Origin: Chloroflexota bacterium
GTDB lineage: Bacteria > Chloroflexota > Anaerolineae > UBA4142 > SHND01
Length of the DNA stretch: 64,000 bases
Assembly: GCA_029778615.1 (NCBI GenBank)
Contig: JAKOPZ010000208.1
Span: forward strand, 1-64,000
Reading direction: 5' to 3'
In this document: positions 1 through 64,000 of the stretch, piece after piece
How the letters are laid out: each line of letters opens with the position of its first letter
How positions within the stretch are numbered: the stretch's first letter is position 1
Program-made: the position numbers and the translations under genes
The notes under the pieces: model-generated
The model's input: the letters and a program-made list of their open reading frames with translations, nothing else
Told to the model about the DNA's origin: nothing
The model's database searches: none

Positions 1-783
1 AACCACAATCGCGCGGTGGTGACGATTGCGGGCGAACCTGACGCGGTAGCGGCAGCAGCATTTCGCGGTTGTGAACGCGCGGCAGAATTGATTGATTTGG
101 AAACGCATCGCGGCGAACATCCGCGCATGGGCGCGACGGACGTGATTCCATTCATTCCGATTCGCAATGTGACGATGGACGAATGTGTTGCAATCGCGCG
201 GCGCGTCGGCGAACGCATCGGGCGCGAGTTGGACATTCCCGTGTATTTGTACGAACGCGCGGCGACGCGTCCCGAACGCCGCGATTTGGCGTACGTGCGG
301 CGCGGGGAATACGAAGCCATTCGCGATGAAATCGCGACATTGCCCGAACGCGAACCGGATTTTGGTCCGCGCCGCTTGGGCAAGGCGGGCGCGGTTGCCG
401 TCGGCGCGCGTCCGTTTCTCATCGCGTATAACGTCAATCTCGATGCGCGCGATGTGAAAATTGCTCAAGACATTGCAAAGATTACGCGCGAAAAAGGCGG
501 CGGTTTGCCATCGGTAAAAGCATTGGGGTTCGCGTTAAAAGACAAAGGAATCGTCCAAGTTTCGATGAACCTCACCGATTTCAACGTGACGGGAATGTTG
601 ACCGCGTTTCAACACGTACGCGCCGAAGCGGAAAAACGCGGCGTGCGCGTCCTTGGCAGTGAATTGGTGGGACTCGTGCCGCTTGAAGCGTTAGCACAAA
701 TCGCGCGTGACGCGTTGCACTTGGAGGGATTCAGTTCGCAGCAAGTGATTGAAGTGAAATTGGGAGAGCAGCAACCCAAATGA
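1..783 (+). CDS. ftcD: glutamate formimidoyltransferase (FtcD formiminotransferase domain), 5' partial
   Basis: ORF runs off the window start in frame 1. The translated sequence resembles the formiminotransferase N/C subdomains. The next gene is hutI, which fits a histidine-utilisation context. Confidence 0.7.
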   Translation, partial: NHNRAVVTIAGEPDAVAAAAFRGCERAAELIDLETHRGEHPRMGATDVIPFIPIRNVTMDECVAIARRVGERIGRELDIPVYLYERAATRPERRDLAYVRRGEYEAIRDEIATLPEREPDFGPRRLGKAGAVAVGARPFLIAYNVNLDARDVKIAQDIAKITREKGGGLPSVKALGFALKDKGIVQVSMNLTDFNVTGMLTAFQHVRAEAEKRGVRVLGSELVGLVPLEALAQIARDALHLEGFSSQQVIEVKLGEQQPK

Positions 784-1181
784 TTTCTCGACGCTGGTGG
801 ATTTTTTTGTTTGCGCTGATGTTGTTGTCCATTTTTGGCATTTCTCTCGGCGCGGATTTGCAATTGCTGCCACTCTCGCGTATCCGTATCCCGTCCTATG
901 ACAAGTTTGGACATTTTTTTCTGTACGGCATTCTCGCGTTCCTCTTGCATCTCGCGCTGCAAATTCGCGCGTGGAACATCGCGCGCGTGCGCGTTCCGAT
1001 TGCGTTTTTTATTGTGACCGCGTTGTGCGTCCTCGATGAAGTGCAGCAAATGTTTGTGAGCAGCCGCGCAGCGGACGTTTCCGATTTTGTCGCGGATGTG
1101 CTGGGAATCCTTGCGTTTTTGGCATTGGCAAACCTTTGGGGACATAAGGCGACTGCAAAGTCCCTTGACAAGGATACCTAA
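780..1181 (+). CDS. VanZ-like membrane protein; the C-terminal 14 codons are supplied by an inserted MITE-like element
   Basis: 133 aa with multiple TM segments and VanZ-like hydrophobic motifs. The ORF reads into repeat copy A. Removing the element restores an alternative C-terminus (NLWGQKSLDANAKRARIKA). Confidence 0.55.
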   Translation: MISRRWWIFLFALMLLSIFGISLGADLQLLPLSRIRIPSYDKFGHFFLYGILAFLLHLALQIRAWNIARVRVPIAFFIVTALCVLDEVQQMFVSSRAADVSDFVADVLGILAFLALANLWGHKATAKSLDKDT

Positions 1182-1292
1182 TGTGCAACACTTTTGTCAT
1201 TTCGAGCGGAGCGAGAAATCTCGCAAGGCGCGAATGAGATTTCTCGCAAAGACGGCTCGAAATGACAATTGGCGCGACTTTGCAGTTGCCTT
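1146..1292. mobile_element. MITE-like element copy A
   Basis: 17-bp terminal inverted repeats (AAGGCGACTGCAAAGTC at 1146..1162; its inverse complement at 1276..1292). The internal imperfect hairpin is GTCATTTCGAGCGG..GAGAAATCTC..GAGATTTCTC..GCTCGAAATGAC. Flanked by the 10-bp direct repeat TTTGGGGACA at 1135-1144 and 1294-1303. Inverse orientation of copy D. Confidence 0.6.
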
Positions 1293-1399
1293 GTTTGGGG
1301 ACAAAAGTCACTTGACGCAAATGCCAAGCGCGCTAGAATAAAGGCGTAAGCGCATGACAATTGCTGAGGTTGTCAGCGCTTGTCGAGGGAGTTACGAAA

Positions 1400-1534
1400 A
1401 TGAATCCTTTACTTTCCATCGCGCTGTTTTGGGCAATTCTCATGACCGCCATGTTGCTATTCGGAATCGCCTGCATCAAGTATGGAGTTTACACATCGGG
1501 TGACCGAGGACAGAGACCCACACTGGAACTGTAA
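1400..1534 (+). CDS. small hydrophobic protein (44 aa, single TM), hypothetical
   Basis: ATG at 1400 preceded by GAGGGA 10 nt upstream. Translation MNPLLSIALFWAILMTAMLLFGIACIKYGVYTSGDRGQRPTLEL. Followed by a terminator hairpin. Below the ORF-track length cutoff. Confidence 0.3.
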   Translation: MNPLLSIALFWAILMTAMLLFGIACIKYGVYTSGDRGQRPTLEL

Positions 1535-1540
1535 CAGCCA

Positions 1541-1580
1541 AAACAAAATGAAAACCGCACCGATTGGTGCGGTTTTTCAT
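1541..1580. terminator. bidirectional rho-independent terminator (serves the small ORF on + and hutI on -)
   Basis: Stem ACCGCACC / GGTGCGGT with loop GATT. A/T-runs on both sides. Confidence 0.5.
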
Positions 1581-2839
1581 TCTCGTTCGACAACCATGTT
1601 GCCGCGTTTAATAACCGTTTGAATCGGATTCGTGCCATACCGATACGCGAGATAGCGATAATCGGGAACATCCGCAATCAACACATCCGCGAGTTTTCCC
1701 ACTTGCAATGAACCCACGCGTTCGCCAATGCCTGATGCATACGCGGCGTTCAGTGTCGCGGCGACAATCGCTTCTGCCGTCGTCAATTTTTCGTAACGCG
1801 TTGCCATCGCCAAAATCATCGGCATGGATTCGCACCAACTCGTACCGGGATTCAAGTCCGAACCGAGCGCGACGGGAACATTTTCCTCGATGAACGCGCG
1901 TCCATTTGCAAAATCCGTTTTCCCCAAGCCGAATGTCGTCCCTGGCAATAACACTGCGATTACATTCGCGTCCGCTAACAATTTCATTTCATCGCGACGC
2001 GTCACCATCAAATGGTCTGCACTCACCGCGCCGAGTTCTGCCGCCAGCGCGGCGCCGCCGAGATTGGCAAATTCGTCCGCGTGAATTTTGAGCGGCATGT
2101 TCATTGTGCGCGCGCGTTCCAAAATTTTGCGCGATTGTTCGACATCGAACGCGCCATCGTCGCAAAACACATCGCAAAACAAATTTCGAATTTCGAATTT
2201 CGAATTTCGAATTGCTGGAAGCATCTCCTCGACAACGACATTGACGAAATCGTCCGCGCGTCCGCGAAATTCTTCGGGAATCGCGTGCGCGCCGATAAAG
2301 GTTGGAATCAAATCAATCGGATGCGTTGCGTCGAGTTCGTAAATCGCTTCAAGTAATTTCAATTCCGTCGCGGTATCGAGTCCGTATCCCGTTTTCGCTT
2401 CGGCAGTGGTTGTTCCGTACGACAACATTCGGTCCAACCGCGCGCGGGTTTCGTTGATGATTTGTCCGAGCGATGCCGCGCGCGTGGCGCGGACGGTGTT
2501 CATGATGCCGCCGCCCGCTTTCAACAATTCGAGGTACGACGCGCCGCGCAAACGCATTTCAAATTCATTCGCGCGGTCTCCCGTAAAAACGACGTGTGTG
2601 TGCGCGTCCACAAAACCCGGCAACACGATTTTTCCGCGCGCGTCGAGCATTTTTGTTTCATGCGTCGCAAGCGCGCGAATTTCATCACTCGCGCCGACTG
2701 CGACAATTTCTCCATCGCGTATCGCGACCGCGCCATGTTCGATAATGCCCAAGTCGCTTTGCGCGCTGCCGCGTTTCGGCGCGCTGCCCGCGACCGTCAA
2801 GAGCTGCGCGGCGGAATGAATAATCAAATCAATCGCCAT
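1577..2839 (-). CDS. hutI: imidazolonepropionase
   Basis: Amidohydrolase motifs (GFVDAHTH, DVFCD, HADE-like) and HutI-like length of 420 aa when started at MAIDL (ATG 2839). The longer ORF N-terminus is unsupported. Confidence 0.9.
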   Translation of the reverse strand: MAIDLIIHSAAQLLTVAGSAPKRGSAQSDLGIIEHGAVAIRDGEIVAVGASDEIRALATHETKMLDARGKIVLPGFVDAHTHVVFTGDRANEFEMRLRGASYLELLKAGGGIMNTVRATRAASLGQIINETRARLDRMLSYGTTTAEAKTGYGLDTATELKLLEAIYELDATHPIDLIPTFIGAHAIPEEFRGRADDFVNVVVEEMLPAIRNSKFEIRNLFCDVFCDDGAFDVEQSRKILERARTMNMPLKIHADEFANLGGAALAAELGAVSADHLMVTRRDEMKLLADANVIAVLLPGTTFGLGKTDFANGRAFIEENVPVALGSDLNPGTSWCESMPMILAMATRYEKLTTAEAIVAATLNAAYASGIGERVGSLQVGKLADVLIADVPDYRYLAYRYGTNPIQTVIKRGNMVVERE

Positions 2840-2841
2840 CG

Positions 2842-4209
2842 TCAGCGTTTCTTGAGCATGGTATTGACGCGTTCGGTGGCGCGCGGCAAAATCTGGTCGA
2901 GCGGGAGGGTGCCATGAAATGCGCGTTCCACCTGCTCGCCCGCGACTTCTTCGATTTGTGCCCACGTAATCAAAATCGGGAATGCGCGCGCGAGCGGAAG
3001 CGTATCAATGAAAATCTGCGCGTGCGCGGGTTTTTGCCCGGGTTCTAAAAACGCGTCGGATTCGGCGACCGCGCGCAGCGAGGGCATCGCGCGTCCGGAC
3101 GCCGCGAGAAGGGTTTGACCTTCGGCGGACGCGGCAAATTCGATAAATTGCCACGCGCGCTCTTTTTTGTCGCTCGCGAAAGGAATGCAGTACGCGTCGG
3201 CTTGCAAAACGTTCGCCGCGCGTTTGTTACGCGGCAGCGGCGCGACATCCCAATCAAATTTTGCTTGCTCGCGATACAGTCCCACGCCGCGCCGTTGATT
3301 GATAAACATTGCCAGAGTCCCGTTGATAAAACGCGTTTCAAACGACTCGACTACTTCATCTTGCGGTGTTGGGACAATGTGCCATTTGATTTGAAAATCA
3401 ATGACCCAATTCAGGGCTTCGAGCGATGCGGGCGAGTCCATCGTCAGTTTTGACGGGTCCTTGTCATTGTCAAAAACTTCGCCGCCGTTTTGCCAGATGA
3501 ACGGAGCGAGGCGCAGTAAATCGCCTTCGGTGCCCAAACCGTATTGGTCAGTCTTGCCGTCGCCGTTCGTGTCGCGCGTCAATGCTTTCGCGTCCGCGAG
3601 AAATTCATCCCACGTCCAATTGTCACTTGGAAACGGCACGCCGGCTTGCGTGAACAAATCTTTGTTGTAATAGACCACGAGCGGCGATGCGTTTTGGGGG
3701 ACGCACATCAGTTTGCCATTCAGGCGAAAAGGTTCAATCGCTTCGGGAAAAAATTCCGCGTCCTGAATCAGCGAATCTGATTTCATATAATCGCCCACCG
3801 GTTGAAGCAAATTCCGCAACGCGTAAAAACCGTAACGGCGATTATTCAATATCACCACATCCGGCGGATGCCCCGCGGCGAACTCTTCTTCGAGTCGCTG
3901 GCGATAGGCAAATTGATTGGCGATATAGGTCGCCGCAATTTCGGTGCCGGTATTTCTTGCCTTGAACGCGGCGAGCAATTCATCATACGTCTTTTTTTCC
4001 GCATCGTCGCCAAAGAACCAAAACGAAATCGTGTTCGGCGTTAACGTCGCGTACGGCGTCGGCGTAAGTTCGGGTTCCTCTGTTGCCGCCGGTGTACTCA
4101 AAACATCGGGCGTTGGAACGATTGTCGGCGTGGGCGTGGCGCTGCACGCGCTAAACAAACAAACACCCATGCAACAAACTGCATACAATAAACTCGTGCG
4201 AAACCTCAT
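2842..4209 (-). CDS. ABC transporter extracellular solute-binding lipoprotein (family 1, sugar-type)
   Basis: Lipoprotein signal peptide with lipobox Cys (LFSAC) and a Thr/Pro-rich linker. Family-1 SBP-like body. GAGGAG Shine-Dalgarno 10 nt upstream of the ATG. Confidence 0.75.
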   Translation of the reverse strand: MRFRTSLLYAVCCMGVCLFSACSATPTPTIVPTPDVLSTPAATEEPELTPTPYATLTPNTISFWFFGDDAEKKTYDELLAAFKARNTGTEIAATYIANQFAYRQRLEEEFAAGHPPDVVILNNRRYGFYALRNLLQPVGDYMKSDSLIQDAEFFPEAIEPFRLNGKLMCVPQNASPLVVYYNKDLFTQAGVPFPSDNWTWDEFLADAKALTRDTNGDGKTDQYGLGTEGDLLRLAPFIWQNGGEVFDNDKDPSKLTMDSPASLEALNWVIDFQIKWHIVPTPQDEVVESFETRFINGTLAMFINQRRGVGLYREQAKFDWDVAPLPRNKRAANVLQADAYCIPFASDKKERAWQFIEFAASAEGQTLLAASGRAMPSLRAVAESDAFLEPGQKPAHAQIFIDTLPLARAFPILITWAQIEEVAGEQVERAFHGTLPLDQILPRATERVNTMLKKR

Positions 4210-4353
4210 TCCGGACTTGCTCCTCTGCGCGGCGGCTCGATGACCGCGCCGTTAGAAACACTAACAAAATGGCTGTTCAAAAACGCGGTGCTGATAAATT
4301 CAATTGATTATTTGCATACCGCGAATCCGGTAAATTCATTTTGTTAGTGTTTC

Positions 4354-5070
4354 TTAGGGTAACTGAATTTTGAAAAATTCGAGCGCCACTTGAATCAGCG
4401 GCGCAATCAAAATCGCGGGAATAAAATTGGCGACGCGAATTTTTTTCAAGTCGAGCAGCAGCAGCGAAATGCCAATCACGACGGCGCCGCCCGTCGCGGT
4501 CATTTGAATAATCCACGGTGTCTCGCGCGTAATCGCGCCCAGCGACGAACCGACCAGCATCGCGAGCAAAGCAATTCCGCCTTGCACAATCAAAATCGTC
4601 ACCGCTGCAAAGGCAACGCCAATGCCCAAGGTGGACGCGAACGCGAGTCCCGCAAACATGTCGAGCAGTGATTTAATCGCGAGCAAGCGATTATCGCCCA
4701 CAAGTCCATCTTGAATGGAACCGAGAATCGTCATCGGTCCGACACAAAACACCAACGACGCCGTAACAAAACCGCGCGTAAAATTTCCCGCTTGCTCGCC
4801 GCGCGAAAATTTCGTTTCGAGCATTTGCCCCAACGCGTTCAATTTTCCATCCACGTCAATCAGCTCACCAAGAATGCCGCCAATGAGCAGACTGAACAAA
4901 ACAATCAACGCGTTTCCGGGAATCGCCATGCCCACACCCACGATGAGCGTCATGATGCCGAGCGCCGCCATCACCGTTTGGCGCACGCGTTCGGGAAAGC
5001 GCGCGCCGAGCCAAACGCCAACCGTCGCGCCAATCAAAACTGTGACTATATTGAGAAGTGTGCCTGTCAT
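4354..5070 (-). CDS. DUF554 family polytopic membrane protein
   Basis: Hydrophobic multi-TM protein with DUF554-like pattern. Start set at MTGTLLNIV. The upstream part of the longer ORF is translation of repeat copy B. Confidence 0.65.
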   Translation of the reverse strand: MTGTLLNIVTVLIGATVGVWLGARFPERVRQTVMAALGIMTLIVGVGMAIPGNALIVLFSLLIGGILGELIDVDGKLNALGQMLETKFSRGEQAGNFTRGFVTASLVFCVGPMTILGSIQDGLVGDNRLLAIKSLLDMFAGLAFASTLGIGVAFAAVTILIVQGGIALLAMLVGSSLGAITRETPWIIQMTATGGAVVIGISLLLLDLKKIRVANFIPAILIAPLIQVALEFFKIQLP

Positions 5071-5084
5071 TCTTTTTGTCGTCT

Positions 5085-5160
5085 TTCCGAACGGAGTGAG
5101 GAATCTCGCTGCGCGAAGTGAGATTTCGCGCTCCGCTCGAAATGGCAAATCTGCGTCATG
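5085..5160. repeat. degenerate copy B of the hairpin repeat family (GAGATTTC...GCTCGAAATG core)
   Basis: Shares the GAGATTTCGCGCTCCGCTCGAAATGGCAA and TCTGCGTCATG segments with copies A and E. Confidence 0.4.
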
Positions 5161-5377
5161 CCTTCAATTTTCCCACCACCGGAAATTTATGAAAGACCAA
5201 ATCGCTGTGCGGCGCCTCTGCAATTTCATCCGTCAAATCTTGTCCCGCAAAATGCAAATCGCGGTGCAAGCCGGTGCGCCAAAAGGAACTGGTCGTGACA
5301 TCGTACACCAATCCTTTGTACGCGATGTAAACGGGATTCTTGCGCGAGGAACCGTCACACTTGCGTAACTCTTGCAT
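5156..5377 (-). CDS. cytochrome b5-like heme/steroid-binding domain protein (small)
   Basis: ELRKxDG...PxYIAxKGxVYDVT motif typical of cyt-b5/MAPR domains. Start could alternatively be at 5407. Confidence 0.45.
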   Translation of the reverse strand: MQELRKCDGSSRKNPVYIAYKGLVYDVTTSSFWRTGLHRDLHFAGQDLTDEIAEAPHSDLVFHKFPVVGKLKA

Positions 5378-5396
5378 CGAAATTTCGCGGAGAGCA

Positions 5397-6515
5397 TCAT
5401 TCGTCATTCGTCATTCGTCTTGACTTTTGCAACGCGTTTTCGATTTCATCTGCAACGCTTGGATTCAAATCCGCGTACGCGTGCAAGAGACCGAAATTTC
5501 CCGCTTGCATCATGTCGCCGTACGGCACCGCAAAATAGGGATTCAATTCCGAATGTACAAGCATCGAGCGACGCGGTCCCGTTACTGCCAAAAAATCCAA
5601 GGGCTGCGGGCGCGTATCGAACAGCACCGCGCCGTGTCCTTGCGAATTAAAAATCGCGTCGTTCGTCAATGTGCCGTCCGCCAACTGCCGCAAAAAATTT
5701 TCGAGTTGCGCTTGTTTTAATTCGCCAGTGTGATGTTCCAAGACACCGGAAATCGCGCCGTCGGTGAAACGAAAGGCGAGCGCGTGAAAATTTCCCAAGT
5801 TGGCAATGATGGCGTTTTTGTGTGCGGCGACGAAATCATCATCCAGCGCGCCGCGCACCGCCGCCGGCGCCGTGTCCATTACCAGCAGGGGCGAGCCCAT
5901 GTGACTGCCCTGTATGCTCTCCGCCACCGCGCGCATCCGCGTTAGGCGTTCGGGAATTTCGTCGCGCATGAACGCAAAGCCCGAAAGCTTGCCGGTTTCG
6001 CGAATGCGCTGCGCGAGGAATTCAAAACGAAACGTGCGGTCGCTCATGGCGGGCGGCGCGTTGCCATGGTCAAACACTGCGACGGCAAGCGCGTCAGACT
6101 CGAATGCAACGCCGAACGCGTTCAACGCACGCTCAATCGCCTCCAAATCTACATCGCGCATCATCACGCGCGTGGCGTCGCGCCCTAGCGCTTCATCTTG
6201 AGCCACAACGCGAATGCCCATCGCCGCAACCTTGTCCAACTCGTCGTTGAAACTCAACGCGGCATCGGGCGTCGCATAAATCGGCAAACCCGCGCGCACG
6301 TGGTCTTCCGCCGCCCAATTGCACGGACCGCCACCCATGATGGTTCCGGTCAGGAAAACGGTTTCGCCGCGCCGGGTTGCCGCGCGAATTTGGTTCGCGA
6401 CGCGAACGGTCGGCGAAGGCATCACCAGCTGCAAACAATTTTCGATTTCGGTTGTCGAATCGAACAAGAGAATGTCCTGCGTGCCGGTGCCAATGTCAAT
6501 GCAGAGGATTTTCAT
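5397..6515 (-). CDS. DUF1786-like ASKHA-superfamily protein
   Basis: N-terminal MKILCIDIGTGTQDILL phosphate-1 motif of sugar-kinase/Hsp70/actin fold. The C-terminal MTNDE is encoded by the CATTCGT tandem word repeat. Confidence 0.55.
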   Translation of the reverse strand: MKILCIDIGTGTQDILLFDSTTEIENCLQLVMPSPTVRVANQIRAATRRGETVFLTGTIMGGGPCNWAAEDHVRAGLPIYATPDAALSFNDELDKVAAMGIRVVAQDEALGRDATRVMMRDVDLEAIERALNAFGVAFESDALAVAVFDHGNAPPAMSDRTFRFEFLAQRIRETGKLSGFAFMRDEIPERLTRMRAVAESIQGSHMGSPLLVMDTAPAAVRGALDDDFVAAHKNAIIANLGNFHALAFRFTDGAISGVLEHHTGELKQAQLENFLRQLADGTLTNDAIFNSQGHGAVLFDTRPQPLDFLAVTGPRRSMLVHSELNPYFAVPYGDMMQAGNFGLLHAYADLNPSVADEIENALQKSRRMTNDE

Positions 6516-6533
6516 GGGCGAGACATTATATCT

Positions 6534-6582
6534 GAAAAAAAAGAAACAGGAGCATTTTGACGCGTCGCGTCATGCTCCTGTC
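6534..6582 (-). terminator. rho-independent terminator for the 6607..7071 gene
   Basis: 10-bp stem ACAGGAGCAT / ATGCTCCTGT followed on the minus strand by a T8 run. Confidence 0.5.
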
Positions 6583-6606
6583 TGCTTTGCCTTTTGCCAA
6601 TCAAGT

Positions 6607-7071
6607 CTAGAGATGCAAGCGCACATTCGGCATCCGCAAATCCAACGCGTCACCGTTCGGGGAAAGCGTGTTCAGTGCGGTCAGTACCTTGTCCAAATCT
6701 GCGCCGCGTTCGCGCACGGCGTCCGCGAGCGTACTGGATTCATCCACCGCGCAGCTCGCGCAGCCGCCGATGTGAAACGCGGCGAGGACCGCCGAGGCGC
6801 GTGGTTCTTGCTCAAACAACGTGGTCAGCGACATTTTGGGGTCGAACCGCAGCTTGCCGGTGGCGCGCTGTACGGAAACATCCAACGCCGCGAGCTTGGT
6901 TTCCATTTGCTCCTCTTGCACGCGTTGGTCCTGACGCGTTTCGTACAAGGTGGTCTGCAAACGGTCGAGTTTGCCAGTGATTTGTTTGATTTCTTGGCGC
7001 GCGCGCCAGGCGAAAAAAATCGCGGCGACGGCGGCAACAATTGCAACAAGTTCCAAAATCGGCATAAACAT
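6607..7071 (-). CDS. membrane-anchored coiled-coil protein with C-terminal DUF1858-like domain
   Basis: N-terminal TM helix and a central coiled coil. C-terminal FHIGGCASCAVDESSTLADA...GADLDKVLTALN resembles DUF1858. Confidence 0.45.
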   Translation of the reverse strand: MFMPILELVAIVAAVAAIFFAWRARQEIKQITGKLDRLQTTLYETRQDQRVQEEQMETKLAALDVSVQRATGKLRFDPKMSLTTLFEQEPRASAVLAAFHIGGCASCAVDESSTLADAVRERGADLDKVLTALNTLSPNGDALDLRMPNVRLHL

Positions 7072-7207
7072 TTTCCTCGTGTTCGTGCATTCTACATCAC
7101 GTATGATTTAGGCGAATGATAAGACAAAAGAGGAGCAAGGTCAACGCTTTTTACGAATCTCTAATCTCTCGCGTGCCATTCACCATCTCTTTCGCTTTAA
7201 CGAACGT

Positions 7208-7240
7208 TTGACGATATAGCACACGCGCGTGTGTTATAAT
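7208..7240 (+). promoter_or_regulatory. moaA promoter region with a perfect 14-bp palindrome CACACGCGCGTGTG immediately upstream of a TATAAT
   Basis: TTGACG at 7208-7213, palindrome at 7220-7233, TATAAT at 7235-7240, ATG at 7263. Confidence 0.4.
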
Positions 7241-7262
7241 TTTTTGCACAGGAAAAACAAAA

Positions 7263-8240
7263 ATGCGCGATTCGTTCGACCGCGAAATCCATTATCTGCG
7301 TGTGTCGCTGACCGACCGTTGTAATTTTCGGTGCGTGTATTGTATGCCCGAAAAGGGTGTGGTGTTTCATCCCCACGCGCATCATTTGAGCGATGAAGAA
7401 TTGCTGCGCGTCATTCGCATCATGTCCACGCTCGGCTTTGACCGCGTGCGTTTGACCGGCGGCGAACCGACCGTGCGTCCAAACTTGGTGCCGATTGTGG
7501 AAGCGATTGCGGCGATGCCGAACATCAAAGAAATCGCGATGACGACCAACGCGCTGCGTTTGGAAAAAATTGCGGAACCTCTCGCCCGCGCGGGTTTGAA
7601 CCGTGTCAACATCAGCATTGATACGCTTGACGCGGAACGCTTTACCAAAATTACGCGTTTCGGAAAATTGGAAGCGGTGTGGCGCGGCATTCTCGCCGCC
7701 GAGCGCGCGGGGCTGACGCCGATTAAATTGAACTCGGTGATTGTGCGCGGCTACAACGAGCAAGATATTATTGACTTGGCGCGCTTGACGTTGGAGCACG
7801 CGTGGGATATGCGCTTTATTGAAATGATGCCGCTCGGTTCGATTGCCGATTTTCAAGTCGAGAGCATTGTCACGGCGGACGAAATGAAAGCGCGCGTCCA
7901 AGACGCGTTCGGCGAATTGCTTCCGCTGGAATGGAACGGGCACGACCCCGCGCGCCCGTATCGTTTGCAAGGCGGACAGGGCACGCTCGGTTTCATCAGT
8001 TCCGTCAGCGCGCCGTTTTGCGAAGGATGCGACCGCGTGCGTTTGACTTCGGATGGGCGCTTGCGATTGTGTTTGCTGCGCGACGACGAAGTGGAATTGT
8101 TGCAGCCAATTCGCGACGGTGCGAGCGATGCGGAATTGCGCGAATTGATTGCACGCGGGGTGTACAACAAACCGTGGGGACACGGGCTCGGCGATAACAT
8201 TATTGCGGAATCGCGGATTATGAGCCAGATTGGCGGTTAA
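7263..8240 (+). CDS. moaA: GTP 3',8-cyclase (molybdenum cofactor biosynthesis protein A)
   Basis: Radical-SAM CNFRCVYC motif and C-terminal second-cluster cysteines (CEGCDRVRLTSDGRLRLC). Confidence 0.9.
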   Translation: MRDSFDREIHYLRVSLTDRCNFRCVYCMPEKGVVFHPHAHHLSDEELLRVIRIMSTLGFDRVRLTGGEPTVRPNLVPIVEAIAAMPNIKEIAMTTNALRLEKIAEPLARAGLNRVNISIDTLDAERFTKITRFGKLEAVWRGILAAERAGLTPIKLNSVIVRGYNEQDIIDLARLTLEHAWDMRFIEMMPLGSIADFQVESIVTADEMKARVQDAFGELLPLEWNGHDPARPYRLQGGQGTLGFISSVSAPFCEGCDRVRLTSDGRLRLCLLRDDEVELLQPIRDGASDAELRELIARGVYNKPWGHGLGDNIIAESRIMSQIGG

Positions 8241-8322
8241 CCGATTGACAAAACAACAATTCTCGGTAGTATAGACACACGGTAGTTGTCGAGAACCCTA
8301 CCGATTCAAGGAGAGAACAAGA

Positions 8323-8751
8323 ATGATGACACAAACAATGCCCATTCCCGCAATCAGTGATTTGCCTGTTGCGCCGGAAGCGACGGAAATCGTCGAACTT
8401 TCGCCCTTGGCGGCGGAAAAGCTGCAAGCGATTATGCAGGAAAAAAATTTGACCACGCACGGCTTGCGCGTGTTTATCGCCGGCGGCGGCTGTTCGGGTT
8501 TCCAATACGGAATGGCGTTTGAAAATCAAATGGAAGAAGGCGATTTCGTTTTTGAATCCAAAGGCGTGCGCCTCTATGTTGACCAGGCAAGCGCAATGTA
8601 TTTGGAAGGCGCAACCGTTGATTATGTAGACTCGTTGATGGGCGGCGGTTTCCGCATCGAAAATCCGAACGCGGTCTCGACCTGCTCGTGCGGGCAATCA
8701 TTTAATACGCAGAGCGGCGGCGCGGCAAGCGGCGGCTGCGGACATCACTAA
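8323..8751 (+). CDS. erpA: iron-sulfur cluster insertion protein, ErpA/IscA (HesB) family
   Basis: CSGFQYG and C-terminal NPNAVSTCSCGQSF motifs. AAGGAGAG Shine-Dalgarno. Confidence 0.85.
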   Translation: MMTQTMPIPAISDLPVAPEATEIVELSPLAAEKLQAIMQEKNLTTHGLRVFIAGGGCSGFQYGMAFENQMEEGDFVFESKGVRLYVDQASAMYLEGATVDYVDSLMGGGFRIENPNAVSTCSCGQSFNTQSGGAASGGCGHH

Positions 8752-8768
8752 ATTTTTGGAAACGACAA

Positions 8769-8804
8769 GGCGAGTAAAGTAAAAACTTTACTCGCTTTTT
8801 TTTT
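8769..8804. terminator. rho-independent terminator between convergent erpA and folC
   Basis: Stem GGCGAGTAAAGT / CTTTACTCGC followed by T9. Confidence 0.7.
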
Positions 8805-8814
8805 GCCCCGCTTT

Positions 8815-10185
8815 TTACTGCGGGTCACGTGTATCAGCCCGCCCAAAAAGTTCGCGCGCCTGCGCCACCAGCGATAACGAGCCGGTGAACAAAATCAAAT
8901 CGCGTGGCGATGCCGCCGCGCGCGCGGCGGACAAGGCGTGTTCACACGTTGGCGCGGCGTTGGCAGGAATACCCAACGCGCGCAAACGCTCCGCGAGCGT
9001 CTCTGCGTCACCACTGCGCGGATGATTTGTCGTTACCGTCCACATAGACGCAACAGAACGAAACGGCGCCGCAATCTCGGCGAGATTCTTGTCTCCCAAC
9101 ATTCCAAAAATCAAAAATAATTTTTCAAACTCGAAATGAAATTTCAACGCGTCGAATAATTTCTCTGCCGAATCGCCATTGTGCGCGCCGTCGGCGACGA
9201 TGAGCGGACGAGTTTCATCGCGCGGTTGCAAAATCTCCATTCGCCCGAACCACTCCACATTCCCAATCCCCGCGCGAACTACCGTATCTCCGATCTCCAG
9301 TTTCCACTGGTCTCGCATTACCCGCGTCGCCGCAATTGCCAGCGCCGCGTTCACGAATTGATGCGTTCCCAAGAGCGGTACAGACAAATCGCGCCAAACC
9401 CAATACTCGCCCCACAATCCCGCGTGCGGTACACCCGCGACGAGAAAATCGTCATGCCCGCCGAGCCAAATCCAATCGCGTTCGCCAATGCCCAAGACCG
9501 CGTTTTTTTCGCGCGCGGTCTGTTCCATCATATCCCTCGCTTCAGGCGCTTGCGGCGCGCTCAGTACAATTTTTCCATCCTTGATAATCCCCGCTTTCTC
9601 GAACGCAATCTTGTGTAACGTGTTGCCGAGTACGGCGGTGTGGTCGAAACTGATGGGCGTGATGAGTGCTAAATCGGCGTCCACCACATTCGTCGCATCG
9701 AGCCGCCCGCCTAACCCGACTTCGAGAATCGCCACATCAATTTCTTGTTGCGCGAAAAAATTCAGTGCGAGCGCGCTCATCACTTCAAACGTTGTGAAAG
9801 AATCAAAATCAGGATGCTGCGAAATCAAGTCGTCTAGCAAGGGTTGAATCTCCCCTGCCCCGCGCGCAAAATCATATTCCGAAATCAATTCGCCGTTCGC
9901 GCGAATTCGTTCGCGATAGGTGTGCAAATGCGGCGACGTATACAGCCCCGTCTTGATTCCACTCGCGCGCAAAATGCTTTCCAAAATCGCGGCGGTCGAA
10001 CCCTTGCCTTTTGTGCCCGCGATGAGAACGGAACGATAACGCGTTTGTGGATTGCCGAGCGCGTTCAGCAGTGCGCGCGGACGGTCGAGCCATAACTCTT
10101 GGCGCGCTGGACGCGTTCCCGTGCCGCGTTCCCAATCGGGAAGCGAAAGGAGAAGGCGCAAGGCATCGGTATATTCGTTCGTCAT
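8815..10185 (-). CDS. folC: bifunctional folylpolyglutamate synthase / dihydrofolate synthase
   Basis: Mur-ligase P-loop GTKGKGST. Start chosen at MTNEY, an ATGA overlap with the folP stop. An alternative ATG lies at 10230. Confidence 0.85.
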   Translation of the reverse strand: MTNEYTDALRLLLSLPDWERGTGTRPARQELWLDRPRALLNALGNPQTRYRSVLIAGTKGKGSTAAILESILRASGIKTGLYTSPHLHTYRERIRANGELISEYDFARGAGEIQPLLDDLISQHPDFDSFTTFEVMSALALNFFAQQEIDVAILEVGLGGRLDATNVVDADLALITPISFDHTAVLGNTLHKIAFEKAGIIKDGKIVLSAPQAPEARDMMEQTAREKNAVLGIGERDWIWLGGHDDFLVAGVPHAGLWGEYWVWRDLSVPLLGTHQFVNAALAIAATRVMRDQWKLEIGDTVVRAGIGNVEWFGRMEILQPRDETRPLIVADGAHNGDSAEKLFDALKFHFEFEKLFLIFGMLGDKNLAEIAAPFRSVASMWTVTTNHPRSGDAETLAERLRALGIPANAAPTCEHALSAARAAASPRDLILFTGSLSLVAQARELFGRADTRDPQ

Positions 10186-11042
10186 TTGTCTGTCGTCCGT
10201 CGTCGCATTACCGCATCCGTCATGCGGCATGCGCGGACTGCCGCTTGAACATCATGCACACGCACCATGTCCGCGCCTTGCGCGATGCACCACACGAGCG
10301 TTGCCAGCGTGCCCTCCAAGCGCTCCGGCACCGGCAAATTGAGCGTGAGTCCGATAACACTTTTGCGCGACGTGCCAATCAAAAGCGGAAGGTCTTGGAG
10401 CGCCGCATCCGTTTTGAATTCGTGCAAACGGCGGAGCAATTCCAAATTTTGTTGTAATCCTTTGCCAAAACCAATTCCCGGGTCGATAATGATTTTTCTA
10501 CGCGAAATTCCTGCGCGTGTTGCATCCTCCACGCGTGACGCGAGTTCCGAAGCAACCGCGCGCACAATATCCGGATTCTCGTACTCGACCTCATCATAAT
10601 GTCCGCCCCACGCGCTGCGGCGCGGCGGCGCGTCGCGATTGTGCATCAATACCACATACGCGTCGTGCGCGGCAATGACGTTTGCCATCCCAACATCGCG
10701 CGTCATTGCCCATACGTCGTTCACGATGGACGCGCCCGCGTCGAGCGCGCGTTGTGCCACCACCGCGCGTGAGGTGTCAATCGAAAGCGGAACCTTCACG
10801 CGCGCGGCAAGTTGTTTAATAACGGGCAGCACGCGCACCAATTCTTGGTCTGCATCAATGCGCGCGGAACCGGGGCGCGTGGATTCGCCGCCGACATCCA
10901 AAATGTCCGCGCCTTCGTCCACGAAACGCAAACCTTGCGCCACCGCCGCGTCCACATCCATCACCCCATCGCCCGAAAACGAATCGGGCGAGACATTCAC
11001 AATGCCCATGATGTAGGTGCGCGAGCCCCCTGCAAAATCCAT
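10182..11042 (-). CDS. folP: dihydropteroate synthase
   Basis: Pterin-binding motifs (GIVNVSPDSFSGDG, DVGGESTRPG, GxSRKS). Start uncertain: GTG at 11060, ATG at 11042 or ATG at 11009. Confidence 0.85.
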   Translation of the reverse strand: MDFAGGSRTYIMGIVNVSPDSFSGDGVMDVDAAVAQGLRFVDEGADILDVGGESTRPGSARIDADQELVRVLPVIKQLAARVKVPLSIDTSRAVVAQRALDAGASIVNDVWAMTRDVGMANVIAAHDAYVVLMHNRDAPPRRSAWGGHYDEVEYENPDIVRAVASELASRVEDATRAGISRRKIIIDPGIGFGKGLQQNLELLRRLHEFKTDAALQDLPLLIGTSRKSVIGLTLNLPVPERLEGTLATLVWCIAQGADMVRVHDVQAAVRACRMTDAVMRRRTTDK

Positions 11043-11061
11043 TTCGAATAAAATAGGCACT

Positions 11062-11095
11062 GCATATTTTCCGACAATGCAGTGCCTATTGGAAT
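11062..11095 (-). terminator. hairpin downstream of the RM genes (putative terminator)
   Basis: Stem AGGCACTGCAT / ATGCAGTGCCT. The U-tract is weak. Confidence 0.35.
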
Positions 11096-11110
11096 AAACC
11101 GTTTGTGTAA

Positions 11111-12069
11111 TTACTCGTATGGACCGAGAAATCGTTCCCCGTTAAAATGAATCAAGTGATCGGGGGTTTCAGAAACCCAGACATCCGTTTCCCAAGCAAT
11201 CTCCCTCAGATACCGCATCATTATTTTTCTGGAAGGAAACGCAGTCACAAAAACCAGAGGCAATAAAGAATCTTTGAAAAGATCTTTCAACTCATTGTGT
11301 CGCTTGATACCAATTGGACCGTGACTCGTCACAGCTTCGAGGAGGACGAGCCAACCCTTCGCGGGGTAATGAACGACTATGTCAGGCATCTTGCCGTGTT
11401 TGCTCAAGTGAATGCCAAGCGCTTTGAGAGCGAATTCATCGTAAACTTGCAATTTCTTACCCGCGTCTCCAAGGTAAATAACTTTGCCGTTCGGCGTATA
11501 TCGTGGGCAAAATTCGTGCACAATGTCACGAATCAATTTATTTTGCCCGCCGTTAGGTGCACTTCCAAGCCATCAGGCAAAGAGACCGGGTAAAGTTGTA
11601 GGTTTCTCTCACGCGCTTTGAGCCGATTCAGTTCTTTGGCAGTCCGCAAGTATGTGGCAAGATTACGGTCCCAGTCCTCAGTCCCAAACGACTGAATGAG
11701 ATTCAAAAAGGTTGGTTCAATTTGATAACGTGTATCAGGACTGTTGATAGGTCTGTCCAGGTCGTCAGGGTTTTTGACTACCAAGCCAAGTTGCAGGAAC
11801 TGGTGCATTGTATAACGTCGCACGGTTTCTCTTGTATTCTCAGCGTAGGTCACGCCAAAATTTTTGGCAAAAAAGCCCATCAGACCATGAATTCCTACCA
11901 ACGGTGCGGAAGCTGCCTGCCATGAGGTAGATGGTCGCACATTGGTCAAACCAAGTAATGTCAGAGCCGAACGCTGATTCTGTTGTTCTTTGGGAGCACC
12001 AATTGCCGCGAGAATCTGGCGAGCCTGCTCAATTTTTCGTTTTGCTTGTAGTGAAAGGTTATTACCCAT
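11111..12069 (-). pseudogene. BsuBI/PstI-family type II restriction endonuclease, split by a frameshift
   Basis: An internal ATG at 12069 with AGGAG 9 nt upstream begins a PstI-N-like domain (MGNNLSLQAKRKIEQARQIL...). This domain lies in the same frame as, and inside, the methyltransferase ORF. The C-terminal catalytic-domain ORF (11111..11536) is in a different frame. The two meet at a TTGA overlap within GGCAAAATAAATTGA. Combined length of about 320 aa matches PstI-family enzymes. Confidence 0.5.
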
Positions 12070-13638
12070 CTTCAATACTCCTAAAACAAGCTCGTCTAGT
12101 TCCTCTTGAGGGGGAAAACTCCCGCGTATATTTTCTCCAATCGTAAAAAGTTGTTCCCTACTTGGATAGACGAGATTGCGCAAATCTGTCGCATTGATCT
12201 GTGTGTGTCCACTAAATTGTCGAAAAAACTCGTCCACCATTGTTGAGTTCAAGTAAGCTGTAAGCCCGCGCGCCAAGGTTGGGTCGAGACCCCTGCCATT
12301 CATATGAAAGTAATTCAAATGATTCTCAATACCGTACCACTCGCCTTGGAGTTGGTGTGGGTCAAGTACTGCAGCAACCACACGCCGAATTTCCTCTTTT
12401 GCCGTTAAACGTTTGACAAGGACATATGTGTCACATGGTATCAACAAATTTTGTTGAGTGGCACTTTTGTCAATCGCAATGGGTTTGCGCGAGCCCCCAT
12501 TCGGGAAAACGACAAAGCCGTGCATCAAGTTATGTGGATGCAGGAGGGGAAAACTTGAAGAATTCAAACTGTACTGTAGTAAAGGAGTAGCCCGAAATTC
12601 GACAACCTTTCCCGTAGAAACTTGAATCCCTAAATCCTCTAATTTTCCTTCTAATACTCCAATTGTATTTCCGAGCGCATAATTCATTTCATCCGGTACT
12701 ATCCGTAGAAAAGATTCCGCATCTTGGGGTTTAATGACTTGGGTGGCAGGAACAGTTCTCTGTGTAATTAGGTCGTCCCCAGCCCCCTCCGTTGTTGAAA
12801 TGATGATGTGAGTTCCTTGCGGTTTCTTTGCGGCTGCCAAAATGATGGTCTCTTGTAAAACGCGGTCTCGTTTAAACACATCCTTGCGGTCATCAAACAG
12901 ATGAATTCGCTGCAAGGACATATGCTTGAGCAGAAATTTGCGAAAGGGTCGAAAATAAAGACCGTTTGCAAAACTGCGCGGAATAATTGCAACTAACTCT
13001 CCATCATTTTGCAAGAGTTTCGTCGCGAGCCACAAGAACGCCGCATACTGATTGGTAGTATCAACCTCCGCGCGCTTGAGTCGCTGGACTAGATTTGAAC
13101 GCCTCGACAATTTTCCATAGGGTGGGTTTAGTATCGCTGCATTAAACAGTCCGAAGCTGGGACGCAACAGTGTTCGCCCGCGCGCCAAATCCAAAGCAAT
13201 TTCCAAAAAATCATCTTGAATGATCTGGTATTGAAATGAGATAGGAGATTGCCTCAGTAACTTGGCAGCACTTTCGTACGCGGATTCAAGAAACGGAACG
13301 AGCCGTGCTTCAAGTTCAAAGGCTGTTAAATGAATTTGACGTGGGTGTCTTTGCCACTCGCTTGCTTGCGCCAAGAGTGCGATAGAAAGTGTGCCCAGCC
13401 CCGCTCCTGCATCAATAACTCGCAACTCGGTTGGGTGCTTTTCAAAGAGAGAAGCCATAAACTGCGCGGTAGGAACAGGTGTAAAGAACTGTCCATGCTC
13501 AGCGCGATTCGGCAGAGTGGGCGCAATTTCAAGTGCCAGCTCCTCAATTCGCTGAAACAACTTTTCCCAACCAAGTTGCTTGGGGAATGTCGGCGATGCA
13601 TTTGCAATATCAACAGCAGAATTCAGATTTGCAATCAC
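11533..13638 (-). CDS. gamma-class N6-adenine DNA methyltransferase (Eco57I/PstI-like, TaqI-like C-terminal TRD); ORF continues without a stop into the REase N-domain
   Basis: Motif I VIDAGAGLGTL and motif IV NPPYGK. TaqI_C-like region of about residues 360-505. GTG start overlaps the stop of the upstream MBL gene (GTGA). Region GC is lower (about 47-48% by eye). Confidence 0.75.
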   Translation of the reverse strand: MIANLNSAVDIANASPTFPKQLGWEKLFQRIEELALEIAPTLPNRAEHGQFFTPVPTAQFMASLFEKHPTELRVIDAGAGLGTLSIALLAQASEWQRHPRQIHLTAFELEARLVPFLESAYESAAKLLRQSPISFQYQIIQDDFLEIALDLARGRTLLRPSFGLFNAAILNPPYGKLSRRSNLVQRLKRAEVDTTNQYAAFLWLATKLLQNDGELVAIIPRSFANGLYFRPFRKFLLKHMSLQRIHLFDDRKDVFKRDRVLQETIILAAAKKPQGTHIIISTTEGAGDDLITQRTVPATQVIKPQDAESFLRIVPDEMNYALGNTIGVLEGKLEDLGIQVSTGKVVEFRATPLLQYSLNSSSFPLLHPHNLMHGFVVFPNGGSRKPIAIDKSATQQNLLIPCDTYVLVKRLTAKEEIRRVVAAVLDPHQLQGEWYGIENHLNYFHMNGRGLDPTLARGLTAYLNSTMVDEFFRQFSGHTQINATDLRNLVYPSREQLFTIGENIRGSFPPQEELDELVLGVLKMGNNLSLQAKRKIEQARQILAAIGAPKEQQNQRSALTLLGLTNVRPSTSWQAASAPLVGIHGLMGFFAKNFGVTYAENTRETVRRYTMHQFLQLGLVVKNPDDLDRPINSPDTRYQIEPTFLNLIQSFGTEDWDRNLATYLRTAKELNRLKARERNLQLYPVSLPDGLEVHLTAGKIN

Positions 13639-14570
13639 AATTCAATCGTCATGCCTTCGCGCGCGACAAATGTTGTCGGACGCACCAATTGCGCGCGCTT
13701 TTCAATTTCTTCCAACGTCTCGTCATCGTGTTCCGGCTCGTGATGAAACAACGCGAGCTGTTTTACATTTGCCGCGTTCGCCGTTTCAACTGCCATGCGC
13801 CACGTGGAATGTCCCCACCCTTGACGCGGCGTGGGCGCATCCAAATACAACGCGTCCGTATATTGTGCGTCGTGCGCCATCAAGTCCGCGCCCTGCGCAA
13901 ATTTGATGAGCCGCTGATAGTTGCCCACATACGATTCCACATCGGTGGCGAATACAAACGCGCGTCCTTGAAAATTCACGCGATACACAAAAACGCCTTG
14001 CGGGTGCGCCGCCGATTTCAAAACCTGCACGCACAGCGCGCCGTTGTCCACCGCCTGTGCAATCGCTTTTTCGTCGCGCTGTGACCACATCACGCGCGGT
14101 TCGCCCGGCGTGCCATGGAACATGATAACTTCGCCTTCGTTCAAATTACGCACCACGCGTTCACACGGCAGTTCGTCTACGGTGATTGGAAAAACGGGCG
14201 GCAGCATCGAGAGCGCCAGAACGCGCGCCAAATCTTCGTTCAGACTCTTTGGACCAAAAATATACAAAGTGGTCAATTGATAACGCGCGGGCGTGAAAAA
14301 GGGAAAGCCCTGCGTGTGGTCGTGGTGTGTGTGCGTGAAAAAAATGGTGAGATTGAGTGGATTCGACTCGGGCTTGTACTCTTGCGTCAACAGTTTGCCG
14401 AGATGGATAATGCCGGTGCCCGCGTCAAATATCAAATTATGTTCGCCCGCGCGCACGTGCACACAGGGAGTGTTACCGCCGATGCGCGCGGTTTTGGGCC
14501 CCGGCGTCGGGTAACTTCCGCGCACCCCATAGAATGTTACAGCAAAAGGTTCCGCCATGATTTGGTTCAA
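13635..14570 (-). CDS. MBL-fold metallo-hydrolase
   Basis: HTHHDH zinc-binding motif and beta-lactamase-fold pattern. Confidence 0.75.
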   Translation of the reverse strand: MNQIMAEPFAVTFYGVRGSYPTPGPKTARIGGNTPCVHVRAGEHNLIFDAGTGIIHLGKLLTQEYKPESNPLNLTIFFTHTHHDHTQGFPFFTPARYQLTTLYIFGPKSLNEDLARVLALSMLPPVFPITVDELPCERVVRNLNEGEVIMFHGTPGEPRVMWSQRDEKAIAQAVDNGALCVQVLKSAAHPQGVFVYRVNFQGRAFVFATDVESYVGNYQRLIKFAQGADLMAHDAQYTDALYLDAPTPRQGWGHSTWRMAVETANAANVKQLALFHHEPEHDDETLEEIEKRAQLVRPTTFVAREGMTIEL

Positions 14571-14573
14571 CTC

Positions 14574-15737
14574 TCAATCAATGGTCTGATTTTGCGACAA
14601 TTCGGCTTGCTGCACAATGGGAAGGGAAAACCGAAAAACACTGCCCTGCCCCAACAGAGATTCTGCCCAAATGCGCCCGCCATGCGCCTCGACAATGCCT
14701 TTGGCAATAGCAAGCCCCAAGCCGCTGCCGCCCACTTGGCGCGTGCTCGCACTGTCCACCTGAAAAAAACGGTCAAAGATGCGTTCCAAAAATTCGCGCG
14801 CAATGCCCGGTCCTTGGTCTGCAATGCTCACAATCACTTCGCCCGACAGGGCAGCCGCGTCCGGCAGTACCACTTCGCACGTTACTGTCACCTGTCCACC
14901 GTCCGGTGCGTACTTGATGGCATTCTCTAAAAGATTATTCAATACTTGACGAATGCGGCGCGGGTCCGCCCACACGCGCGGAAGTTCCGCAGGCAAGTCC
15001 ATCACGAACCAATGCGCCTCTGTGCGGCGCTGCGCGTTCTCTACCGCCTCGCGCAGCAGTCCGCGCAACTGTACCGGTTCGCGGTGAATGCGCAACGCGC
15101 CCGCTTCCACCTGCGACATGTCGAGCAAGTTGTCAATCAATTCTTCGAGGCGATTGCTTTCTTCTTCGATGATACGCAAAAATTCGCGCTGGGTCGCCTC
15201 GTCCCAACGCACGTCCTGACGCAAGAGCGTGGTGGCAAAACCTTTGATGGATGCGAGCGGCGTCCGCAGCTCGTGCGAAACGGTAGACAGCAGCTGCGTC
15301 TTCATCTGGTCAAATTCTTTTTCGTGCGTCACATCGCGCCACAGTACGCCGTATGCGTTTCCATCACCCGCCTTTAACGCAAACCATTTTGCTTCGATGA
15401 CGCGTTCACGCGGCGCGCGCAATGTAAATTCGAAACGCGGCAGCGTGTCTGCATTCTGCGCGTGCTGCAAGAACTGCTCCGCCAACTCTGTGCCCATTGC
15501 GGAATTTTCGGCGAGGGCGCGATAAACTTCTGCGATGGGTTGTCCGTTCCATTCTGCCGCATCCATGCCAAACAGTTCGGTCGCGCGCGGATTGAGAAGG
15601 AGAATGCGCCCCGCATCATCCACCAACGTTACGCCATCGGCAAGACTCAAGAGCGCGTCCGTGGCGAGCTCTTGTGTGGAAATGCCCACCATCGTTTTGA
15701 ATAAATTTTCGCGCGGGACCAGTACTGCGCTAGCCAT
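14574..15737 (-). CDS. sensor histidine kinase (PAS + HisKA + HATPase_c), cytoplasmic
   Basis: H-box SHELRTPL and N/G1/G2 boxes (NLLENAIKYAP, DQGPGI, GSGLGLAI). No response regulator is adjacent. Confidence 0.8.
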   Translation of the reverse strand: MASAVLVPRENLFKTMVGISTQELATDALLSLADGVTLVDDAGRILLLNPRATELFGMDAAEWNGQPIAEVYRALAENSAMGTELAEQFLQHAQNADTLPRFEFTLRAPRERVIEAKWFALKAGDGNAYGVLWRDVTHEKEFDQMKTQLLSTVSHELRTPLASIKGFATTLLRQDVRWDEATQREFLRIIEEESNRLEELIDNLLDMSQVEAGALRIHREPVQLRGLLREAVENAQRRTEAHWFVMDLPAELPRVWADPRRIRQVLNNLLENAIKYAPDGGQVTVTCEVVLPDAAALSGEVIVSIADQGPGIAREFLERIFDRFFQVDSASTRQVGGSGLGLAIAKGIVEAHGGRIWAESLLGQGSVFRFSLPIVQQAELSQNQTID

Positions 15738-16323
15738 TCTTCTTTTTCGCGCGCGGCGCTTTTGGTTTTTCGTCGCCGGTGAATAACGGCAAATGTCCGA
15801 GCGCCTGAATGTGTCCCCACTGTGCGCGTTCGCCTTCGGTGAACACGGCAGCTTCCGCCACCACTTTCGCGCCCGCGCGGTCCATCAGCAAACGCATTCC
15901 TTGCAGCGTACTGCCCGTGCTGATTACATCGTCTACCAAAATGACGCGCCTGCCGCGCACCGCGCTGTGGTCTTTTTCGTCGAGGTATAACGTTTGGGGT
16001 TTGCCGGTGGTGATGGAGAGCGTTTCGGCGCTGAGGACGTTGCCCATGTACGGTTTGTAATCTTTACGCAGCACCACATACGGTTTGTTCAATTCGATGG
16101 AGAGATGATACGCGAGCGGAATGCTTTTGGCTTCGGCGGTGACCAAAACATCCGCTTCCACCTTTGCCAATTTTTTGGCAAGTCCATGCGCGGCGGCAAT
16201 GGTAATTTCCGTATCGCCGAGCAAATTAAAAACCGCGATGCGGAGCTGCGGGCTGACGGCGAACAGAGGAAGATGGCGCGTGACGCCTTCAATGCGAACG
16301 GTATACGTATCACGTTTTGGCAT
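15730..16323 (-). CDS. phosphoribosyltransferase (type I PRT fold)
   Basis: PRPP-binding loop VILVDDVISTGSTL. An 8-nt overlap with the HK gene. Confidence 0.7.
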   Translation of the reverse strand: MPKRDTYTVRIEGVTRHLPLFAVSPQLRIAVFNLLGDTEITIAAAHGLAKKLAKVEADVLVTAEAKSIPLAYHLSIELNKPYVVLRKDYKPYMGNVLSAETLSITTGKPQTLYLDEKDHSAVRGRRVILVDDVISTGSTLQGMRLLMDRAGAKVVAEAAVFTEGERAQWGHIQALGHLPLFTGDEKPKAPRAKKKNG

Positions 16324-16404
16324 ATGTTGCTCCAATTTTTTTTGTACGCGGACCCACGCAGAAAAATTTTGTGCGTGTCACTTGTAGGAAATGCGCGGTT
16401 TGAA

Positions 16405-17682
16405 CTATTCTGCGGGTTCGGCGACGACATGCGTTGTGCTGTGTGGTGTCGGCACGAGAAAAATCAGAATCGCGAGCGTCACCATCGCAAAAATCAAATT
16501 GGCGACGAACGGCGCATAAAAGCCCACGTTGTCGTATAAAAATCCGCCAATGTACGACGCGGGAAACGCAAGCACGCCACTGAACGCGGACAAGCGCCCA
16601 AAAATTTCACCGCGCCGCGCGGGTTCCACCGTTTGCGTCACATACACATTGCGCGCGGGCACCCACGTGGCAGCGGTGAGCGCGAAAATGGACATGGACG
16701 CGGCGAAAATTTCAAAACGCGTTTGGGTCATCCAAATAAGCATCAACGGCGGCGCGAGCGCTTCGGACAAAATCAGAATTGGACGCGCGCCAATTTTATC
16801 TACTAAACGTCCAATCGGCAGTGAAGTCAACGCCCACGTGATGCTGCTGACGGATGACATGATGCCCAGCTGCGTTGTGGAAAAATCATATTCTTGGCGC
16901 AGCAAGCCGTACAAAATGCCAAAGCCCATGCCCCACGCGAACATGTCCATTGCGATAGCAATGAAAAACCAACGCAGTTCGCGCGGCGGCACCCACGCGC
17001 GTTTCAGAAAATCAAAAATCGCGCGGCGGGCAACGGAACCGGGTTCCGCCGCTGACCGTCGCTCGCGCAGATATTTCCAAATCAACAAAAACGCGGCGGC
17101 TTCAAACGCAACCGCGACGGGAAAGACAAAGGTGAACCCAAAACGGTCCGCCACCGCGCCCGCGAGAATCGGCACAAAAATTCCGGGCGCGATGACCACA
17201 ATCATAACGAGCGAGTACGCGCTGCCGCGATTCTTGGCGCCGACGGATTCACCCACAAGCGCGCTGTTCACCGGTTGGTACACTTGCGAAATGCCGAGCA
17301 GCATAATGGCGGGGACCAACACCAACAGCGCGCCAAACCAACCCGCCACCGCGTACAAACCAAACGCGCCCATCGCCGCGCACGACGCGCCGAGCAAAAC
17401 AATTTTGCGTCCGCGTTGGTCGGCAATCCATCCGCCCCACGGATACGCGAGCGTGGGAATCAAGCCGCCGAACCCACCGAGCGAATTCAAAAGTCCCAAC
17501 TGCGACATGCTCGCGCCGAGCGACAACACAAATGGTTGAAACACCACGCCGACCATGCTCTGTTCGATTCCACTCACGAATGAACGTGCGATGACGGCGA
17601 TTAGCGTCTGATTGAGAAACACACGCGAGCGGAGAGAGGCGAGTACAGACATGGGACCCGATTCAGAAAAGGCGGACAGCAT
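16405..17682 (-). CDS. MFS transporter
   Basis: About 12 TM segments with MFS motif GxxADRxGRK (GWIADQRGRK). The N-terminus of the longer ORF is translation of the CATTG word repeat, so the start is placed at MLSAF (17682) or MSVLA (17652). Confidence 0.75.
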   Translation of the reverse strand: MLSAFSESGPMSVLASLRSRVFLNQTLIAVIARSFVSGIEQSMVGVVFQPFVLSLGASMSQLGLLNSLGGFGGLIPTLAYPWGGWIADQRGRKIVLLGASCAAMGAFGLYAVAGWFGALLVLVPAIMLLGISQVYQPVNSALVGESVGAKNRGSAYSLVMIVVIAPGIFVPILAGAVADRFGFTFVFPVAVAFEAAAFLLIWKYLRERRSAAEPGSVARRAIFDFLKRAWVPPRELRWFFIAIAMDMFAWGMGFGILYGLLRQEYDFSTTQLGIMSSVSSITWALTSLPIGRLVDKIGARPILILSEALAPPLMLIWMTQTRFEIFAASMSIFALTAATWVPARNVYVTQTVEPARRGEIFGRLSAFSGVLAFPASYIGGFLYDNVGFYAPFVANLIFAMVTLAILIFLVPTPHSTTHVVAEPAE

Positions 17683-17827
17683 TATAGCAGAAAACTTGTA
17701 ATCAAATTTCTTTTGCCAATTCCCCTTCGCTATGCTAATATCTACGCCAATGCGCAATGACCAATGCACAATGCACAAATGAAATGACGCGTTGTGCATT
17801 GTGCATGAATGATTGTGCATTTCTTTT

Positions 17828-20260
17828 ATGAGCCGACGCCGCGCGCAGCCAGCGCAACCTCTGGAAACACCGACCGAACAATCCAACACGATTCGGATTT
17901 ATCCGCTTGTCCCCGCACGTGACACGGTGGTTTTTCCGCGTCTCATTTCGCCCATCACGGCGGGACGCGAACGCTCCGTGCGCGCGATTGAAGACGCGAT
18001 GCTGCGCGACCAAAAAGTTGTGGTGTTTGCGCAAAAAGACCCTGAACTGCAAGAACCAGGGATTGACGATTTGTATCTCGTCGGCACGGTGCTTTCCATC
18101 GGACGCATGTTGCGAATGCCCGACGGCACCACAAGCGTTTTGGGACAGGGCGAAGCGCGGGCGCGCCTTTTGGAAATTGTCCAGACCGACCCGTTTATTC
18201 AAGTGCGCGTCGCCGAAATCAAGGAGCCGCAAGACAACTCTATCGAAACACAGGCATTGAGCCGCGCCGTGCTCGCACAGTTTGAAAAAATCGTGCGGCT
18301 CAACGCCAATTTGCCCGAAGAGGTGTTTGTCGCGGCGATGAATGCCGAAGGCGCGGGCGCGCTCGCCGACCTCATCGGCTCTTCGCTTAATCTTGACATG
18401 CTCCCGCGTCAAGAGCTGCTCGAAACCATTGACCCCGTCGAACGCCTGAACAAAATTTCGCGCGTGCTGGAAAACGAACTTCAAGTCCTTGAACTGCAAA
18501 GCAAAATTCACAATCAAGTGCAGGAAGAGGTGGACAAGAATCAGCGCGAATATTATTTGCGCGAACAGATGCGCGTGATTCAGCACGAACTGGGCGAAAT
18601 GGACGCGCAAGCGCGCGACGTACACGAGCTGCGCGAAAAAATTCTCGCCGCCGAAATGCCGGACGAAGCGCGCGCCAAAGCGGAACACGAACTGGAGCGG
18701 CTCCAACAAATGCCATTTGGCTCGCCCGAACTTGGCATCATTCGCACGTATCTCGATTGGCTAATTCAACTGCCGTGGAAAACGGCGACGGAGGACAATC
18801 TGAATATTCCCGCCGCCGCCAAACTTTTGGACGAACAACATTACGGGCTCAAACGCGCCAAAGAACGCATTTTGGAATACATCGCCGTCCGAAAACTCGC
18901 GGCAGAAAAAATGTCCACGCCCGTCTTGTGTTTTGTCGGTCCGCCGGGCACGGGCAAGACTTCGATGGGACGCAGCATTGCCGAAGCGCTCGGCAGAAGT
19001 TTTGTGCGCGTTTCGCTCGGCGGCGTGCGCGACGAAGCCGAAATTCGCGGACATCGCCGCACCTATATCGGCGCGCTGCCCGGACGCGTCATTCAAACCA
19101 TGAAACGCGCCAAGTCCATCAATCCCGTTTTCATGCTCGACGAGATTGACAAAGTAGGCGCGGATTTTCGCGGCGACCCCAGCGCGGCGCTTTTGGAAGT
19201 GCTTGACCCCGAACAAAACAATTCATTCAGCGACCACTATTTAGAAGTGCCGTATGATTTATCGCATGTCATTTTCATCACCACCGCGAATTTGCTCGAC
19301 CCGATTCCGCCCGCGCTGCTCGACCGCATGGAAGTGATTGAATTTCCCGGCTATATCGAAGAAGAAAAACTCGCCATTGCCAAGCAGTTCATCATTCCGC
19401 GCCAGTTGGAACAACACGGGCTCGTCGGCAGACCAAAATTTTCGGACGAAGCGATTCGCACCTTGATTCGCGATTACAGCTATGAAGCCGGTGTTCGCAA
19501 TCTCGAACGCGAGACGGCGCAAGTGTGCCGCAAAATTGCGCGCGCGGTTGCCGAAGGCAAACCGATTCCCGCAACGGTGGGCAAAGAATCCCTGTACAAG
19601 TATCTCGGTCCCGCAAAATTTTCGTACGGCATGAAAGAAGAACAAGACCAAATCGGCGTCGCGACCGGACTCGCCGTAACGAGCGCCGGCGGCGATACGA
19701 TGGCAATTGAAGTGACGCTCATGCCGGGCAAAGGCGGGCTGATGCTCACCGGGCAATTGGGTGAAGTGATGCAGGAATCCGCGCAAGCGGCGCTTTCTTA
19801 TGCGCGCACCAATGCGAAACCATTGGGGCTGCGAAGCGATTTTGATAAACTCGACATTCACATTCACGTCCCCGAAGGCGCCATCCCAAAGGACGGACCT
19901 TCGGCGGGCATCACCATCGCCACCGCGCTCGTTTCCGCCTTGTCACAACGCGCCGTACACAAGGATGTGGGCTTTACCGGAGAAATTACTTTGCGCGGGC
20001 GCGTGCTGCCCATTGGCGGCTTGCGCGAAAAAGTTATCGCCGCGCATCGCGCCGGGTTGAAAACACTCGTCATTCCCAAAAAGAATAAAAAAGATTTGGT
20101 AGATTTGCCGCGCCGCGTCCAGCGTAATCTGAATCTGATTCTCGTCGAAAGCATGGACGAGGTACTGCCCGTTGCGTTGACACCAACGCAAACGCCCATG
20201 CCCAAGCGCGCGCCCGCGCGGCGCAAGCCGAACGCGCGCGGCGCGCACGTCGCGGTATAA
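17828..20260 (+). CDS. lon: ATP-dependent Lon protease (endopeptidase La)
   Basis: LON N-domain, AAA+ Walker A GPPGTGKTS and protease domain PKDGPSAGIT with the catalytic Ser. ATG at 17828; the ORF-track start at 17813 is TTG. Confidence 0.9.
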   Translation: MSRRRAQPAQPLETPTEQSNTIRIYPLVPARDTVVFPRLISPITAGRERSVRAIEDAMLRDQKVVVFAQKDPELQEPGIDDLYLVGTVLSIGRMLRMPDGTTSVLGQGEARARLLEIVQTDPFIQVRVAEIKEPQDNSIETQALSRAVLAQFEKIVRLNANLPEEVFVAAMNAEGAGALADLIGSSLNLDMLPRQELLETIDPVERLNKISRVLENELQVLELQSKIHNQVQEEVDKNQREYYLREQMRVIQHELGEMDAQARDVHELREKILAAEMPDEARAKAEHELERLQQMPFGSPELGIIRTYLDWLIQLPWKTATEDNLNIPAAAKLLDEQHYGLKRAKERILEYIAVRKLAAEKMSTPVLCFVGPPGTGKTSMGRSIAEALGRSFVRVSLGGVRDEAEIRGHRRTYIGALPGRVIQTMKRAKSINPVFMLDEIDKVGADFRGDPSAALLEVLDPEQNNSFSDHYLEVPYDLSHVIFITTANLLDPIPPALLDRMEVIEFPGYIEEEKLAIAKQFIIPRQLEQHGLVGRPKFSDEAIRTLIRDYSYEAGVRNLERETAQVCRKIARAVAEGKPIPATVGKESLYKYLGPAKFSYGMKEEQDQIGVATGLAVTSAGGDTMAIEVTLMPGKGGLMLTGQLGEVMQESAQAALSYARTNAKPLGLRSDFDKLDIHIHVPEGAIPKDGPSAGITIATALVSALSQRAVHKDVGFTGEITLRGRVLPIGGLREKVIAAHRAGLKTLVIPKKNKKDLVDLPRRVQRNLNLILVESMDEVLPVALTPTQTPMPKRAPARRKPNARGAHVAV

Positions 20261-20325
20261 ATTCTAAAAATGAAAAACGCGTAGAGCAAGGCATTTACCA
20301 ATGCCTTGACGCGTAACGTGATTCC

Positions 20326-20673
20326 TTGAACAACTATCCACCTCAATTACCCCCCCCCCCTTCGGGCGGCTATAACCCCGGCGGTTACAATCCGTTCAAT
20401 CCTTATCAAGGATACGACCCCGGCGCGGACTATATCCCGTGGCTGCCCGGACGCCAGAGTCCGCGTTTTTTGCCGCTCTTGATTATTGCCGCCGCGATTT
20501 TGCTTTGCAGCTGTTGTTCGTTTTTGGCTGGTACGATTTTTGGTATCGAACTGCCCGGGCTCGTCGCGCCCTCCTCCGCAGCTTCGCCCAATGACAATCC
20601 AGACCAAACGACACCCGAAGACACGCCGACGCCCGAAAGTTTTCACTGGCGCGTCATTTATCCGCAGACCTAA
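20326..20673 (+). CDS. hypothetical Pro/Tyr/Gly-rich membrane protein containing an 11-nt poly-C tract in codons 9-12
   Basis: N-terminal YNPGGYNP repeats, one TM segment and an acidic Pro/Thr-rich tail. The C11 run at 20350-20360 encodes PPPP. Confidence 0.4.
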   Translation: MNNYPPQLPPPPSGGYNPGGYNPFNPYQGYDPGADYIPWLPGRQSPRFLPLLIIAAAILLCSCCSFLAGTIFGIELPGLVAPSSAASPNDNPDQTTPEDTPTPESFHWRVIYPQT

Positions 20674-20716
20674 ATTCTTCAGACCCGGCTCCAGTCGGGT
20701 TTGAAATTTTTCTGAC

Positions 20717-22117
20717 ATGGAGACCTTTGACATCCAAGCCCTGTACGAACGCGGACCGGGCGACACTCTCGCGTTTGAAACGGACACTGCGCCGGTCTTG
20801 CGTCTCGCCGAAACGTTCTCCGCACTCGCCAATGCTCAAGGCGGAACGGTCCTGCTCGGCATTGACCCCGCGAGCGAAAGCATCAAAGGCATCCGCGACT
20901 TGGATGCCGCGCGCGAAAAAGCATTAGCGGCGGGTCTGCGCTGTGAACCGCCGCTGGTTCTGCCGCGTCCCGCCACCGTGATGCTCGAAGGCAAACCACT
21001 GCTGCTGGTCACAATTCCGTCCGGCTTGCCGCACGCCTACGCGCTGCGCGGCAAGTACATGGAACGCGACGGCAAAAAAAATCGCGCGCTCGGTCCGCGC
21101 CAACTGCGCGATTTACTGCGCCAACGCGGCGAAGGAAATTTTGAAGCGCAAGTGCTGCCGGGCGCGACGCTCGACGATTTGGACCGCGCGCATGTGGACG
21201 CGTACGCGAAAATTTTTCTGACCGATGTGAGTTCGCGCAGCCGCTGGGATGAAGGCACGCTCGATTTGTTGTACCGACGCGGCTGTCTCACCAAAGAATC
21301 CAGCGCCTATCGTCCAACCGTCGCGGGACTTGTGTTGTTCGGGCGCGAGCCGCAGCGTTTGCTGCCGAGCGCGGAAGTGGTGTTGGTGCGGTATTCGGGT
21401 ACGGAAATGTCCGACACCTTTATTCGCGAAACTGCGCGCGGTTCACTGCCCGAACAAATTCGCGCGGCGGAAGCATTTCTCGTCGCGAACATGCGCAAGG
21501 GCGCGCGCATTCAAGAATTTCGTCGCGAAGAAAAACCAGAGTATCCCCTACCCGCCGTGCGTGAAGTCATCGTCAACGCAATTGCCCATCGCGATTATCA
21601 AATTCGCGGCGAGGAAATTCGCGTGCTCATGTTCATGGACCGCATCGAAGTCTATTCGCCCGGACGTTTGCCCGGACACATTACGGTGGAAAATATCGTC
21701 GAGGAACGCTTTGCGCGGAATGAAGTGATTGTCCAAGTTCTGACGGACTTGGGGTTTGTGGAACGGCTCGGATACGGTATTGACCGCATCTTGCGCCAAA
21801 TGAGCGAGGCGGGTCTGCCGAAACCGAAATTTGAAGAAACCGCGAACGGTTTTCGCGTAACGCTGCGCGGCGCGGGGGAACAATTCATTAGCGCCGATTT
21901 TGACCGCGAGCGTTATCGCAATCTGCCGCTCAACGAACGGCAAACGGCGGCACTCCAAATTCTGCACAAAACGGGACGCATCGGCAATCGCGATTTAAAA
22001 GAATTGTATCCCGACGTGAGTGAAGAAACGATTCGCCGCGATTTGGCGGATTTGGTGGACGCGGGATTGGTCATCAAAATGGGCGACCGGCGCGGGACCT
22101 ACTATATTCTAAAATAA
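20717..22117 (+). CDS. AlbA_2 (divergent AAA-4) / HATPase_c_4 family putative transcriptional regulator with C-terminal wHTH
   Basis: Architecture typical of Schlafen-like ATP-binding putative regulators (N-terminal AlbA_2, central HATPase-like region, C-terminal HTH NERQTAALQIL). Confidence 0.6.
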   Translation: METFDIQALYERGPGDTLAFETDTAPVLRLAETFSALANAQGGTVLLGIDPASESIKGIRDLDAAREKALAAGLRCEPPLVLPRPATVMLEGKPLLLVTIPSGLPHAYALRGKYMERDGKKNRALGPRQLRDLLRQRGEGNFEAQVLPGATLDDLDRAHVDAYAKIFLTDVSSRSRWDEGTLDLLYRRGCLTKESSAYRPTVAGLVLFGREPQRLLPSAEVVLVRYSGTEMSDTFIRETARGSLPEQIRAAEAFLVANMRKGARIQEFRREEKPEYPLPAVREVIVNAIAHRDYQIRGEEIRVLMFMDRIEVYSPGRLPGHITVENIVEERFARNEVIVQVLTDLGFVERLGYGIDRILRQMSEAGLPKPKFEETANGFRVTLRGAGEQFISADFDRERYRNLPLNERQTAALQILHKTGRIGNRDLKELYPDVSEETIRRDLADLVDAGLVIKMGDRRGTYYILK

Positions 22118-22127
22118 CGCGCCGTTC

Positions 22128-22153
22128 CAATCGGAACGGCGCGCTCAGTAATA
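22128..22153. terminator. GC-rich hairpin between convergent genes
   Basis: Stem CGCGCCGTTCC / GGAACGGCGCG. No clear U-tract. Confidence 0.3.
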
Positions 22154-22759
22154 AAAATTAATGCGCGTGTATTCTGCGGCGAGCAGAGGCGCAAGAATTT
22201 CACTCGCCGGTGAAACCATATCTTGAAGCAGCCCGTCGCATTTTTGACATGCCCACAATGCGCCGGAAGCATCGTGGAGAAAAAATGCGACCCGCGCGCG
22301 CGCCAACCATACCGCCGCCGCGCAATCCGGCATTGTAAACGCAAGCTGTTCCGCGCACTCTTCCAACAGCGTCTGTGCCTGCGCCCAATCTTGTTTCCCC
22401 ACGCAAATGACCGCGTTGTAGTATTGAACGACCGCGCCGGCTAACGCCACATTAATTCCCCCGCGATACATCGCGCCCAATTTCTGAACTTGCGCCGCGC
22501 CGCCGCACCATTCTTGAGCACTCGACCAATCGCCGCGCACACCGCACAGCACCACGCGCTGCAACATTTCACAAACGCCGCGTCCCAAGGCGGGATTGAA
22601 CACTGCGCGCGCCGGCGGTTTGTTTGGAAAATTTGGGTCACGCGCACGATACGGCACCAGCGCGAACGCAAAAAAAGATTGATGCGTCACCTTGAGCAAA
22701 AAAACGCGCCCGAGCGCAAACAGTCCGAGCGCGAGAGTATAGGCGCTTTCACACATCAC
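22145..22759 (-). CDS. hypothetical Trp/Cys-rich protein co-transcribed with SPFH protein
   Basis: A 4-nt overlap with the upstream SPFH gene. No recognised motif. Confidence 0.35.
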   Translation of the reverse strand: MMCESAYTLALGLFALGRVFLLKVTHQSFFAFALVPYRARDPNFPNKPPARAVFNPALGRGVCEMLQRVVLCGVRGDWSSAQEWCGGAAQVQKLGAMYRGGINVALAGAVVQYYNAVICVGKQDWAQAQTLLEECAEQLAFTMPDCAAAVWLARARVAFFLHDASGALWACQKCDGLLQDMVSPASEILAPLLAAEYTRINFYY

Positions 22760-24228
22760 TCTTCCTCTTCTGCCTCTTCGTTGTTGTGCCCGAACATATC
22801 GAGAATCGAACGCGAATCTCTGCCGTACCCGTAACGCCGCTCATAGACCAACAAGCCCAGCGCGCGCATCAATTCGCGCATCGTCGCTTCATCCAAACTG
22901 TCGCCCAACGCTTGTTTGACCAATTCCATCCGCCGCGCAAATTCCACCGCGCTCACCGCGCGCGCCTTCATACGCGTTTCCAAACTCTCCGCTTCGGCTT
23001 CGGCTTTGAGTTTTTCTACCTGCTTTTCCGTCTCGGCTTCCACCATCAATTTCTTTTGTTTAATTTGCGCCAATTGAAAATCATTCTTGGCATTCTCGAT
23101 GTCTTGCCGCGCCTGCCGTTCGATTTTTCCTTCTTCGTGGATTTGATGCAGCCACGCGTCATACATTTGTTTTGCCGTTTCGGCAAGGAATGGCGGCGGC
23201 GCGATGGAAAGAATGATCACGCTCCGCACTTCGACCCCGATTTCGGCGAGCCGTTCGCGCGTTTCGTCTATCAGGCGTTTGCTCAATTCTTGTACCAGTT
23301 CCTTGTGCGGCTGCGCCGCATACACGCGTTTCACCGTATCCACCAAATCCAATCCGTGCAGCTGTGTCGGCGTCACAAAAAAATCCGACAAGGCGAATTG
23401 GAGCATCAAGTCGCGCACTTTGATTAACAACAATCGTTTGGTGCGTTCGCGCCAGTCGGGAGTGGACATGACCGCGCGTTGAACGTTTTGCCATTTGGCG
23501 CGGTGCGTCTGACTTTCGCGGAACGACACGGCGTCCTGAATCACCCAATAAGAAATCACTGCTTTGAGATGCGCTTGCATTCCGTCGAGCGTCCAAAAAT
23601 CGTCGTCCACTTGAAACGACTGCTGTCTCAAATCCACCGCGCCGACAAACTGCTGGTTCCATTCGTACAAATGCGTGCCGTACTGATACAACACGTAACC
23701 GCCGGGCTGCCACAATACGACCGCGCTCGTGCGGTCCACATCCAAATACGCGGGTCCGCGTCCCGTCGTACGCTGTAACGTCAAGTCCAATTGTTCGCGG
23801 CGGCGCAAGAGCGTCATGTCCGTGCCTTCGGCGATTTGTCCTTGCCGTATCGCAATCGTCGGCAAATAGTCATAGCCCAGATATTCCTCCAGCAAGTCTG
23901 TCGCGGTCTTGAGGTCTTGGACTTGGTACGGTGAGAGGAGCAGCCCCGCACAACGCGCGACAAGCGTTTTCAAAACAAAGCGCGACAACCAAACGCCCAC
24001 CGCGAGCATGGCGACACCAAAGGCAAGACTGCCCCAACGAAAAGGACCGTCCGGGAGAAAGATTGCGAGGGTCGCGCCGCCAAAGGCAAGCGTGAACGCC
24101 GCCGCGATAATCATCACACCCATGTCCGGGGAAATGGAAGAGGGTTTGGGCTGTGGTTTTCTCGGTAAAGTCGGGGAGCGCTTGACCGCTGCGCCGAGTG
24201 TGGCTCTCACTGACCGTATGCGTTGCAT
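22756..24228 (-). CDS. SPFH/band-7 (flotillin-like) membrane protein
   Basis: Two N-terminal TM segments, SPFH core and a long C-terminal coiled coil with an acidic tail. Start ambiguous: GTG at 24237, ATG at 24228 or ATG at 24123. Confidence 0.65.
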   Translation of the reverse strand: MQRIRSVRATLGAAVKRSPTLPRKPQPKPSSISPDMGVMIIAAAFTLAFGGATLAIFLPDGPFRWGSLAFGVAMLAVGVWLSRFVLKTLVARCAGLLLSPYQVQDLKTATDLLEEYLGYDYLPTIAIRQGQIAEGTDMTLLRRREQLDLTLQRTTGRGPAYLDVDRTSAVVLWQPGGYVLYQYGTHLYEWNQQFVGAVDLRQQSFQVDDDFWTLDGMQAHLKAVISYWVIQDAVSFRESQTHRAKWQNVQRAVMSTPDWRERTKRLLLIKVRDLMLQFALSDFFVTPTQLHGLDLVDTVKRVYAAQPHKELVQELSKRLIDETRERLAEIGVEVRSVIILSIAPPPFLAETAKQMYDAWLHQIHEEGKIERQARQDIENAKNDFQLAQIKQKKLMVEAETEKQVEKLKAEAEAESLETRMKARAVSAVEFARRMELVKQALGDSLDEATMRELMRALGLLVYERRYGYGRDSRSILDMFGHNNEEAEEEE

Positions 24229-24471
24229 TGCATACACCGCCCTGGAACAAACAAGATTGCTTTCGGAATGTAGAATAACATATTTGAAAGCGCTTCACAA
24301 TGGCACTCGCGGCGCGCGCCAGCAGTGAGCAACATGTAGCAAAAAATAGAAATTCATTTATCCCACACTATCCCACACTTATCCCACATAACGCGTAGCA
24401 GCGTCCGCACAGGTGTTCTAGGGCGATTTTTTCGAGCATTGATTGTGTGCGCGTGATGCCGCGCAGATTGA

Positions 24472-24499
24472 TTGACAGGGAACTCGCAGCAACTATAAT
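24472..24499 (+). promoter_or_regulatory. near-consensus sigma-70 promoter (TTGACA-16-TATAAT) for the LuxR-type regulator gene
   Basis: TTGACA at 24472-24477 and TATAAT at 24494-24499. It lies about 170 nt upstream of the ATG, with a C12 tract in the leader. Confidence 0.45.
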
Positions 24500-24665
24500 G
24501 CGTCTGCATTTTGATTTCTTTGTTTGGAGGTTTGAATTGAAATGGTTTCGCTTTTTTGCCCCCCCCCCCCGAATCTTTCATTTCAATAATTTCTTGCCCC
24601 ACTGAACGCGCGCCGCCTGCCAATGTGTTGTCCACACAAAACCTGGATAAATTATTGGAGGCATC

Positions 24666-25274
24666 ATGGCAATTGTTCAAACAGTGCGCGTTCTTGTGAT
24701 TGACCCCAGTTTTATTTTTTATCAAGGTATCCGCCAAGCTCTGGGGTCAAGTCCAACATATCAAATCGAATGGGCGCAAGATTTGAAGTCTCCGCTCACA
24801 AGCGGCGAAGGATTTGACCTCGCGTTGATTGGTCCAAGTTTTGACACGCACGCCGCTCTCGAGCTCTGCTGCCAATTGGCGACGCGGAATGAAAAAACAA
24901 GAGTTGTCCTCATCAGCCAACACGCCGAGAGTGTGTTGTTCCAAGAAGATGCTTTTTTAGCCGGGGCGTTTGCGTGTCTGCCGTCGTCTGCAAGCCAGCA
25001 AGAGTTTCTTGACGCGTTAGAACAAATCTCGCGCGGCGTGCGATTGTTCAGGGAGGAGATTCTTTCGGGAATGTTCCAAGTGGAACCCTTGACGAGACGA
25101 GAAATTGAGATACTGGTGCGAATTGCGGCGCGCAAAACAGACAAGGAAATTGCGGACGCACTGTGCATCAGCGTCAACACGGCGCGTAATCATACACAAA
25201 ATATCTTGAGGAAATTGCAGACAAACGATCGCGAGGCAGCCGTGTGGCGCGCGCGGCTTCGCGGGTGGATTTGA
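24666..25274 (+). CDS. LuxR/FixJ-type response regulator (receiver + LuxR HTH)
   Basis: N-terminal receiver-like VLVIDPS and C-terminal LuxR HTH (TRREIEILVRIAARKTDKEIADALCISVNTARNHTQNILRKL). No cognate kinase is adjacent. Confidence 0.7.
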   Translation: MAIVQTVRVLVIDPSFIFYQGIRQALGSSPTYQIEWAQDLKSPLTSGEGFDLALIGPSFDTHAALELCCQLATRNEKTRVVLISQHAESVLFQEDAFLAGAFACLPSSASQQEFLDALEQISRGVRLFREEILSGMFQVEPLTRREIEILVRIAARKTDKEIADALCISVNTARNHTQNILRKLQTNDREAAVWRARLRGWI

Positions 25275-25367
25275 GAGCAACGAGTCTTGAAAAAATAGTG
25301 CATGCACTATTGATTCTGAGTGAGCCAACTCGGTAAAATACCTGTAAACCTTATAGGAGGCTCGTTG

Positions 25368-25913
25368 ATGAACCGCAAGATAATGCCTTTATTATTCGCA
25401 GGAATCCTAGTCTTGCTTCTCACGATTGCTTGGCTACTACCACTCGCAAATGTAGTTTATGCGAATCTTACCGCGAAAATTTGTGATAGCAATGTGAAAT
25501 ATTGGTGTAGTCAAGTTGACTACGGTCCGAATGGGTCGGGATGGCAAATAAATGGACGCAAGTACTGGGGCGGGTATGGCATAAGTACACCCGGCGGGAC
25601 AAGTGGAGCCGATAAATGGCAACTCTGGTTATTACGAGATTGGCATGCGCCGAGTGGAACTTGGCAAATTGCTTGGCAGTGTAGCAAACCTTGCGATAAC
25701 TGGCATGCGAATCCTCAACCGGGGGTTGAAGGACCTTTTTTAAAAGGTCCGACGGGAGCTAACGCGGTTCGCAACTTTAACGCTAGCGTTCAGTTCCAAC
25801 ATAGATACTATCAGGCTCAACCCACCCCACGAACTTTTTGTCAAGGAATTGAGGAGCATTACCTATCTAACGGCACCAGTTATTACAGAGAAGAACTGAT
25901 TAATTGCAATTAG
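25368..25913 (+). CDS. secreted Trp/Cys-rich hypothetical protein (lower-GC islet)
   Basis: AGGAGG Shine-Dalgarno, signal peptide/TM, 6 Cys and about 10 Trp. Local GC about 42-45% by eye. Confidence 0.5.
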   Translation: MNRKIMPLLFAGILVLLLTIAWLLPLANVVYANLTAKICDSNVKYWCSQVDYGPNGSGWQINGRKYWGGYGISTPGGTSGADKWQLWLLRDWHAPSGTWQIAWQCSKPCDNWHANPQPGVEGPFLKGPTGANAVRNFNASVQFQHRYYQAQPTPRTFCQGIEEHYLSNGTSYYREELINCN

Positions 25914-25939
25914 TCATTCTGCCAAGAAAGAGGAACCCG

Positions 25940-26584
25940 ATGAGAATCACCCAAAATGCACTTCGCCTGCTGCTATTGATTGCGATCGTTCTGCTTTCGA
26001 TCATAGTAGGCTCAAGTTTGAGTGCTCGGACTGAGTATGAGTGGCCACATTTTTCAATGACTTACCAGATTAAAGGGAGAAGTGGCGTCACTGTCACCAA
26101 GCGTTTGACATGGTACAATAAAAACCATTGGATCGATGAAATTATTTCGGATCAAGTCCCTCAAAATGATTCACCTATTGCACCACTGAACTACAGCGGC
26201 GCTAAATATGAGTTCAAAAACGGTGAATACATTGTTTATGATCCAATTGCAAACAGTGAAACACGCACCAAAGTAGAACCGGGCGTCATAATGAGCCCAG
26301 CAGAATGGCTGGTCCCAGGATATGAACAGTATCTCAAGCAAAATACCGATTTCAAGTCAATCGGGACCACAGAGAATGGTAAACGCGTCTATAGGTATCA
26401 AGAACAGCGAATCTGTCGGAAAGATTCACAAGGAAGGTTGTTTGACCCCTCGTGCAACGCATCAGAACAACTGATTACAGAAATTACTTTCGGGGAGCAT
26501 GAAGTTCCAGTCAAGCGAGTAGAACAAGTGGGTTCAAAGATCACTTTGGAGTGGAAAGTTCTTCAACTCAAATTTGCCCAGTAA
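25940..26584 (+). CDS. secreted hypothetical protein (lower-GC islet)
   Basis: AAGAGG Shine-Dalgarno and signal peptide. No recognised motif. Confidence 0.5.
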   Translation: MRITQNALRLLLLIAIVLLSIIVGSSLSARTEYEWPHFSMTYQIKGRSGVTVTKRLTWYNKNHWIDEIISDQVPQNDSPIAPLNYSGAKYEFKNGEYIVYDPIANSETRTKVEPGVIMSPAEWLVPGYEQYLKQNTDFKSIGTTENGKRVYRYQEQRICRKDSQGRLFDPSCNASEQLITEITFGEHEVPVKRVEQVGSKITLEWKVLQLKFAQ

Positions 26585-26588
26585 CTTC

Positions 26589-26625
26589 AAAAAAGACCGC
26601 GCCAACTTTGGCGCGGTCTTTTTAT
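26589..26625. terminator. bidirectional rho-independent terminator
   Basis: Stem AGACCGCGCC / GGCGCGGTCT flanked by an A-run and a T-run. Confidence 0.75.
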
Positions 26626-26637
26626 TTCCAGTAAACT

Positions 26638-28830
26638 TCAATTGGAAGACGTAATTTCGTACGCCACACCACTCACCACGAAAATTACCTTTTCACCAAT
26701 CGCCACATACTTGCTCCATTCGGGATGCTCTTTCAACAAACCAAAGTACTCTGCACTCCCGAACACAATTTTCGTCGTCGTCATTTTTTCGGGAACAAAC
26801 ATTGTGTCGGTCCACACACCGTTCCGCATGATGAACGCTTTGTCGCCTGCATATTTCACTTTGCCTTCGCTCGACGCGGGCGCGCTCTGCGCTTCTTGCA
26901 ATGCTTTATTCGTTTGACTCTTGTTCACCGCGTCCGCGCCCGACGCGGGCGCGCTGGTCGGCGAAGGCGCGTTTTGCTGTACCGAACTGCCCGCCGTGGT
27001 GCGTCCTTCTTGACTCAACACATCCGCGTCCTCTTGAATCAAGAATGACGTGTACGGCGTCACGATGCCATAGCGAATCGCAAGCGCAACGATTTCGTCC
27101 ACCGCCTCCTTGTTTTCGCCGTGCAAACGAATTTGCGCGAGCAAGTAGCCAATCTTGCGGGTTGCCCACAACGGCGCAATAAATTCATCGCCGCCCGTTG
27201 TTTTGAAATTCAAATCTTCAAACACGTACGACTGCGCGCGTTCGTTAAGGTTGCCGCTCAGGGTAATTTTTGTCGCACCGCCATTTTTGTAGCGTCCCGC
27301 CATCACCAACTGCGTGCCCGCAAACAAATCGGGCAGCGGGAACGGATACGCGTCGTACGTTTCGATGCCGCCGAAATCAATTTTCAAATCGGACAACACA
27401 GGCGTCGAAACTTGAGCGTAAAAACCCGAAACCGTTTCTTCAATGTTTTCGCCGGGGCGCACGTACGCGCTCGCGCCGCGCTGACGTTCCGCCAACGAAT
27501 CGAGCAGCACGGTATTCACATCATCGCCTACGCCGAACGTAAACAAACGCACATTACTTGGCGCGTTATTTTTTACGTTTTCGAGAATGCGTTCGGTATT
27601 CGTTTCGTCCACCGTCGGCAAACCATCGGTCAAGAAAATCACAATCGTCGGACGCGTTTTGTCCGCCACTGCCAGCGCTTCCAACAGCGCGCGGTTGATA
27701 TTGGTGGAACCACTCGCCTGAATGTTTTCGACAAAACGGATGGCATCCCCGCGTTCGCTCGCGGGCGAGAGTTTGCCCGGTGCGTACGACACAATGCCCG
27801 TTGCAAACGTAATCACACCAAAGCGGTCTTCCGATTTCAACTGCTCCAACACAAATTTCGCCGCGCCGCGCGCTTGAATAATTTTTTCACCGCTCATCGA
27901 GCCCGACGTATCGAGCACCAATATCACATCTTTGGCGACAACTTGCTGCTGCTCTACCTGCACTTTCGGATTCACCAACAACAGGAAAAATCCGTCGCTG
28001 CCCGAATCGGGCTTGTACGTCAACAGCGTCGCGCCAATGGTGTCTTCGGACACGCTGTGATAGAGCACAAAATCGCGGTCGGGTTTCACGTTGGACGCTT
28101 CGTAGCCGATGCGCGCATGAAAATCGTTTTCGCGCGATACAGAAATATTGTGCGTCGGCGAATAGATTGCTTTGAGCGCGGCTTGCGATTTCAAATCAAC
28201 ATTGATGCTCACACTGCCCAACGCCTGCGGCGAAAATTTTTCCGTCGAAAGCGGATAGACATATTTCACCAAACCGTTTTCGATTTTTAGAATCTGCGCG
28301 TACGAAATCTCGACGCGTTTTTCTGTATGCGGTTGAATCGGAAAAATGCGCGCCTGAAACGCACCGCGTCCGATGTATTCCAACAGCGCGGGGTCGCGTT
28401 GGCGGCGCACAATATTTTCATAAATTTCGCGCGCCTGCTCGCGGTCCAACACTTTTGCCTCCAGCCGCGCGCCATCTACATACATTGCAAAATCGGAAAT
28501 CGTCGCGTCGGCGGGCAAGGGAAAAATGTATGTCCCTTCCAGAACCGAGTCGCTGTCATTTACAAAGATTTGGTCAATCTTGGTTTGCGCGACCTGATTC
28601 TCGATGGTGACCGTAACGTTATGATTTTTTACACGCAGATAGGCGGGGCAAATTCCCGTGTCTGTGGGACGAATACAGCGCGCATTCGGCGGACACGGCG
28701 TCGGCGGCGGGGTGTTGATGGTGGGACAGTCAATGACCACCAAACCATCTGCCAAAGCAAAATTGGTTTTGAGCAGAAACAGCGCGCCAACCGCAATCAA
28801 TGCGAGCGCAATGATGCGTAACGTTCTCAT
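26638..28830 (-). CDS. secreted VIT + von Willebrand factor A domain protein
   Basis: VIT-like N-domain, VWA MIDAS motif DTSGSMSG, and ITIH-like architecture. GGAGGAGG Shine-Dalgarno before the ATG at 28830. Confidence 0.8.
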   Translation of the reverse strand: MRTLRIIALALIAVGALFLLKTNFALADGLVVIDCPTINTPPPTPCPPNARCIRPTDTGICPAYLRVKNHNVTVTIENQVAQTKIDQIFVNDSDSVLEGTYIFPLPADATISDFAMYVDGARLEAKVLDREQAREIYENIVRRQRDPALLEYIGRGAFQARIFPIQPHTEKRVEISYAQILKIENGLVKYVYPLSTEKFSPQALGSVSINVDLKSQAALKAIYSPTHNISVSRENDFHARIGYEASNVKPDRDFVLYHSVSEDTIGATLLTYKPDSGSDGFFLLLVNPKVQVEQQQVVAKDVILVLDTSGSMSGEKIIQARGAAKFVLEQLKSEDRFGVITFATGIVSYAPGKLSPASERGDAIRFVENIQASGSTNINRALLEALAVADKTRPTIVIFLTDGLPTVDETNTERILENVKNNAPSNVRLFTFGVGDDVNTVLLDSLAERQRGASAYVRPGENIEETVSGFYAQVSTPVLSDLKIDFGGIETYDAYPFPLPDLFAGTQLVMAGRYKNGGATKITLSGNLNERAQSYVFEDLNFKTTGGDEFIAPLWATRKIGYLLAQIRLHGENKEAVDEIVALAIRYGIVTPYTSFLIQEDADVLSQEGRTTAGSSVQQNAPSPTSAPASGADAVNKSQTNKALQEAQSAPASSEGKVKYAGDKAFIMRNGVWTDTMFVPEKMTTTKIVFGSAEYFGLLKEHPEWSKYVAIGEKVIFVVSGVAYEITSSN

Positions 28831-28948
28831 GGCGAATCCTCCTCCATGTAGGGGCAAAGTATTCGTTGGCGCGCCTGCTACAAATCCTTTGCCCTTACCG
28901 ATATTGTGTTTTGTAAAAACAAGACGCAACGGATTTCGGATTCGTTCC

Positions 28949-28987
28949 AAAAAAAACGCGCGTGCAGAAAAATTTTCTGCACGCGCG
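28949..28987 (-). terminator. rho-independent terminator for the M28 peptidase gene
   Basis: 11-bp stem CGCGCGTGCAG / CTGCACGCGCG with T8 on the minus strand. Confidence 0.65.
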
Positions 28988-28992
28988 CCGCG

Positions 28993-30333
28993 CTACTGCG
29001 TGGGCATCAGCTTGGAGGTATCACCCAACGCGGGTGTCGCATCCAGGCGTTCCAACAATCGTTCGCCGACGCGACCCGCTTCATCCAAATACTCTTGATG
29101 AATTTGGTCAATTGTATCTTCGGGCGTGTGCAACAAATCATAGTTCCGCATAAAGAACACGGTATCTACGCCGCGCCGCGCAAAGGATTCATGGTCACTG
29201 CCCGCGTTCGCCGGCATTTGCGCGTTGCGCGCGTCAATGTTCAATTGCGCCGCGCTCGAACGCGCCAGCAAAGCAACATTGCCGTCGCCCATCAAAATCA
29301 ATGGACCGCTGCCCGCGCCGAGCATATCAAAATTCAACATGGCGCGCATCTTGCGAATTTGCGTTTCGCTCAAGCCGTCCACATACGCGCGCGAGCCGAC
29401 GAGCCCCAATTCTTCCGCGTCGAACGCGATGAAAATCATCGTGTGCTGCGGCTGTGGTTTGCTCGCCATCACGCGCGCGAGTTCCATGACGGTGGCAGTG
29501 CCCGAAGCGTTATCTCCCGCGCCCGGTCCGGCATCTACCGAATCGTAATGCCCGCCAATCACAATCGTTTCGTCGGTCTCGCCGGGCAATGTGCCAATCA
29601 CATTGTTGCCCGTGCGCTGCACCACTTGCGTATCGCTGGCAATCTGTGCGCGCACCGTTCCTTTGTCCAACAAATTCAAAATGCTTTGTCCCGCCGCGCC
29701 GCCGAGCGCGAGCGTGGGAATGGTCACGGGGTCGCGCAATGTGCCGGTAAAACTTTCGGGACGGTCATTAAAAATCAAAATTGCGCGCGCGCCGACCTCT
29801 GCCGCGTTTTGCGACTTGGAGGAAAAGGTCAACGTGCCGCGTTTTACCAACGCAATTTTTCCGCGCGCGTTGATTTTGGAGAAATCGTCGCGACTGCCGA
29901 CGCCCGGCACCAGAACAATTTCGCCGTCCACTTGCCCGCCGACGCTGTATTGAATCGGCTGCGCGTCGAGAGTTTTAGTTTCGGGCGCGGTGAGCCGGAC
30001 AGTTGTGCCATTGTCCTGCCACCCTTGAAACGTGAACGCTTGACGCGTCACTTGCAGACCGCTCGCTTCAAACTGTTGCGCGATATAGTCCGCGGCCGCC
30101 TGCCCGCCCTGCGTTCCCGCGACGCGTTTGCCAATGTCCACCGCAAGTTTGCGATTGTTGGCGTACGCGCGCGCGGCATCGAACGATGTGGGGACCGGCG
30201 TTTGCGCGGGCGCGACTGTGCTGATGGGCGTCGGCGAAATTTGCGCGACGGTGACGGTGGGAACTTGTTGCGTCGAACATGCCGCCACACACAGCGCGCT
30301 TGCCAAAACCAAAAATGCGAAAAACTTGTTCAT
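28993..30333 (-). CDS. M28-family aminopeptidase with PA domain, lipoprotein
   Basis: Lipobox LVLASALCVAAC and zinc-ligand motifs (HYDSV, DNASG, EE, DMLG). Confidence 0.8.
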   Translation of the reverse strand: MNKFFAFLVLASALCVAACSTQQVPTVTVAQISPTPISTVAPAQTPVPTSFDAARAYANNRKLAVDIGKRVAGTQGGQAAADYIAQQFEASGLQVTRQAFTFQGWQDNGTTVRLTAPETKTLDAQPIQYSVGGQVDGEIVLVPGVGSRDDFSKINARGKIALVKRGTLTFSSKSQNAAEVGARAILIFNDRPESFTGTLRDPVTIPTLALGGAAGQSILNLLDKGTVRAQIASDTQVVQRTGNNVIGTLPGETDETIVIGGHYDSVDAGPGAGDNASGTATVMELARVMASKPQPQHTMIFIAFDAEELGLVGSRAYVDGLSETQIRKMRAMLNFDMLGAGSGPLILMGDGNVALLARSSAAQLNIDARNAQMPANAGSDHESFARRGVDTVFFMRNYDLLHTPEDTIDQIHQEYLDEAGRVGERLLERLDATPALGDTSKLMPTQ

Positions 30334-30389
30334 GCCATGCCTCGTCCGCAGAGTACCCATCATTAGAATCAAACCGCGTTAAGTGGAAA

Positions 30390-31550
30390 TTAAAACGCCG
30401 TTACAATTTCCACAATCTCGCGCGCCGCACGCGTCCAAGAAAAACGTTTGACATTCGCGCGTCCGCCTTCGACCAGCGCCTGACGCAGTGGCTCATCATC
30501 CAAAGCAGTTTGGAGCGCGCGCGTCATCGCGCGCACATCACGCGGGTCAAAATACAATGCGCCTTCGCCTGCCACTTCGGGGAGGGACGACGCGTTGGAG
30601 CTCACGAGCGGCGTCCCGCACGCTTGCGCCTCCAACGCGGGAAACCCGAATCCTTCATACAACGATGGCACAACCGCGAGTTGTGCGCCGCCGTACAGCG
30701 CGGGCAAATCCGCGTCCGGCACATAATCCAAAAATTTCACGCGCGCGTCCAGATTCAATGCGCGCACGCGTTGAAAAATGGAATCGGACAGCCAGCCCTT
30801 TTTGCCCACAATGACGAGCGTGTGCGCGTGCGGCAGCGCGGCGAACGCTTCCAACAGACGCGCGTAATTCTTGCGCGGTTGGATTGTGCCGACGCTGATG
30901 AGATAGGGCGCCGCGAGCGCGTATTTTGCGCGCACGCGTTCAATTTCGTTTTGCGGCGCCGGTTTGCCAAGAGCCGCGTTGCACGAAGGATAGACGACGC
31001 GAATTTTTTCGGACGACGTGCCGTAAAATTTCGCCACATCGTCGCGCGTGGCGTACGAATCCGCAAGGACCACTCGCGCGTTTTGCGCGTTCCAACGCGT
31101 GGAAACATCCAAATACGCGCGTGCGAAAAATGGATGCGCGTCGGGGAAAAATTTATACCCAAGGTCGTGAACGGTGACGATGGAATTGCGCGGGTGAATC
31201 GGCGGGAGCACATGCGCGGGGACAAACAACGCGTCGGGCGGGCGCATCAGCATTTCAAAAGCCAAACGCGTGTGGGTCCACAAACGCGGAAAGGGCAGCG
31301 CGCAGATTTCGTAATTGTTGGTGGGAGGAAAAAAGTTTTGGGATGGATGCGCGCGCGTATAGAGTCGAAAGAACCACGGCGAATCAATTTGCAGCAGCGC
31401 CTCAATCAACGCACGCGAATAATATTCCGTCCCCGTCGGCGCATCGCTCAACGCGCGGCTCGCGTCAATTCCCAGAACCGACGAACGACGAACGACGGAG
31501 GACGAACGCCGCGCAAACTGTTTTGAAAATCGTATTTCGTCTTGGGTCAT
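30390..31550 (-). CDS. glycosyltransferase family 4
   Basis: GT-B/GT4 C-terminal EGFGxP E motif (YEGFGFPALEAQACGTPLV). The N-terminal RRSSSVVRRSSV is encoded by the ACGAAC word repeat. Confidence 0.8.
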   Translation of the reverse strand: MTQDEIRFSKQFARRSSSVVRRSSVLGIDASRALSDAPTGTEYYSRALIEALLQIDSPWFFRLYTRAHPSQNFFPPTNNYEICALPFPRLWTHTRLAFEMLMRPPDALFVPAHVLPPIHPRNSIVTVHDLGYKFFPDAHPFFARAYLDVSTRWNAQNARVVLADSYATRDDVAKFYGTSSEKIRVVYPSCNAALGKPAPQNEIERVRAKYALAAPYLISVGTIQPRKNYARLLEAFAALPHAHTLVIVGKKGWLSDSIFQRVRALNLDARVKFLDYVPDADLPALYGGAQLAVVPSLYEGFGFPALEAQACGTPLVSSNASSLPEVAGEGALYFDPRDVRAMTRALQTALDDEPLRQALVEGGRANVKRFSWTRAAREIVEIVTAF

Positions 31551-32536
31551 TCGTCATTCTTTTCTCTGCGCGCGAAATATTGTAACGCGGGGAGCAAGAA
31601 TTTTCCGTACACGAACAGCGGAACCACCGCCAAAATCTGTAATGCCGTGAAGCGTCCGATGAAAAATACATAGCCCAAATTTCCCAACAATGCCAACGCG
31701 CCAATTGGCAGCGTCCACAACAGCACCAAATCCGCTTGTTGAAAATACGGCAGCGCCAATGCGTTCGTCGCGACGAGCCACACGAAACGTTCGCGGCGCG
31801 TGACGCGCAACAACAATGGCGGCAGCCACAACACCAAAACAAAAATGCCAAACCAACGCCAGAGTGAAATACTCGCGCTCGCGTCGGGTGGGTCATTGGC
31901 AATACGATTGAGTAATTCAACAACCCAGTTGCCGTACAATAAAAAGGAAAAGGCAACAAACAGAAGCGGCACAACAAAAATTTTGAAACGATTCGTCCAA
32001 CGTGTTTGCGTCATCAAAATAATCGCTGCCCCCGGCACAAGTCCAACCTGGAATTTTGTCAATGCCAAAATCAATCCCAGTCCCGTCAAATACCAGCGCT
32101 CGTGCGCCATTGCCCAGTACATTAACGCCAAACTGCCAACCAACACGCCGGTAATCTGTCCATAAATCAGACTGTAGAACATTTGAAAAGAAACGAGCGC
32201 GAACAGCACATTTCCCCCAAACATGCGCGCGGCAAAAAAAACCGCGCCGATGTTCAACAAAGCCCACAGCGCGTGATTGATGACGAGAGGTAGAAAACCC
32301 AGTAGCCAAAAAAAGGGCAAAACCCAATAGCCATAATAATAGCCATAATAATCGCCGCGCGCGGCATTGAGATACAAACTCAAATCATAATACGCGCCGC
32401 CCGTCTCCATCCGCACCCCTATAAACAAAAACGCGATGGCAATACATAACACGAGCGCAAACACTTCGCCGCGCGTCAACGGGCGACCCAAGCGTTGGTC
32501 AATCGTCTGCGCGTCGCCAAAAAAATCCTCAAGCAT
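31547..32536 (-). CDS. polytopic membrane protein, possibly GT-C-type glycosyltransferase (DUF2029-like)
   Basis: About 9 TM helices. Operonic with GT4 through an ATGA overlap. Confidence 0.5.
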   Translation of the reverse strand: MLEDFFGDAQTIDQRLGRPLTRGEVFALVLCIAIAFLFIGVRMETGGAYYDLSLYLNAARGDYYGYYYGYWVLPFFWLLGFLPLVINHALWALLNIGAVFFAARMFGGNVLFALVSFQMFYSLIYGQITGVLVGSLALMYWAMAHERWYLTGLGLILALTKFQVGLVPGAAIILMTQTRWTNRFKIFVVPLLFVAFSFLLYGNWVVELLNRIANDPPDASASISLWRWFGIFVLVLWLPPLLLRVTRRERFVWLVATNALALPYFQQADLVLLWTLPIGALALLGNLGYVFFIGRFTALQILAVVPLFVYGKFLLPALQYFARREKNDE

Positions 32537-33170
32537 CCTGCAGCGGCTCTCCTAAAAATTCTTGCAGCGTTTCAAGTGAAATCGCGCCCGCGCGCAGCAC
32601 GCGCGGCGGCTCGACGGTACAATCTAAAACAGTGGACGGGACGTTGCCGGGCGTTGCGCCGCCGTCGAGAACCAGCGCGATGCGTCCGCCCAAATCATTC
32701 AACACATCTTGCGCGGTGCGCGGATTCGCGCCGCCCGAACGGTTCGCGCTCGTCGCGGCGAGGGGGCGTCCGAACGCGCGCACCAGTTCGCGCACCAACG
32801 GCGCGTCGGGCAAACGCACACCAATCGTGTTTGTTTCCGCGCACAAGTTCGGCGGCAATTCCGCGCGCGCATTCACTACCAGCGTCAAGCCGCCGGGCCA
32901 AAAGCGTTGTGCCAAACGCTGCGCGTACGGCGAAACGTATGCTGCCGCTCTTTCCAAATCGGCGTAATCGCCGATGAGCAGCATAATCGCTTTGGACGAG
33001 GGACGGTCTTTGGCGATAAATAATTTTTCCACCGCGCCCGCGTCAAAGCCGTCTGCCGCAATGCCATACACGGTATCCGTCGGAAGCGCGATGACCTCGC
33101 CGCGTTGAATCCATTCCAACGCGCGCTGCATCGCATTCGGTGCGTCGGCGCGCAAGACAATCGTTTCCAT
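32529..33170 (-). CDS. tsaC: L-threonylcarbamoyladenylate synthase (Sua5/YrdC/YwlC family)
   Basis: YrdC fold motifs LPTDTVYGI and GGLT. Confidence 0.85.
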   Translation of the reverse strand: METIVLRADAPNAMQRALEWIQRGEVIALPTDTVYGIAADGFDAGAVEKLFIAKDRPSSKAIMLLIGDYADLERAAAYVSPYAQRLAQRFWPGGLTLVVNARAELPPNLCAETNTIGVRLPDAPLVRELVRAFGRPLAATSANRSGGANPRTAQDVLNDLGGRIALVLDGGATPGNVPSTVLDCTVEPPRVLRAGAISLETLQEFLGEPLQDA

Positions 33171-33235
33171 AACACTTGTATAGTAACGAATTTATTCGTT
33201 GCCCCCGGCGCTCATGAATGAATTCGTTACTACAG

Positions 33236-34150
33236 TTACCGCGTGAATCGAATTTCCACTACGCGGTCGAGTTGCTCCAAATCGCGATGGATTTCTACTT
33301 CCGCGAGCGGCAAGACCGCGTTCACCAACTCTTTCGCCGCGTCGCCCTGCTCTTCGCTGATTTCCAAAAAAATGAAACTCGCGCGCGCCATGTGTTGCGG
33401 CACTTGGTTCAACAAGCGCCGAATCACGCTCAAGCCGTCCAGTCCCGCAATGGTCGCCACACGCGGTTCGTACTGCCGAATTTCGCGCGGCAGCTGCGCT
33501 TCGCGTTCGAGCGGAATGTACGGCAAGTTCGCAGTGAGAATATCAATCGGCGTCGGAATGCCATCGAGCAAATCGGCATTGCGAAATTCGACGCGTTCGG
33601 TCAAATTCAAACGCGCCGCGTTCAATTGCGCGACGGCAAGCGCGTCGAGTGAAATATCGGACGCGATAATTTTGGTATCGGACGTATGTCGCGCGAGCGC
33701 GAGCGCAATCGCGCCCGAACCCGTGCCTACATCGGCAAGGACAGGTTCGGGATGCGGAATTTTTTTGATGGCACGTAATGCCAATTCGACAACGTGTTCG
33801 GTTTCCGGACGCGGTATCAAAACGCGCCGGTCAACCAGCAAATCGAGTCCGTAAAATTCTTGATGTCCGACGATATACGCAATCGGTTCGCCTTGCGCGC
33901 GGCGCGCGACCATCCCTGCAAATTGCGCGGCGTCCTTTTCCGAAATCGGTTCGCCCAATTTTGCCAACAGCAGCGCGCGCGAAATCTTTAACGTCTGCGC
34001 GAGCAAAATTTCCGCTTCCAAACGCGCGTGCGCGTATCCGTTGCGCGCCCCCAACGCGCGCACCGCAGAGACGAGCACTTCTTGAATGGTTTCGGGATGA
34101 GTGATTAACAAGGAACAAGTATCGGATAGTAGGTAGCAGGTAACGCCCAC
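33236..34150 (-). CDS. prmC: peptide chain release factor N5-glutamine methyltransferase
   Basis: NLPY motif (TANLPYIP) and SAM motif VADVGTGSG. GTG start lies inside a hairpin repeat, so the start is uncertain. Confidence 0.8.
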   Translation of the reverse strand: MGVTCYLLSDTCSLLITHPETIQEVLVSAVRALGARNGYAHARLEAEILLAQTLKISRALLLAKLGEPISEKDAAQFAGMVARRAQGEPIAYIVGHQEFYGLDLLVDRRVLIPRPETEHVVELALRAIKKIPHPEPVLADVGTGSGAIALALARHTSDTKIIASDISLDALAVAQLNAARLNLTERVEFRNADLLDGIPTPIDILTANLPYIPLEREAQLPREIRQYEPRVATIAGLDGLSVIRRLLNQVPQHMARASFIFLEISEEQGDAAKELVNAVLPLAEVEIHRDLEQLDRVVEIRFTR

Positions 34151-34173
34151 ATGATACCTGCTACCTGCTACTT

Positions 34174-35253
34174 TTACATTTCCACTCGCGCCGCCTTTAA
34201 TTTTTCCTCTTGGTCCGCGAGTACCAACGCGTCAATGATTTCGTCAATCGCGCCGTCGAGAATGCCGGGAAGATTGTGTTCCGTGAGATTAATGCGGTGG
34301 TCCGTGAGGCGGTCTTGGGGAAAATTATACGTACGAATTTTTTCCGCGCGTTCGCCGCTGCCCACCTGCAAACGCCGCGCTTCGGCTGTTTCGCGCTGCT
34401 GCTTTTCCAATTCGATTTCGTACAAGCGCGCTTTGAGAAACGACATGGCGCGCAATTTGTTTTGCAATTGCGAACGCTCGTCCTGGACCGCGACGACGAT
34501 GCCCGTCGGCAGATGCGTGATGCGAACGGCGGTCGCGACTTTTTGCACATTTTGCCCGCCGTGCCCCGACGCGTGATAAATATCAATTTTCAAATCTTCC
34601 GGCTTGACCTCCACTTCGATGTCGTCTACTTCTGCCATTACCGCGACCGTCGCCGTGGATGTGTGAATGCGTCCCGACGCTTCGGTGAGCGGCACGCGCT
34701 GGACGCGATGCACGCCGCTTTCATATTTCAAACGCGAGAAGGCGCCTTTGCCTTTGATTTCAAAAACGACTTGGCGAAACCCTTTCAGTCCGGTGCGGTT
34801 TTCATCCACGAGCGAAACTTTCCAACCCTGTCGTTCCGCATAGCGCGTGTACATCCGATACAAATCCGCCGCAAACAGCGCGGCTTCTTCGCCGCCGGTG
34901 CCCGCGCGAATTTCCACGTAAATGTCCTTGTCATCGCGCGGGTCTTTGGGCAGCAGCATCACGCGCATTTCGTCCAACATTTTTTCTTGCCGCGTGCGGA
35001 GCTCCTCCGCTTCTTGCTGCGCCAACGCGCGCATTTCCAAATCACTTTCGTCGCGCGCCATCTCTTGCGTGCGTTCGAGCGCCTGCGTCGTCGTCAGGTA
35101 TTCGCGATATTTTTCCACAAACGGTTCAATGTCGCTCACCTCGCGCGTAATTTCGCGCAAGCGCGTCGGATTGGTCGAGACCGCCGGGTCTTCCATCATT
35201 TTGTGTAAATCGTCATAACGTTTCTGGTACGCTGCAAATTTTTCGACAAACAC
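34174..35253 (-). CDS. prfA: peptide chain release factor 1
   Basis: GGQ motif (SGHGGQNV) and PxT-type RF1 domain. Confidence 0.95.
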   Translation of the reverse strand: MFVEKFAAYQKRYDDLHKMMEDPAVSTNPTRLREITREVSDIEPFVEKYREYLTTTQALERTQEMARDESDLEMRALAQQEAEELRTRQEKMLDEMRVMLLPKDPRDDKDIYVEIRAGTGGEEAALFAADLYRMYTRYAERQGWKVSLVDENRTGLKGFRQVVFEIKGKGAFSRLKYESGVHRVQRVPLTEASGRIHTSTATVAVMAEVDDIEVEVKPEDLKIDIYHASGHGGQNVQKVATAVRITHLPTGIVVAVQDERSQLQNKLRAMSFLKARLYEIELEKQQRETAEARRLQVGSGERAEKIRTYNFPQDRLTDHRINLTEHNLPGILDGAIDEIIDALVLADQEEKLKAARVEM

Positions 35254-35329
35254 GGGAACCTCTTGATTTTTGATTTATGATTTCGGATTTATGAATTTTT
35301 CTTGCGTCTTGCGTCTTGGCGTGAGAATT

Positions 35330-36880
35330 TTATTTGCGGCGCACCAACTTGACGGCGAGTCCAATTTCATCGCTTTGTAACAGAAACATCGTTACAAAAT
35401 ACGCGCCTCCGCCAATCACAATTCCCCCCAAGAGTAGCAGAAACGAATTCTGCGCGAGCGGCGTCAATTCGTACAACACCAGCGCGACTGCCATCACCAC
35501 CGCGCCGATGAGCATTTTCAGCGCGCTGGTGGCGATTTGCCTGCCCTCGATGCCGCCCAAACGCGGACGCAGCAAATACAAGAGGGTCAACATTTCCAAC
35601 GTCGTCGCAATCGAATTCGCGAGCGCGAGCCCACCCTGCCGCAAGGGTCCGAGCAGCGCGAGCGAAAGGAGCACATTTAGCACCACCGAGGCAACGCCAA
35701 TCCGCACCGGCGTTGCCGTGTCGTGCATTGCATAGAACGCGCGCGTAATCGTTTCCAAACCCGCGTGCGCGAACAGACCCACGGCGAACAATTCTAACGC
35801 AATCAATGTCATGTCAGTGGACTGTGTTGTGAACGCGCCGCGCTGCAACAAAATTTGAATGATGGGCCGCGCGAGCAGCATTAGCCCAATCGTCGCAGGA
35901 ACCGTCAGAAACAACGTCACGCGAAATCCGGTCGAAAACGCGCGCCGCAAACCATTCAAATCATTCGCCGCGAACATGCGCGCGAACGACGGAAACAACA
36001 CTGTCGCGATAGATTGCGCGATAACTCCAATCGGCAGCAGGATGAGCAGAAACGCATAATTCAACGCGGCGAGCGAACCCGTTGCGAGCGTTGACGCCAG
36101 AATGGTATTGACGAGAAAATTAAACTGCACCGCCGCGATGCCCACCGTGCGCGGAATGACCAACTGCACCACCTGCCGTACTCCCGCGTCACGTATGCCC
36201 AACCGCGCGGTGTATTGTATCTTGCGACGAATGAGCCACGGCACTTGAATCGCCAGATGCAAAAACGCGCCGACGACGACGCCAACCGCCAAACCATACA
36301 CGCCGAGCGTTGGCGCGAGCAGCAACGCGCCGGCAATGATAGAGGCATTGTACATCACGGGCGCGGCGGCGGGCAAAAGAAATTCATGCTGCGCGTTCAA
36401 GATGCCCATCACGATGCCGCTCACCGCAAACACCGCAGGAGTCAATAACATGACGCGCATCAAACTCGCCGTAAGCTGCTGTTGGTCGGGTGCAAAGCCC
36501 ACGCCCACGCTCACGCGCACCAAAGGTTCCGCCAACAATGCGGCGAAAACACACAGCGCGGCAACCAACACAAACACCAGATTGATGACTTGGGTTGCCA
36601 AACGCCACGCCCCGCGCATGTCCCCTTCGTGGAGCAATTTTGAAAATGGCGGAATGAACGCGGACGCCAGCGCGCCGCCCGCGACGAGATTAAACAACAG
36701 GTCAGGAATGCGAAACGCGGCGACGTACGCGTCGAGCGATGCAGAGGTGCCAAACTGATAACTAATCGCAATTTCGCGCACCAGCCCCAACACACGGCTG
36801 ATGACGAAAAAAAACATCACAATGCCCGTCGAGGTGACAAGATGACGCGTGGTGCGAACGGAATGGGGCGGGGCGCTCAT
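35330..36880 (-). CDS. murJ: lipid II flippase MurJ
   Basis: 14-TM MurJ/MviN pattern (RVLGLVREI...FGTSASLDAYVAAFRIPD). Start set at MSAPPH (ATG 36880). Confidence 0.85.
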   Translation of the reverse strand: MSAPPHSVRTTRHLVTSTGIVMFFFVISRVLGLVREIAISYQFGTSASLDAYVAAFRIPDLLFNLVAGGALASAFIPPFSKLLHEGDMRGAWRLATQVINLVFVLVAALCVFAALLAEPLVRVSVGVGFAPDQQQLTASLMRVMLLTPAVFAVSGIVMGILNAQHEFLLPAAAPVMYNASIIAGALLLAPTLGVYGLAVGVVVGAFLHLAIQVPWLIRRKIQYTARLGIRDAGVRQVVQLVIPRTVGIAAVQFNFLVNTILASTLATGSLAALNYAFLLILLPIGVIAQSIATVLFPSFARMFAANDLNGLRRAFSTGFRVTLFLTVPATIGLMLLARPIIQILLQRGAFTTQSTDMTLIALELFAVGLFAHAGLETITRAFYAMHDTATPVRIGVASVVLNVLLSLALLGPLRQGGLALANSIATTLEMLTLLYLLRPRLGGIEGRQIATSALKMLIGAVVMAVALVLYELTPLAQNSFLLLLGGIVIGGGAYFVTMFLLQSDEIGLAVKLVRRK

Positions 36881-36992
36881 GCGAACGCCGATTATACACC
36901 ATCCCCCACAGAGCATACACAATTTTGCAATATCAATACTTTCAAGTAAAATTCCGCGTCGTTATCGGTACAGTAAATTCGGAGGAAATCAA

Positions 36993-37259
36993 TTGGCAAA
37001 TACTGCTTCCGCCCAAAAAGAAATTCGCAAAAATGTGCGCCGCCGCACCCGCAATCGTCTGGTCAAAGCCAAGACGCGCACGGTGACGCGCCGCGCCATC
37101 CGCGCGATTGAGAACGGTGAGGCAAACGCGGTAGACGAAATTCGTCAGGCACAAGTCGAACTCGATTCGGCAGCGGCAAAAGGCATCATCCACAAAAATG
37201 CCGCCGCGCGCAAAAAGTCGCGGCTCATCAAACGCCTGCGCCAAGCCGCTGCGGCTTGA
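36993..37259 (+). CDS. rpsT: 30S ribosomal protein S20
   Basis: TTG start 7 nt after GGAGG. 88 aa basic protein (ANTASAQKEIRKNVRRR...). Confidence 0.8.
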   Translation: MANTASAQKEIRKNVRRRTRNRLVKAKTRTVTRRAIRAIENGEANAVDEIRQAQVELDSAAAKGIIHKNAAARKKSRLIKRLRQAAAA

Positions 37260-37274
37260 GCGGCGGATTTGAAA

Positions 37275-37312
37275 ACAGACCTGCTTCGTTGGGAGCAGGT
37301 CTGTTTTTTTTA
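37275..37312 (+). terminator. rho-independent terminator of rpsT
   Basis: Stem ACAGACCTGCT / AGCAGGTCTGT followed by T8. Confidence 0.75.
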
Positions 37313-37317
37313 CATTT

Positions 37318-37418
37318 AGGACTTGCGATTAGCTGTCACTTCGAGCGGTTTTTGCGAGAAATCTCACACATCAATACCGAGATTTCTCACTCCGTTCGAA
37401 ATGACAAGCAAAAGTCCT
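37318..37418. mobile_element. short MITE-like hairpin repeat, copy C
   Basis: Ends AGGACTTGCG...GTCACTTCGAGCGG and CCGTTCGAAATGAC...AAAAGTCCT are inverted repeats. Internal GAGAAATCTC / GAGATTTCTC as in copies A, D and E. Confidence 0.5.
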
Positions 37419-37443
37419 AACATTAAAAAACGCGCGCAGGTCT

Positions 37444-37492
37444 TGACTTGGAACAACTGTTCTATTATAATCTTGCCTAGAACATCGGTTCT
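37444..37492 (+). promoter_or_regulatory. lexA promoter (TTGACT-16-TATAAT) with two GAAC-N4-GTTC LexA-type operators
   Basis: TTGACT at 37444-37449 and TATAAT at 37466-37471. Box 1 (GGAACAACTGTTCT, 37450-37463) sits in the spacer. Box 2 (AGAACATCGGTTCT, 37479-37492) sits at the putative TSS. Confidence 0.55.
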
Positions 37493-37559
37493 AAGCACCT
37501 CGTTCTGTGTCGTATCTTTAATTGTTCAGGATTCACAGTCCTGTGAAAGGAGTCTTGCC

Positions 37560-38171
37560 ATGACACAGCTGGATGAACACGGCGCGCGCATCCTCAGTTT
37601 TGTCGAGCGGTATCAACATCAACATCACCGCTCGCCCACCTACCGCGAAATTGGCGCCGCCATCGGTATCCGTTCGACTGACCATGTCTCGCGTGACTTG
37701 CGACGCCTTGTGCGCGACGGCTATATTTCGTTCAAACCGCGCGTGAGCAAAAGTATCGTGTTACTCAAAACCGCAAACGCGCGCTCGCGCCAAACCTCTC
37801 TGCCACTTCCATATTTCAACGCGTCGCCAAAAACAATTCCGACAGACGAACTTGCACGTCTTGCCGCCGAATTGTTTGCAGATGAAAAGGACACGTTCCT
37901 CTTGCGCGCGCGGGGACAGGCGATGCGCGATGCCACGCTCGACGACGGCGACCTCGTCGTCATCAAGCGTACCGAGAAATTTTGTGATGGCGACATGCTC
38001 GCCGTCTATTTGAAACCATCCAAGCGCACCACGTTGCGTCATGTGTATCGTGAAAACGGGCGCCTACGCGTCCAATCCGCCAACCCCGACACACAGCCGC
38101 AATATTACAAACCAAGCGATTTGGAAATTCGCGGGACTGTTCTGGCAATTTTACGCAAGCGCGATATGTGA
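37560..38171 (+). CDS. lexA: LexA-like repressor with substituted autocleavage residues (predicted non-self-cleaving)
   Basis: LexA wHTH N-domain and S24-like C-domain. Manual alignment to E. coli and B. subtilis LexA gives GQAM in place of G(D/M)SM (Ser to Ala), R in place of the catalytic Lys, and AN in place of the AG cleavage site. GAAAGGAG Shine-Dalgarno. Confidence 0.8.
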   Translation: MTQLDEHGARILSFVERYQHQHHRSPTYREIGAAIGIRSTDHVSRDLRRLVRDGYISFKPRVSKSIVLLKTANARSRQTSLPLPYFNASPKTIPTDELARLAAELFADEKDTFLLRARGQAMRDATLDDGDLVVIKRTEKFCDGDMLAVYLKPSKRTTLRHVYRENGRLRVQSANPDTQPQYYKPSDLEIRGTVLAILRKRDM

Positions 38172-38228
38172 GAATGACGTTTGACATCTGACGTTTCACT
38201 ACGTCATGCGTCAAACGTCACACGTGCG

Positions 38229-39092
38229 ATGCAAGACGAACTCAAACCCTGCTCGTTTCGCCAAGTGGATAATCACGGTCGCATCCTTTGCCATCTCATC
38301 AAAGGCGGCGACCGTGAAGTATCTGTGAACCTGTGCCGCGCCTGCCCCGTTTCACAGATTAATTGTCAACACTTGCGCGCAGGTTTGGAGAAAAAAGTTT
38401 CGACGCCCATCACCGTTCGTTTCGCCACCGGACGCGTCGAAGTGTGGGATGACGCGCCGCCGATGATTGATTTCAAACAAGCCGCGTGCGCTGCCAAGAC
38501 CATGCCCATTCACTCGGCGCGCGATTGCGCGGGGTGTCCGATTCGTCTGCCGAACGTTATTCCGCAAAGCGCGATTCAAGTCGCGCACCGCACAAAACAA
38601 AACGCGCCAGTGGTCGCACAAGACGCCATTGCCACCCGAACCATTGCGCCGCCGCGCGCCACGCGCCCAAGCGCGCGTGTGGCACAACCCGTCGCGCAAA
38701 TGCCTGTGACGCCCGTTGAGCCGACAGCGCAGCCCATTGCGATTGACGTAGGCGCGGCGAATGATTTGATTGCACGCGCGCAAAGCATCGCCGCGCGCAA
38801 AGCGCAAGAAAAAAAGCTGCGTGAGGCAGAGCGTCTTGCTGAACAAGAAAACGAACGTGCCGCGCAGCCCGAAGCCAAACCGAAAATTATTCAAATGAAG
38901 GCATGGCTCGAATCACAGGTAAACAAGAAACAGCGCGCCGCGCAAGATGCCAAGAACGCGTACAAACCGCAGGCGGTCAATCCGGACGCGGACGGTGTTT
39001 CGGATATTGTGTATGCGCCGCTCGGAATGCAAAACGCGCAGGTTTACCAAGAAACAATTGACTATGAGCGCTGTGTGGGATGGACGGACTAG
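38229..39092 (+). CDS. hypothetical protein: Cys-rich N-domain, Ala/Pro/Gln-rich linker, C-terminal coiled coil
   Basis: Cys pattern C-x11-C-x17-CxxC-x7-C...CAGC, and charged coiled coil KAQEKKLREAERLAEQENERAA. Co-directional downstream of lexA after a 57-nt hairpin-containing spacer. Confidence 0.5.
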   Translation: MQDELKPCSFRQVDNHGRILCHLIKGGDREVSVNLCRACPVSQINCQHLRAGLEKKVSTPITVRFATGRVEVWDDAPPMIDFKQAACAAKTMPIHSARDCAGCPIRLPNVIPQSAIQVAHRTKQNAPVVAQDAIATRTIAPPRATRPSARVAQPVAQMPVTPVEPTAQPIAIDVGAANDLIARAQSIAARKAQEKKLREAERLAEQENERAAQPEAKPKIIQMKAWLESQVNKKQRAAQDAKNAYKPQAVNPDADGVSDIVYAPLGMQNAQVYQETIDYERCVGWTD

Positions 39093-39982
39093 TTATGGGA
39101 ACGACATGGAATCAAACCGCTCATGCGGGACAATTCAATCCGCGCGTCGGTATGGCACGCGGTCTGCCGCGTGCGGTGAATTTTCTCGCGCTGGCGCGCG
39201 AGTTGAGCGCCGACCCGCAGCTGCATGGCGCTCTCCAAGTTTCGGGCACCGCGCTGTTGGGTGTTGCTACAGACGGCGTGCCCCTGATGATTCGGCTCGC
39301 TTCGCCGGATGTTACACATGTTTTGATTTCGGGGAGCAAGGGCAGTGGCAAAACAGAAATCGCCCGCACCATTCTTGCATCGCTCGCGCTGTATCAGAAA
39401 CCGCGTGAGATTCAATTTGTCGTTTGTGCGAGCGATGCGCGCGCGTTTGAATGTGTGGGGCGAGTTCCACACCTTCGCGGTGAAATTGCCACCACGACAG
39501 AAGGCGCGCTACAGCATTTGCGTTGGTTGGAGAACGAATTGGAACGGCGCGAAAACGAAAACGGTACGCGCCCGCGACTGGTGGTTGTCATGGACGATTA
39601 CGCGGAATTTTTGAGGCACGGCGGACGCGAGGTCCAGGTGCATGTCGCGCGGCTGGCGCAGCGCGGGCGCCGCGTGGGCATCTCACTGCTTGTATGTACA
39701 CCTCAAGCCAACGGAGCAGATTTGGATGCGGGACTGCGCGCGAATTTTCCGGTGCGGCTCATCGGCAAAAATTCAAACAGCCACGATGGCGCGGAAAAAC
39801 TTGCAGGGCGCGGAGATTTTATTTTGACGGCGGGGGGCGAGCGCGTGCGCTTTCAAGCCGCGCGGCTTGCGCCCGAAGACGTGCCGACTTTGCAATTTCA
39901 AGTCCGCGCGAACCATTCGCACAAGCCGGTACCCGATGCCAGACTGCACAGTTTGGTAAAACGTCTGCGCCGCGTGAAATGA
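39080..39982 (+). CDS. stand-alone FtsK/SpoIIIE-family P-loop ATPase domain protein (no TM region)
   Basis: Walker A GSKGSGKT, Walker B VVVMDDYAEF, and FtsK signature ARLAQRGRRVGISLLVCTPQAN, RLIGK, GAEKLAGRGDFIL. Start at 39080 or 39095. Confidence 0.7.
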   Translation: MDGLVMGTTWNQTAHAGQFNPRVGMARGLPRAVNFLALARELSADPQLHGALQVSGTALLGVATDGVPLMIRLASPDVTHVLISGSKGSGKTEIARTILASLALYQKPREIQFVVCASDARAFECVGRVPHLRGEIATTTEGALQHLRWLENELERRENENGTRPRLVVVMDDYAEFLRHGGREVQVHVARLAQRGRRVGISLLVCTPQANGADLDAGLRANFPVRLIGKNSNSHDGAEKLAGRGDFILTAGGERVRFQAARLAPEDVPTLQFQVRANHSHKPVPDARLHSLVKRLRRVK

Positions 39983-40023
39983 ATTTCGTCGCGCCGTTCA
40001 AGGCGTCGAGAGGAAACCTTATC

Positions 40024-40464
40024 ATGTCCAAAACAGGAATCATGCTGGTCGGCGGACTTGTCATCTCCGCTGTGGTCTATCAATTTTTGCAGCGCGTGCC
40101 CGCCGACGCGTTGAATGTTGCATTGGGCGTCATGTGCGGCATCGGCGCGAGCATTCCTGTTTCCGTCGGCTTGCTCCTTGCCTTGATGCGACAGCGCCAA
40201 CGCTACGAGACGCCGCAAGAATGGAGCGACCCGGAACCCGCGTACCCCACGCAGCCGTCACTGCCGCAACATATTCCGCAGCAGCCCGCGTTGCCCCAGC
40301 CGCAAATCATTGTGCTGGCACCGCAAGGAAACCTGGCGCCCGGGCAATTTCCGCAAGGTATGCCGATGCCTGCGCAGTGGTTAAATCAACAAGCATATCC
40401 GTTCATGCAAGAACACGCGAACGCGGTGGATGCGCGCGAGTGGCGCATCATCGGCGAAGAATAA
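40024..40464 (+). CDS. small membrane protein with two TM helices and Pro/Gln-rich C-terminal tail
   Basis: GAGAGGA Shine-Dalgarno before the ATG at 40024. TM1 IMLVGGLVISAVVYQF and TM2 VALGVMCGIGASIPVSVGLLLALM, then PQ-rich repeats. Confidence 0.5.
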   Translation: MSKTGIMLVGGLVISAVVYQFLQRVPADALNVALGVMCGIGASIPVSVGLLLALMRQRQRYETPQEWSDPEPAYPTQPSLPQHIPQQPALPQPQIIVLAPQGNLAPGQFPQGMPMPAQWLNQQAYPFMQEHANAVDAREWRIIGEE

Positions 40465-40524
40465 ACAAAACGCGCGGCGCGCCGCGCGAACTCGATGCGC
40501 GCCGAAACTTTTCAGGAGGAAATC

Positions 40525-40851
40525 ATGTTACGCACCGAATCTCTTGCACAACTGCCGCGCGTCGGCGCGGGCACCCGGTCTCTTCGCAGCGGCGCGTCCA
40601 AGACCCGCCGCGCGCGACAGCCGCGCAACGACGCCGTCGAAATTGTGGAAAAACGCTTTGGCTATTTCCCACACCGCTTTCACTGGCGTGGACATACGCA
40701 TCAGGTGCAGGCAGTCGAGCGCACATGGACGAAAATGGGACGCGCGGCGCAATTGTGTTTTCGCGTGCGCTGCGGCGAAGGAACTTTTGATTTGACGCAA
40801 AATGTTAAAACCAATATCTGGTCGTTGTCAGTGGTGCAATTGCACTCGTAA
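40525..40851 (+). CDS. hypothetical protein (108 aa) with FPHRFHWRG...VERTW motif
   Basis: AGGAGG Shine-Dalgarno 5 nt before the ATG. No family assignable from memory. Confidence 0.45.
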   Translation: MLRTESLAQLPRVGAGTRSLRSGASKTRRARQPRNDAVEIVEKRFGYFPHRFHWRGHTHQVQAVERTWTKMGRAAQLCFRVRCGEGTFDLTQNVKTNIWSLSVVQLHS

Positions 40852-40925
40852 AGCACGGAACAAAACCAAACGCGATCTCAAGAATCGCACGTTCCGCAAC
40901 AACAATTCACACAGGGAGGACACCT

Positions 40926-41150
40926 ATGAAATCCGGTTTGTTGTGGTATGACAATTCAAGCAAATCCATTTCGGACAAAATCGAAGCCGCCGCGCGTCGT
41001 TACAAAGAAAAATTTGGCGCGCCGCCTGACATGTGTTTCGTCAATCCAAACGATTTGGAAAATGCCAAAGCGAAACCGAATGTGAAAATTCACATCGCCA
41101 CCAAAACAACCATTATGCCCAACCACATTTGGCTCGGCATGAGCAAGTAA
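40926..41150 (+). CDS. hypothetical small protein (74 aa)
   Basis: GGGAGGA Shine-Dalgarno. Followed by a strong terminator. Confidence 0.45.
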   Translation: MKSGLLWYDNSSKSISDKIEAAARRYKEKFGAPPDMCFVNPNDLENAKAKPNVKIHIATKTTIMPNHIWLGMSK

Positions 41151-41156
41151 AACAAA

Positions 41157-41194
41157 ACTCCACACAAAATTTTTTGTGTGGAGTTTTTCTTTTG
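41157..41194. terminator. rho-independent terminator ending the lexA-downstream gene set
   Basis: Stem CTCCACACAAAA / TTTTGTGTGGAG followed by a TTTTTCTTTT tract. Confidence 0.7.
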
Positions 41195-41217
41195 CAACTT
41201 GGTTTCAGTGCTATAGC

Positions 41218-42465
41218 TCAGGGTTGACGATTGCCGCCGTCGTCCTTGCCACCGCCGTCGTTATTGTCTCCGCCATTATCGCCGTTGTTTCCACTGTTGC
41301 TGTCGCCCTTTTCTTTTTCACTACTCTTGCCGCCATCCTCTTTGACTTTGCCTGCATCATTCTTTTTGTCGCTGTTGTCATTTTTGGAAGCATCCTCGTT
41401 GCTCTTGCTGTTCTCGCTGTTTCCCTTGTCCTCGCTGCCCTTGCCGCTCTGGTCCTCATTCGCTTGTGGCGTTTCCGTTTCTTGATGTTCTTCCGTCACG
41501 ACCGACGGCGCGGTACGTGAGGGCAGTCCCGCGCGGGTTGGCGTCTCTTCGTCGGCGTCTTGGAACATTTCAGTTGGCGATTCAGATTCTTGCTCGCCCG
41601 GCACTTGAGTAGTTTCCACAAAGAGTAAAGGGGTCAGCGTGGATGTGTTCGCCGGCGTTTGCGTCGGCTCGTTCGTCGGTATCGGACTCGGCGTCAAAAA
41701 TTCAAACGGATTCAATTCCGGACCAATTTGCGCGTCGGGCGATGCCGCGTACGTGGCGACGCCTTGCAAAAGTTTTTCGGTTTGCTCCAAACGCGCACGG
41801 TCATCCGGCGACGCGTTCACGGCAAGCTGCTTGACGATTTGTTGTTGACGCATTGCCAGCGCCGTCAAGTTTTGAAGCAGCGCGACGCGCTCGTCGCCGC
41901 GCGTGCCCGCCAACTCTGCCAGCGCGCGCAAAATGCTGTCGTCCACTGCATCAAGATACGCCGGGTCAACGCGTTCGCCGCCCGCCAGCAATCGCTGTAC
42001 TTCGTCCAAACGCGTGTTGGCAAAATTCATCCATAACCGCGCGCGCTCGGCATTTGTATTTTGAAAAAAGAGCTGTCCGCCCTCGCCAAAGCGTTTGAAC
42101 GGATACAAGAATGTGCCCGGCAGTGCATCCGCCGCCGCGCTGCTCACGCCGTTCGCCACAATAACGACGACCAACACCACCGCACTCAGCAATGCCCAAC
42201 GCGGCGCGCGGAACAACCACGCGAATGGATTGGGACGACGCGCGGCGCGTTTTTGCGCGGCGGCGGCGCGCAATGCTTGAATGCCTTGTGTGCGCGCGGC
42301 ATTGGAAAGACGCGGCGATTCTTCGGCGGCAAGGCGCGCAAATTCATGCGCCACCTGTTCATCGCCGCTGGCATATTCCACTGCATCGAGGTTGCCTGAC
42401 AACAGACGGTCAATCTGTGCGTCCAGCCACTCATCACGCTCGCGATTTTCGTTACGGTTAGACAT
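41218..42465 (-). CDS. anti-sigma factor (one TM, extracytoplasmic domain, long acidic low-complexity tail)
   Basis: Located immediately downstream of the ECF sigma gene. N-terminal cytoplasmic region, TM WALLSAVVLVVVIVANGV, and a C-terminal D/E/N/G/S/K-rich tail of about 120 aa. Confidence 0.55.
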   Translation of the reverse strand: MSNRNENRERDEWLDAQIDRLLSGNLDAVEYASGDEQVAHEFARLAAEESPRLSNAARTQGIQALRAAAAQKRAARRPNPFAWLFRAPRWALLSAVVLVVVIVANGVSSAAADALPGTFLYPFKRFGEGGQLFFQNTNAERARLWMNFANTRLDEVQRLLAGGERVDPAYLDAVDDSILRALAELAGTRGDERVALLQNLTALAMRQQQIVKQLAVNASPDDRARLEQTEKLLQGVATYAASPDAQIGPELNPFEFLTPSPIPTNEPTQTPANTSTLTPLLFVETTQVPGEQESESPTEMFQDADEETPTRAGLPSRTAPSVVTEEHQETETPQANEDQSGKGSEDKGNSENSKSNEDASKNDNSDKKNDAGKVKEDGGKSSEKEKGDSNSGNNGDNGGDNNDGGGKDDGGNRQP

Positions 42466-42486
42466 TGCTCACGCCAATTCTACTCG

Positions 42487-43125
42487 TCATGCCATTTCGT
42501 CACTGTGCCCGCGCTCCAAAAGCCGCGCCATCGCGGCAAGCCCGCGCCGCTGTAACGCTTTGATTGCCATTTCAGTCTTGCCCATCATTTTGGCAATTTG
42601 CGCGCTGGTGAATCCCTCTTCAAAACGCATCAACAGCACCGTTTGTTGTTCTTCGGTCAATCGCGCCAACGCGTTTTGTAAATCCACCCGCGTCAAATGC
42701 AAATTCAAATCAAATGCCTCATCCGGCAAATCCGCTTCCGCATCTTCCGACAGCGGCTCTGCCGCGCGAATCTTTTGGCGGCGATAATCGTCAATCACCA
42801 TATTCCGCGCAATTGTAAAAATCCAGCCGGTTAGCACCAACGCCGCGTCGTCGCCGCTCGGACGAAAGCGTTCCACACTTTCCAGCATCCGCACAAACAC
42901 TTCATTGGTCAACTCTTCGGCACGCGGGCGGTCCTGCACGCGATAATAAATAAATCGAAAAACGCGGTCACTAAAAAGATGGTAAATTTGTGTGAGCGCG
43001 CGTTCTTCGTACTGTTGGGCGCGCCGCAGCAACTCGCGCGCGTCCTGCTGCGACAAGAGTTGATGAAGTGTATCCGACTCGTTTCCGGGCGCGAGCGCCT
43101 GTGCCAACATGAATTTGTCTTTCAT
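42487..43125 (-). CDS. RNA polymerase ECF-type sigma-70 factor
   Basis: Region 2 (FIYYRV...EELTNEVFVRM) and region 4 HTH (FTSAQIAKMMGKTEMAIKALQRRGL). Confidence 0.85.
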   Translation of the reverse strand: MKDKFMLAQALAPGNESDTLHQLLSQQDARELLRRAQQYEERALTQIYHLFSDRVFRFIYYRVQDRPRAEELTNEVFVRMLESVERFRPSGDDAALVLTGWIFTIARNMVIDDYRRQKIRAAEPLSEDAEADLPDEAFDLNLHLTRVDLQNALARLTEEQQTVLLMRFEEGFTSAQIAKMMGKTEMAIKALQRRGLAAMARLLERGHSDEMA

Positions 43126-43235
43126 ACATCAAAACGCACGCGCAGCGGAAAAAGATACCGCTCGCGCGCCGTCCATTCCATCTGCTTATCTTAACTCACA
43201 CTTGGAAATTGCCAAGATGTCCCATGTCCCATTTC

Positions 43236-43387
43236 AAGGCAACTGCAAAGTCGCGCCAATTGTCATTTCGAGCGGATGCGAGAAATCTCAACCTTTCGTG
43301 ACAAATGAGATTTCTCACAGAGTTTACCCCGAAGGATTGAGGGGTTCGAAATGACATATCCTTGTCAAGGGACTTTGCAGTCGCCTT
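43236..43387. mobile_element. MITE-like element copy D with 19-bp flanking direct repeats
   Basis: 17-bp terminal inverted repeats AAGGCAACTGCAAAGTC and GACTTTGCAGTCGCCTT. The internal hairpin is GTCATTTCGAGCGG...CGAAATGAC. GATGTCCCATGTCCCATTT occurs at 43216-43234 and at 43388-43406. Confidence 0.65.
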
Positions 43388-43456
43388 GATGTCCCATGTC
43401 CCATTTATTCGCGGCAAACCATCAAGCGGCAATTGAGTTGTGCTACAATATCGCGT

Positions 43457-44236
43457 ATGCGGCGAATCGAAATCGGCGGCATCATTTTTTACCAATCGGA
43501 AAAATTGAATGCGTTTGCCAACGTGGTACACGCGGTGACCACACGTCACGGCGGAGTGAGCCCCGCCCCTTTTCACACCCTGAATTTGAGCGCGCACGTG
43601 GGCGATGAGCCCGCGCGCGTGGACGAGAACTTGATGCGTTTGCATCACGCGCTGGGGCTCGCGCGTGAAGCGACAGTGGATGCGAGTCAGGCGCAAGCAG
43701 ACCGCGTGGCGCAGGTTACAGCGCAGGAACGCGGCACACGCGTAAAAGGGGTTGACGCGTTGATTACCAACGAACGCGGCATTCCGTTAATGCTCCGCTT
43801 TGCGGACTGTGTGCCCATCCTGTTATACGACCCCGCGCATCATGCCATCGGCATTGCCCATGCCGGATGGCGCGGCACCGTCGCTCAAGTGTTGACGCAT
43901 ACAGTGAACGCGATGCGCGACGCGTTTGAAACAAACCCGCGCGGGTTGGTGGCGTGCATCGGTCCTTCCATCGGTCCGTGTTGTTATGAGATTGGCGCGG
44001 ACGTGATTGCACAGGTGGAGCGCGCGTATCCTGATACACACGAAACGCTCTTGCCAAGAAATGGAGCGACCCACTTGAATCTTTGGAATGCGAACGCCGT
44101 GCAGCTGCACGCGCTGGGCGTAGAACAAATCGAAATTGCAGGCGTTTGCACTGCCGACCACACACACGATTTTTATTCGTGGCGGCGCGAAAACGCCCAT
44201 ACCGGACGCTTTGGCGCAATCATCGCGCTCACGTAA
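43457..44236 (+). CDS. pgeF: peptidoglycan editing factor PgeF (YfiH/DUF152 laccase-domain protein)
   Basis: Conserved His/Cys motifs (HAGWRG, CIGPSIGPCCYEIG, HTHDFYSWRRE). Confidence 0.85.
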   Translation: MRRIEIGGIIFYQSEKLNAFANVVHAVTTRHGGVSPAPFHTLNLSAHVGDEPARVDENLMRLHHALGLAREATVDASQAQADRVAQVTAQERGTRVKGVDALITNERGIPLMLRFADCVPILLYDPAHHAIGIAHAGWRGTVAQVLTHTVNAMRDAFETNPRGLVACIGPSIGPCCYEIGADVIAQVERAYPDTHETLLPRNGATHLNLWNANAVQLHALGVEQIEIAGVCTADHTHDFYSWRRENAHTGRFGAIIALT

Positions 44237-44303
44237 CCTGGTCCTTGCGACGACGTAAACGTGAACACGCCGGCAAGGATAATGTTACCCACTATTGAAT
44301 CGA

Positions 44304-45017
44304 ATGTCTGTTGCCGAAAATCTAACGCGCGTTCGCGAGCAAATCGAAAATGCTGCGCGGCGCGCCGGACGGAATCCGAATGAAATCAAGCTCGTCGCCG
44401 TCAGCAAAACGTTTCCGCTCACCTCTATTGTGGAAGCATTTCGCGCGGGCGCGACGGATATTGGCGAGAACCGCGTTGAAGAAGCCGCCGAAAAAATACC
44501 GCAGGTTAAAGAACTGCTCGGCGCGGACAAGCTGCGTTGGCATTTGATTGGGCACTTGCAGCGCCGCAAGGCGCGCGACGCGATTGCGTTGTTCGATGTC
44601 GTGCAGTCTGTAGATACACTGCGCCTCGCCGAAACGATGAATCGCGCCGCAACCGACCAGCGCAAAGCGGTCCCCATTTTGCTGCAAGTGAACATTGGCA
44701 ATGACCCGCACAAATTCGGTTTTGACCTCAACGCGCGCGATGCGTTTTTACGCGATGTGGAAAAAATCACCGCTTTACCCAACGTGCGCGCGCAGGGACT
44801 GATGACCATCGGTCCGTTGGTTCCCAGCGCCCAAGACGCGCGCCCTTTTTTTCGCGCGCTGCGCGAATTACGCGATGAATTGGCGCGGCGTTTTCCGCAC
44901 GCGCGTTGGGATGAACTCTCGATGGGCATGACGGACGATTATGCCGTCGCGATTGAGGAGGGCGCGACCATTGTTCGCATCGGTCGCGCAATCTTTGGAC
45001 AACGCACTGTGGCGTAA
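44304..45017 (+). CDS. yggS: YggS-family pyridoxal phosphate homeostasis protein
   Basis: Alanine-racemase-fold N-terminal pattern (KLVAVSKT) and C-terminal SMGMTDDY. Confidence 0.85.
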   Translation: MSVAENLTRVREQIENAARRAGRNPNEIKLVAVSKTFPLTSIVEAFRAGATDIGENRVEEAAEKIPQVKELLGADKLRWHLIGHLQRRKARDAIALFDVVQSVDTLRLAETMNRAATDQRKAVPILLQVNIGNDPHKFGFDLNARDAFLRDVEKITALPNVRAQGLMTIGPLVPSAQDARPFFRALRELRDELARRFPHARWDELSMGMTDDYAVAIEEGATIVRIGRAIFGQRTVA

Positions 45018-45085
45018 CAAACCTTCTCGCGCAACGGTCAAGTTTGCGCGAGAATATTTGTTACCCGGATTTTGGAGCAACGAAC

Positions 45086-45373
45086 GTGGACGTCGGGCAA
45101 ATCCTTTACACCACGATTCAAATGTTTTTTGATATTCTCTTTCTGTTGATTCTGGTGCGCATTCTGCTTTCGTTTTTCCCACAATTTCGCGCGAATCAAA
45201 TTGCGGAACTGGTGTACGGCGTCACGGAACCGATTCTCGCGCCGTTCCAACGCATCATTCCACCGATAGGGATGCTCGACATCAGTCCAATGGTCGCGAT
45301 GATTGTGATGGGCGTCTTGCAACAAATTCTTTTGTTTCTTGTCGCCAACGCCTTTGGGTTGGTGGTGCAGTGA
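45086..45373 (+). CDS. YggT-family membrane protein
   Basis: Follows yggS as in many bacteria. Two TM helices. Start uncertain: GTG at 45086 or ATG at 45044. Confidence 0.55.
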   Translation: MDVGQILYTTIQMFFDILFLLILVRILLSFFPQFRANQIAELVYGVTEPILAPFQRIIPPIGMLDISPMVAMIVMGVLQQILLFLVANAFGLVVQ

Positions 45374-46167
45374 ATTTGGACTTGCAACTCCTTCGCGCGC
45401 TTTTGATTGATATGGACGGCGTGCTGTGGGTGGGCAATCAAGCGCTCCCCGGCGTCGCCGCATTGTTATCGTTTCTCGACGCGCATCAAATTCGCTACGT
45501 CCTCGTTTCAAATAATGCCACCCGCCGCGCCGATTACACCGTCGCGCGGATGAAGGAGATGGGGATTGCGGTTTCGCCCGCAGACATTCTAACGACCGCC
45601 GACGCGACGCCGCGTTGGTTGACGCAAAAAATGCCGGAGGTCAAACGCGTCTATGTAATTGGCGAAAGCGCGCTGTGCGACGCCTTGCGCGAGGCGAATA
45701 TCGAAATCGTAGAACGCGCGGCAGATGCCGTCGTCGTTGGTCTGGACCGCGAGCTGACGTATGAAAAATTGAAACGCGCCACGCTCGAAATTCGCAGCGG
45801 CGCAAAATTTATCGCGACGAACGCCGACCGCACGCTGCCAACGGAAGAAGGTTTAACACCGGGTTCAGGTTCGCTTATTGCGGCGTTAATCGCGGCAACG
45901 GATACTGAGCCGTTAGTGATTGGCAAACCCGCGCGTCCGATGTTCGACCTCGCGTTGGAAATGACGAGAACCTCTATTCAAGAGACCGCCATGCTGGGCG
46001 ACCGTTTGGATACAGACATTGACGGCGCAGCGGACATTGGTTTGAAAACCATCTTGGTACTCACAGGCGTTTCCACCCGCGCGGAAGCACAACAAAATCG
46101 CGTGAAACCGGATTTGATTGTGCAGGATTTGCCCACGCTCACACGACGTTGGGCAGAATCCTATTGA
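45370..46167 (+). CDS. HAD-IIA family hydrolase
   Basis: DxDG motif (IDMDGVLW), later SNN/T and GDRLDTDI motifs. GTGA overlap with yggT. Confidence 0.75.
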   Translation: MNLDLQLLRALLIDMDGVLWVGNQALPGVAALLSFLDAHQIRYVLVSNNATRRADYTVARMKEMGIAVSPADILTTADATPRWLTQKMPEVKRVYVIGESALCDALREANIEIVERAADAVVVGLDRELTYEKLKRATLEIRSGAKFIATNADRTLPTEEGLTPGSGSLIAALIAATDTEPLVIGKPARPMFDLALEMTRTSIQETAMLGDRLDTDIDGAADIGLKTILVLTGVSTRAEAQQNRVKPDLIVQDLPTLTRRWAESY

Positions 46168-46225
46168 CTATTCAGTTTGCGCGACTATACTTGGTTTCAC
46201 AGCGTCAAGCATCGAGGCACGACCC

Positions 46226-46933
46226 ATGTTTTTCTTTGACCCACTTTATTTCGTTATTGCGCTGCCGGGGTTGTTGTTGACACTCTGGGCGCAGTGGCGC
46301 GTCAACTCCACTTATAACAAATTTACCCAAGTCCGCAACGCGCGGGGCATGACCGGCGTGGAAGCGGCGGACATTTTGATTCGGCAAGCGGGCTTGCAGG
46401 GCGCGGTAGATGTGCAAGGCACCCCCGGTAAATTGTCCGACCATTATGACCCGGGCAAGCGCACGCTGTTTCTTTCACCCGAAGTTGCGCGCGGCGCGTC
46501 CGTCGCGGCGGTGGGTATTACCGCGCATGAATTGGGACATGCGATGCAGCACGCGCAAAATTTTGGACCGCTGAATTTTCGCATGGCGATTGTGCCGATT
46601 GTGAATCTCGGCTCCTCACTCGGCTATATCGTTTTCTTTCTCGGCTTTTGTCTCGCCACGCAAGCGCAAGGTTCATCCCTCTTGATGTGGCTTGGCATTT
46701 TGCTCCTGTCGGGGACCGCACTTTTTTCACTGGTCACCCTGCCCGTCGAGTTTGACGCGAGCAATCGCGCGATGAAAATGTTGGAACAGAGTGGACTGCT
46801 TGTGCCGCAAGAATTGCAAGGCGCGCGTTCGGTATTGAGCGCTGCCGCGTGGACCTATGTCGCCGCTGCCGCCAGCACATTATTAAACTTGCTGTATTAT
46901 GTGATGTTGGCAAATCGCGCGTCGCGCAGGTGA
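46226..46933 (+). CDS. membrane zinc metallopeptidase (HExxH, YpfJ/zinc-metallopeptidase-like)
   Basis: HELGHAMQH motif flanked by TM segments. Confidence 0.65.
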   Translation: MFFFDPLYFVIALPGLLLTLWAQWRVNSTYNKFTQVRNARGMTGVEAADILIRQAGLQGAVDVQGTPGKLSDHYDPGKRTLFLSPEVARGASVAAVGITAHELGHAMQHAQNFGPLNFRMAIVPIVNLGSSLGYIVFFLGFCLATQAQGSSLLMWLGILLLSGTALFSLVTLPVEFDASNRAMKMLEQSGLLVPQELQGARSVLSAAAWTYVAAAASTLLNLLYYVMLANRASRR

Positions 46934-48078
46934 ATGTGACGGAAAAGCAGATTGACCTTTTGAGTCTTGATACACATGAATTGACCGGCTTGATTCAGAG
47001 TTGGAACGAGCCGGTTTATCGTGTTAGTCAAATTCAAAAATGGCTGTATCACGAGCTGGTGGACAGTTTCGACGCAATGTCGAATTTGCCCCGCGCGCTG
47101 CGCGCGCGCCTGCGCCAAGAAACGACGCTCGAAAGTTTGAAACTCATTGCCGCGCAAGATTCCGCCGATGGACTCACGCGCAAAGCATTGTTTCAAATGG
47201 CGGATGGGCAAACAGTGGAGACGGTGTTGATGCGTTATCTCGACGCGCCGGGTTCTCCTGAAGATTCGACCGACCCGCCGAATATTGCGCGGCGCACTGT
47301 TTGTATTTCAACCCAAGTCGGTTGTCCGGTCGGTTGTCCTTTTTGCGAAACGGGACAGGCGGGCTATATTCGCAACCTCACGCTCGGACAAGTTGTCGCA
47401 CAGGTACTGTATTTTGCGCGCGAACAAAAACGCCAAGGGTATGCTACACCGCTGACGAACATTGTGATTATGGGAATGGGCGAACCGTTCATGAAATTTA
47501 ATGTGACGTGGCGCGCGATTGAAGCATTCACCGACCCGGCGCGTTTGGGAATGGGCGCGCGGCGCATTACCGTTTCCACATCCGGTTACGTGGACGGCAT
47601 TCGCGCGTTGATAGAAAAACATTCGCAAGTGAATCTCGCCATTTCTCTCCACGCGCCCGACGACGCACTGCGCGACGAACTCGTGCCGGTGAATCGAAAA
47701 TATCCCTTGCGCGAATTGATGCAAGCATGTCGCGATTATGTGCGCGCAACGCATCGGCGCGTGACCTTTGAATACGCGTTGATGGATGGCATCAACGACA
47801 GCCCCGCGCAAGCGCAAGCCGTGGCGCAGTTGCTTGCCGGTTTGTTGTGCCACGTAAATTTGATTCCGTTGAATCCGACCAGCGCGTCTCCATATCAACG
47901 TTCCCCTTACAAACGCGTTTTGGAATTTCAACGCGTGCTGAATCAAGCAAACATTCCAACCACGCTGCGCGTGGAAAAAGGCATCGAAATCGCGGCGGGC
48001 TGTGGTCAGTTACGGCAACAGGTCACGGGGCGCAAACTGCAAACCGACAAGAACGTCGAGTTACAACCTGTGACGTGA
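46930..48078 (+). CDS. rlmN: 23S rRNA (adenine2503-C2)-methyltransferase / tRNA methyltransferase RlmN (radical SAM)
   Basis: CxxxCxxC (CPVGCPFCETG), and GEPF and downstream Cys motifs. GTG start overlapping the upstream stop. Confidence 0.85.
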   Translation: MNVTEKQIDLLSLDTHELTGLIQSWNEPVYRVSQIQKWLYHELVDSFDAMSNLPRALRARLRQETTLESLKLIAAQDSADGLTRKALFQMADGQTVETVLMRYLDAPGSPEDSTDPPNIARRTVCISTQVGCPVGCPFCETGQAGYIRNLTLGQVVAQVLYFAREQKRQGYATPLTNIVIMGMGEPFMKFNVTWRAIEAFTDPARLGMGARRITVSTSGYVDGIRALIEKHSQVNLAISLHAPDDALRDELVPVNRKYPLRELMQACRDYVRATHRRVTFEYALMDGINDSPAQAQAVAQLLAGLLCHVNLIPLNPTSASPYQRSPYKRVLEFQRVLNQANIPTTLRVEKGIEIAAGCGQLRQQVTGRKLQTDKNVELQPVT

Positions 48079-48117
48079 GACCTGCATCTTGGCACTTGAC
48101 TCGTAACTTGCTGAATC

Positions 48118-48831
48118 ATGCGACCTCTCAAAATTGCCCCTTCGATTCTTGCTTCGGATTTTGCGCGGCTCGGCGCGCAAGTGGCGGAAGCGACGCAAGG
48201 CGGCGCGGACTATATTCACATTGACGTCATGGACGGACATTTTGTCCCGAACTTGACGTTAGGTCCCGTAATCGTCCGCGCGATTCGTCCGTACTCGCGC
48301 TTGCCCTTTGATGTACACTTGATGATTGAAAATCCCGAACGCTATGTCAAGAGTTTTGTCGAGGCAGGTGCGAACCGGGTCACAGTCCACGTCGAAGCGT
48401 GTACCCATTTGCATCGTGTGATTGACCACATTCACAGTTTCAACGTCGACGCGGGTGTGGCAATCAATCCCGCGACGCCGTTGGTGATGCTGGAAGAAAT
48501 TTTAGCGTTCGTGCAGCAAGTGAACGTGATGACCGTGAACCCCGGTTTTGGCGGGCAAGTGTTTGTAATCGAAATGTTGGAAAAAATTGCGCGCTTGCGC
48601 GCTATGATTGAGACGCGCCAATTGGATGTGGATATTGAGGTGGATGGAGGCGTAGATTTGGAGACCGCGCCGCGTTGTGTGGAGGCGGGCGCGAATGTGC
48701 TGATTGCGGGAACGTCCATTTTCGCGGGCGACGGGACGATTGGGGAAAAAATTGACGCACTGCGTCATGCCGCCCCAAAAACACAACGCGCGCCAATGGC
48801 GCGCGTTCGCTCCAAAACAAAAACTGCGTAA
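48118..48831 (+). CDS. rpe: ribulose-phosphate 3-epimerase
   Basis: IAPSILASDF, HIDVMDGHFVPN and VNPGFGGQ motifs. Confidence 0.9.
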   Translation: MRPLKIAPSILASDFARLGAQVAEATQGGADYIHIDVMDGHFVPNLTLGPVIVRAIRPYSRLPFDVHLMIENPERYVKSFVEAGANRVTVHVEACTHLHRVIDHIHSFNVDAGVAINPATPLVMLEEILAFVQQVNVMTVNPGFGGQVFVIEMLEKIARLRAMIETRQLDVDIEVDGGVDLETAPRCVEAGANVLIAGTSIFAGDGTIGEKIDALRHAAPKTQRAPMARVRSKTKTA

Positions 48832-48850
48832 CGGGTTACGCAGTTTTTGT
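48816..48850. terminator. bidirectional terminator shared by rpe and rpmB
   Basis: Stem CTGCGTAAC / GTTACGCAG with flanking A and T runs. Confidence 0.6.
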
Positions 48851-49057
48851 CAGCGATTTGGCAAATTTGCCTTTGTTGGTTTTGTTGAGCGTGCGGACAC
48901 AGCTCGCACACACTCGCAAATGTTGTTCTTTGCCATTTACCAGAATGTGGCGATATGCCAAATTTGGCAAAAAGCGCCGTGGGGTGGCTTTTTTGGAAAA
49001 TGAAACCGCCCGTCCAAATTGCGGACCTTTACCGCATAGTTCACAACGTTGCGCCAT
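48836..49057 (-). CDS. rpmB: 50S ribosomal protein L28
   Basis: 73 aa, CxxC...CxxC zinc-ribbon form (CELCGK, CASCVR), RRFLPNL motif. Confidence 0.85.
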   Translation of the reverse strand: MAQRCELCGKGPQFGRAVSFSKKATPRRFLPNLAYRHILVNGKEQHLRVCASCVRTLNKTNKGKFAKSLTKTA

Positions 49058-49215
49058 CGGACATTACTCCATTCTTGCGTAGCACGGCGCGCGATGCGCT
49101 GCTACAAATTCAGTGCCAAAAAGTTCGCAGGCAATAAAAAAGCGCCAGACTTTCGGCGGGCACCATCTTAGCATGAACCTTGGGTTGGCGCAAATTTTGC
49201 GCCGCTCTTTTGCAC

Positions 49216-49569
49216 ATGACGGAACCGTATCTCGGACGCATTGAAATTTCGACCCATGCGCTGCAAAGCATGGCAGGACTCGTCGCGCTGGAAAGTTACG
49301 GCGTCGTCGGCATGGCGCCCAAAGACTCGCGCGAGTACATGGCGGCGCTTTTGCCGCGCGCCAAGTTTCGGCGCGGCGTGGATGTGAAATACGACGCGGG
49401 GCAGCTTGTGATTGATTTGTTTGTGATTGTCGAATACGGCACGCGTATTAGCGAGGTCGCGCAAGGCATCAAAAATCGCGTAAAATATACCGTCGAGCGC
49501 GACACCCGGATTCCCGTCGCGCAAGTGAACGTCCACGTGCGGGGCTTGCGTGTGAGCAACGACGCGTAA
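49216..49569 (+). CDS. Asp23/Gls24 family envelope stress protein (YloU-like)
   Basis: Asp23 pattern, and its position before yloV as in the Firmicutes yloU-yloV pair. Confidence 0.75.
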   Translation: MTEPYLGRIEISTHALQSMAGLVALESYGVVGMAPKDSREYMAALLPRAKFRRGVDVKYDAGQLVIDLFVIVEYGTRISEVAQGIKNRVKYTVERDTRIPVAQVNVHVRGLRVSNDA

Positions 49570-49596
49570 GGCATCGTCGAGGACAAACCAGCAGAC

Positions 49597-51315
49597 TTGT
49601 GGCGCGGCAAGTTCAAAAGTGACATTGTATTGGATGCTCAATCAGAACGACCGCCTCTGCGTGAGGTGGATGGCACGGAATTAAAAAAAATGTTTGGCGC
49701 GGGCGCGGCATGGCTCGAACAAAACGCGCCATTTGTGAATTCGTTGAATGTCTTTCCGGTGCCGGATGGTGACACGGGGACCAACATGCTTCTCACCATG
49801 CAGGCGGCGATGCAAGAAGCCAACGCGCTCGGCTCGCCCACCGCGGGAGAAGTCGGCGCCGCGTTATCGCGCGGCGCGCTGCTCGGGGCGCGCGGCAATT
49901 CGGGCGTGATTCTGTCGCAGGTCCTGCGCGGTTTTACACGCGGCATTGACAAGCGCGAAAAAATTGATGCGCGCACGTTCGCGGATGCGATTGTCGAAGG
50001 CGGACACACAGCATACAAAGGTGTGGTAAAACCTGTGGAAGGCACAATGCTCACCGTCATCCGCGAAGCGGGCGACCGCGCGGTGGTCGCTGCCGCGCAG
50101 TCGGACGATATTCGCCATGTGCTTGCCGAAACATATCGCGCGGCGCAAACGGCAGTCAAGCGCACGCCAGAGCTTTTGCCCGTGCTCAAAGAGGCAGGCG
50201 TCGTGGATGCGGGGGGTCAGGGACTCGCTCTGATTTTTGAAGGCGCGCTAAAATATCTGGACGGGGAAAAATTGGAAAGCAGTGCAGCCATGCCGATCGC
50301 GCAGAATCTCGAAAACCTCGCGGTGACAGAGGGCTTTGGCTATGATATCCAATTTCACATTCGGGGCACCGCTTTGGACGTGGACAAAATCCGCGCACAG
50401 ATTGCGGCGATGGGCGAGTCCGCATTGATTGTGGGCGACGAGTCACTCGTCAAAGTCCATGTCCACGCCTTGAATCCGGGCGATATTATCAAGTATGGCG
50501 CCGAACAAGGTCCACTCGTAAACATTATCATCGAAAACATGCAAGCACAGTATGTTGATTTTATGGCGGGCAACACGGCGGATATGCGCGTCGGCGCGGA
50601 AAATCTCGGCGCGATTTTGCCGCGCGCTGTGTACATCACGAAACCAACGGATGAAGTCACCGGCGTCGCGACCATCGCCGTCGCACCGGGCAAAGGGTTG
50701 CGGCAAATTTTTGAATCGCTCGGCGTCAGCGCGGTCGTGAACGGCGGTCCCACAATGAATCCGAGCGCGCGCGATTTGTTGGAGGCGCTGCGCAGTGTCC
50801 GCGCCCAAGAAATTATTTTGCTGCCGAACGACAAAAATATAATTCCCGCCGCGCAGCAGGTGCAACAGCTCACCGACAAAACGGTGCGCGTCGTTCCTTC
50901 GCGCACGGTGCCGCAAGGACTCGCCGCGCTGCTCGCGTTCAATTTTCAGGGCGACCTGGAAACGAACGTGCACAATATGAACGCCGCACTCCCGCGCATC
51001 CGCACAGTCGAAATTACGCGCGCGGTGCGCGCGGCGCACATTAACGGCATTGCCGTCGCAGAGGGCAAGCCCATCGCGCTCGTGGATGGCGACCTCGCGC
51101 GCGCGGGCAACGACTTGGGCGAACTCGTGGTCGAGATTCTCGCGCAGGTCGGCGCGGCGACAAGCGAAATTATCACCCTCTATTACGGCGCCGAAGTCAC
51201 GCCTGCCGCCGCGCAAGAAATGTATTCGCGTGTTCAGCACAAGTTTCCGGAACAAGAGATTGAAGTCCACGAAGGCGGGCAACCGCTCTATCCGTACATC
51301 ATTTCGATAGAATGA
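49597..51315 (+). CDS. yloV: DAK2-domain fusion protein YloV
   Basis: N-terminal Dak2 motif NVFPVPDGDTGTNM and C-terminal DegV-like half. Start uncertain (TTG candidates at 49597 or 49630). Confidence 0.8.
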   Translation: MWRGKFKSDIVLDAQSERPPLREVDGTELKKMFGAGAAWLEQNAPFVNSLNVFPVPDGDTGTNMLLTMQAAMQEANALGSPTAGEVGAALSRGALLGARGNSGVILSQVLRGFTRGIDKREKIDARTFADAIVEGGHTAYKGVVKPVEGTMLTVIREAGDRAVVAAAQSDDIRHVLAETYRAAQTAVKRTPELLPVLKEAGVVDAGGQGLALIFEGALKYLDGEKLESSAAMPIAQNLENLAVTEGFGYDIQFHIRGTALDVDKIRAQIAAMGESALIVGDESLVKVHVHALNPGDIIKYGAEQGPLVNIIIENMQAQYVDFMAGNTADMRVGAENLGAILPRAVYITKPTDEVTGVATIAVAPGKGLRQIFESLGVSAVVNGGPTMNPSARDLLEALRSVRAQEIILLPNDKNIIPAAQQVQQLTDKTVRVVPSRTVPQGLAALLAFNFQGDLETNVHNMNAALPRIRTVEITRAVRAAHINGIAVAEGKPIALVDGDLARAGNDLGELVVEILAQVGAATSEIITLYYGAEVTPAAAQEMYSRVQHKFPEQEIEVHEGGQPLYPYIISIE

Positions 51316-51391
51316 CGAATGACCCAAGACGAATGACGCAAATCACGCGTTCCGTCTTGCGTCGTTCGTCCTTTGTCGTCCGTCGCAACAC

Positions 51392-52234
51392 ATGCCCCAA
51401 GTCAAAATCATTACCGACAGCACTGCCGAAATTTCGCCGGAATTGGCGGAAGCGCTCGGCATCACCGTCCTGCCGCTGACCATTCGACTCGGCAACAAAT
51501 CGTACCGCGAAGGCATAGATTTGAATGCCAAAGAATTTTTTGCTAAACTCGCACGCACGAACGCGACCCCGGTCCTCATTCCTCCGTCCGTCGCGCAGTT
51601 TGAACAAATTCTTGACGATTCGCTCAAACAGACCGACGAAGTGGTCATGATTTTCAATTCGTCAAAATTGTCCAAAACCTTTGGCAACGCGCACCGCGCC
51701 GCCATGCCGCTGATGGGACGCGCCAAAATTCGCGTCATTGATTCGCAGCTCATTTCGACAGGGCTCGGCATGATTGTGACCAGCGCGGCGCGCGCCGCCC
51801 AACAAGGCGCGGATGTGGACCAGGTGGTGCGCCTCACGCGCGGTTTGATTCCGCGCACGTATATTGCCGCGTTCGCCGACACGCTCGATTATCTTGAACG
51901 CAGCGGGCGCATTCGCAAAGCACAAGCCATTCTCGGCACCTTTCTCAATATCAAGCCCCTTTTGATTTTGGAAGAAGGCGAGATTGTGGTGCTCGAAAAA
52001 GTTCGCACGCGCACCAAAGCGGTAGAAAAGCTGGTCGAGTTTATTATCGAATTCACGCACATTGAAAAAATGGATGTACTCCACTCGACCACACCCGAAG
52101 ACGTGGCGATGTTAATTGAACAAGTCAACCTTCAACTTCCTAACCTCGACATGAAGGTGGAACTCTATGGTCCTTCGCTCGGCGCGTTTCTCGGACCCGG
52201 CGCGCTGGGCGTAGTCGTGTATGAAGGAATGTAA
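51392..52234 (+). CDS. DegV family fatty-acid-binding protein
   Basis: KIITDSTAEI N-terminus and DegV fold pattern. Confidence 0.85.
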   Translation: MPQVKIITDSTAEISPELAEALGITVLPLTIRLGNKSYREGIDLNAKEFFAKLARTNATPVLIPPSVAQFEQILDDSLKQTDEVVMIFNSSKLSKTFGNAHRAAMPLMGRAKIRVIDSQLISTGLGMIVTSAARAAQQGADVDQVVRLTRGLIPRTYIAAFADTLDYLERSGRIRKAQAILGTFLNIKPLLILEEGEIVVLEKVRTRTKAVEKLVEFIIEFTHIEKMDVLHSTTPEDVAMLIEQVNLQLPNLDMKVELYGPSLGAFLGPGALGVVVYEGM

Positions 52235-52310
52235 AGGAACTGCACAATGGTCAGTGCGCAACGCGCCGCGTTGCATTGTGCATTGTGCATTCTGCGTCGA
52301 GCATTGATTC

Positions 52311-53168
52311 ATGTCCCAAGTCCGCATCGTTACCGATTCGCTGTCAGATATTCCCGATGACATCGCGCAAGAGCTGGATATTGTGCGCGTGCCGTGTTAC
52401 ATTCATTTCGGCGACGAAAGTTTTCGCGACCGCGTAGATTTGTCGCCCACTGAATTCTATCGCAAGCTCCAAACGAGTCCTATCGTACCTTCCACCTCCC
52501 AAGCATCACCGGGCACATTTCTCGATATCTTTGGCGAATTGTCCAACACGACAAATCAAGTCTATTCGATTCACAGCGTCAAGACGCTGACGGGGATGTA
52601 CAATTCCGCGCGGCTTGCCACCGAAGCGCTTACGACTGCCGACCCGCTCGGAATGCAAATCCAAGTGGTGGACTCGCAAGCAACCTCAATGGGTCTGGGC
52701 TGGCTGGCAATTTATGCCGCGCGCGCGGCGCGTTACGGTTACGCGTTGGATGAAATCACGGAACTGATTGCCGATGTGATTCCGCGCACGCATTGTATTG
52801 CGATGCTGGATACGCTGGATTATGCGGTACGCGGCGGACGGCTCGGCAAAGGCGCGGCGCTTGTCGGCGGCTTGTTGAATGTGAAACCGATTATTTCACT
52901 CGTCAGCGGCGAAGTGTTGCTCGTGGAAAAAATCCGCACCCAAAAACGCGCCGTCGAACGCATCGCAGATATTGTGCTCGGTTCCGGTCCGATTCAGGAA
53001 TTGGCAATCATTCACGCCGCCGCGCCCGAGATGGCGGAAGCGTTGCGAAAACATTTCGCGGAAACGTGGTTCGAAGAACAAATCATGGTGTGCGAAACCG
53101 GTCCTGTCATTGGCGCGCACACCGGACCCGGCGCGGTGGGTGTTGCATGGGTGAATGGAAAATATTAG
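52311..53168 (+). CDS. DegV family fatty-acid-binding protein (paralog)
   Basis: RIVTDSLSDI N-terminus; paralog of the previous gene. Confidence 0.85.
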   Translation: MSQVRIVTDSLSDIPDDIAQELDIVRVPCYIHFGDESFRDRVDLSPTEFYRKLQTSPIVPSTSQASPGTFLDIFGELSNTTNQVYSIHSVKTLTGMYNSARLATEALTTADPLGMQIQVVDSQATSMGLGWLAIYAARAARYGYALDEITELIADVIPRTHCIAMLDTLDYAVRGGRLGKGAALVGGLLNVKPIISLVSGEVLLVEKIRTQKRAVERIADIVLGSGPIQELAIIHAAAPEMAEALRKHFAETWFEEQIMVCETGPVIGAHTGPGAVGVAWVNGKY

Positions 53169-53228
53169 CGTAGTAACGAATTTATTCGTTATGGCTACCG
53201 GCGAATAAATGCGCTACTGCGAAAATGA

Positions 53229-55733
53229 ATGTCGAACTTTAGCGAACTCGCAAAAATTCTCGCGCACGAACAAGCCAAGGGCTGCAACAATTCGAGTGTG
53301 ATTGGCGGAGTTGAAAAATTTGTTGAAAACTGGGCACAACGCACACGGAATACAGAGAACAGTACAAGCGTCCAACAAATCGTTGACATCCTCAGGGGCT
53401 ATGCGGAAGCGCAACCCGAACAGCGCAAAGCATTGATTCAACGCGCCGTTTCTGCCGCGCGCCAAGCTGACCCCGCGCCCGCACGCACCGCGCCGCCGCC
53501 CAAACGCGAGGCAGTACGGCACAAACCACCGACGAAACCACACCGCGCGCCCGCGCCGTTGCCAATCGAGCTGCGCCGAGACGATTCGCCCTTGCCGGTC
53601 GCCGAACCCATTCCCGAAGGAGACGCCGACGAGGACGAACCACTGCCGTCCAAACCGATGCGCGTTGATTTTGGACTCGACGCGGAAGTAGAAAAAGTGG
53701 ACGGCGTCGGCAAGGTCAAGGCGGGACAGCTGTCGCGTTTGGGCATCGCTACAATTCGCGATTTGCTGTACCATTTTCCCCGCCTGTATCGCCCCGTAAA
53801 AAAAATCAGTGAATTGATGTACGGCGATAATGCGACGATTGTGGCGCAGGTGTCACACATCAACGATTACAAAACGCGCAACGGCTTTCATATCACCGAT
53901 ATTGTTTTGATGGACCCGACGGGCGGCATTACGGCGAAATTTTTCAAACAGCCGTGGGTGGCAAAACAATTTCGCGCGCGGCAATGGGTTGTGGTGAGCG
54001 GCAAGGTGGACCGCGATTTGAACAAGCTCAGTTTCAAGTCGCCGGAATTTGAACCGCTCACCAAAGAGCTACAGCGCCTACTCGATTCCGCGCAGGTGTA
54101 TCCTGTCTATCCGTTGACCGAAGGCGTCAAAGCAAATTTTCTCCGCAAGATTGAACGCGAGGTTGTGCGTTTTTGGGCGGACAAGGTGACAGACCCCCTC
54201 CCCGCTTCCCTGCGTCAGTCGGCACAGCTGATGCCGCTCGCGCACGCACTGCGTCAGGTGCATTTTCCAACTTCTATGACGCAGATGGAACAAGCGCGTC
54301 ATCGTTTTGCGTTTGAAGAGTTACTGTATATCCAGCTTGGTGTGTTTCGTCAGCGGCGCAAATGGCGGCAAGAGCCCGGACGCGCGTTGAATATCGCGAA
54401 TGATTTTCTCGCGCGTTATGAGGCGGGCTTGCCGTTTCCGCTGACCGGCGCACAACGCCGCGCCATTGGCGAAATTTTTGGCGATATTCAACAGACCGCG
54501 CCCATGTCGCGTTTGCTGCAAGGCGATGTCGGCGCGGGAAAAACGGTGGTTGCGCTCGCGGCGCTGCTCATCGCGGTGATGAACGGGACGCAGGCGGTGT
54601 TGATGGCGCCGACCGAAATTTTGGCGGAACAGCATTTCAAAACGATTACCAACATTTTGCCCGCGCTGACAGATAAATTGGAAATTCAACCGCGCGTTGC
54701 CTTGTTGGTTGGCAGTCTCAAGCTAAAGGAAAAAAGCGCGGCACAGCAGGACATTTCGCATGGCAATGTGGATATTGCCATTGGCACGCACGCGTTGATT
54801 CAAGAAGCGGTGACCTTTCCAAATTTGTCGCTCGCGGTGGTGGATGAACAGCATCGCTTTGGCGTCGGACAGCGTTCCGCGATTCGGCAAAAGGGGTACA
54901 ATCCACACATTCTCGTCATGTCCGCGACACCGATTCCGCGCACGCTCGCGCTCACGGTGTACGGCGACCTCGACCTTTCCATTTTGGACGAGATGCCGCC
55001 GGGGCGCACGCCGATTATGACGAAATGGCTCGAACCAAAAGAACGCGAACGCGCGTACATGTTTATTCGCAAGCAAATCGCCGAAGGGCGGCAAGCGTTC
55101 GTCATCTGTCCGCTCATTCAAGAATCGGAAGTGATTGATGCCAAGGCGGCGGTGGAAGAATACGAACGTTTGAGTACAGAAGTTTATCCCGACCTGCGCG
55201 TGGGTTTGATACACGGCAAATTGCGTCCCGCCGAAAAGGACGCGGTGATGAATGAATTTCGTGACCACGCACTCGACATTCTCGTCGCCACTTCGGTAGT
55301 CGAAGTCGGGATTGATGTACCGAACGCGACAGTGATGTTGATTGAAGGTGCGGACCGTTTTGGACTTGCACAGCTGCATCAATTTCGCGGACGTGTGGGA
55401 CGCGGCGCGCATCAATCGTACTGTATGCTGCTCGCGGAAAAATCCGGCTCGACGAGTGACGAGCGCTTGAAAGTGATTGAGCAAACGCAAGATGGTTTCA
55501 AGCTCGCGGAAGCGGACTTGCAGCTGCGCGGACCCGGCGAATTTTTTGGCACCAAACAATCGGGCTTGCCCGATTTAAAGGTCGCGCAATTGACGGATGT
55601 AAAATTGTTGGAACACGCGCGCCAAGTGGCACAACAAATTTTTGAACGCGACCCCGAATTCACCCAACCCGAAAATCAATTGTTGAAAAGGGGCATGAAT
55701 ACCTTTTGGAAAGGTGAAGGGGATTTGAGCTAA
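53229..55733 (+). CDS. recG: ATP-dependent DNA helicase RecG (with Pro-rich N-terminal extension)
   Basis: Wedge domain, helicase motifs I GDVGAGKT and II DEQHRFG, and the TRG motif region. Confidence 0.9.
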   Translation: MSNFSELAKILAHEQAKGCNNSSVIGGVEKFVENWAQRTRNTENSTSVQQIVDILRGYAEAQPEQRKALIQRAVSAARQADPAPARTAPPPKREAVRHKPPTKPHRAPAPLPIELRRDDSPLPVAEPIPEGDADEDEPLPSKPMRVDFGLDAEVEKVDGVGKVKAGQLSRLGIATIRDLLYHFPRLYRPVKKISELMYGDNATIVAQVSHINDYKTRNGFHITDIVLMDPTGGITAKFFKQPWVAKQFRARQWVVVSGKVDRDLNKLSFKSPEFEPLTKELQRLLDSAQVYPVYPLTEGVKANFLRKIEREVVRFWADKVTDPLPASLRQSAQLMPLAHALRQVHFPTSMTQMEQARHRFAFEELLYIQLGVFRQRRKWRQEPGRALNIANDFLARYEAGLPFPLTGAQRRAIGEIFGDIQQTAPMSRLLQGDVGAGKTVVALAALLIAVMNGTQAVLMAPTEILAEQHFKTITNILPALTDKLEIQPRVALLVGSLKLKEKSAAQQDISHGNVDIAIGTHALIQEAVTFPNLSLAVVDEQHRFGVGQRSAIRQKGYNPHILVMSATPIPRTLALTVYGDLDLSILDEMPPGRTPIMTKWLEPKERERAYMFIRKQIAEGRQAFVICPLIQESEVIDAKAAVEEYERLSTEVYPDLRVGLIHGKLRPAEKDAVMNEFRDHALDILVATSVVEVGIDVPNATVMLIEGADRFGLAQLHQFRGRVGRGAHQSYCMLLAEKSGSTSDERLKVIEQTQDGFKLAEADLQLRGPGEFFGTKQSGLPDLKVAQLTDVKLLEHARQVAQQIFERDPEFTQPENQLLKRGMNTFWKGEGDLS

Positions 55734-55793
55734 GAAACGCAAACCAAATGAGTGTATCGGATTCGCGCTGTACGAATCATCCATTGAATTTGA

Positions 55794-56060
<267 letters not shown>

Positions 56061-56099
56061 CCAACACCAAAACCTCTATCCACACATCAACCATCTGCT

Positions 56100-56627
56100 A
56101 TGACTATCGCCATTTATCCCGGTTCATTCGACCCGATTCACAACGGGCACATTGAAATCGTTCGCCGCGCGTCGCTTTTGTTTGACGAGGTGTATTGGGC
56201 GGCGTATGACCGTCCGCTCAAAAATGTCTTGTTCACCGAACAAGAGCGTCTCGATTTCATGCGCCAAGCCGCGCGCGATTTACCAAAGGTGCAGGTGCGT
56301 TCGTATCACGGGCTCACCGTTTTGTTTGCGCGGCAAGTGGGCGCAACGGCGATTGTGCGCGGTTTGCGCGCGACGCACGATTTTGAAATTGAATATCAGA
56401 TGGCGCTGACCAATCACCAACAGGCGCCGGAGATTGATACCGTGTGCTTGATGACGGGCGCGCAGTACGCGTTCTTGAGTTCGAGTATTTTGAAAGAAGT
56501 CGCATTGGCAAACGGGAATATCTCTGAAATGGTGCCGCCGTACGTCGCGACAAAATTGCAGACGCGCATCGCGCAGCTCGGCGAAGACCGTGGGGAAAAA
56601 GTAAAATTGGTTTCGTTGCAAGAGTAG
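56100..56627 (+). CDS. coaD: phosphopantetheine adenylyltransferase
   Basis: YPGSFDPIHNGH nucleotidyltransferase motif. Confidence 0.9.
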   Translation: MTIAIYPGSFDPIHNGHIEIVRRASLLFDEVYWAAYDRPLKNVLFTEQERLDFMRQAARDLPKVQVRSYHGLTVLFARQVGATAIVRGLRATHDFEIEYQMALTNHQQAPEIDTVCLMTGAQYAFLSSSILKEVALANGNISEMVPPYVATKLQTRIAQLGEDRGEKVKLVSLQE

Positions 56628-56764
56628 AGACCTTTCGGCATACCGATTCTACAAATCGTCAATTGTATTTGCGCGTAATTTGTAGTAGTATCCTTTCGAT
56701 TCGTTCCCAAACGAGTCAACCATTCTACAACCAACTCCCCGCGCGTTCGGTGGGACGAAAGGGG

Positions 56765-57295
56765 TTGATCACCATAGATATTCTTTATTTGGTGGACCGT
56801 CTCGAAGCCGCCATCAACAAAGGCACGGCGGTGCCCTTTAGCAACAAACGCATGATTGATGAAGACGAATGTCTTGACATCATTGACCAGCTGCGTATTG
56901 CCGTGCCGGAAGAAATTAAACAGTCGCGGCGCGTGACGCAAGAAAAAGACCGCATCCTCGCGCAAGCCAAAGAAGAAGCCGACCGCATTGTGCAGATGGC
57001 AAAAGACGAGTCGGCGCGCATGGCAGACATGAGCGAAGTCGTCAAGACAGCGCAAGCGCGCGCTCAAGCCATCATGGCGCAAGCCGACGTGGACGCGAAA
57101 AGCACCCGCGCGGGCGCGGACGATTACGCGAACCAAGTGCTGACCGAACTGCAGCAGCGGTTGGATGAATTGACCGCGCGCGTTGCTACCTTGCAGGGCA
57201 CCGTGCACAATGGGCTGCGTATGTTGAACGACAAACGCGGCGCGGTGGGAGGCAGTCTGCCGCCGCCGCCGCCGACGGGCGCACCTTCCGGTTGA
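56765..57295 (+). CDS. coiled-coil hypothetical protein (weakly DivIVA-like N-terminus); start uncertain
   Basis: Charged coiled coil with a PPPPPTGAPSG tail. No ATG near the 5' end; TTG candidates only. Confidence 0.35.
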   Translation: MITIDILYLVDRLEAAINKGTAVPFSNKRMIDEDECLDIIDQLRIAVPEEIKQSRRVTQEKDRILAQAKEEADRIVQMAKDESARMADMSEVVKTAQARAQAIMAQADVDAKSTRAGADDYANQVLTELQQRLDELTARVATLQGTVHNGLRMLNDKRGAVGGSLPPPPPTGAPSG

Positions 57296-57300
57296 ACTTT

Positions 57301-57337
57301 AACCGACCGCGTGGCATTGCGCGGTCGGTTTTTTTGA
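57301..57337 (+). terminator. rho-independent terminator
   Basis: Stem AACCGACCGCG / CGCGGTCGGTT followed by T7. Confidence 0.75.
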
Positions 57338-57464
57338 CGCGCGCGCGATTTCGAATATAATGTTCTACGTTTCCAAAGCGTCGTGCCACAAGCCAGCGCC
57401 ACCCGCGCTGGCTTTCCGTTGCTTGGCGAATGCGCTCCGCAGCTCTACGTGAATGTGACGGTGG

Positions 57465-57998
57465 ATGATGCGTTACAATGTTTCACAATTACTTAAAGAC
57501 CATATTGGAGCCACGCGCCATTACTCTTTGCATGAAGACATTGCCGACCTTGACCCGTCGCTCAAGCCGTTGACCGACCTCAACGGCTCTGTAGATTTGA
57601 TTCGCACGAATGAGGGGATTCTCGTGCGTGCCGATTCACGTACCAGCGTCGAGTTGACGTGCAGCCGCTGCCTTACCTTTTTCGCGCTGCCGGTGCGGTT
57701 CAAGATTGAAGAGGAATTTCATCCAACCGTTGACATTAGTACCGGCGCGCGCTTGCCCCAACCGGACGATCCGGATGAGGCGACGTTGATTGACGCGCAC
57801 CATTTACTCGATTTATCTGAAATTGTTCGGCAGGACTTGACGCTCGCGTTACCGTTGGTGCCGCTGTGTCGCAATGATTGCAAAGGGCTGTGCCCCAACT
57901 GTGGCAAAAATTGGAATGAAGGCGCGTGCGATTGTGAGGAACAAGAGCTGGACCCGCGTTTCGCGGTATTGAAACAATTGCTCGACGAGTCTGACTAA
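57465..57998 (+). CDS. yceD: YceD/DUF177 family protein (large ribosomal subunit accumulation protein)
   Basis: C-terminal CxxC...CPNCG...C zinc motif. Positioned before rpmF. Confidence 0.85.
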   Translation: MMRYNVSQLLKDHIGATRHYSLHEDIADLDPSLKPLTDLNGSVDLIRTNEGILVRADSRTSVELTCSRCLTFFALPVRFKIEEEFHPTVDISTGARLPQPDDPDEATLIDAHHLLDLSEIVRQDLTLALPLVPLCRNDCKGLCPNCGKNWNEGACDCEEQELDPRFAVLKQLLDESD

Positions 57999-58242
57999 CT
58001 GCTTACTGTTTAGAACGCATCCGAAAACGTTGTTCCAATCATCGCAGATCATCACGTTGCGCGATAATAACCCTAATGCGAATCAGCTTTTAGGGTTTTC
58101 GGATGTGTTCTAGTGATTCCTGACACCAAAGGAGTTGAAGATGTATCCCGATACACCCCTGTCGAATGAAATGGGGGTGCGGTAGGGCAAATGGCGATGA
58201 ACTGCATCGCAGAAATTTGCCGTCCATTTTCAAAAGAGTACC

Positions 58243-58437
58243 ATGCCCCCTCTTCCAAAACGCAAACTTTCCAAAGGACGCCGTGACCGCCGCCGCAGTC
58301 ATCTTGCGCTGAAACCGCAAAATCTCACGGAATGTCCCAATTGCCACAACTTGTATATTCCGCATCGCGTGTGTCCGAACTGCGGTTACTACAAGGGCGA
58401 AGAAGTGATTACCGTCAAACAAGAAAAAACAAAATAA
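58243..58437 (+). CDS. rpmF: 50S ribosomal protein L32
   Basis: 64 aa, CPNCHNLYIPHRVCPNCGYY zinc ribbon. Confidence 0.9.
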   Translation: MPPLPKRKLSKGRRDRRRSHLALKPQNLTECPNCHNLYIPHRVCPNCGYYKGEEVITVKQEKTK

Positions 58438-58456
58438 ACTGATTGACCGTCAGCGC

Positions 58457-58492
58457 AAGGTCTGGTGTGCCAATACCAGACCTTTTTGTTTT
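58457..58492 (+). terminator. rho-independent terminator after rpmF
   Basis: Stem AGGTCTGGT / ACCAGACCT followed by T-rich TTTTTGTTTT. Confidence 0.7.
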
Positions 58493-58523
58493 GCGCGGAA
58501 AATTTGGTATAAAATAAACGACC

Positions 58524-59465
58524 ATGATGACAGCATGGGTTTTCCCCGGACAAGGTTCGCAATTTGTTGGCATGGCGCGCGATTTGTATGAAAAATTTTC
58601 CAGCGCGCGGCTTGTGCTTGACGCGGCAGATTCGGTGCTCGGCATCGCGCTTTCCAAATTGATGTTTGAAGGACCCGAAGCCGAACTCACCGACACGCTT
58701 AACGCGCAGCCCGCGCTGCTCGCGCACAGCATTGCCGCCCTCGCCGCGCTGCAACAAGCATCCGGCAATTCGCTGCCCGAAGCCGCGTATGTGGCAGGAC
58801 ACAGCATGGGCGAATTTTCCGCGCTCGTCGCGGCGGGCGCGCTCGATTTCGCGGATGGCGTAAAATTGGTGCGGGCGCGCGGTGAAGCAATGAAACGCGC
58901 GGGCACCGAACGCCCCGGCGCGATGGCGGCGATTCTCGGATTGGACGACAGCAAGATTCAAGAGATTTGCCGCGACGCGGGCGCGGTGCAGGTTGCCAAT
59001 TTCAACGCGCCCGGACAAATTGTTATTTCCGGCGCCAAGGACGCGATTGAACGCGCGGTGGACGGAGCAAAAAAAGCGGGCGCAAAACGCGCGATTGTTT
59101 TAGCGGTGAGCATCGCCGCGCATTCGGAATTGATGCGTCCCGCGATGGAAGAATTTCGCGCGGCGGTGACGATGACGCCGCTGCGTTCCGCGCGCGTCCC
59201 CGTCATTTCCAACGTCACCGCGCAGCCAATGAACGAACCGAATGCGTTTCGGCAAGAAATGCTCGCGCAGCTCACGTCTTCGGTGCAATGGGTCAAGAGC
59301 GTCGAATGGATGGAAACGCAAGGGGTAACGGAATTTTTGGAACTGGGTGCAAAAGATGTGTTGAGCGGTTTGAACAAACGCATCGCCAAAAACGCACCCA
59401 CGCGACCAATTGGCACGGTTGAACAGATTGAAAAATATCTCGCCCTACGGGAGCAAATGGCATGA
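58524..59465 (+). CDS. fabD: ACP S-malonyltransferase
   Basis: GQGSQ and GHSMGE active-site motifs. Confidence 0.9.
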   Translation: MMTAWVFPGQGSQFVGMARDLYEKFSSARLVLDAADSVLGIALSKLMFEGPEAELTDTLNAQPALLAHSIAALAALQQASGNSLPEAAYVAGHSMGEFSALVAAGALDFADGVKLVRARGEAMKRAGTERPGAMAAILGLDDSKIQEICRDAGAVQVANFNAPGQIVISGAKDAIERAVDGAKKAGAKRAIVLAVSIAAHSELMRPAMEEFRAAVTMTPLRSARVPVISNVTAQPMNEPNAFRQEMLAQLTSSVQWVKSVEWMETQGVTEFLELGAKDVLSGLNKRIAKNAPTRPIGTVEQIEKYLALREQMA

Positions 59466-60205
59466 TAGATTTGAATGGCAAAGCCGCGCTGGTGACCGGC
59501 GCATCGCGCGGCATCGGGCGCGCGATTGCACTGCGCCTCGCCGAGTTGGGCGCCAAGGTTGCGGTCAACTATCTCAAGAGCGCGGACGAAGCGACGCAAG
59601 TGGTGCAAGAAATTAAAAGCAAAGGCGGCGAAGCGATTGCGGTGCAAGGCGATGTGAGTCAATTCACCGCCGCGCAAAATGTCGTCAAAGCCACTACCGA
59701 CGCGTTTGGGCGGCTGGATATTTTGGTCAATAATGCAGGCACGACGCGCGACAATTTGCTCGCGTTGATGAAAGAAGAAGAATTTGATTACATTATCGCC
59801 GCCGACTTGAAGAGTGTTTTTAATTGTTCCAAAGCGGCGCTGCGGCAAATGATGCGGCAAAAATATGGACGCGTGGTCAACATTACGTCCGTGTCGGGCG
59901 TGATGGGCAATCCGGGACAAACGAATTATTCCGCGGCGAAAGCGGGCGTGATTGGATTCACCAAAGCGATGGCAAAAGAGTACGCGCCGAAAAATATCGC
60001 GGTAAACGCCGTCGCCGCCGGATATATTCCTACCGATTTGACGAACGCGCTGCCGCAAGATGTCAAAGACAACATCGTGAAATTTATTCCGATGCAGCGT
60101 TTTGGTACCGTCGAAGAAGTGGCGGATGTGGTCGCGTTTCTTGCGTCGGACCGCGCGTCGTACATCACCGGACAGACTCTGGCAGTGGATGGAGGAATGG
60201 TGTAA
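59462..60205 (+). CDS. fabG: 3-oxoacyl-ACP reductase
   Basis: SDR motifs TGASRGIG, NNAG and YSAAK. Confidence 0.9.
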   Translation: MIDLNGKAALVTGASRGIGRAIALRLAELGAKVAVNYLKSADEATQVVQEIKSKGGEAIAVQGDVSQFTAAQNVVKATTDAFGRLDILVNNAGTTRDNLLALMKEEEFDYIIAADLKSVFNCSKAALRQMMRQKYGRVVNITSVSGVMGNPGQTNYSAAKAGVIGFTKAMAKEYAPKNIAVNAVAAGYIPTDLTNALPQDVKDNIVKFIPMQRFGTVEEVADVVAFLASDRASYITGQTLAVDGGMV

Positions 60206-60239
60206 TTGGGATTGGTGATATTAGATTTATGATTTCACC

Positions 60240-60351
60240 TTACGCATGTCATTTCGAATCCCTCAATCCTTCGGGGTAAACTCTGTGAGAAATCTCAGTT
60301 TTTTCCACCGAGATTTCTCGCCAGACCGCTCGAAATGACAATTCTGCGTAA
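60240..60351. mobile_element. MITE-like hairpin repeat, copy E
   Basis: Terminal inverted repeats TTACGCATGTCATTTCGA and TCGAAATGACAATTCTGCGTAA. The inner module (CCCTCAATCCTTCGGGGTAAACTCTGTGAGAAATCTC) is shared with copy D in opposite orientation. Flanked by TTATGATTT-type direct repeats. Confidence 0.55.
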
Positions 60352-60421
60352 CATGAGTTATGATTTTAGATTTGGTGAAACGAAAATCATAAACCGCAAA
60401 TCATAAACCATAAATCTCTGC

Positions 60422-60775
60422 ATGGACGAAACTCTCGGCGCGGTGATTATTTCACCTCAAGTGATAACAACGGTCGTGCGACAGGTTGCGTCAAGCACCG
60501 AAGGCATCGCGGGACTCGCCACCAGTTTTTCGGGACGCATGAGCCGCGTGCTGCGCGGCAATCGTTCCGCGAGCGGCGTTGACGTACAAGTCGAAGACGG
60601 CGCCGTGACGATTGATGTGTATGTGGTTGCGAAACCCAACACCCAACTCTTGCCGCTCGGGCAAACATTGCAATATGAAATTAGTCGCTCGATTTCGGAT
60701 GTGGTGGGAATGGCAGTCCGCGCGGTCAACGTCCATTTTGCGGATGTCCAGGACCCGCTGGACGCGCAAACGTAG
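60422..60775 (+). CDS. Asp23/Gls24 family protein
   Basis: Asp23 pattern. Precedes nusB as in B. subtilis yqhY-nusB. Confidence 0.75.
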   Translation: MDETLGAVIISPQVITTVVRQVASSTEGIAGLATSFSGRMSRVLRGNRSASGVDVQVEDGAVTIDVYVVAKPNTQLLPLGQTLQYEISRSISDVVGMAVRAVNVHFADVQDPLDAQT

Positions 60776-60778
60776 CGT

Positions 60779-61234
60779 ATGAAAGTCCGTCGCAAAGCTC
60801 GCGCCCTCGCGCTGCAAGTGTTGTTTGAAGTGGATTCGGTGGAACATCCGGTTGAAGTTGCCCTGCCGCGTCGTTTGGAAGCGGCGCGCGAAGAAGATGA
60901 AGCATCAGAGCGCGCGGTGATGCCGCCCGAAGCGGAAACTTTTGTCCGAACGCTGGTGAATGGTGTGCTCGCGCAGCGCGATGAATTGGATGCGCTGATT
61001 GCGAAATATGCGCCCGAGTATCCGGTAGACCAATTGGCGATTGTAGACCGCAATGTTCTGCGTTTGGCATTCTACGAATTGAAAAATATGGGCGATGTTC
61101 CCGTCAAGGTCGCGATTAACGAAGCGGTCGAGTTGGCAAAATTGTATGGCAGTGACAGCGCGCCGCGTTTCGTCAACGGCGTGTTGGGCGCATTCCTCGC
61201 GGGGCATCCTGCGTTGGCAAAGCGAGGCGCGTGA
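60779..61234 (+). CDS. nusB: transcription antitermination factor NusB
   Basis: [12 protein letters not shown]-terminus and NusB fold pattern. Confidence 0.9.
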
Positions 61235-61603
61235 ATGAATGTTTTTGGTGTGGGACCGACCGAACTTTTTGTCGTGCTCATTGTAATTCTTGTGCTATTT
61301 GGACCTGACCGCCTTCCGGAACTGGCAAAAAAAATCGGCGGTGCGTCGCGCGAACTGCGCGATAACTTGAACTCGTTAAATGAACAAATGAACACCGCGC
61401 TGGAAACCTCAATGGAACTCGACAAGGCGCGCATGACTCCGCCGGCGGGCGATTCCGAAACAATCGCGCCCGCGTCAGAAAATTCTATTTTGCCCCAAGC
61501 GGCTCTGGCAGAATTGCCCGCCACGACATCCGAAGATTCCTCTACCGCAACACCCGACCCCAACCCGGCGCAAACCACCGTCCCGCCCGCCGCGCAAGAT
61601 TGA
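61235..61603 (+). CDS. tatA: twin-arginine translocase TatA/E family subunit
   Basis: N-terminal TM + hinge FGPDRLPELAKKIG + amphipathic helix, then an acidic Pro/Thr tail. Confidence 0.8.
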   Translation: MNVFGVGPTELFVVLIVILVLFGPDRLPELAKKIGGASRELRDNLNSLNEQMNTALETSMELDKARMTPPAGDSETIAPASENSILPQAALAELPATTSEDSSTATPDPNPAQTTVPPAAQD

Positions 61604-61609
61604 CGCGTC

Positions 61610-62812
61610 ATGCCTGATATTCTTTCCATCATCCTGTTGGCACTCGTCGCGCTGCTTGTCATCGGTCCGCGTCGGCTGCCGGAAAGCATCGAAGCATTGT
61701 GGCTCGCGCTGACGGATTTTCAACGGATGCAGCGCGGGGAACCGCCGCTCGGTTCACTGCACAATGCGCGCCGCGTCTGGATTAGCCAAAAGAGCAACAT
61801 TTATGCGGGCATCCAGATTTTGTATCAGGTCACGGTGCATCTGGAAGAACTGCGGCGGCGCATCTTGTACGTGCTCGGCGCGTTCGCGGTGGGATTCGCC
61901 GTCGCGTTTCTGTTCGCGCAGCCCTTGCTCGGTTTCATCATTCGCCCCGTGCGGGTGATTCAGCCCGCCGTTCAAACGAGCATTCCCGTCAACTATTATG
62001 TGCTCACTCAAGACGTCGCGGTGCAAACGACGCTGGTCACGGCAACGGGTCCCGTGAGCGCGACGGTCACCATTCCAAACGGCACGGTGCTGCCCATCAG
62101 TTTGACCAACACGACGCCAGTGGTTTTGAAACCGACGGAACTCTTTTCGACGTACGTTCAGGTCGCGCTGATTGCGGGGTTTGCCGCCGCGCTGCCCATG
62201 ATTCTTTTGCAGTTGATTTGGTTTTTGCGCGGACCGAAATTTTATTACGCGGCACTGAGCAATAAAGAATGGCAGACCGTGCGCAATACGCTTTCCGAAC
62301 AAGAACTCGCGGAAGCGGAAATGCAGCGCGCGGCAGTGTACGAAGGTTTGACGGAACGCGAAACGCGTCCGATGTTTTTCCTGCTGCCGTTCGCGCTGCT
62401 CTTGTTCATCGCGGGCGTTTTGTTTACCTATTTCTTGTTACTGCCCAGCGCGCTCGATTTTTTGTTTAATCTCGGCGGCGACTTGGTGCAGCCGCTGCCT
62501 TCATTGGAAGATTATGTGGATTTTTCGCTCACACTGATTTTTTGGGTGGGGCTCACTTTTGAACTGCCGCTCGTCATGTTTTTCCTCGCGCGTTTCAATG
62601 TAGTTTCTGCGCGTCAATTTGCAAAACAATGGCGTTACGCGGTCGTGATTATTGCAGTCGTCGCAGCGGTGATTACGCCGACGGTGGATGTGTTCAACAT
62701 GACGCTCGTCGCGCTCCCGATGTTGGGCTTGTATGTGCTCGGCATTGTGTTCGCGTGGCTCGCGCGTCCCGGCGCAAAACCGGCTTCACCGCAAATACCA
62801 GCCAAAGTCTAA
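61610..62812 (+). CDS. tatC: TatB-like N-terminal segment fused to TatC (Sec-independent translocase)
   Basis: Residues 1-30 match the TatA/B TM+hinge (ILSIILLALVALLVIGPRRLPE). From about residue 75, TatC TM1 onward (LEELRRRILYVLGAFAVGF...) continues through six TatC-like TM segments. A large Thr/Val-rich insertion lies after TM1. Confidence 0.7.
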   Translation: MPDILSIILLALVALLVIGPRRLPESIEALWLALTDFQRMQRGEPPLGSLHNARRVWISQKSNIYAGIQILYQVTVHLEELRRRILYVLGAFAVGFAVAFLFAQPLLGFIIRPVRVIQPAVQTSIPVNYYVLTQDVAVQTTLVTATGPVSATVTIPNGTVLPISLTNTTPVVLKPTELFSTYVQVALIAGFAAALPMILLQLIWFLRGPKFYYAALSNKEWQTVRNTLSEQELAEAEMQRAAVYEGLTERETRPMFFLLPFALLLFIAGVLFTYFLLLPSALDFLFNLGGDLVQPLPSLEDYVDFSLTLIFWVGLTFELPLVMFFLARFNVVSARQFAKQWRYAVVIIAVVAAVITPTVDVFNMTLVALPMLGLYVLGIVFAWLARPGAKPASPQIPAKV

Positions 62813-62845
62813 CCCACGACGGAAAAAATTTTCAGGAGGTCTCTA

Positions 62846-64000
62846 ATGATTCAGTCAATGAAGACTGAGCGCGAACGAGTTATCATCATGGGCGCAGCAG
62901 GACGCGACTTTCACAATTTCAACACGTACTTTCGTACGCGTCCCGAATACGAGGTGGTGGCATTCACCGCGACCCAAATTCCTAACATCGAAGGACGCGT
63001 CTACCCGCGCGAACTCGCGGGCGAGTTGTATCCGAACGGCATTCCCATTTTCCCCGAAAGCGATTTGGACGATTTGATTCATAAGCATCAAGTGAATCAG
63101 GTCGTCTTTTCGTACAGCGATGTTTCGCACGAATACGTGATGCACCGCGCGTCCCTCGTGCAAGCGGCCGGCGCGGATTTCCGTTTGCTCGGTCCGAATG
63201 CGACGATGGTGAAATCGTCGAAACCTGTCGTCGCGGTGTGCGCGGTGCGAACCGGTTCGGGCAAATCGCAAACGACGCGCGCGGTGGTCGCCGCGTTAAA
63301 AGATATGGGAATGCGCGTCGTCGTCGTCCGCCATCCAATGCCTTATGGCGATTTGGTGAAACAAGCGATGCAGCGTTTTGAAACGTACGATGATTTGGCG
63401 AAACATGATGTGACAATTGAAGAGCGCGAAGAATACGAACCGCATCTTGCAAACGATACGGTTGTGTACGCGGGCGTGGATTATGAAAAAATTCTGCGCG
63501 CGGCGGAACAAGAAGCGGATGTGGTGTTGTGGGACGGCGGCAACAATGATTTTTCATTTTTCAAACCCGATGTGTATATCACGGTCGTTGACCCGCATCG
63601 CCCCGAACACGAGTTGCGTTACTATCCGGGCGAAACCAATTTGCGTCTTGCGGATGTGATTGTGATTAACAAGATTGACACCGCGCGTCCCGAAGATGTG
63701 GAACGCGTGCGCGTGAGCATTCGCGAAACGAACCCGCGCGCGATTGTGGTGGACGGCGCGTCGCCGATTTTTGTCGCGAACCCCGACGCGATTCGCGGCA
63801 AGCGCGTGTTGGTCGTCGAAGATGGCCCAACTCTCACGCACGGCGAAATGGCGTATGGCGCGGGCGTTGTCGCGGCGCGGCGTTTTGGCGCGGCGGAAAT
63901 TGTGGACCCGCGTCCGTTTGCCGTACGAACGATTGCCGACACGTACAAAAAATATCCGACGACAGGCGCGGTCTTGCCCGCGATGGGTTATGGCGCAGAA
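62846..64000 (+). CDS. cyclic 2,3-diphosphoglycerate synthetase-like P-loop protein, 3' partial
   Basis: AGGAGG Shine-Dalgarno 7 nt before the ATG at 62846. Translation MIQSMKTERERVIIMGAAGRDFHNFN...CAVRTGSGKSQTT read manually. Not in the ORF track because it runs off the window. Confidence 0.45.
   Translation, partial: MIQSMKTERERVIIMGAAGRDFHNFNTYFRTRPEYEVVAFTATQIPNIEGRVYPRELAGELYPNGIPIFPESDLDDLIHKHQVNQVVFSYSDVSHEYVMHRASLVQAAGADFRLLGPNATMVKSSKPVVAVCAVRTGSGKSQTTRAVVAALKDMGMRVVVVRHPMPYGDLVKQAMQRFETYDDLAKHDVTIEEREEYEPHLANDTVVYAGVDYEKILRAAEQEADVVLWDGGNNDFSFFKPDVYITVVDPHRPEHELRYYPGETNLRLADVIVINKIDTARPEDVERVRVSIRETNPRAIVVDGASPIFVANPDAIRGKRVLVVEDGPTLTHGEMAYGAGVVAARRFGAAEIVDPRPFAVRTIADTYKKYPTTGAVLPAMGYGAE

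Follow-up and report, generated by a model that had tools for sequence, protein, structure and literature searches.

The 3′ end of the vanZ-like gene in the 64-kb stretch of DNA analysed here, referred to as the window, very probably carries a real insertion of a mobile element. We consider it likely, with good confidence, that this element is a non-autonomous transposon of the MITE type, 149–154 nt long and composed of a shell around a hairpin module. The original prediction had read the site as a past transposition into vanZ, and this reading is borne out by empty sites in relatives, by the tails of orthologous proteins and by further copies of the element with different flanks. The choice of target looks non-random, and the targets resemble the left end of the element itself.

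The element at vanZ (copy A) occupies positions 1145–1293, is 149 nt long, has no coding capacity and ends in terminal inverted repeats of 17/18 nt. The 17-nt arms, AAGGCGACTGCAAAGTC at 1146–1162 and GACTTTGCAGTTGCCTT at 1276–1292, are complementary except for one G/A mismatch, and when the terminal T/G is counted the repeats become 18 nt long, with the left repeat (IRL, TAAGGCGACTGCAAAGTC) at 1145–1162 and the right repeat (IRR, GACTTTGCAGTTGCCTTG), obtained from a repeat search within the window, at 1276–1293, both on the + strand. IRL is the same in a second copy in the window (copy B) and, over a 15-nt core, in a metagenomic copy (L096). The tips of the family read C/TAAGG and the bounding sequence C/TAAGGCRACTGCAAAGTC. 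Beyond 18 nt the two ends are asymmetric, as a subterminal palindrome, CCTTGACAAGG (1163–1173, + strand), is found at the left end only; it is kept in copy B and in L096 (CCCTTGACAGGG), and contains a −35-like TTGACA at 1165–1170 that has no right-end counterpart. Copies of the target-site duplication TTTGGGGACA lie at 1135–1144 and, as located by a direct-repeat search, at 1294–1303 (+ strand); this sequence occurs twice in 64 kb, both times flanking copy A, against an expectation of 0.14, and is present as a single copy in the relatives L097 and L098. The inverted repeats, the direct repeat and the hairpin had thus all been placed correctly in the original prediction.

Folding of 1145–1293 gave −45 kcal/mol, with z = −9.0 relative to dinucleotide shuffles. 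Rfam covariance models run on 900–1700 returned nothing relevant at E-values up to 10. A six-frame peptide query with the element against 5.8 billion proteins had a sole match, P0007, which is a read-through gene call. Two other interpretations of the element were discarded on reading the sequence. An inward promoter starting from the left-end TTGACA was set aside because no −10 box lies 16–18 nt downstream in any copy. The core motif of an integron attC site is RYYYAAC/GTTRRRY, of which only the AAC...GTT core fits, and the integron context is absent.

The vanZ-like ORF (133 aa, 780–1181, + strand) was assigned by the match of PF04892 to the identical protein P0001 and to orthologs, and its last 12 codons and stop lie within the element. 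The present tail reads ...LANLWGHKATAKSLDKDT before the stop, whereas removal of the element and one repeat copy yields ...LANLWGQKSLDANAKRARIKA with a stop at 1347–1349. The insertion lies 15 codons ahead of this stop, so that the tail QKSLDANAKRARIKA has been exchanged for HKATAKSLDKDT and 12 new codons stand in place of 15 old ones, with the VanZ domain left intact. The expectation that excision restores the vanZ frame with another C-terminus was therefore right, although the figures first given for it, 14 codons and 19 aa, are only approximate. The displaced ancestral tail, KSLDANAKRARIKA plus stop, is now untranslated and lies at 1304–1349 (+ strand), as judged from alignment with orthologs and relatives. 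It opens with AAAGTCACTTGAC (1304–1316), which is one base off 13 nt of the left end of the element; the relatives are exact over those 13 nt. The new vanZ tail again contains KSLD, a coincidence of the similarity between left end and target. Orthologs P0002 and P0003, 63–65% identical, end in WGQKSLDAKRE(G/R)VTIK(R/L), which matches the excision-restored tail. The only protein identical to the present vanZ is P0001, from a 99-kb NCBI contig that most likely belongs to the source genome itself; accordingly no ortholog was found to have the present C-terminus without the element, P0002 and P0003 both carrying the restored type of tail. Downstream of the element, a conserved ORF for a 44-aa membrane peptide (1400–1534, + strand), followed by a terminator at 1550–1577, is untouched by the insertion, as is its promoter. 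A weak terminator-like site is predicted at 1274–1289.

Empty sites were found in relatives at both window loci. At the vanZ locus, L097 and L098 each have one uninterrupted target and no element, and since the tails of the orthologs agree with the excised frame, the comparison of the vanZ 3′ end with relatives lacking the insertion came out as the original prediction would have it. The L097 site reads TTTTTTGGGACA|AAAGTCCCTTGACGCAAAG and that of L098 reads TTTTTGGGGACA|AAAGTCCCTTGACGCG, sharing the form TT(T/G)GGGACA|AAAGTCCCTTGACGC, with the target written as ...GGGGACA|AAAGTCCCTTGAC. Synteny in L097 and L098 is complete, comprising FTCD, vanZ, the 44-aa ORF, hutI and SBP. For the locus of copy B, PgeF orthologs (76–80% identical) led to relatives that keep the divergent arrangement of the sigma-factor gene and pgeF; the names that go with the PgeF matches point to an Anaerolineae/Chloroflexi lineage as the source. 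The spacer between these genes measures 157 nt in the relatives L099, L101 and L103 versus 332 nt in the window, a difference that approximates the 154-nt element plus an 18-bp duplication. L099 contains one homologous copy-B target, ...TTTGCCAACATGCTGATAGTCCCATCGC..., and no element. The closest relatives compared are 63–86% identical to the source across the proteins compared, and no strain-level presence/absence polymorphism was seen among relatives at this level of identity.

With no more than three mismatches, the 17-mer inverted repeat occurs four times in the window, compared with 0.31 expected, in each case at copy A or copy B. Copy B is 154 nt long and inverted relative to copy A (43,235–43,388, − strand), with the IRR-type end at 43,235–43,252, the inner module at 43,260–43,357 and the IRL-type end at 43,371–43,388. 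The target-site duplication of copy B, which reads ATGTCCCATGTCCCATTT on the + strand, measures 18 bp (19 if an ambiguous G is included) and occupies 43,217–43,234 and 43,389–43,406. Between A and B the shells show 100% identity, over 31 nt on the left and 39 nt on the right. When 241 million metagenome records were scanned with a 22-mer taken from the left end, L096 was the sole further match. This copy, on the unrelated contig Ga0226835_1000797 (~50% G+C), has the inverted repeats CATGGCAACTGCAAAGTC and GACTTTGCAGTTGCCATG and a diverged variant of the inner hairpin, and its flanks CTGCAGGG(A) and CTGCAGGG(G) form a duplication of 8–9 bp. The three DNA copies A, B and L096 measure 149, 154 and 143 nt. 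A fourth copy is contained in P0007, a nucleotidyltransferase-type protein from a 126-kb NCBI contig, the first ~60 residues of which are a translated B-type copy; this copy is probably on another contig of the same genome and was analysed through back-translation of its codons only. The codons of P0007 fit only one duplication length, 10 bp (ACGAAYTATA), where the chance of any fit at lengths of 8–20 is 0.9%. The family is very rare in public data, with one metagenome match and one match among 5.8 billion proteins.

The duplications all differ in sequence: TTTGGGGACA at copy A, ATGTCCCATGTCCCATTT at copy B, CTGCAGGG at L096 and the inferred ACGAAYTATA at P0007. The flanking repeat does not belong to the element, as it differs at every copy and is single in the element-free relatives at both loci of the window. 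Over the four copies the duplications are 9, 10, 10 and 18 bp long, an inconstancy that is atypical for a MITE. The 10-bp duplication originally proposed is thus confirmed for the vanZ site, but it does not extend to a fixed length for the family. We rejected a longer, 23-bp duplication (TTTGGGGACA plus AAAGTCCCTTGAC) whose left copy would have received a secondary insertion of 12 nt, since copy B and L096 share the left end AAGGCGACTGCAAAGTCCCTTGAC in unrelated flanks. The assignment of GGGACAT to the element was rejected too, because P0007 is unable to encode GGGACAT and the CAT in L096 is part of the inverted repeat.

The inner part of copy A is a two-tier hairpin module (TTGTCATTTCGAGC ... 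GCTCGAAATGACAA, 1194–1268, + strand) with perfect 14-nt arms at 1194–1207 and 1255–1268. The internal hairpin that had been predicted is therefore present, but it is not a simple feature of the element; it is a separately dispersed module common to at least two shell families. The hairpin consensus TTGTCAT(T/G)... ...ATGACAA is also found outside the shell of the vanZ element, with modules elsewhere in the window at ~5076–5150, 37,334–37,407, 43,260–43,357 (in copy B) and 60,246–60,343, as well as in relatives. The module at ~5076–5150 is orthologous with one in L097, the stems of copy A are those of 13,576–13,647 in L099 with differing loops, and the inner part of copy B is 98% identical over 52 nt to the module at 60,246–60,297, the shells again differing. 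The 37-kb module sits in a different MITE, with inverted repeats TAGGACTT.. and ..AAGTCCTA and a 3–5-bp duplication (ACATT). This MITE is located between the S20 terminator and the lexA promoter and is missing from three relatives, each of which has a single ACATT. The shared cassette may have arisen via nested insertion or gene conversion. In a covariation check the stems were almost invariant within the lineage, and the additional hairpin seen in copy B and the 60-kb module interfered with the alignment.

The target pattern is drawn from the four copies, one of them known through back-translation only. All copies were oriented as copy A, with the final base of the right inverted repeat as the origin of numbering. 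On this side the flanks contain CTTGAC at +18 in copy A, CTTGGC at +19 in copy B and CTTGAC at +18 in L096; with a background for CTTGRC of 7.4 × 10^−4 per position in the window, three matches within a two-position span correspond to P ~3 × 10^−9, before post-hoc correction. P0007 is codon-compatible with CTTGRC at +19 (chance 1.2%). The word is thus at +18/+19 and in the same orientation in 4/4 copies, counting P0007 by codon compatibility, and in each of them the right end faces the beginning of the next gene. Relative to CTTGRC, the junction at the right end has a constant position and that at the left end varies.

The element has CTTGAC in its own left end, at +20 from the tip. The native vanZ of the relatives shares AAAGTCCCTTGAC with this left end at 13/13 nt, and with a 2-nt gap 19/23 positions are equal, including GGGGAC versus GGCGAC; in the L096 flank the part common with the left end is TCaCTTGACAG. 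The 13-mer AAAGTCCCTTGAC is exact in the window only in copies A and B. It occurs once more with one mismatch, directly after the right duplication of copy A, and allowing two mismatches revealed no further site in the window.

In two cases the flanking word is the −35 box of a promoter conserved among relatives. The promoter-like sequence TTGACG-16-TAGAAT of the 44-aa ORF (1312–1339, + strand) has a −35 box starting 19 nt from the right end of copy A and reads TTGACG-16-TACAAT in L097. That of the sigma-factor gene (42,487–43,125, − strand), TTGGCA-16-TAAGAT (43,188–43,215, − strand), has a −35 box starting 20 nt from the IRR-type end of copy B, and L099 keeps both of its hexamers with a diverged spacer. 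In L096 no recognisable −10 box accompanies the adjacent TTGACA, so that the common denominator of the targets is likeness to the left end and not promoter function, and promoter targeting as such would not seem to be borne out by this copy. Where copy B has its 18-bp duplication, GGGACAT is natively doubled. At this site the distance to the −35 box is as in L099, which indicates that the doubling preceded the insertion.

No transposase was found by Pfam searches of ~50 ORFs in the window, a survey that is not exhaustive since some called ORFs have no Pfam match at all; to this extent the original statement that the window lacks a transposase stands. Its corollary that the element is non-autonomous also holds, the inverted repeat (up to three mismatches) being confined in the window to the two short copies. 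A scan of genome contigs with the 17-mer inverted repeat gave 95 single matches, approximately the chance number, none of which had a partner repeat or the hallmark of the inner module. Scans of viral contigs returned no copy and one chance match inside a coding region (L105), blastn against plasmids with copy A and the L096 copy gave no match, and among representative proteins the open frame of copy B matched only P0128, a repeat protein that is unrelated. In the literature the repeat strings turned up as primer coincidences only, and no Y1/HUH gene is present in the window. As neither an autonomous partner nor a transposase was found, we infer the chemistry of transposition.

Several other explanations of these data were weighed against transposition with a target preference. 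It is very hard to credit that the element is ancestral and was lost from the relatives by precise excision or direct-repeat recombination. Direct repeats of 10–18 bp could mediate precise deletion, and relatives at 63–86% protein identity are not close, but independent precise losses would be needed at two loci in at least two lineages each (L097 and L098; L099/L101 and L103). The restored vanZ tail is moreover conserved coding sequence in the orthologs, and the complete identity of the A and B shells over 31 + 39 nt points to recent spread instead of ancient residence. A further explanation, which we regard as improbable, has the hairpin itself under selection, as a transcription terminator, insulator or RNA-stability element spread by recombination or gene conversion, with the MITE features being incidental. 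It would account for inner modules that are near-identical between species, such as the stems shared by copy A and L099 (13,576–13,647), for the orthologous module at ~5076–5150 in L097 and for the 98% identity of the inner part of copy B to 60,246–60,297 within another shell. Gene conversion, however, makes neither target duplications nor insertions at empty sites, copy B has no U-tract after the hairpin, Rfam matches are absent and little covariation can be seen within the lineage.

The position of the copies ahead of promoters might instead be due to survivorship, in which insertion is random and only harmless sites such as gene ends and promoter-distal spacers persist. This agrees with the small number of copies, four only, and with the fact that all of them lie where damage is small, in the vanZ 3′ tail or in intergenic spacers. 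Selection of this kind leaves unexplained the spacing of +18/+19, exact to 1 nt, the single orientation in 4/4 copies (P ~3 × 10^−9 for the three DNA copies) and the 13-nt identity of the native vanZ target with the left end. We therefore judge survivorship to be unlikely, though not to the degree of the explanations above, and lean towards a true target preference. The resemblance of the target to part of the element could also reflect a homology- or sequence-guided recombinase, either a tyrosine/serine integrase or a DEDD enzyme of the IS110 type that uses a guide RNA, in which case the flanking repeats would be a shared core and not repair duplications. The variable repeat length, the GGGACA common to the flanks of A and B, and GGGACAT at three left junctions all fit such an enzyme. 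Nevertheless, the repeats differ between copies and the one inferred for P0007 is without GGGACA; the CAT of the L096 ‘GGGACAT’ is inverted repeat and not target; the resemblance lies downstream of the duplicated segment and not within it; and DDE elements typically have terminal inverted repeats that are long and perfect. A guided recombinase accordingly has little probability.

Transposition with a target preference may then be pictured as follows. A shell made of 18-nt terminal inverted repeats and asymmetric subterminal sequence encloses the conserved two-tier hairpin. A transposase encoded elsewhere would bind the inverted repeats, staggered cuts would insert the element, and repair would duplicate the target. 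DDE-type cut-and-duplicate chemistry is likely, although one DDE transposase would not usually give duplications that vary over 9–18 bp. Most probably a pseudo-left-end in the target is recognised, either by the transposase or by a factor with affinity for CCCTTGACA, which is specific to the left end. The orientation is always the one in which the flank, read on from the right end, resembles another left end. The left-end motif holds a −35-like TTGACA, for which reason pseudo-ends would often coincide with real promoters, and by this coincidence the element would land just upstream of promoters without destroying them. The target-like motif CCCTTGAC is in the left end and not in the right, which makes a simple picture of a transposase that binds both ends and a pseudo-end incomplete.

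More tentatively, the element may be part of a homing system that seeks a bipartite mimic of the left end (GGGAC ... CTTGAC) and inserts in one orientation with the right end exactly 18–19 nt upstream; the word coinciding with −35 boxes would then provide a ‘safe-haven’ upstream of promoters, and the hairpin would pass as a cassette between MITE shells that are unrelated. We give this full scheme less than an even chance. If true, the exchange of the cassette among shells would amount to a second layer of mobility or to gene conversion. We know of no description of ‘safe-haven’ landing upstream of promoters for bacterial transposons.

Bacterial MITEs include Correia/NEMIS in Neisseria, RUP in pneumococcus, Nezha in cyanobacteria and MIC231, which is derived from IS231. 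The vanZ element has the features of a MITE, being smaller than ~600 bp and non-coding, with inverted repeats, differing duplications and several copies. Like the known bacterial MITEs it is under 200 nt, has terminal inverted repeats, a target duplication and a long hairpin, occurs in several copies per genome with insertion polymorphism relative to relatives, and can alter C-termini from sites at gene ends. It differs from them in its 9–18-bp duplications, in ends that are asymmetric past 18 nt and in a hairpin cassette that is found in other shells; no partner insertion sequence was found in the window or in the collections scanned.

The targeting has counterparts in other systems. IS30 inserts beside its own inverted repeats, exclusively forming IRL-IRR junctions, and the targeted pathway of IS911 is described as similar (PMC9333248). 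The vanZ element resembles both in inserting beside a likeness of its own end and in a strict orientation that brings the incoming right end up to a (pseudo) left end. IS30 joins its ends 2 bp apart, with 2-bp duplications at hot spots, whereas the vanZ element duplicates 9–18 bp of the outer part of the pseudo-end, and the resemblance of its target is strongest in the subterminal part that is specific to the left end. ISAjo2 insertions all have the same orientation and lie 5 bp away from a XerC site (PMC10132070), and the vanZ element is like ISAjo2 and the IS1202 ‘site hunters’ in keeping a fixed orientation and distance with respect to a particular DNA site to which a host protein binds. 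ISAjo2, however, has TGT/ACA tips, 5-bp duplications and XerC/dif targets, in contrast to C/TAAGG tips and a position 18–19 nt from a −35-like word. In other IS1202 subgroups the duplications are 3–5, >15 or 0 bp (PMC10132070).

The ends of the IS6 family have a GG tip, cTGTt and caaa motifs and an 8-bp duplication (PMC7986276). The inverted-repeat core GGCRACTGCAAAGTC has GG, CTG and CAAA in the same order, and the L096 duplication is 8–9 bp, but the GG of the vanZ element is 3 nt inside the tip with three paired bases outside it, the motif spacing is 2–3 nt shorter and there are also duplications of 10 and 18 bp, so that the resemblance to IS6 may serve as a weak lead and does not imply membership. 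REPs have a length of 20–40 nt, GTAG/CGTC heads and no target duplication (PMC3733652). REP/BIME (RAYT) elements and hairpin-ended IS200/IS605 derivatives are likewise dispersed, hairpin-forming and intergenic, a likeness that concerns the inner module above all; unlike REP/BIME, the vanZ element is 149 nt long, with C/TAAGG tips, terminal inverted repeats and duplications. It fits neither REP/BIME, the IS6 family, the IS30-type junction geometry nor any Rfam family.

The insertion of a MITE is in itself routine. It shows that transposons have been active recently in an uncultured lineage of Anaerolineae, and how elements of this kind change the tails of proteins and mislead gene callers, a case in point being P0007, with its false N-terminus of 60 residues that comes from translation of a copy. 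The sharing of the inner hairpin module gives a hint that small repeats in Chloroflexi evolve in a modular way. The target pattern, based on four copies, is the only part likely to surprise a specialist; if it holds genome-wide, it would offer a handle for identifying the responsible transposase and a simple model of how bacterial transposons find harmless landing sites.

The two-tier hairpin module that forms the inner part of the element (the MITE in the 3' end of vanZ) is also dispersed separately, in copies of 75–120 nt that follow the pattern TTGTCAT(T/G)CGAG...CTCG(A/C)AATGACAA. Such copies are found in the window at 5076–5150 and 60246–60343, in L097, the relative that is syntenic at the vanZ locus, at 8058–8125, and in L099, a relative at the sigma/pgeF locus, at approximately 10800–10890, 12728–12790, 13576–13647 and 19832–19951. 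Across species the loops of the module are variable and its stems nearly invariant. The window and L097 share one orthologous copy, which lies upstream of the DUF554 gene; another, between degV and recG, occurs in L099 and is missing from L102. No consistent flanking duplication was seen around the dispersed copies.

At 60200–60420 the module is enclosed in a third type of shell, whose inverted repeats are TTACGCA and TGCGTAA. A direct repeat of 9 nt, TTATGATTT, may flank it, and a 14-nt tandem repeat (60384–60416) adjoins the module. A different MITE, with inverted repeats TAGGACTT.. and ..AAGTCCTA, occupies 37316–37421 and has an inner hairpin of the same type as that of the element, together with a duplication of 3–5 bp (ACATT). 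It is inserted between the S20 terminator on one side and, on the other, the lexA promoter, which reads TTGACT-17-TATAAT and carries GAAC-N4-GTTC boxes. The relatives L099, L102 and L103 are all without this MITE, and ACATT is single there.

Downstream of vanZ, a conserved hydrophobic ORF of 44 aa (MNPLLSIALFWAILMTAMLLFGIACIKYGVYTSGD...) spans 1400–1534 and is kept in L097 (4433–4567); its promoter is its own and lies within the 3' end of vanZ, and a strong terminator follows at 1550–1577. Within hutI, the imidazolonepropionase gene, 4.6 perfect tandem copies of the heptanucleotide AATTTCG are located at 2182–2213 on the minus strand and translate as ...NSKFEIRNL...; the ortholog in L097, with an overall identity of 86%, has at this position a different insert, 15 residues longer and itself repetitive (RESQ..RESQ). 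Further 7-nt tandem repeats lie at 5397–5419, 31479–31508 and 52272–52306. The restriction-modification locus at 11111–13638 (minus strand) comprises a 701-aa ORF in which an Eco57I-type methylase domain occurs together with the N-terminal HTH domain of a BsuBI/PstI endonuclease, and an overlapping 141-aa ORF of its own for the endonuclease catalytic domain, and the gene is either frameshifted or else split in an unusual way.

Outside the window, on a 126-kb contig, the NCBI protein P0007 is of nucleotidyltransferase type (PF01909 and PF13427). The start of its gene call falls within a third copy of the element, so the first 60 or so residues of the protein are a translation of the repeat; this N-terminus is an annotation artefact.

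Follow-up and report, generated by a model that had tools for sequence, protein, structure and literature searches.

Eco57I, MmeI and BpuSI carry an N-terminal nuclease and one shared specificity module, and BtgZI, an exception, has a methylase of the alpha class (PMC4081073). In the R.SdaI subfamily of nucleases, the catalytic lysine has migrated, and some members fused to a methyltransferase have been mentioned (PMC2441816). SdaI itself, a stand-alone enzyme that recognises CCTGCAGG, combines a winged-helix domain for recognition at its N-terminus with a PD-(D/E)XK variant at its C-terminus. A fusion enzyme, RM.Eco29kI, has been engineered, and natural fusions were predicted from head-to-tail systems, with BsuBI listed as a candidate (PMC3039593). 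In the Stx2 phage TL-2011c (JQ011318), a BsuBI/PstI-type type IIP pair is encoded by two genes, for M (459 aa) and R (317 aa), which overlap by 4 nt and are read in different frames. Two products of one gene that arise through internal translation initiation are represented by McrB-L and McrB-S (PMC12707154).

We analysed a stretch of 64,000 nucleotides (the window) from a Chloroflexota bacterium (GCA_029778615.1, contig JAKOPZ010000208.1). It contains a restriction-modification (RM) islet that we consider, with good but not complete confidence, to be one horizontally acquired, fused BsuBI/PstI-type RM gene whose cutting domain was cut off by a small deletion while the methylase was left behind. 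The features on which the following account relies are these:

13635 to 13638, minus strand: GTGA, in which the GTG start of the RM gene overlaps the stop codon of the MBL-fold hydrolase gene lying upstream
11533 to 13638, minus strand: long ORF of 701 aa, comprising the methylase and the winged-helix (wHTH) recognition domain of the nuclease; ends at a premature TGA made by the frameshift
12070 to 13638, minus strand: predicted gamma-class N6-adenine DNA methyltransferase part, aa 1-523 (Pfam PF07669 and PF02384)
12067 to 12082, minus strand: putative internal ribosome-binding site AGGAG (12078-12082) with ATG (12067-12069; Met524), start of a nested 319-aa nuclease frame
11629 to 12039, minus strand: BsuBI/PstI nuclease N-terminal winged-helix (HTH) DNA-recognition domain, aa 534-670 (PF17728)
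11111 to 11589, minus strand: nuclease catalytic domain of the PD-(D/E)XK type; ~15 residues at its start share the frame of the long ORF, and the remainder is in the 141-aa ORF
11545 to 11553, minus strand: frameshift site within ACGGCGGGC, placed by frame translations, GGQN conservation and the profile scores of repairs
11111 to 11536, minus strand: ORF of 141 aa in a frame different from that of the 701-aa ORF, with a TTG start overlapping the TGA (TTGA)
11045 to 11090, minus strand: perfect 14-bp hairpin followed by UUUUAUU, between the RM stop codon and folP; resembles an intrinsic terminator

A preliminary description of the locus had named the ORFs, the domains, the frameshift, the low GC content and the GTGA overlap, all of which are present in the sequence, and its family assignments agree with the matches to the Pfam profiles PF07669, PF17728 and PF06616, to the structure of M.TaqI and to SdaI reported below. 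The product of the 701-aa ORF is identical to a protein (P0001) that NCBI and an independent Logan assembly both contain. Pfam detects Eco57I (PF07669; E = 7e-13) and N6_Mtase (PF02384) in it, and no family reached the cut-off in an NCBIfam search. The AdoMet motif DAGAGLG (aa 76-82) and the NPPY motif (aa 171-174; 13117-13128) both lie in invariant alignment columns, and the methylase part retains every invariant column in alignments of 21 and of 48 sequences. An AlphaFold model of the methylase (pLDDT 85.4) matches M.BseCI and CamA (TM-score of 0.62) and the whole of M.TaqI (target-normalised TM-score of 0.74-0.75), and the assignment as a predicted gamma-class N6-adenine enzyme is supported by this model. 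The recognition domain had been called TaqI-like; since the Pfam profile TaqI_C is absent from it in all 21 members searched (E ≤ 1), it is the structural match to M.TaqI that backs this call. Because the methylase part departs from the consensus at 7 of 108 conserved positions, which places it in the upper tail of the family (3 of 74 intact members are equal or higher), we treat its activity as an assumption.

The nuclease is represented by two Pfam domains. BsuBI_PstI_RE_N (PF17728) covers aa 534-670 of the long ORF (E = 5.2e-47; profile positions 2-138 of 140), and BsuBI_PstI_RE (PF06616) is found in the 141-aa ORF taken by itself (E = 5.6e-52; profile positions 22-154 of 154), a match that extends to positions 2-154 once the frame is repaired. 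The family profile aligns with residues 11-322 of SdaI (PDB 2ixs; E = 2.4e-97), as does the PD...EAV segment of the cutting domain with SdaI, and these alignments support a BsuBI/PstI/SdaI-type enzyme. The two nuclease domains do not reside in one uninterrupted polypeptide, as the frameshift at 11545-11553 parts them; the 141-aa ORF is left without the first 21 positions of PF06616, among them the GGQN motif (at least 90% conserved), and it has a weak TTG start without a Shine-Dalgarno motif. Otherwise, the cutting domain has kept 48 of 49 family-conserved positions, and since a single deviation is typical of intact members, the lesion is recent.

Relatives of this gene are carried by at least 599 species genomes among the GTDB representatives that were scanned, a set to which the genome of the window does not belong. 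Among the 120 proteins closest to it, about 100 are single chains of ~835 aa in which all three domains are present, and at 74 of the 80 top-ranking genomic loci, which come from many phyla, a single ORF runs unbroken over the full length. The reading from M into R is therefore ancestral and not local, and the in-frame M-R fusion is, as judged from these alignments, the norm of the family. Both catalytic domains within a single ORF, as in a type IIC enzyme, are present in 74 of the 80 relatives and missing from the window copy owing to its frameshift. Culturable bacteria with an intact fusion include Chloroflexus sp. MS-G, Myxococcus xanthus AM003 and Nostoc spp. The architecture is not that of type IIG, given that the nuclease is C-terminal with its own wHTH domain and that the methylase has its own recognition domain.

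The change of frame falls in GCGGGC (11545-11553), located 1-8 nt upstream of an A4 tract (11541-11544); the junction string at 11533-11547 is GGCAAAATAAATTGA, and the deleted form reads ACGGCGGGCAAAAT within 11530-11560. One base added at the junction indeed fuses the N- and C-terminal domains, as had been proposed, and yields a protein of 842 aa, of which 319 aa follow from Met524 onward (previously given as about 320 aa). The position of the shift, which had been sought in the A-tract, is a different one. In the frame of the 141-aa ORF, homology reaches upstream to GGC GGG CAA AAT (11540-11551), which encodes GGQN, a motif nearly invariant in the alignments of relatives; because this motif must be read, the shift sits upstream of the CAA at 11545 and not in A4. 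The HSPs of the long ORF and of the cutting-domain ORF overlap at residues 696-699. When three repairs were scored against a profile of intact relatives (1104.1, 1095.7, and 1094.4 bits), the 4-nt GGGC repair outscored either 1-nt repair by 8-10 bits, and the two 1-nt repairs (a G, or an A in the A-tract) lay only 1.3 bits apart, with the A-tract repair the lower. Most likely, one GGGC unit (4 nt) of an ancestral GGGCGGGC was lost, a loss of 1 nt being the alternative.

The same lesion is present in a Logan contig from SRR15686344, which differs from the window by four SNPs, all of them in folP/folC, and by no gaps. Since this contig was assembled separately, we take the lesion to be real, with the proviso that a consensus error common to both is conceivable and that the two assemblies may come from one sample. 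The only homopolymer runs at the site are G3 and A4, and their length is the same in the independent assembly. Known phase-variable tracts are far longer than A4 or G3, and neither run has the length expected of a switch; of the interrupted nuclease next to an intact methylase that had been described, the interruption and an apparently intact methylase stand, whereas the suggested homopolymer switch is not supported.

Several other explanations for the broken frame merit consideration. Single indels are a common error class of metagenome-assembled genomes, and the undecayed cutting domain would fit an artefact of sequencing or assembly, in which case the fused RM gene of the organism would be intact, at about 843 aa. 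However, the lesion recurs in a contig with four SNPs elsewhere, no long homopolymer occurs at the site, the best-fitting repair is one of 4 nt and not of 1 nt, and the same domain is clearly gone from the ortholog of a relative; hence, an artefact appears improbable to us. A functional split, in which a methylase-HTH protein and a separate 141-aa cutting subunit made by re-initiation at TTGA would form an active two-subunit enzyme, could appeal to the stop/start overlap, to the intact cutting domain and to Roseiflexus castenholzii, where an M-HTH ORF is likewise followed by a separate PF06616 ORF. The lack of the first 21 profile positions including GGQN, the weak TTG and the missing Shine-Dalgarno motif speak against such a subunit, as do the splits in other lineages, which vary in position and kind (nonsense, frameshift, deletion) and in several cases come with degenerate residues, and therefore present a pattern of decay. 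We regard an active two-subunit enzyme as very unlikely, although some separate expression of the cutting-domain ORF may occur, since its TTG overlaps the stop codon and its coding region is undecayed.

The preliminary description had favoured a two-gene system in which local loss of the M stop codon produced an M-R(N) fusion by accident, and whose nuclease is switched off, possibly reversibly, through the length of the A-tract. It is true that one extra A in AAAA (11541-11544) restores a single frame and that this repair scores just 1.3 bits under the 1-nt G repair. A fusion common to 74 of 80 relatives across phyla is nevertheless ancestral, and already upstream of the A-tract the cutting-domain frame specifies GGQN. 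Slipped-strand switching would need longer runs than A4 and G3, and the independent assembly contains no length variant, so that this scenario is scarcely credible. The chance that programmed -1 ribosomal frameshifting at G GGC AAA supplies a low level of full-length enzyme is smaller yet and close to negligible: if tRNA-Gly slipped by -1 from GGC onto GGG, the product would read TAGQN, comparable to AGQN of SdaI, and a hairpin begins 8 nt downstream, but an X XXY YYZ heptamer is absent, the hairpin (-8.2 kcal/mol; z = -0.59) is no more stable than shuffled sequence, and intact relatives need no recoding.

A deletion in an acquired fused gene, the reading that we prefer, is in keeping with the surroundings of the locus. 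The RM gene has a GC content of 0.46 and a GC3 of 0.43-0.49, whereas the five flanking genes have 0.55-0.58 and 0.61-0.64, respectively, and in four relatives (L085-L088) folP directly follows the MBL gene, an empty site. The low-GC islet noted earlier is thus borne out, and the low GC3 together with the empty MBL-folP site argues for horizontal acquisition. The named homologs of the MBL protein are from Anaerolineae/Chloroflexota. The overlap with the upstream operon, also noted earlier, corresponds to the GTGA at 13635-13638, and no Shine-Dalgarno motif precedes the GTG start. The putative terminator hairpin has a fold energy of -22.6 kcal/mol (z = -4.45; none of 200 shuffles was as stable); a consensus scan for promoters and terminators in 10800-16500 returned sites no more numerous than in shuffles, and it missed this hairpin because its loop measures 11 nt. 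Rfam gave no match in the whole window.

Comparison of the orthologous locus revealed that one further relative (L084) carries the RM gene at the same site with the same domain damaged: there are a nonsense codon and a frameshift, and 132 codons of the cutting core are deleted. In L084, the RM gene starts at a separate ATG, 43 nt past the MBL stop codon. The window locus and these relatives would form a series of decay in place, from intact fusion through frameshift and then nonsense codon plus cutting-core deletion to the empty site, possibly with a 5' scar. Independent lesions, all in the R part, are found in Roseiflexus and its relatives and at four additional loci (L050, L067, L070, and L076), a count subject to bias, given that the methylase part served as the anchor in both searches. 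Nuclease decay that leaves the methylase fused to a recognition domain is the simplest reading, and loss of the cutting domain with the methylase left would then be an ordinary fate for such genes.

At the junction between methylase and nuclease, the internal ATG and AGGAG described earlier are both present, with a spacing of 8 nt and not 9 nt as stated there. Of 80 fused relatives, 65 retain a Met at this position, and it is preceded by a Shine-Dalgarno motif at 37 loci versus 18.8 expected (z = 6.2), an enrichment that is absent from 12 control Met columns; moreover, the stand-alone nucleases P0244 and P0246 begin at the position equivalent to Met524. The conserved AGGAG-ATG suggests a nuclease gene nested within the fusion ORF. 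Fused BsuBI/PstI-type genes might accordingly be a 'gene within a gene', giving rise to a long methylase-nuclease and a free nuclease of ~320 aa from one ORF, a proposal to which we accord a little less than an even chance; translation would then set the ratio of methylase and nuclease activities. We know of no such nested control layout among type II restriction-modification systems. The window copy keeps the signal (AGGAG-N8-ATG) despite its broken nuclease. A second conserved Met (window position 680) was rejected as an internal start, its Shine-Dalgarno motifs being depleted (8 observed versus 15.7 expected; z = -2.9).

In intact relatives, one ORF of ~835 aa encodes, in this order, a predicted gamma-class N6-adenine methyltransferase with its own, apparently TaqI-type, recognition domain, a complete PstI/SdaI-like wHTH domain and a PD-(D/E)XK cutting domain, and given the conserved ribosome-binding site and ATG at the junction, the nuclease can probably also be made alone. 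We propose that in the window copy, a small deletion ~20 residues into the cutting domain, most likely of one GGGC unit at 11545-11553, shifted the frame, so that the long ORF ends at 11533. The products still possible would be the 701-aa methylase with the attached nuclease recognition domain and perhaps a 178-aa fragment of the recognition domain; the cell would be unable to make a nuclease with an attached cutting domain. To be translated, the long ORF probably relies on coupling to the MBL gene that precedes it. The element is probably an orphan methylase that recently lost its partner nuclease, and it would best be annotated as one frameshifted fused RM gene with a probable orphan methylase rather than as an M gene followed by a split R gene. 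The element probably targets CTGCAG or a sequence related to it, as judged by 50.8% (R part) and 38% (M part) identity to the Stx2-phage BsuBI-like pair. CTGCAG occurs three times in the window versus 18 expected, a depletion no greater than that of a typical palindrome; since most palindromes are depleted, its avoidance is uninformative about specificity.

The fused family is large and, as far as we found, biochemically uncharacterised: full-text searches of the literature yielded no biochemical study of fused PstI-type enzymes, only one prediction and one brief mention. Like RM.Eco29kI in concept, its members would be type IIC enzymes derived from the in-frame fusion of neighbouring R and M genes, whereas the earlier studies only predicted such fusions or mentioned few members (PMC3039593; PMC2441816). 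With the Stx2-phage pair, the window locus shares homologous parts, the order M to R and the same Pfam domains; it differs in that it and most close relatives form one in-frame ORF and in that its own cutting domain is frameshifted. It resembles SdaI in its winged-helix and PD-(D/E)XK domains, but in the window protein a methylase is attached and the nuclease is interrupted. If the internal ribosome-binding site and ATG, whose use is suggested by sequence statistics, do serve as a start, the long and the nested C-terminal product would be analogous to McrB-L and McrB-S, to which the proteins are unrelated. As in the type IIC/IIG enzymes Eco57I, MmeI and BpuSI, methylase and nuclease belong to one polypeptide with a gamma-class methylase bearing NPPY. 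Here, however, the methylase stands at the N-terminus with a separate recognition domain, and what follows is a whole type IIP-like nuclease that brings its own wHTH domain, a layout unlike that of every characterised combined enzyme.

The restriction-modification (RM) gene is divided over two reading frames on the minus strand, identified by ORF reading:

11533..13638, minus strand, long ORF of 701 aa
11111..11536, minus strand, short ORF of 141 aa, in a frame different from that of the long ORF

Pfam Eco57I and N6_Mtase profiles match the first half of the long ORF and the BsuBI/PstI HTH domain occupies its residues 534-670, while the match of the short ORF to the BsuBI/PstI catalytic domain starts only at profile position 22; no NCBIfam model reached its cut-off for the RM ORFs. 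A 4-nt GTGA overlap joins the RM gene to the upstream MBL-fold gene. The observations of the preliminary description (ORFs, domains, motifs and composition) were all confirmed from the sequence: NPPY, the internal AGGAG-N8-ATG (Met524), the string GGCAAAATAAATTGA and the GTGA overlap lie where it had placed them, and the RM islet is lower in GC than its neighbors (GC 0.46, GC3 0.43-0.49, versus GC 0.55-0.58, GC3 0.61-0.64 in five flanking genes).

When the 701-aa ORF was used as the query, about 100 of the best 120 proteins (self aside) proved to be single chains of ~835 aa containing all three domains. When one genome per species was scanned, at least 599 genomes proved to contain relatives of the RM gene; the top 80 loci stem from Chloroflexota, Cyanobacteria, Acidobacteriota, Planctomycetota, Myxococcota, Gemmatimonadota and further phyla. 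The repaired query, with both frames rejoined, was matched up to its final residues in all of these 80 loci, and in 74 the entire match forms one unbroken frame. Since fusion is the normal state among the relatives, the window carries a fused BsuBI/PstI-type gene whose methylase-into-nuclease read-through was not created in this genome, and the loss of a methylase stop codon previously proposed here is not supported. In two loci (L058 and L083) the methylase/nuclease linker itself contains a stop, directly followed by ATG or GTG; these are unfused two-gene forms. Natural fusions have been predicted for head-to-tail RM systems, with BsuBI named (PMC3039593), and a few methylase-fused members of the R.SdaI subfamily were mentioned in passing (PMC2441816).

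Intact relatives read ...LPDGxxVxLTxGGQNxLIKxI... at the position corresponding to the junction, with GGQN at least 90% conserved. The long frame of the window reads LPDGLEVHLTAG there, followed by KIN and a stop, and the second frame reads (N)GGQNKLIRDI. Because the homology of the two frames meets or overlaps there (first-frame homology stops at 11545-11548, second-frame homology starts at 11551, and residues 696-699 are common to both tblastn segments), the frame change can be placed upstream of the A4 run, within ACGGCGGGC (11545-11553). We scored repair options against a profile of 74 intact relatives. Restoration of a second GGGC unit gave the highest score (1104.1 bits), so the best single event is the loss of 4 nt, one unit of GGGCGGGC; after repair, PF06616 is covered at positions 2 to 154. 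The 1-nt loss in the A-tract that had been suggested earlier scores close to a 1-nt G repair (1094.4 versus 1095.7 bits), but is disfavored, mainly because the in-frame GGQ would then be a coincidence; moreover, second-frame homology has already begun upstream of A4. The idea of a homopolymer-switchable nuclease fares no better, as the only runs at the site are G3 and A4, neither of them a plausible tract for phase variation. No slippery heptamer was found at the frameshift, and a hairpin downstream of it is no more stable than shuffled sequence.

An independent Logan contig, assembled from run SRR15686344, aligns with 8.4 kb of the window and shows four mismatches, no gaps and an identical junction. 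The four single-base differences (window 8842, 9749, 10690 and 10692) are confined to folC/folP and point to strain-level variation within the population that was sampled. The short ORF is altered at 1 of 49 family-conserved positions, as in intact members, and the methylase part at 7 of 108, which is high yet within the range of intact members; for this reason the lesion looks recent.

The RM gene was horizontally acquired into the MBL-folP spacer. Relatives with 83-88% identity in the MBL protein share the HK-MBL-folP-folC synteny with a spacer devoid of the RM gene, and an orthologous RM gene occupies the same site in L084 (Logan SRR25057004; L084:3880-5998), where the RM protein is 59% and the neighboring MBL protein 82% identical to those of the window. 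Three lesions have damaged the L084 gene: a nonsense codon past the HTH domain, a frameshift, and the loss of residues 696-827 (132 codons, the catalytic core). The final 15 residues it encodes are identical to those of the window; its GC3 is 0.57 versus 0.67-0.70 in the flanks. The spacer of the empty-site relative L088 (Logan SRR32818020; L088:7961-8011) contains a possible 17-codon relic of the RM 5' end (NKPSSFPKHSAWGTLFQ versus NASPTFPKQLGWEKLFQ in the window) in identical orientation and place, a statistically weak match that, if real, would make the insertion older than the split of these lineages. Two other empty-site spacers (L085:7925-8092 and L086:7925-8165) contain short tandem-like repeats (GGAGATGGGAGACTGGAGACTGGAGATT; GCGATAGGCGATACGCAATTAGCGATTAGCGATACGCGAT) and a conserved hairpin with a T-run immediately before folP. 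An Rfam search of the window gave no match.

Nuclease decay recurs elsewhere in the family. Roseiflexus castenholzii CP000804 (L002:5980-6010) and the locus L003 have a single in-frame TGA between the HTH and catalytic domains, followed by a catalytic-domain ORF of 165-172 aa whose start is a conserved Met. Downstream are two DUF6414 genes and a second methylase gene, of the N6_N4 type. Related metagenomic proteins end in varied frameshifted tails with degenerate residues, and nonsense or frameshift mutations interrupt L050, L067, L070 and L076, always within the nuclease part. That count is biased, since the methylase part was the anchor of both homology searches. Even so, such a pattern is to be expected if nuclease loss is tolerated and methylase loss is not. 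The opposite decay is seen in the metagenomic protein P0242 (342 aa), in which an internal deletion joins the methylase N-terminus (to about residue 110) to the middle of the HTH domain, so that the methylase core is gone and the nuclease cutting domain retained.

The sole canonical start of the long ORF is the GTG overlapping the MBL stop; because it lacks a Shine-Dalgarno motif, we infer that coupling of its translation to the MBL gene is plausible. The L084 ortholog begins with a separate ATG, 43 nt past the MBL stop. No promoter-like site stood out in a promoter scan. Between the RM stop and folP lies a perfect 14-bp hairpin with a U-run. Of 80 fused relatives, 65 have a Met equivalent to Met524 in the variable linker, and 37 of these 65 loci have GGAG, GAGG or AGGA 4-17 nt upstream, compared with 7% of 1131 other in-frame ATGs of the same genes (Fisher p = 6e-24). 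Resampling synonymous codons by each gene's own usage predicts 18.8-18.9 +/- 3 motifs (z ~6.2, for loci that are not phylogenetically independent); at 12 other conserved Met columns, observed counts never exceeded expectation (z -0.25 to -2.9). Almost all loci that lack the motif are cyanobacterial. Stand-alone nucleases begin at the position equivalent to the internal Met. Motif and Met at the junction nonetheless bear the signature of a retained start site, and two products, a methylase-nuclease protein and free nuclease, are probably made from the fused ORF. No description of a nested nuclease start in the fused family was found in the literature searched.

The locus belongs to a widespread, biochemically uncharacterized fused BsuBI/PstI-type RM family and was inactivated recently. 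The preliminary description was partly right: its calls on family and nuclease inactivation hold, but local stop loss, the A-tract site and switching are not supported. At present the gene probably serves as an orphan methylase bearing the recognition domain of the nuclease. As a genomic event the inactivation is ordinary; the conserved nested start is the result that deserves experimental follow-up.

The window as a whole (1-64000) has an extreme oligonucleotide bias relative to base-composition expectation: GGCC (7 versus 351 expected), GATC (18 versus 246) and CTAG (13 versus 246) are under-represented, 35 of the 64 six-base palindromes fall below a quarter of expectation, and CGCG (1739 versus 351), GCGC (1411 versus 351), CGCGCG (342 versus 26) and AAATTT (75 versus 9) are strongly over-represented.

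The family profile matches the sequence of the SdaI structure (2ixs) over residues 11-322 (E = 2.4e-97); SdaI combines a winged-helix recognition domain with a PD-(D/E)XK variant with a migrated lysine (PMC2441816). The 701-aa product, modeled with AlphaFold (pLDDT 85.4, pTM 0.81), has M.BseCI, CamA and M.TaqI as its nearest structures (target-normalized TM-score 0.74-0.75 against whole M.TaqI), a resemblance that supports a predicted N6-adenine methylase of the gamma class, equipped with a TaqI-type recognition domain; Pfam TaqI_C gives no match to that domain. Taken together, profile match and model indicate a layout in which a methylase that has its own recognition domain precedes a complete type IIP-like nuclease, which likewise has a recognition domain of its own. 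In the canonical relative from Stx2 phages, M (459 aa) and R (317 aa) are arranged head to tail in different frames with a 4-nt overlap; the window's parts are 50.8% (R) and 38% (M) identical to it. Characterized combined enzymes, unlike the fused BsuBI/PstI layout, have an N-terminal nuclease and a single shared specificity module, BtgZI, with an alpha-class methylase, being the noted exception among them (PMC4081073).
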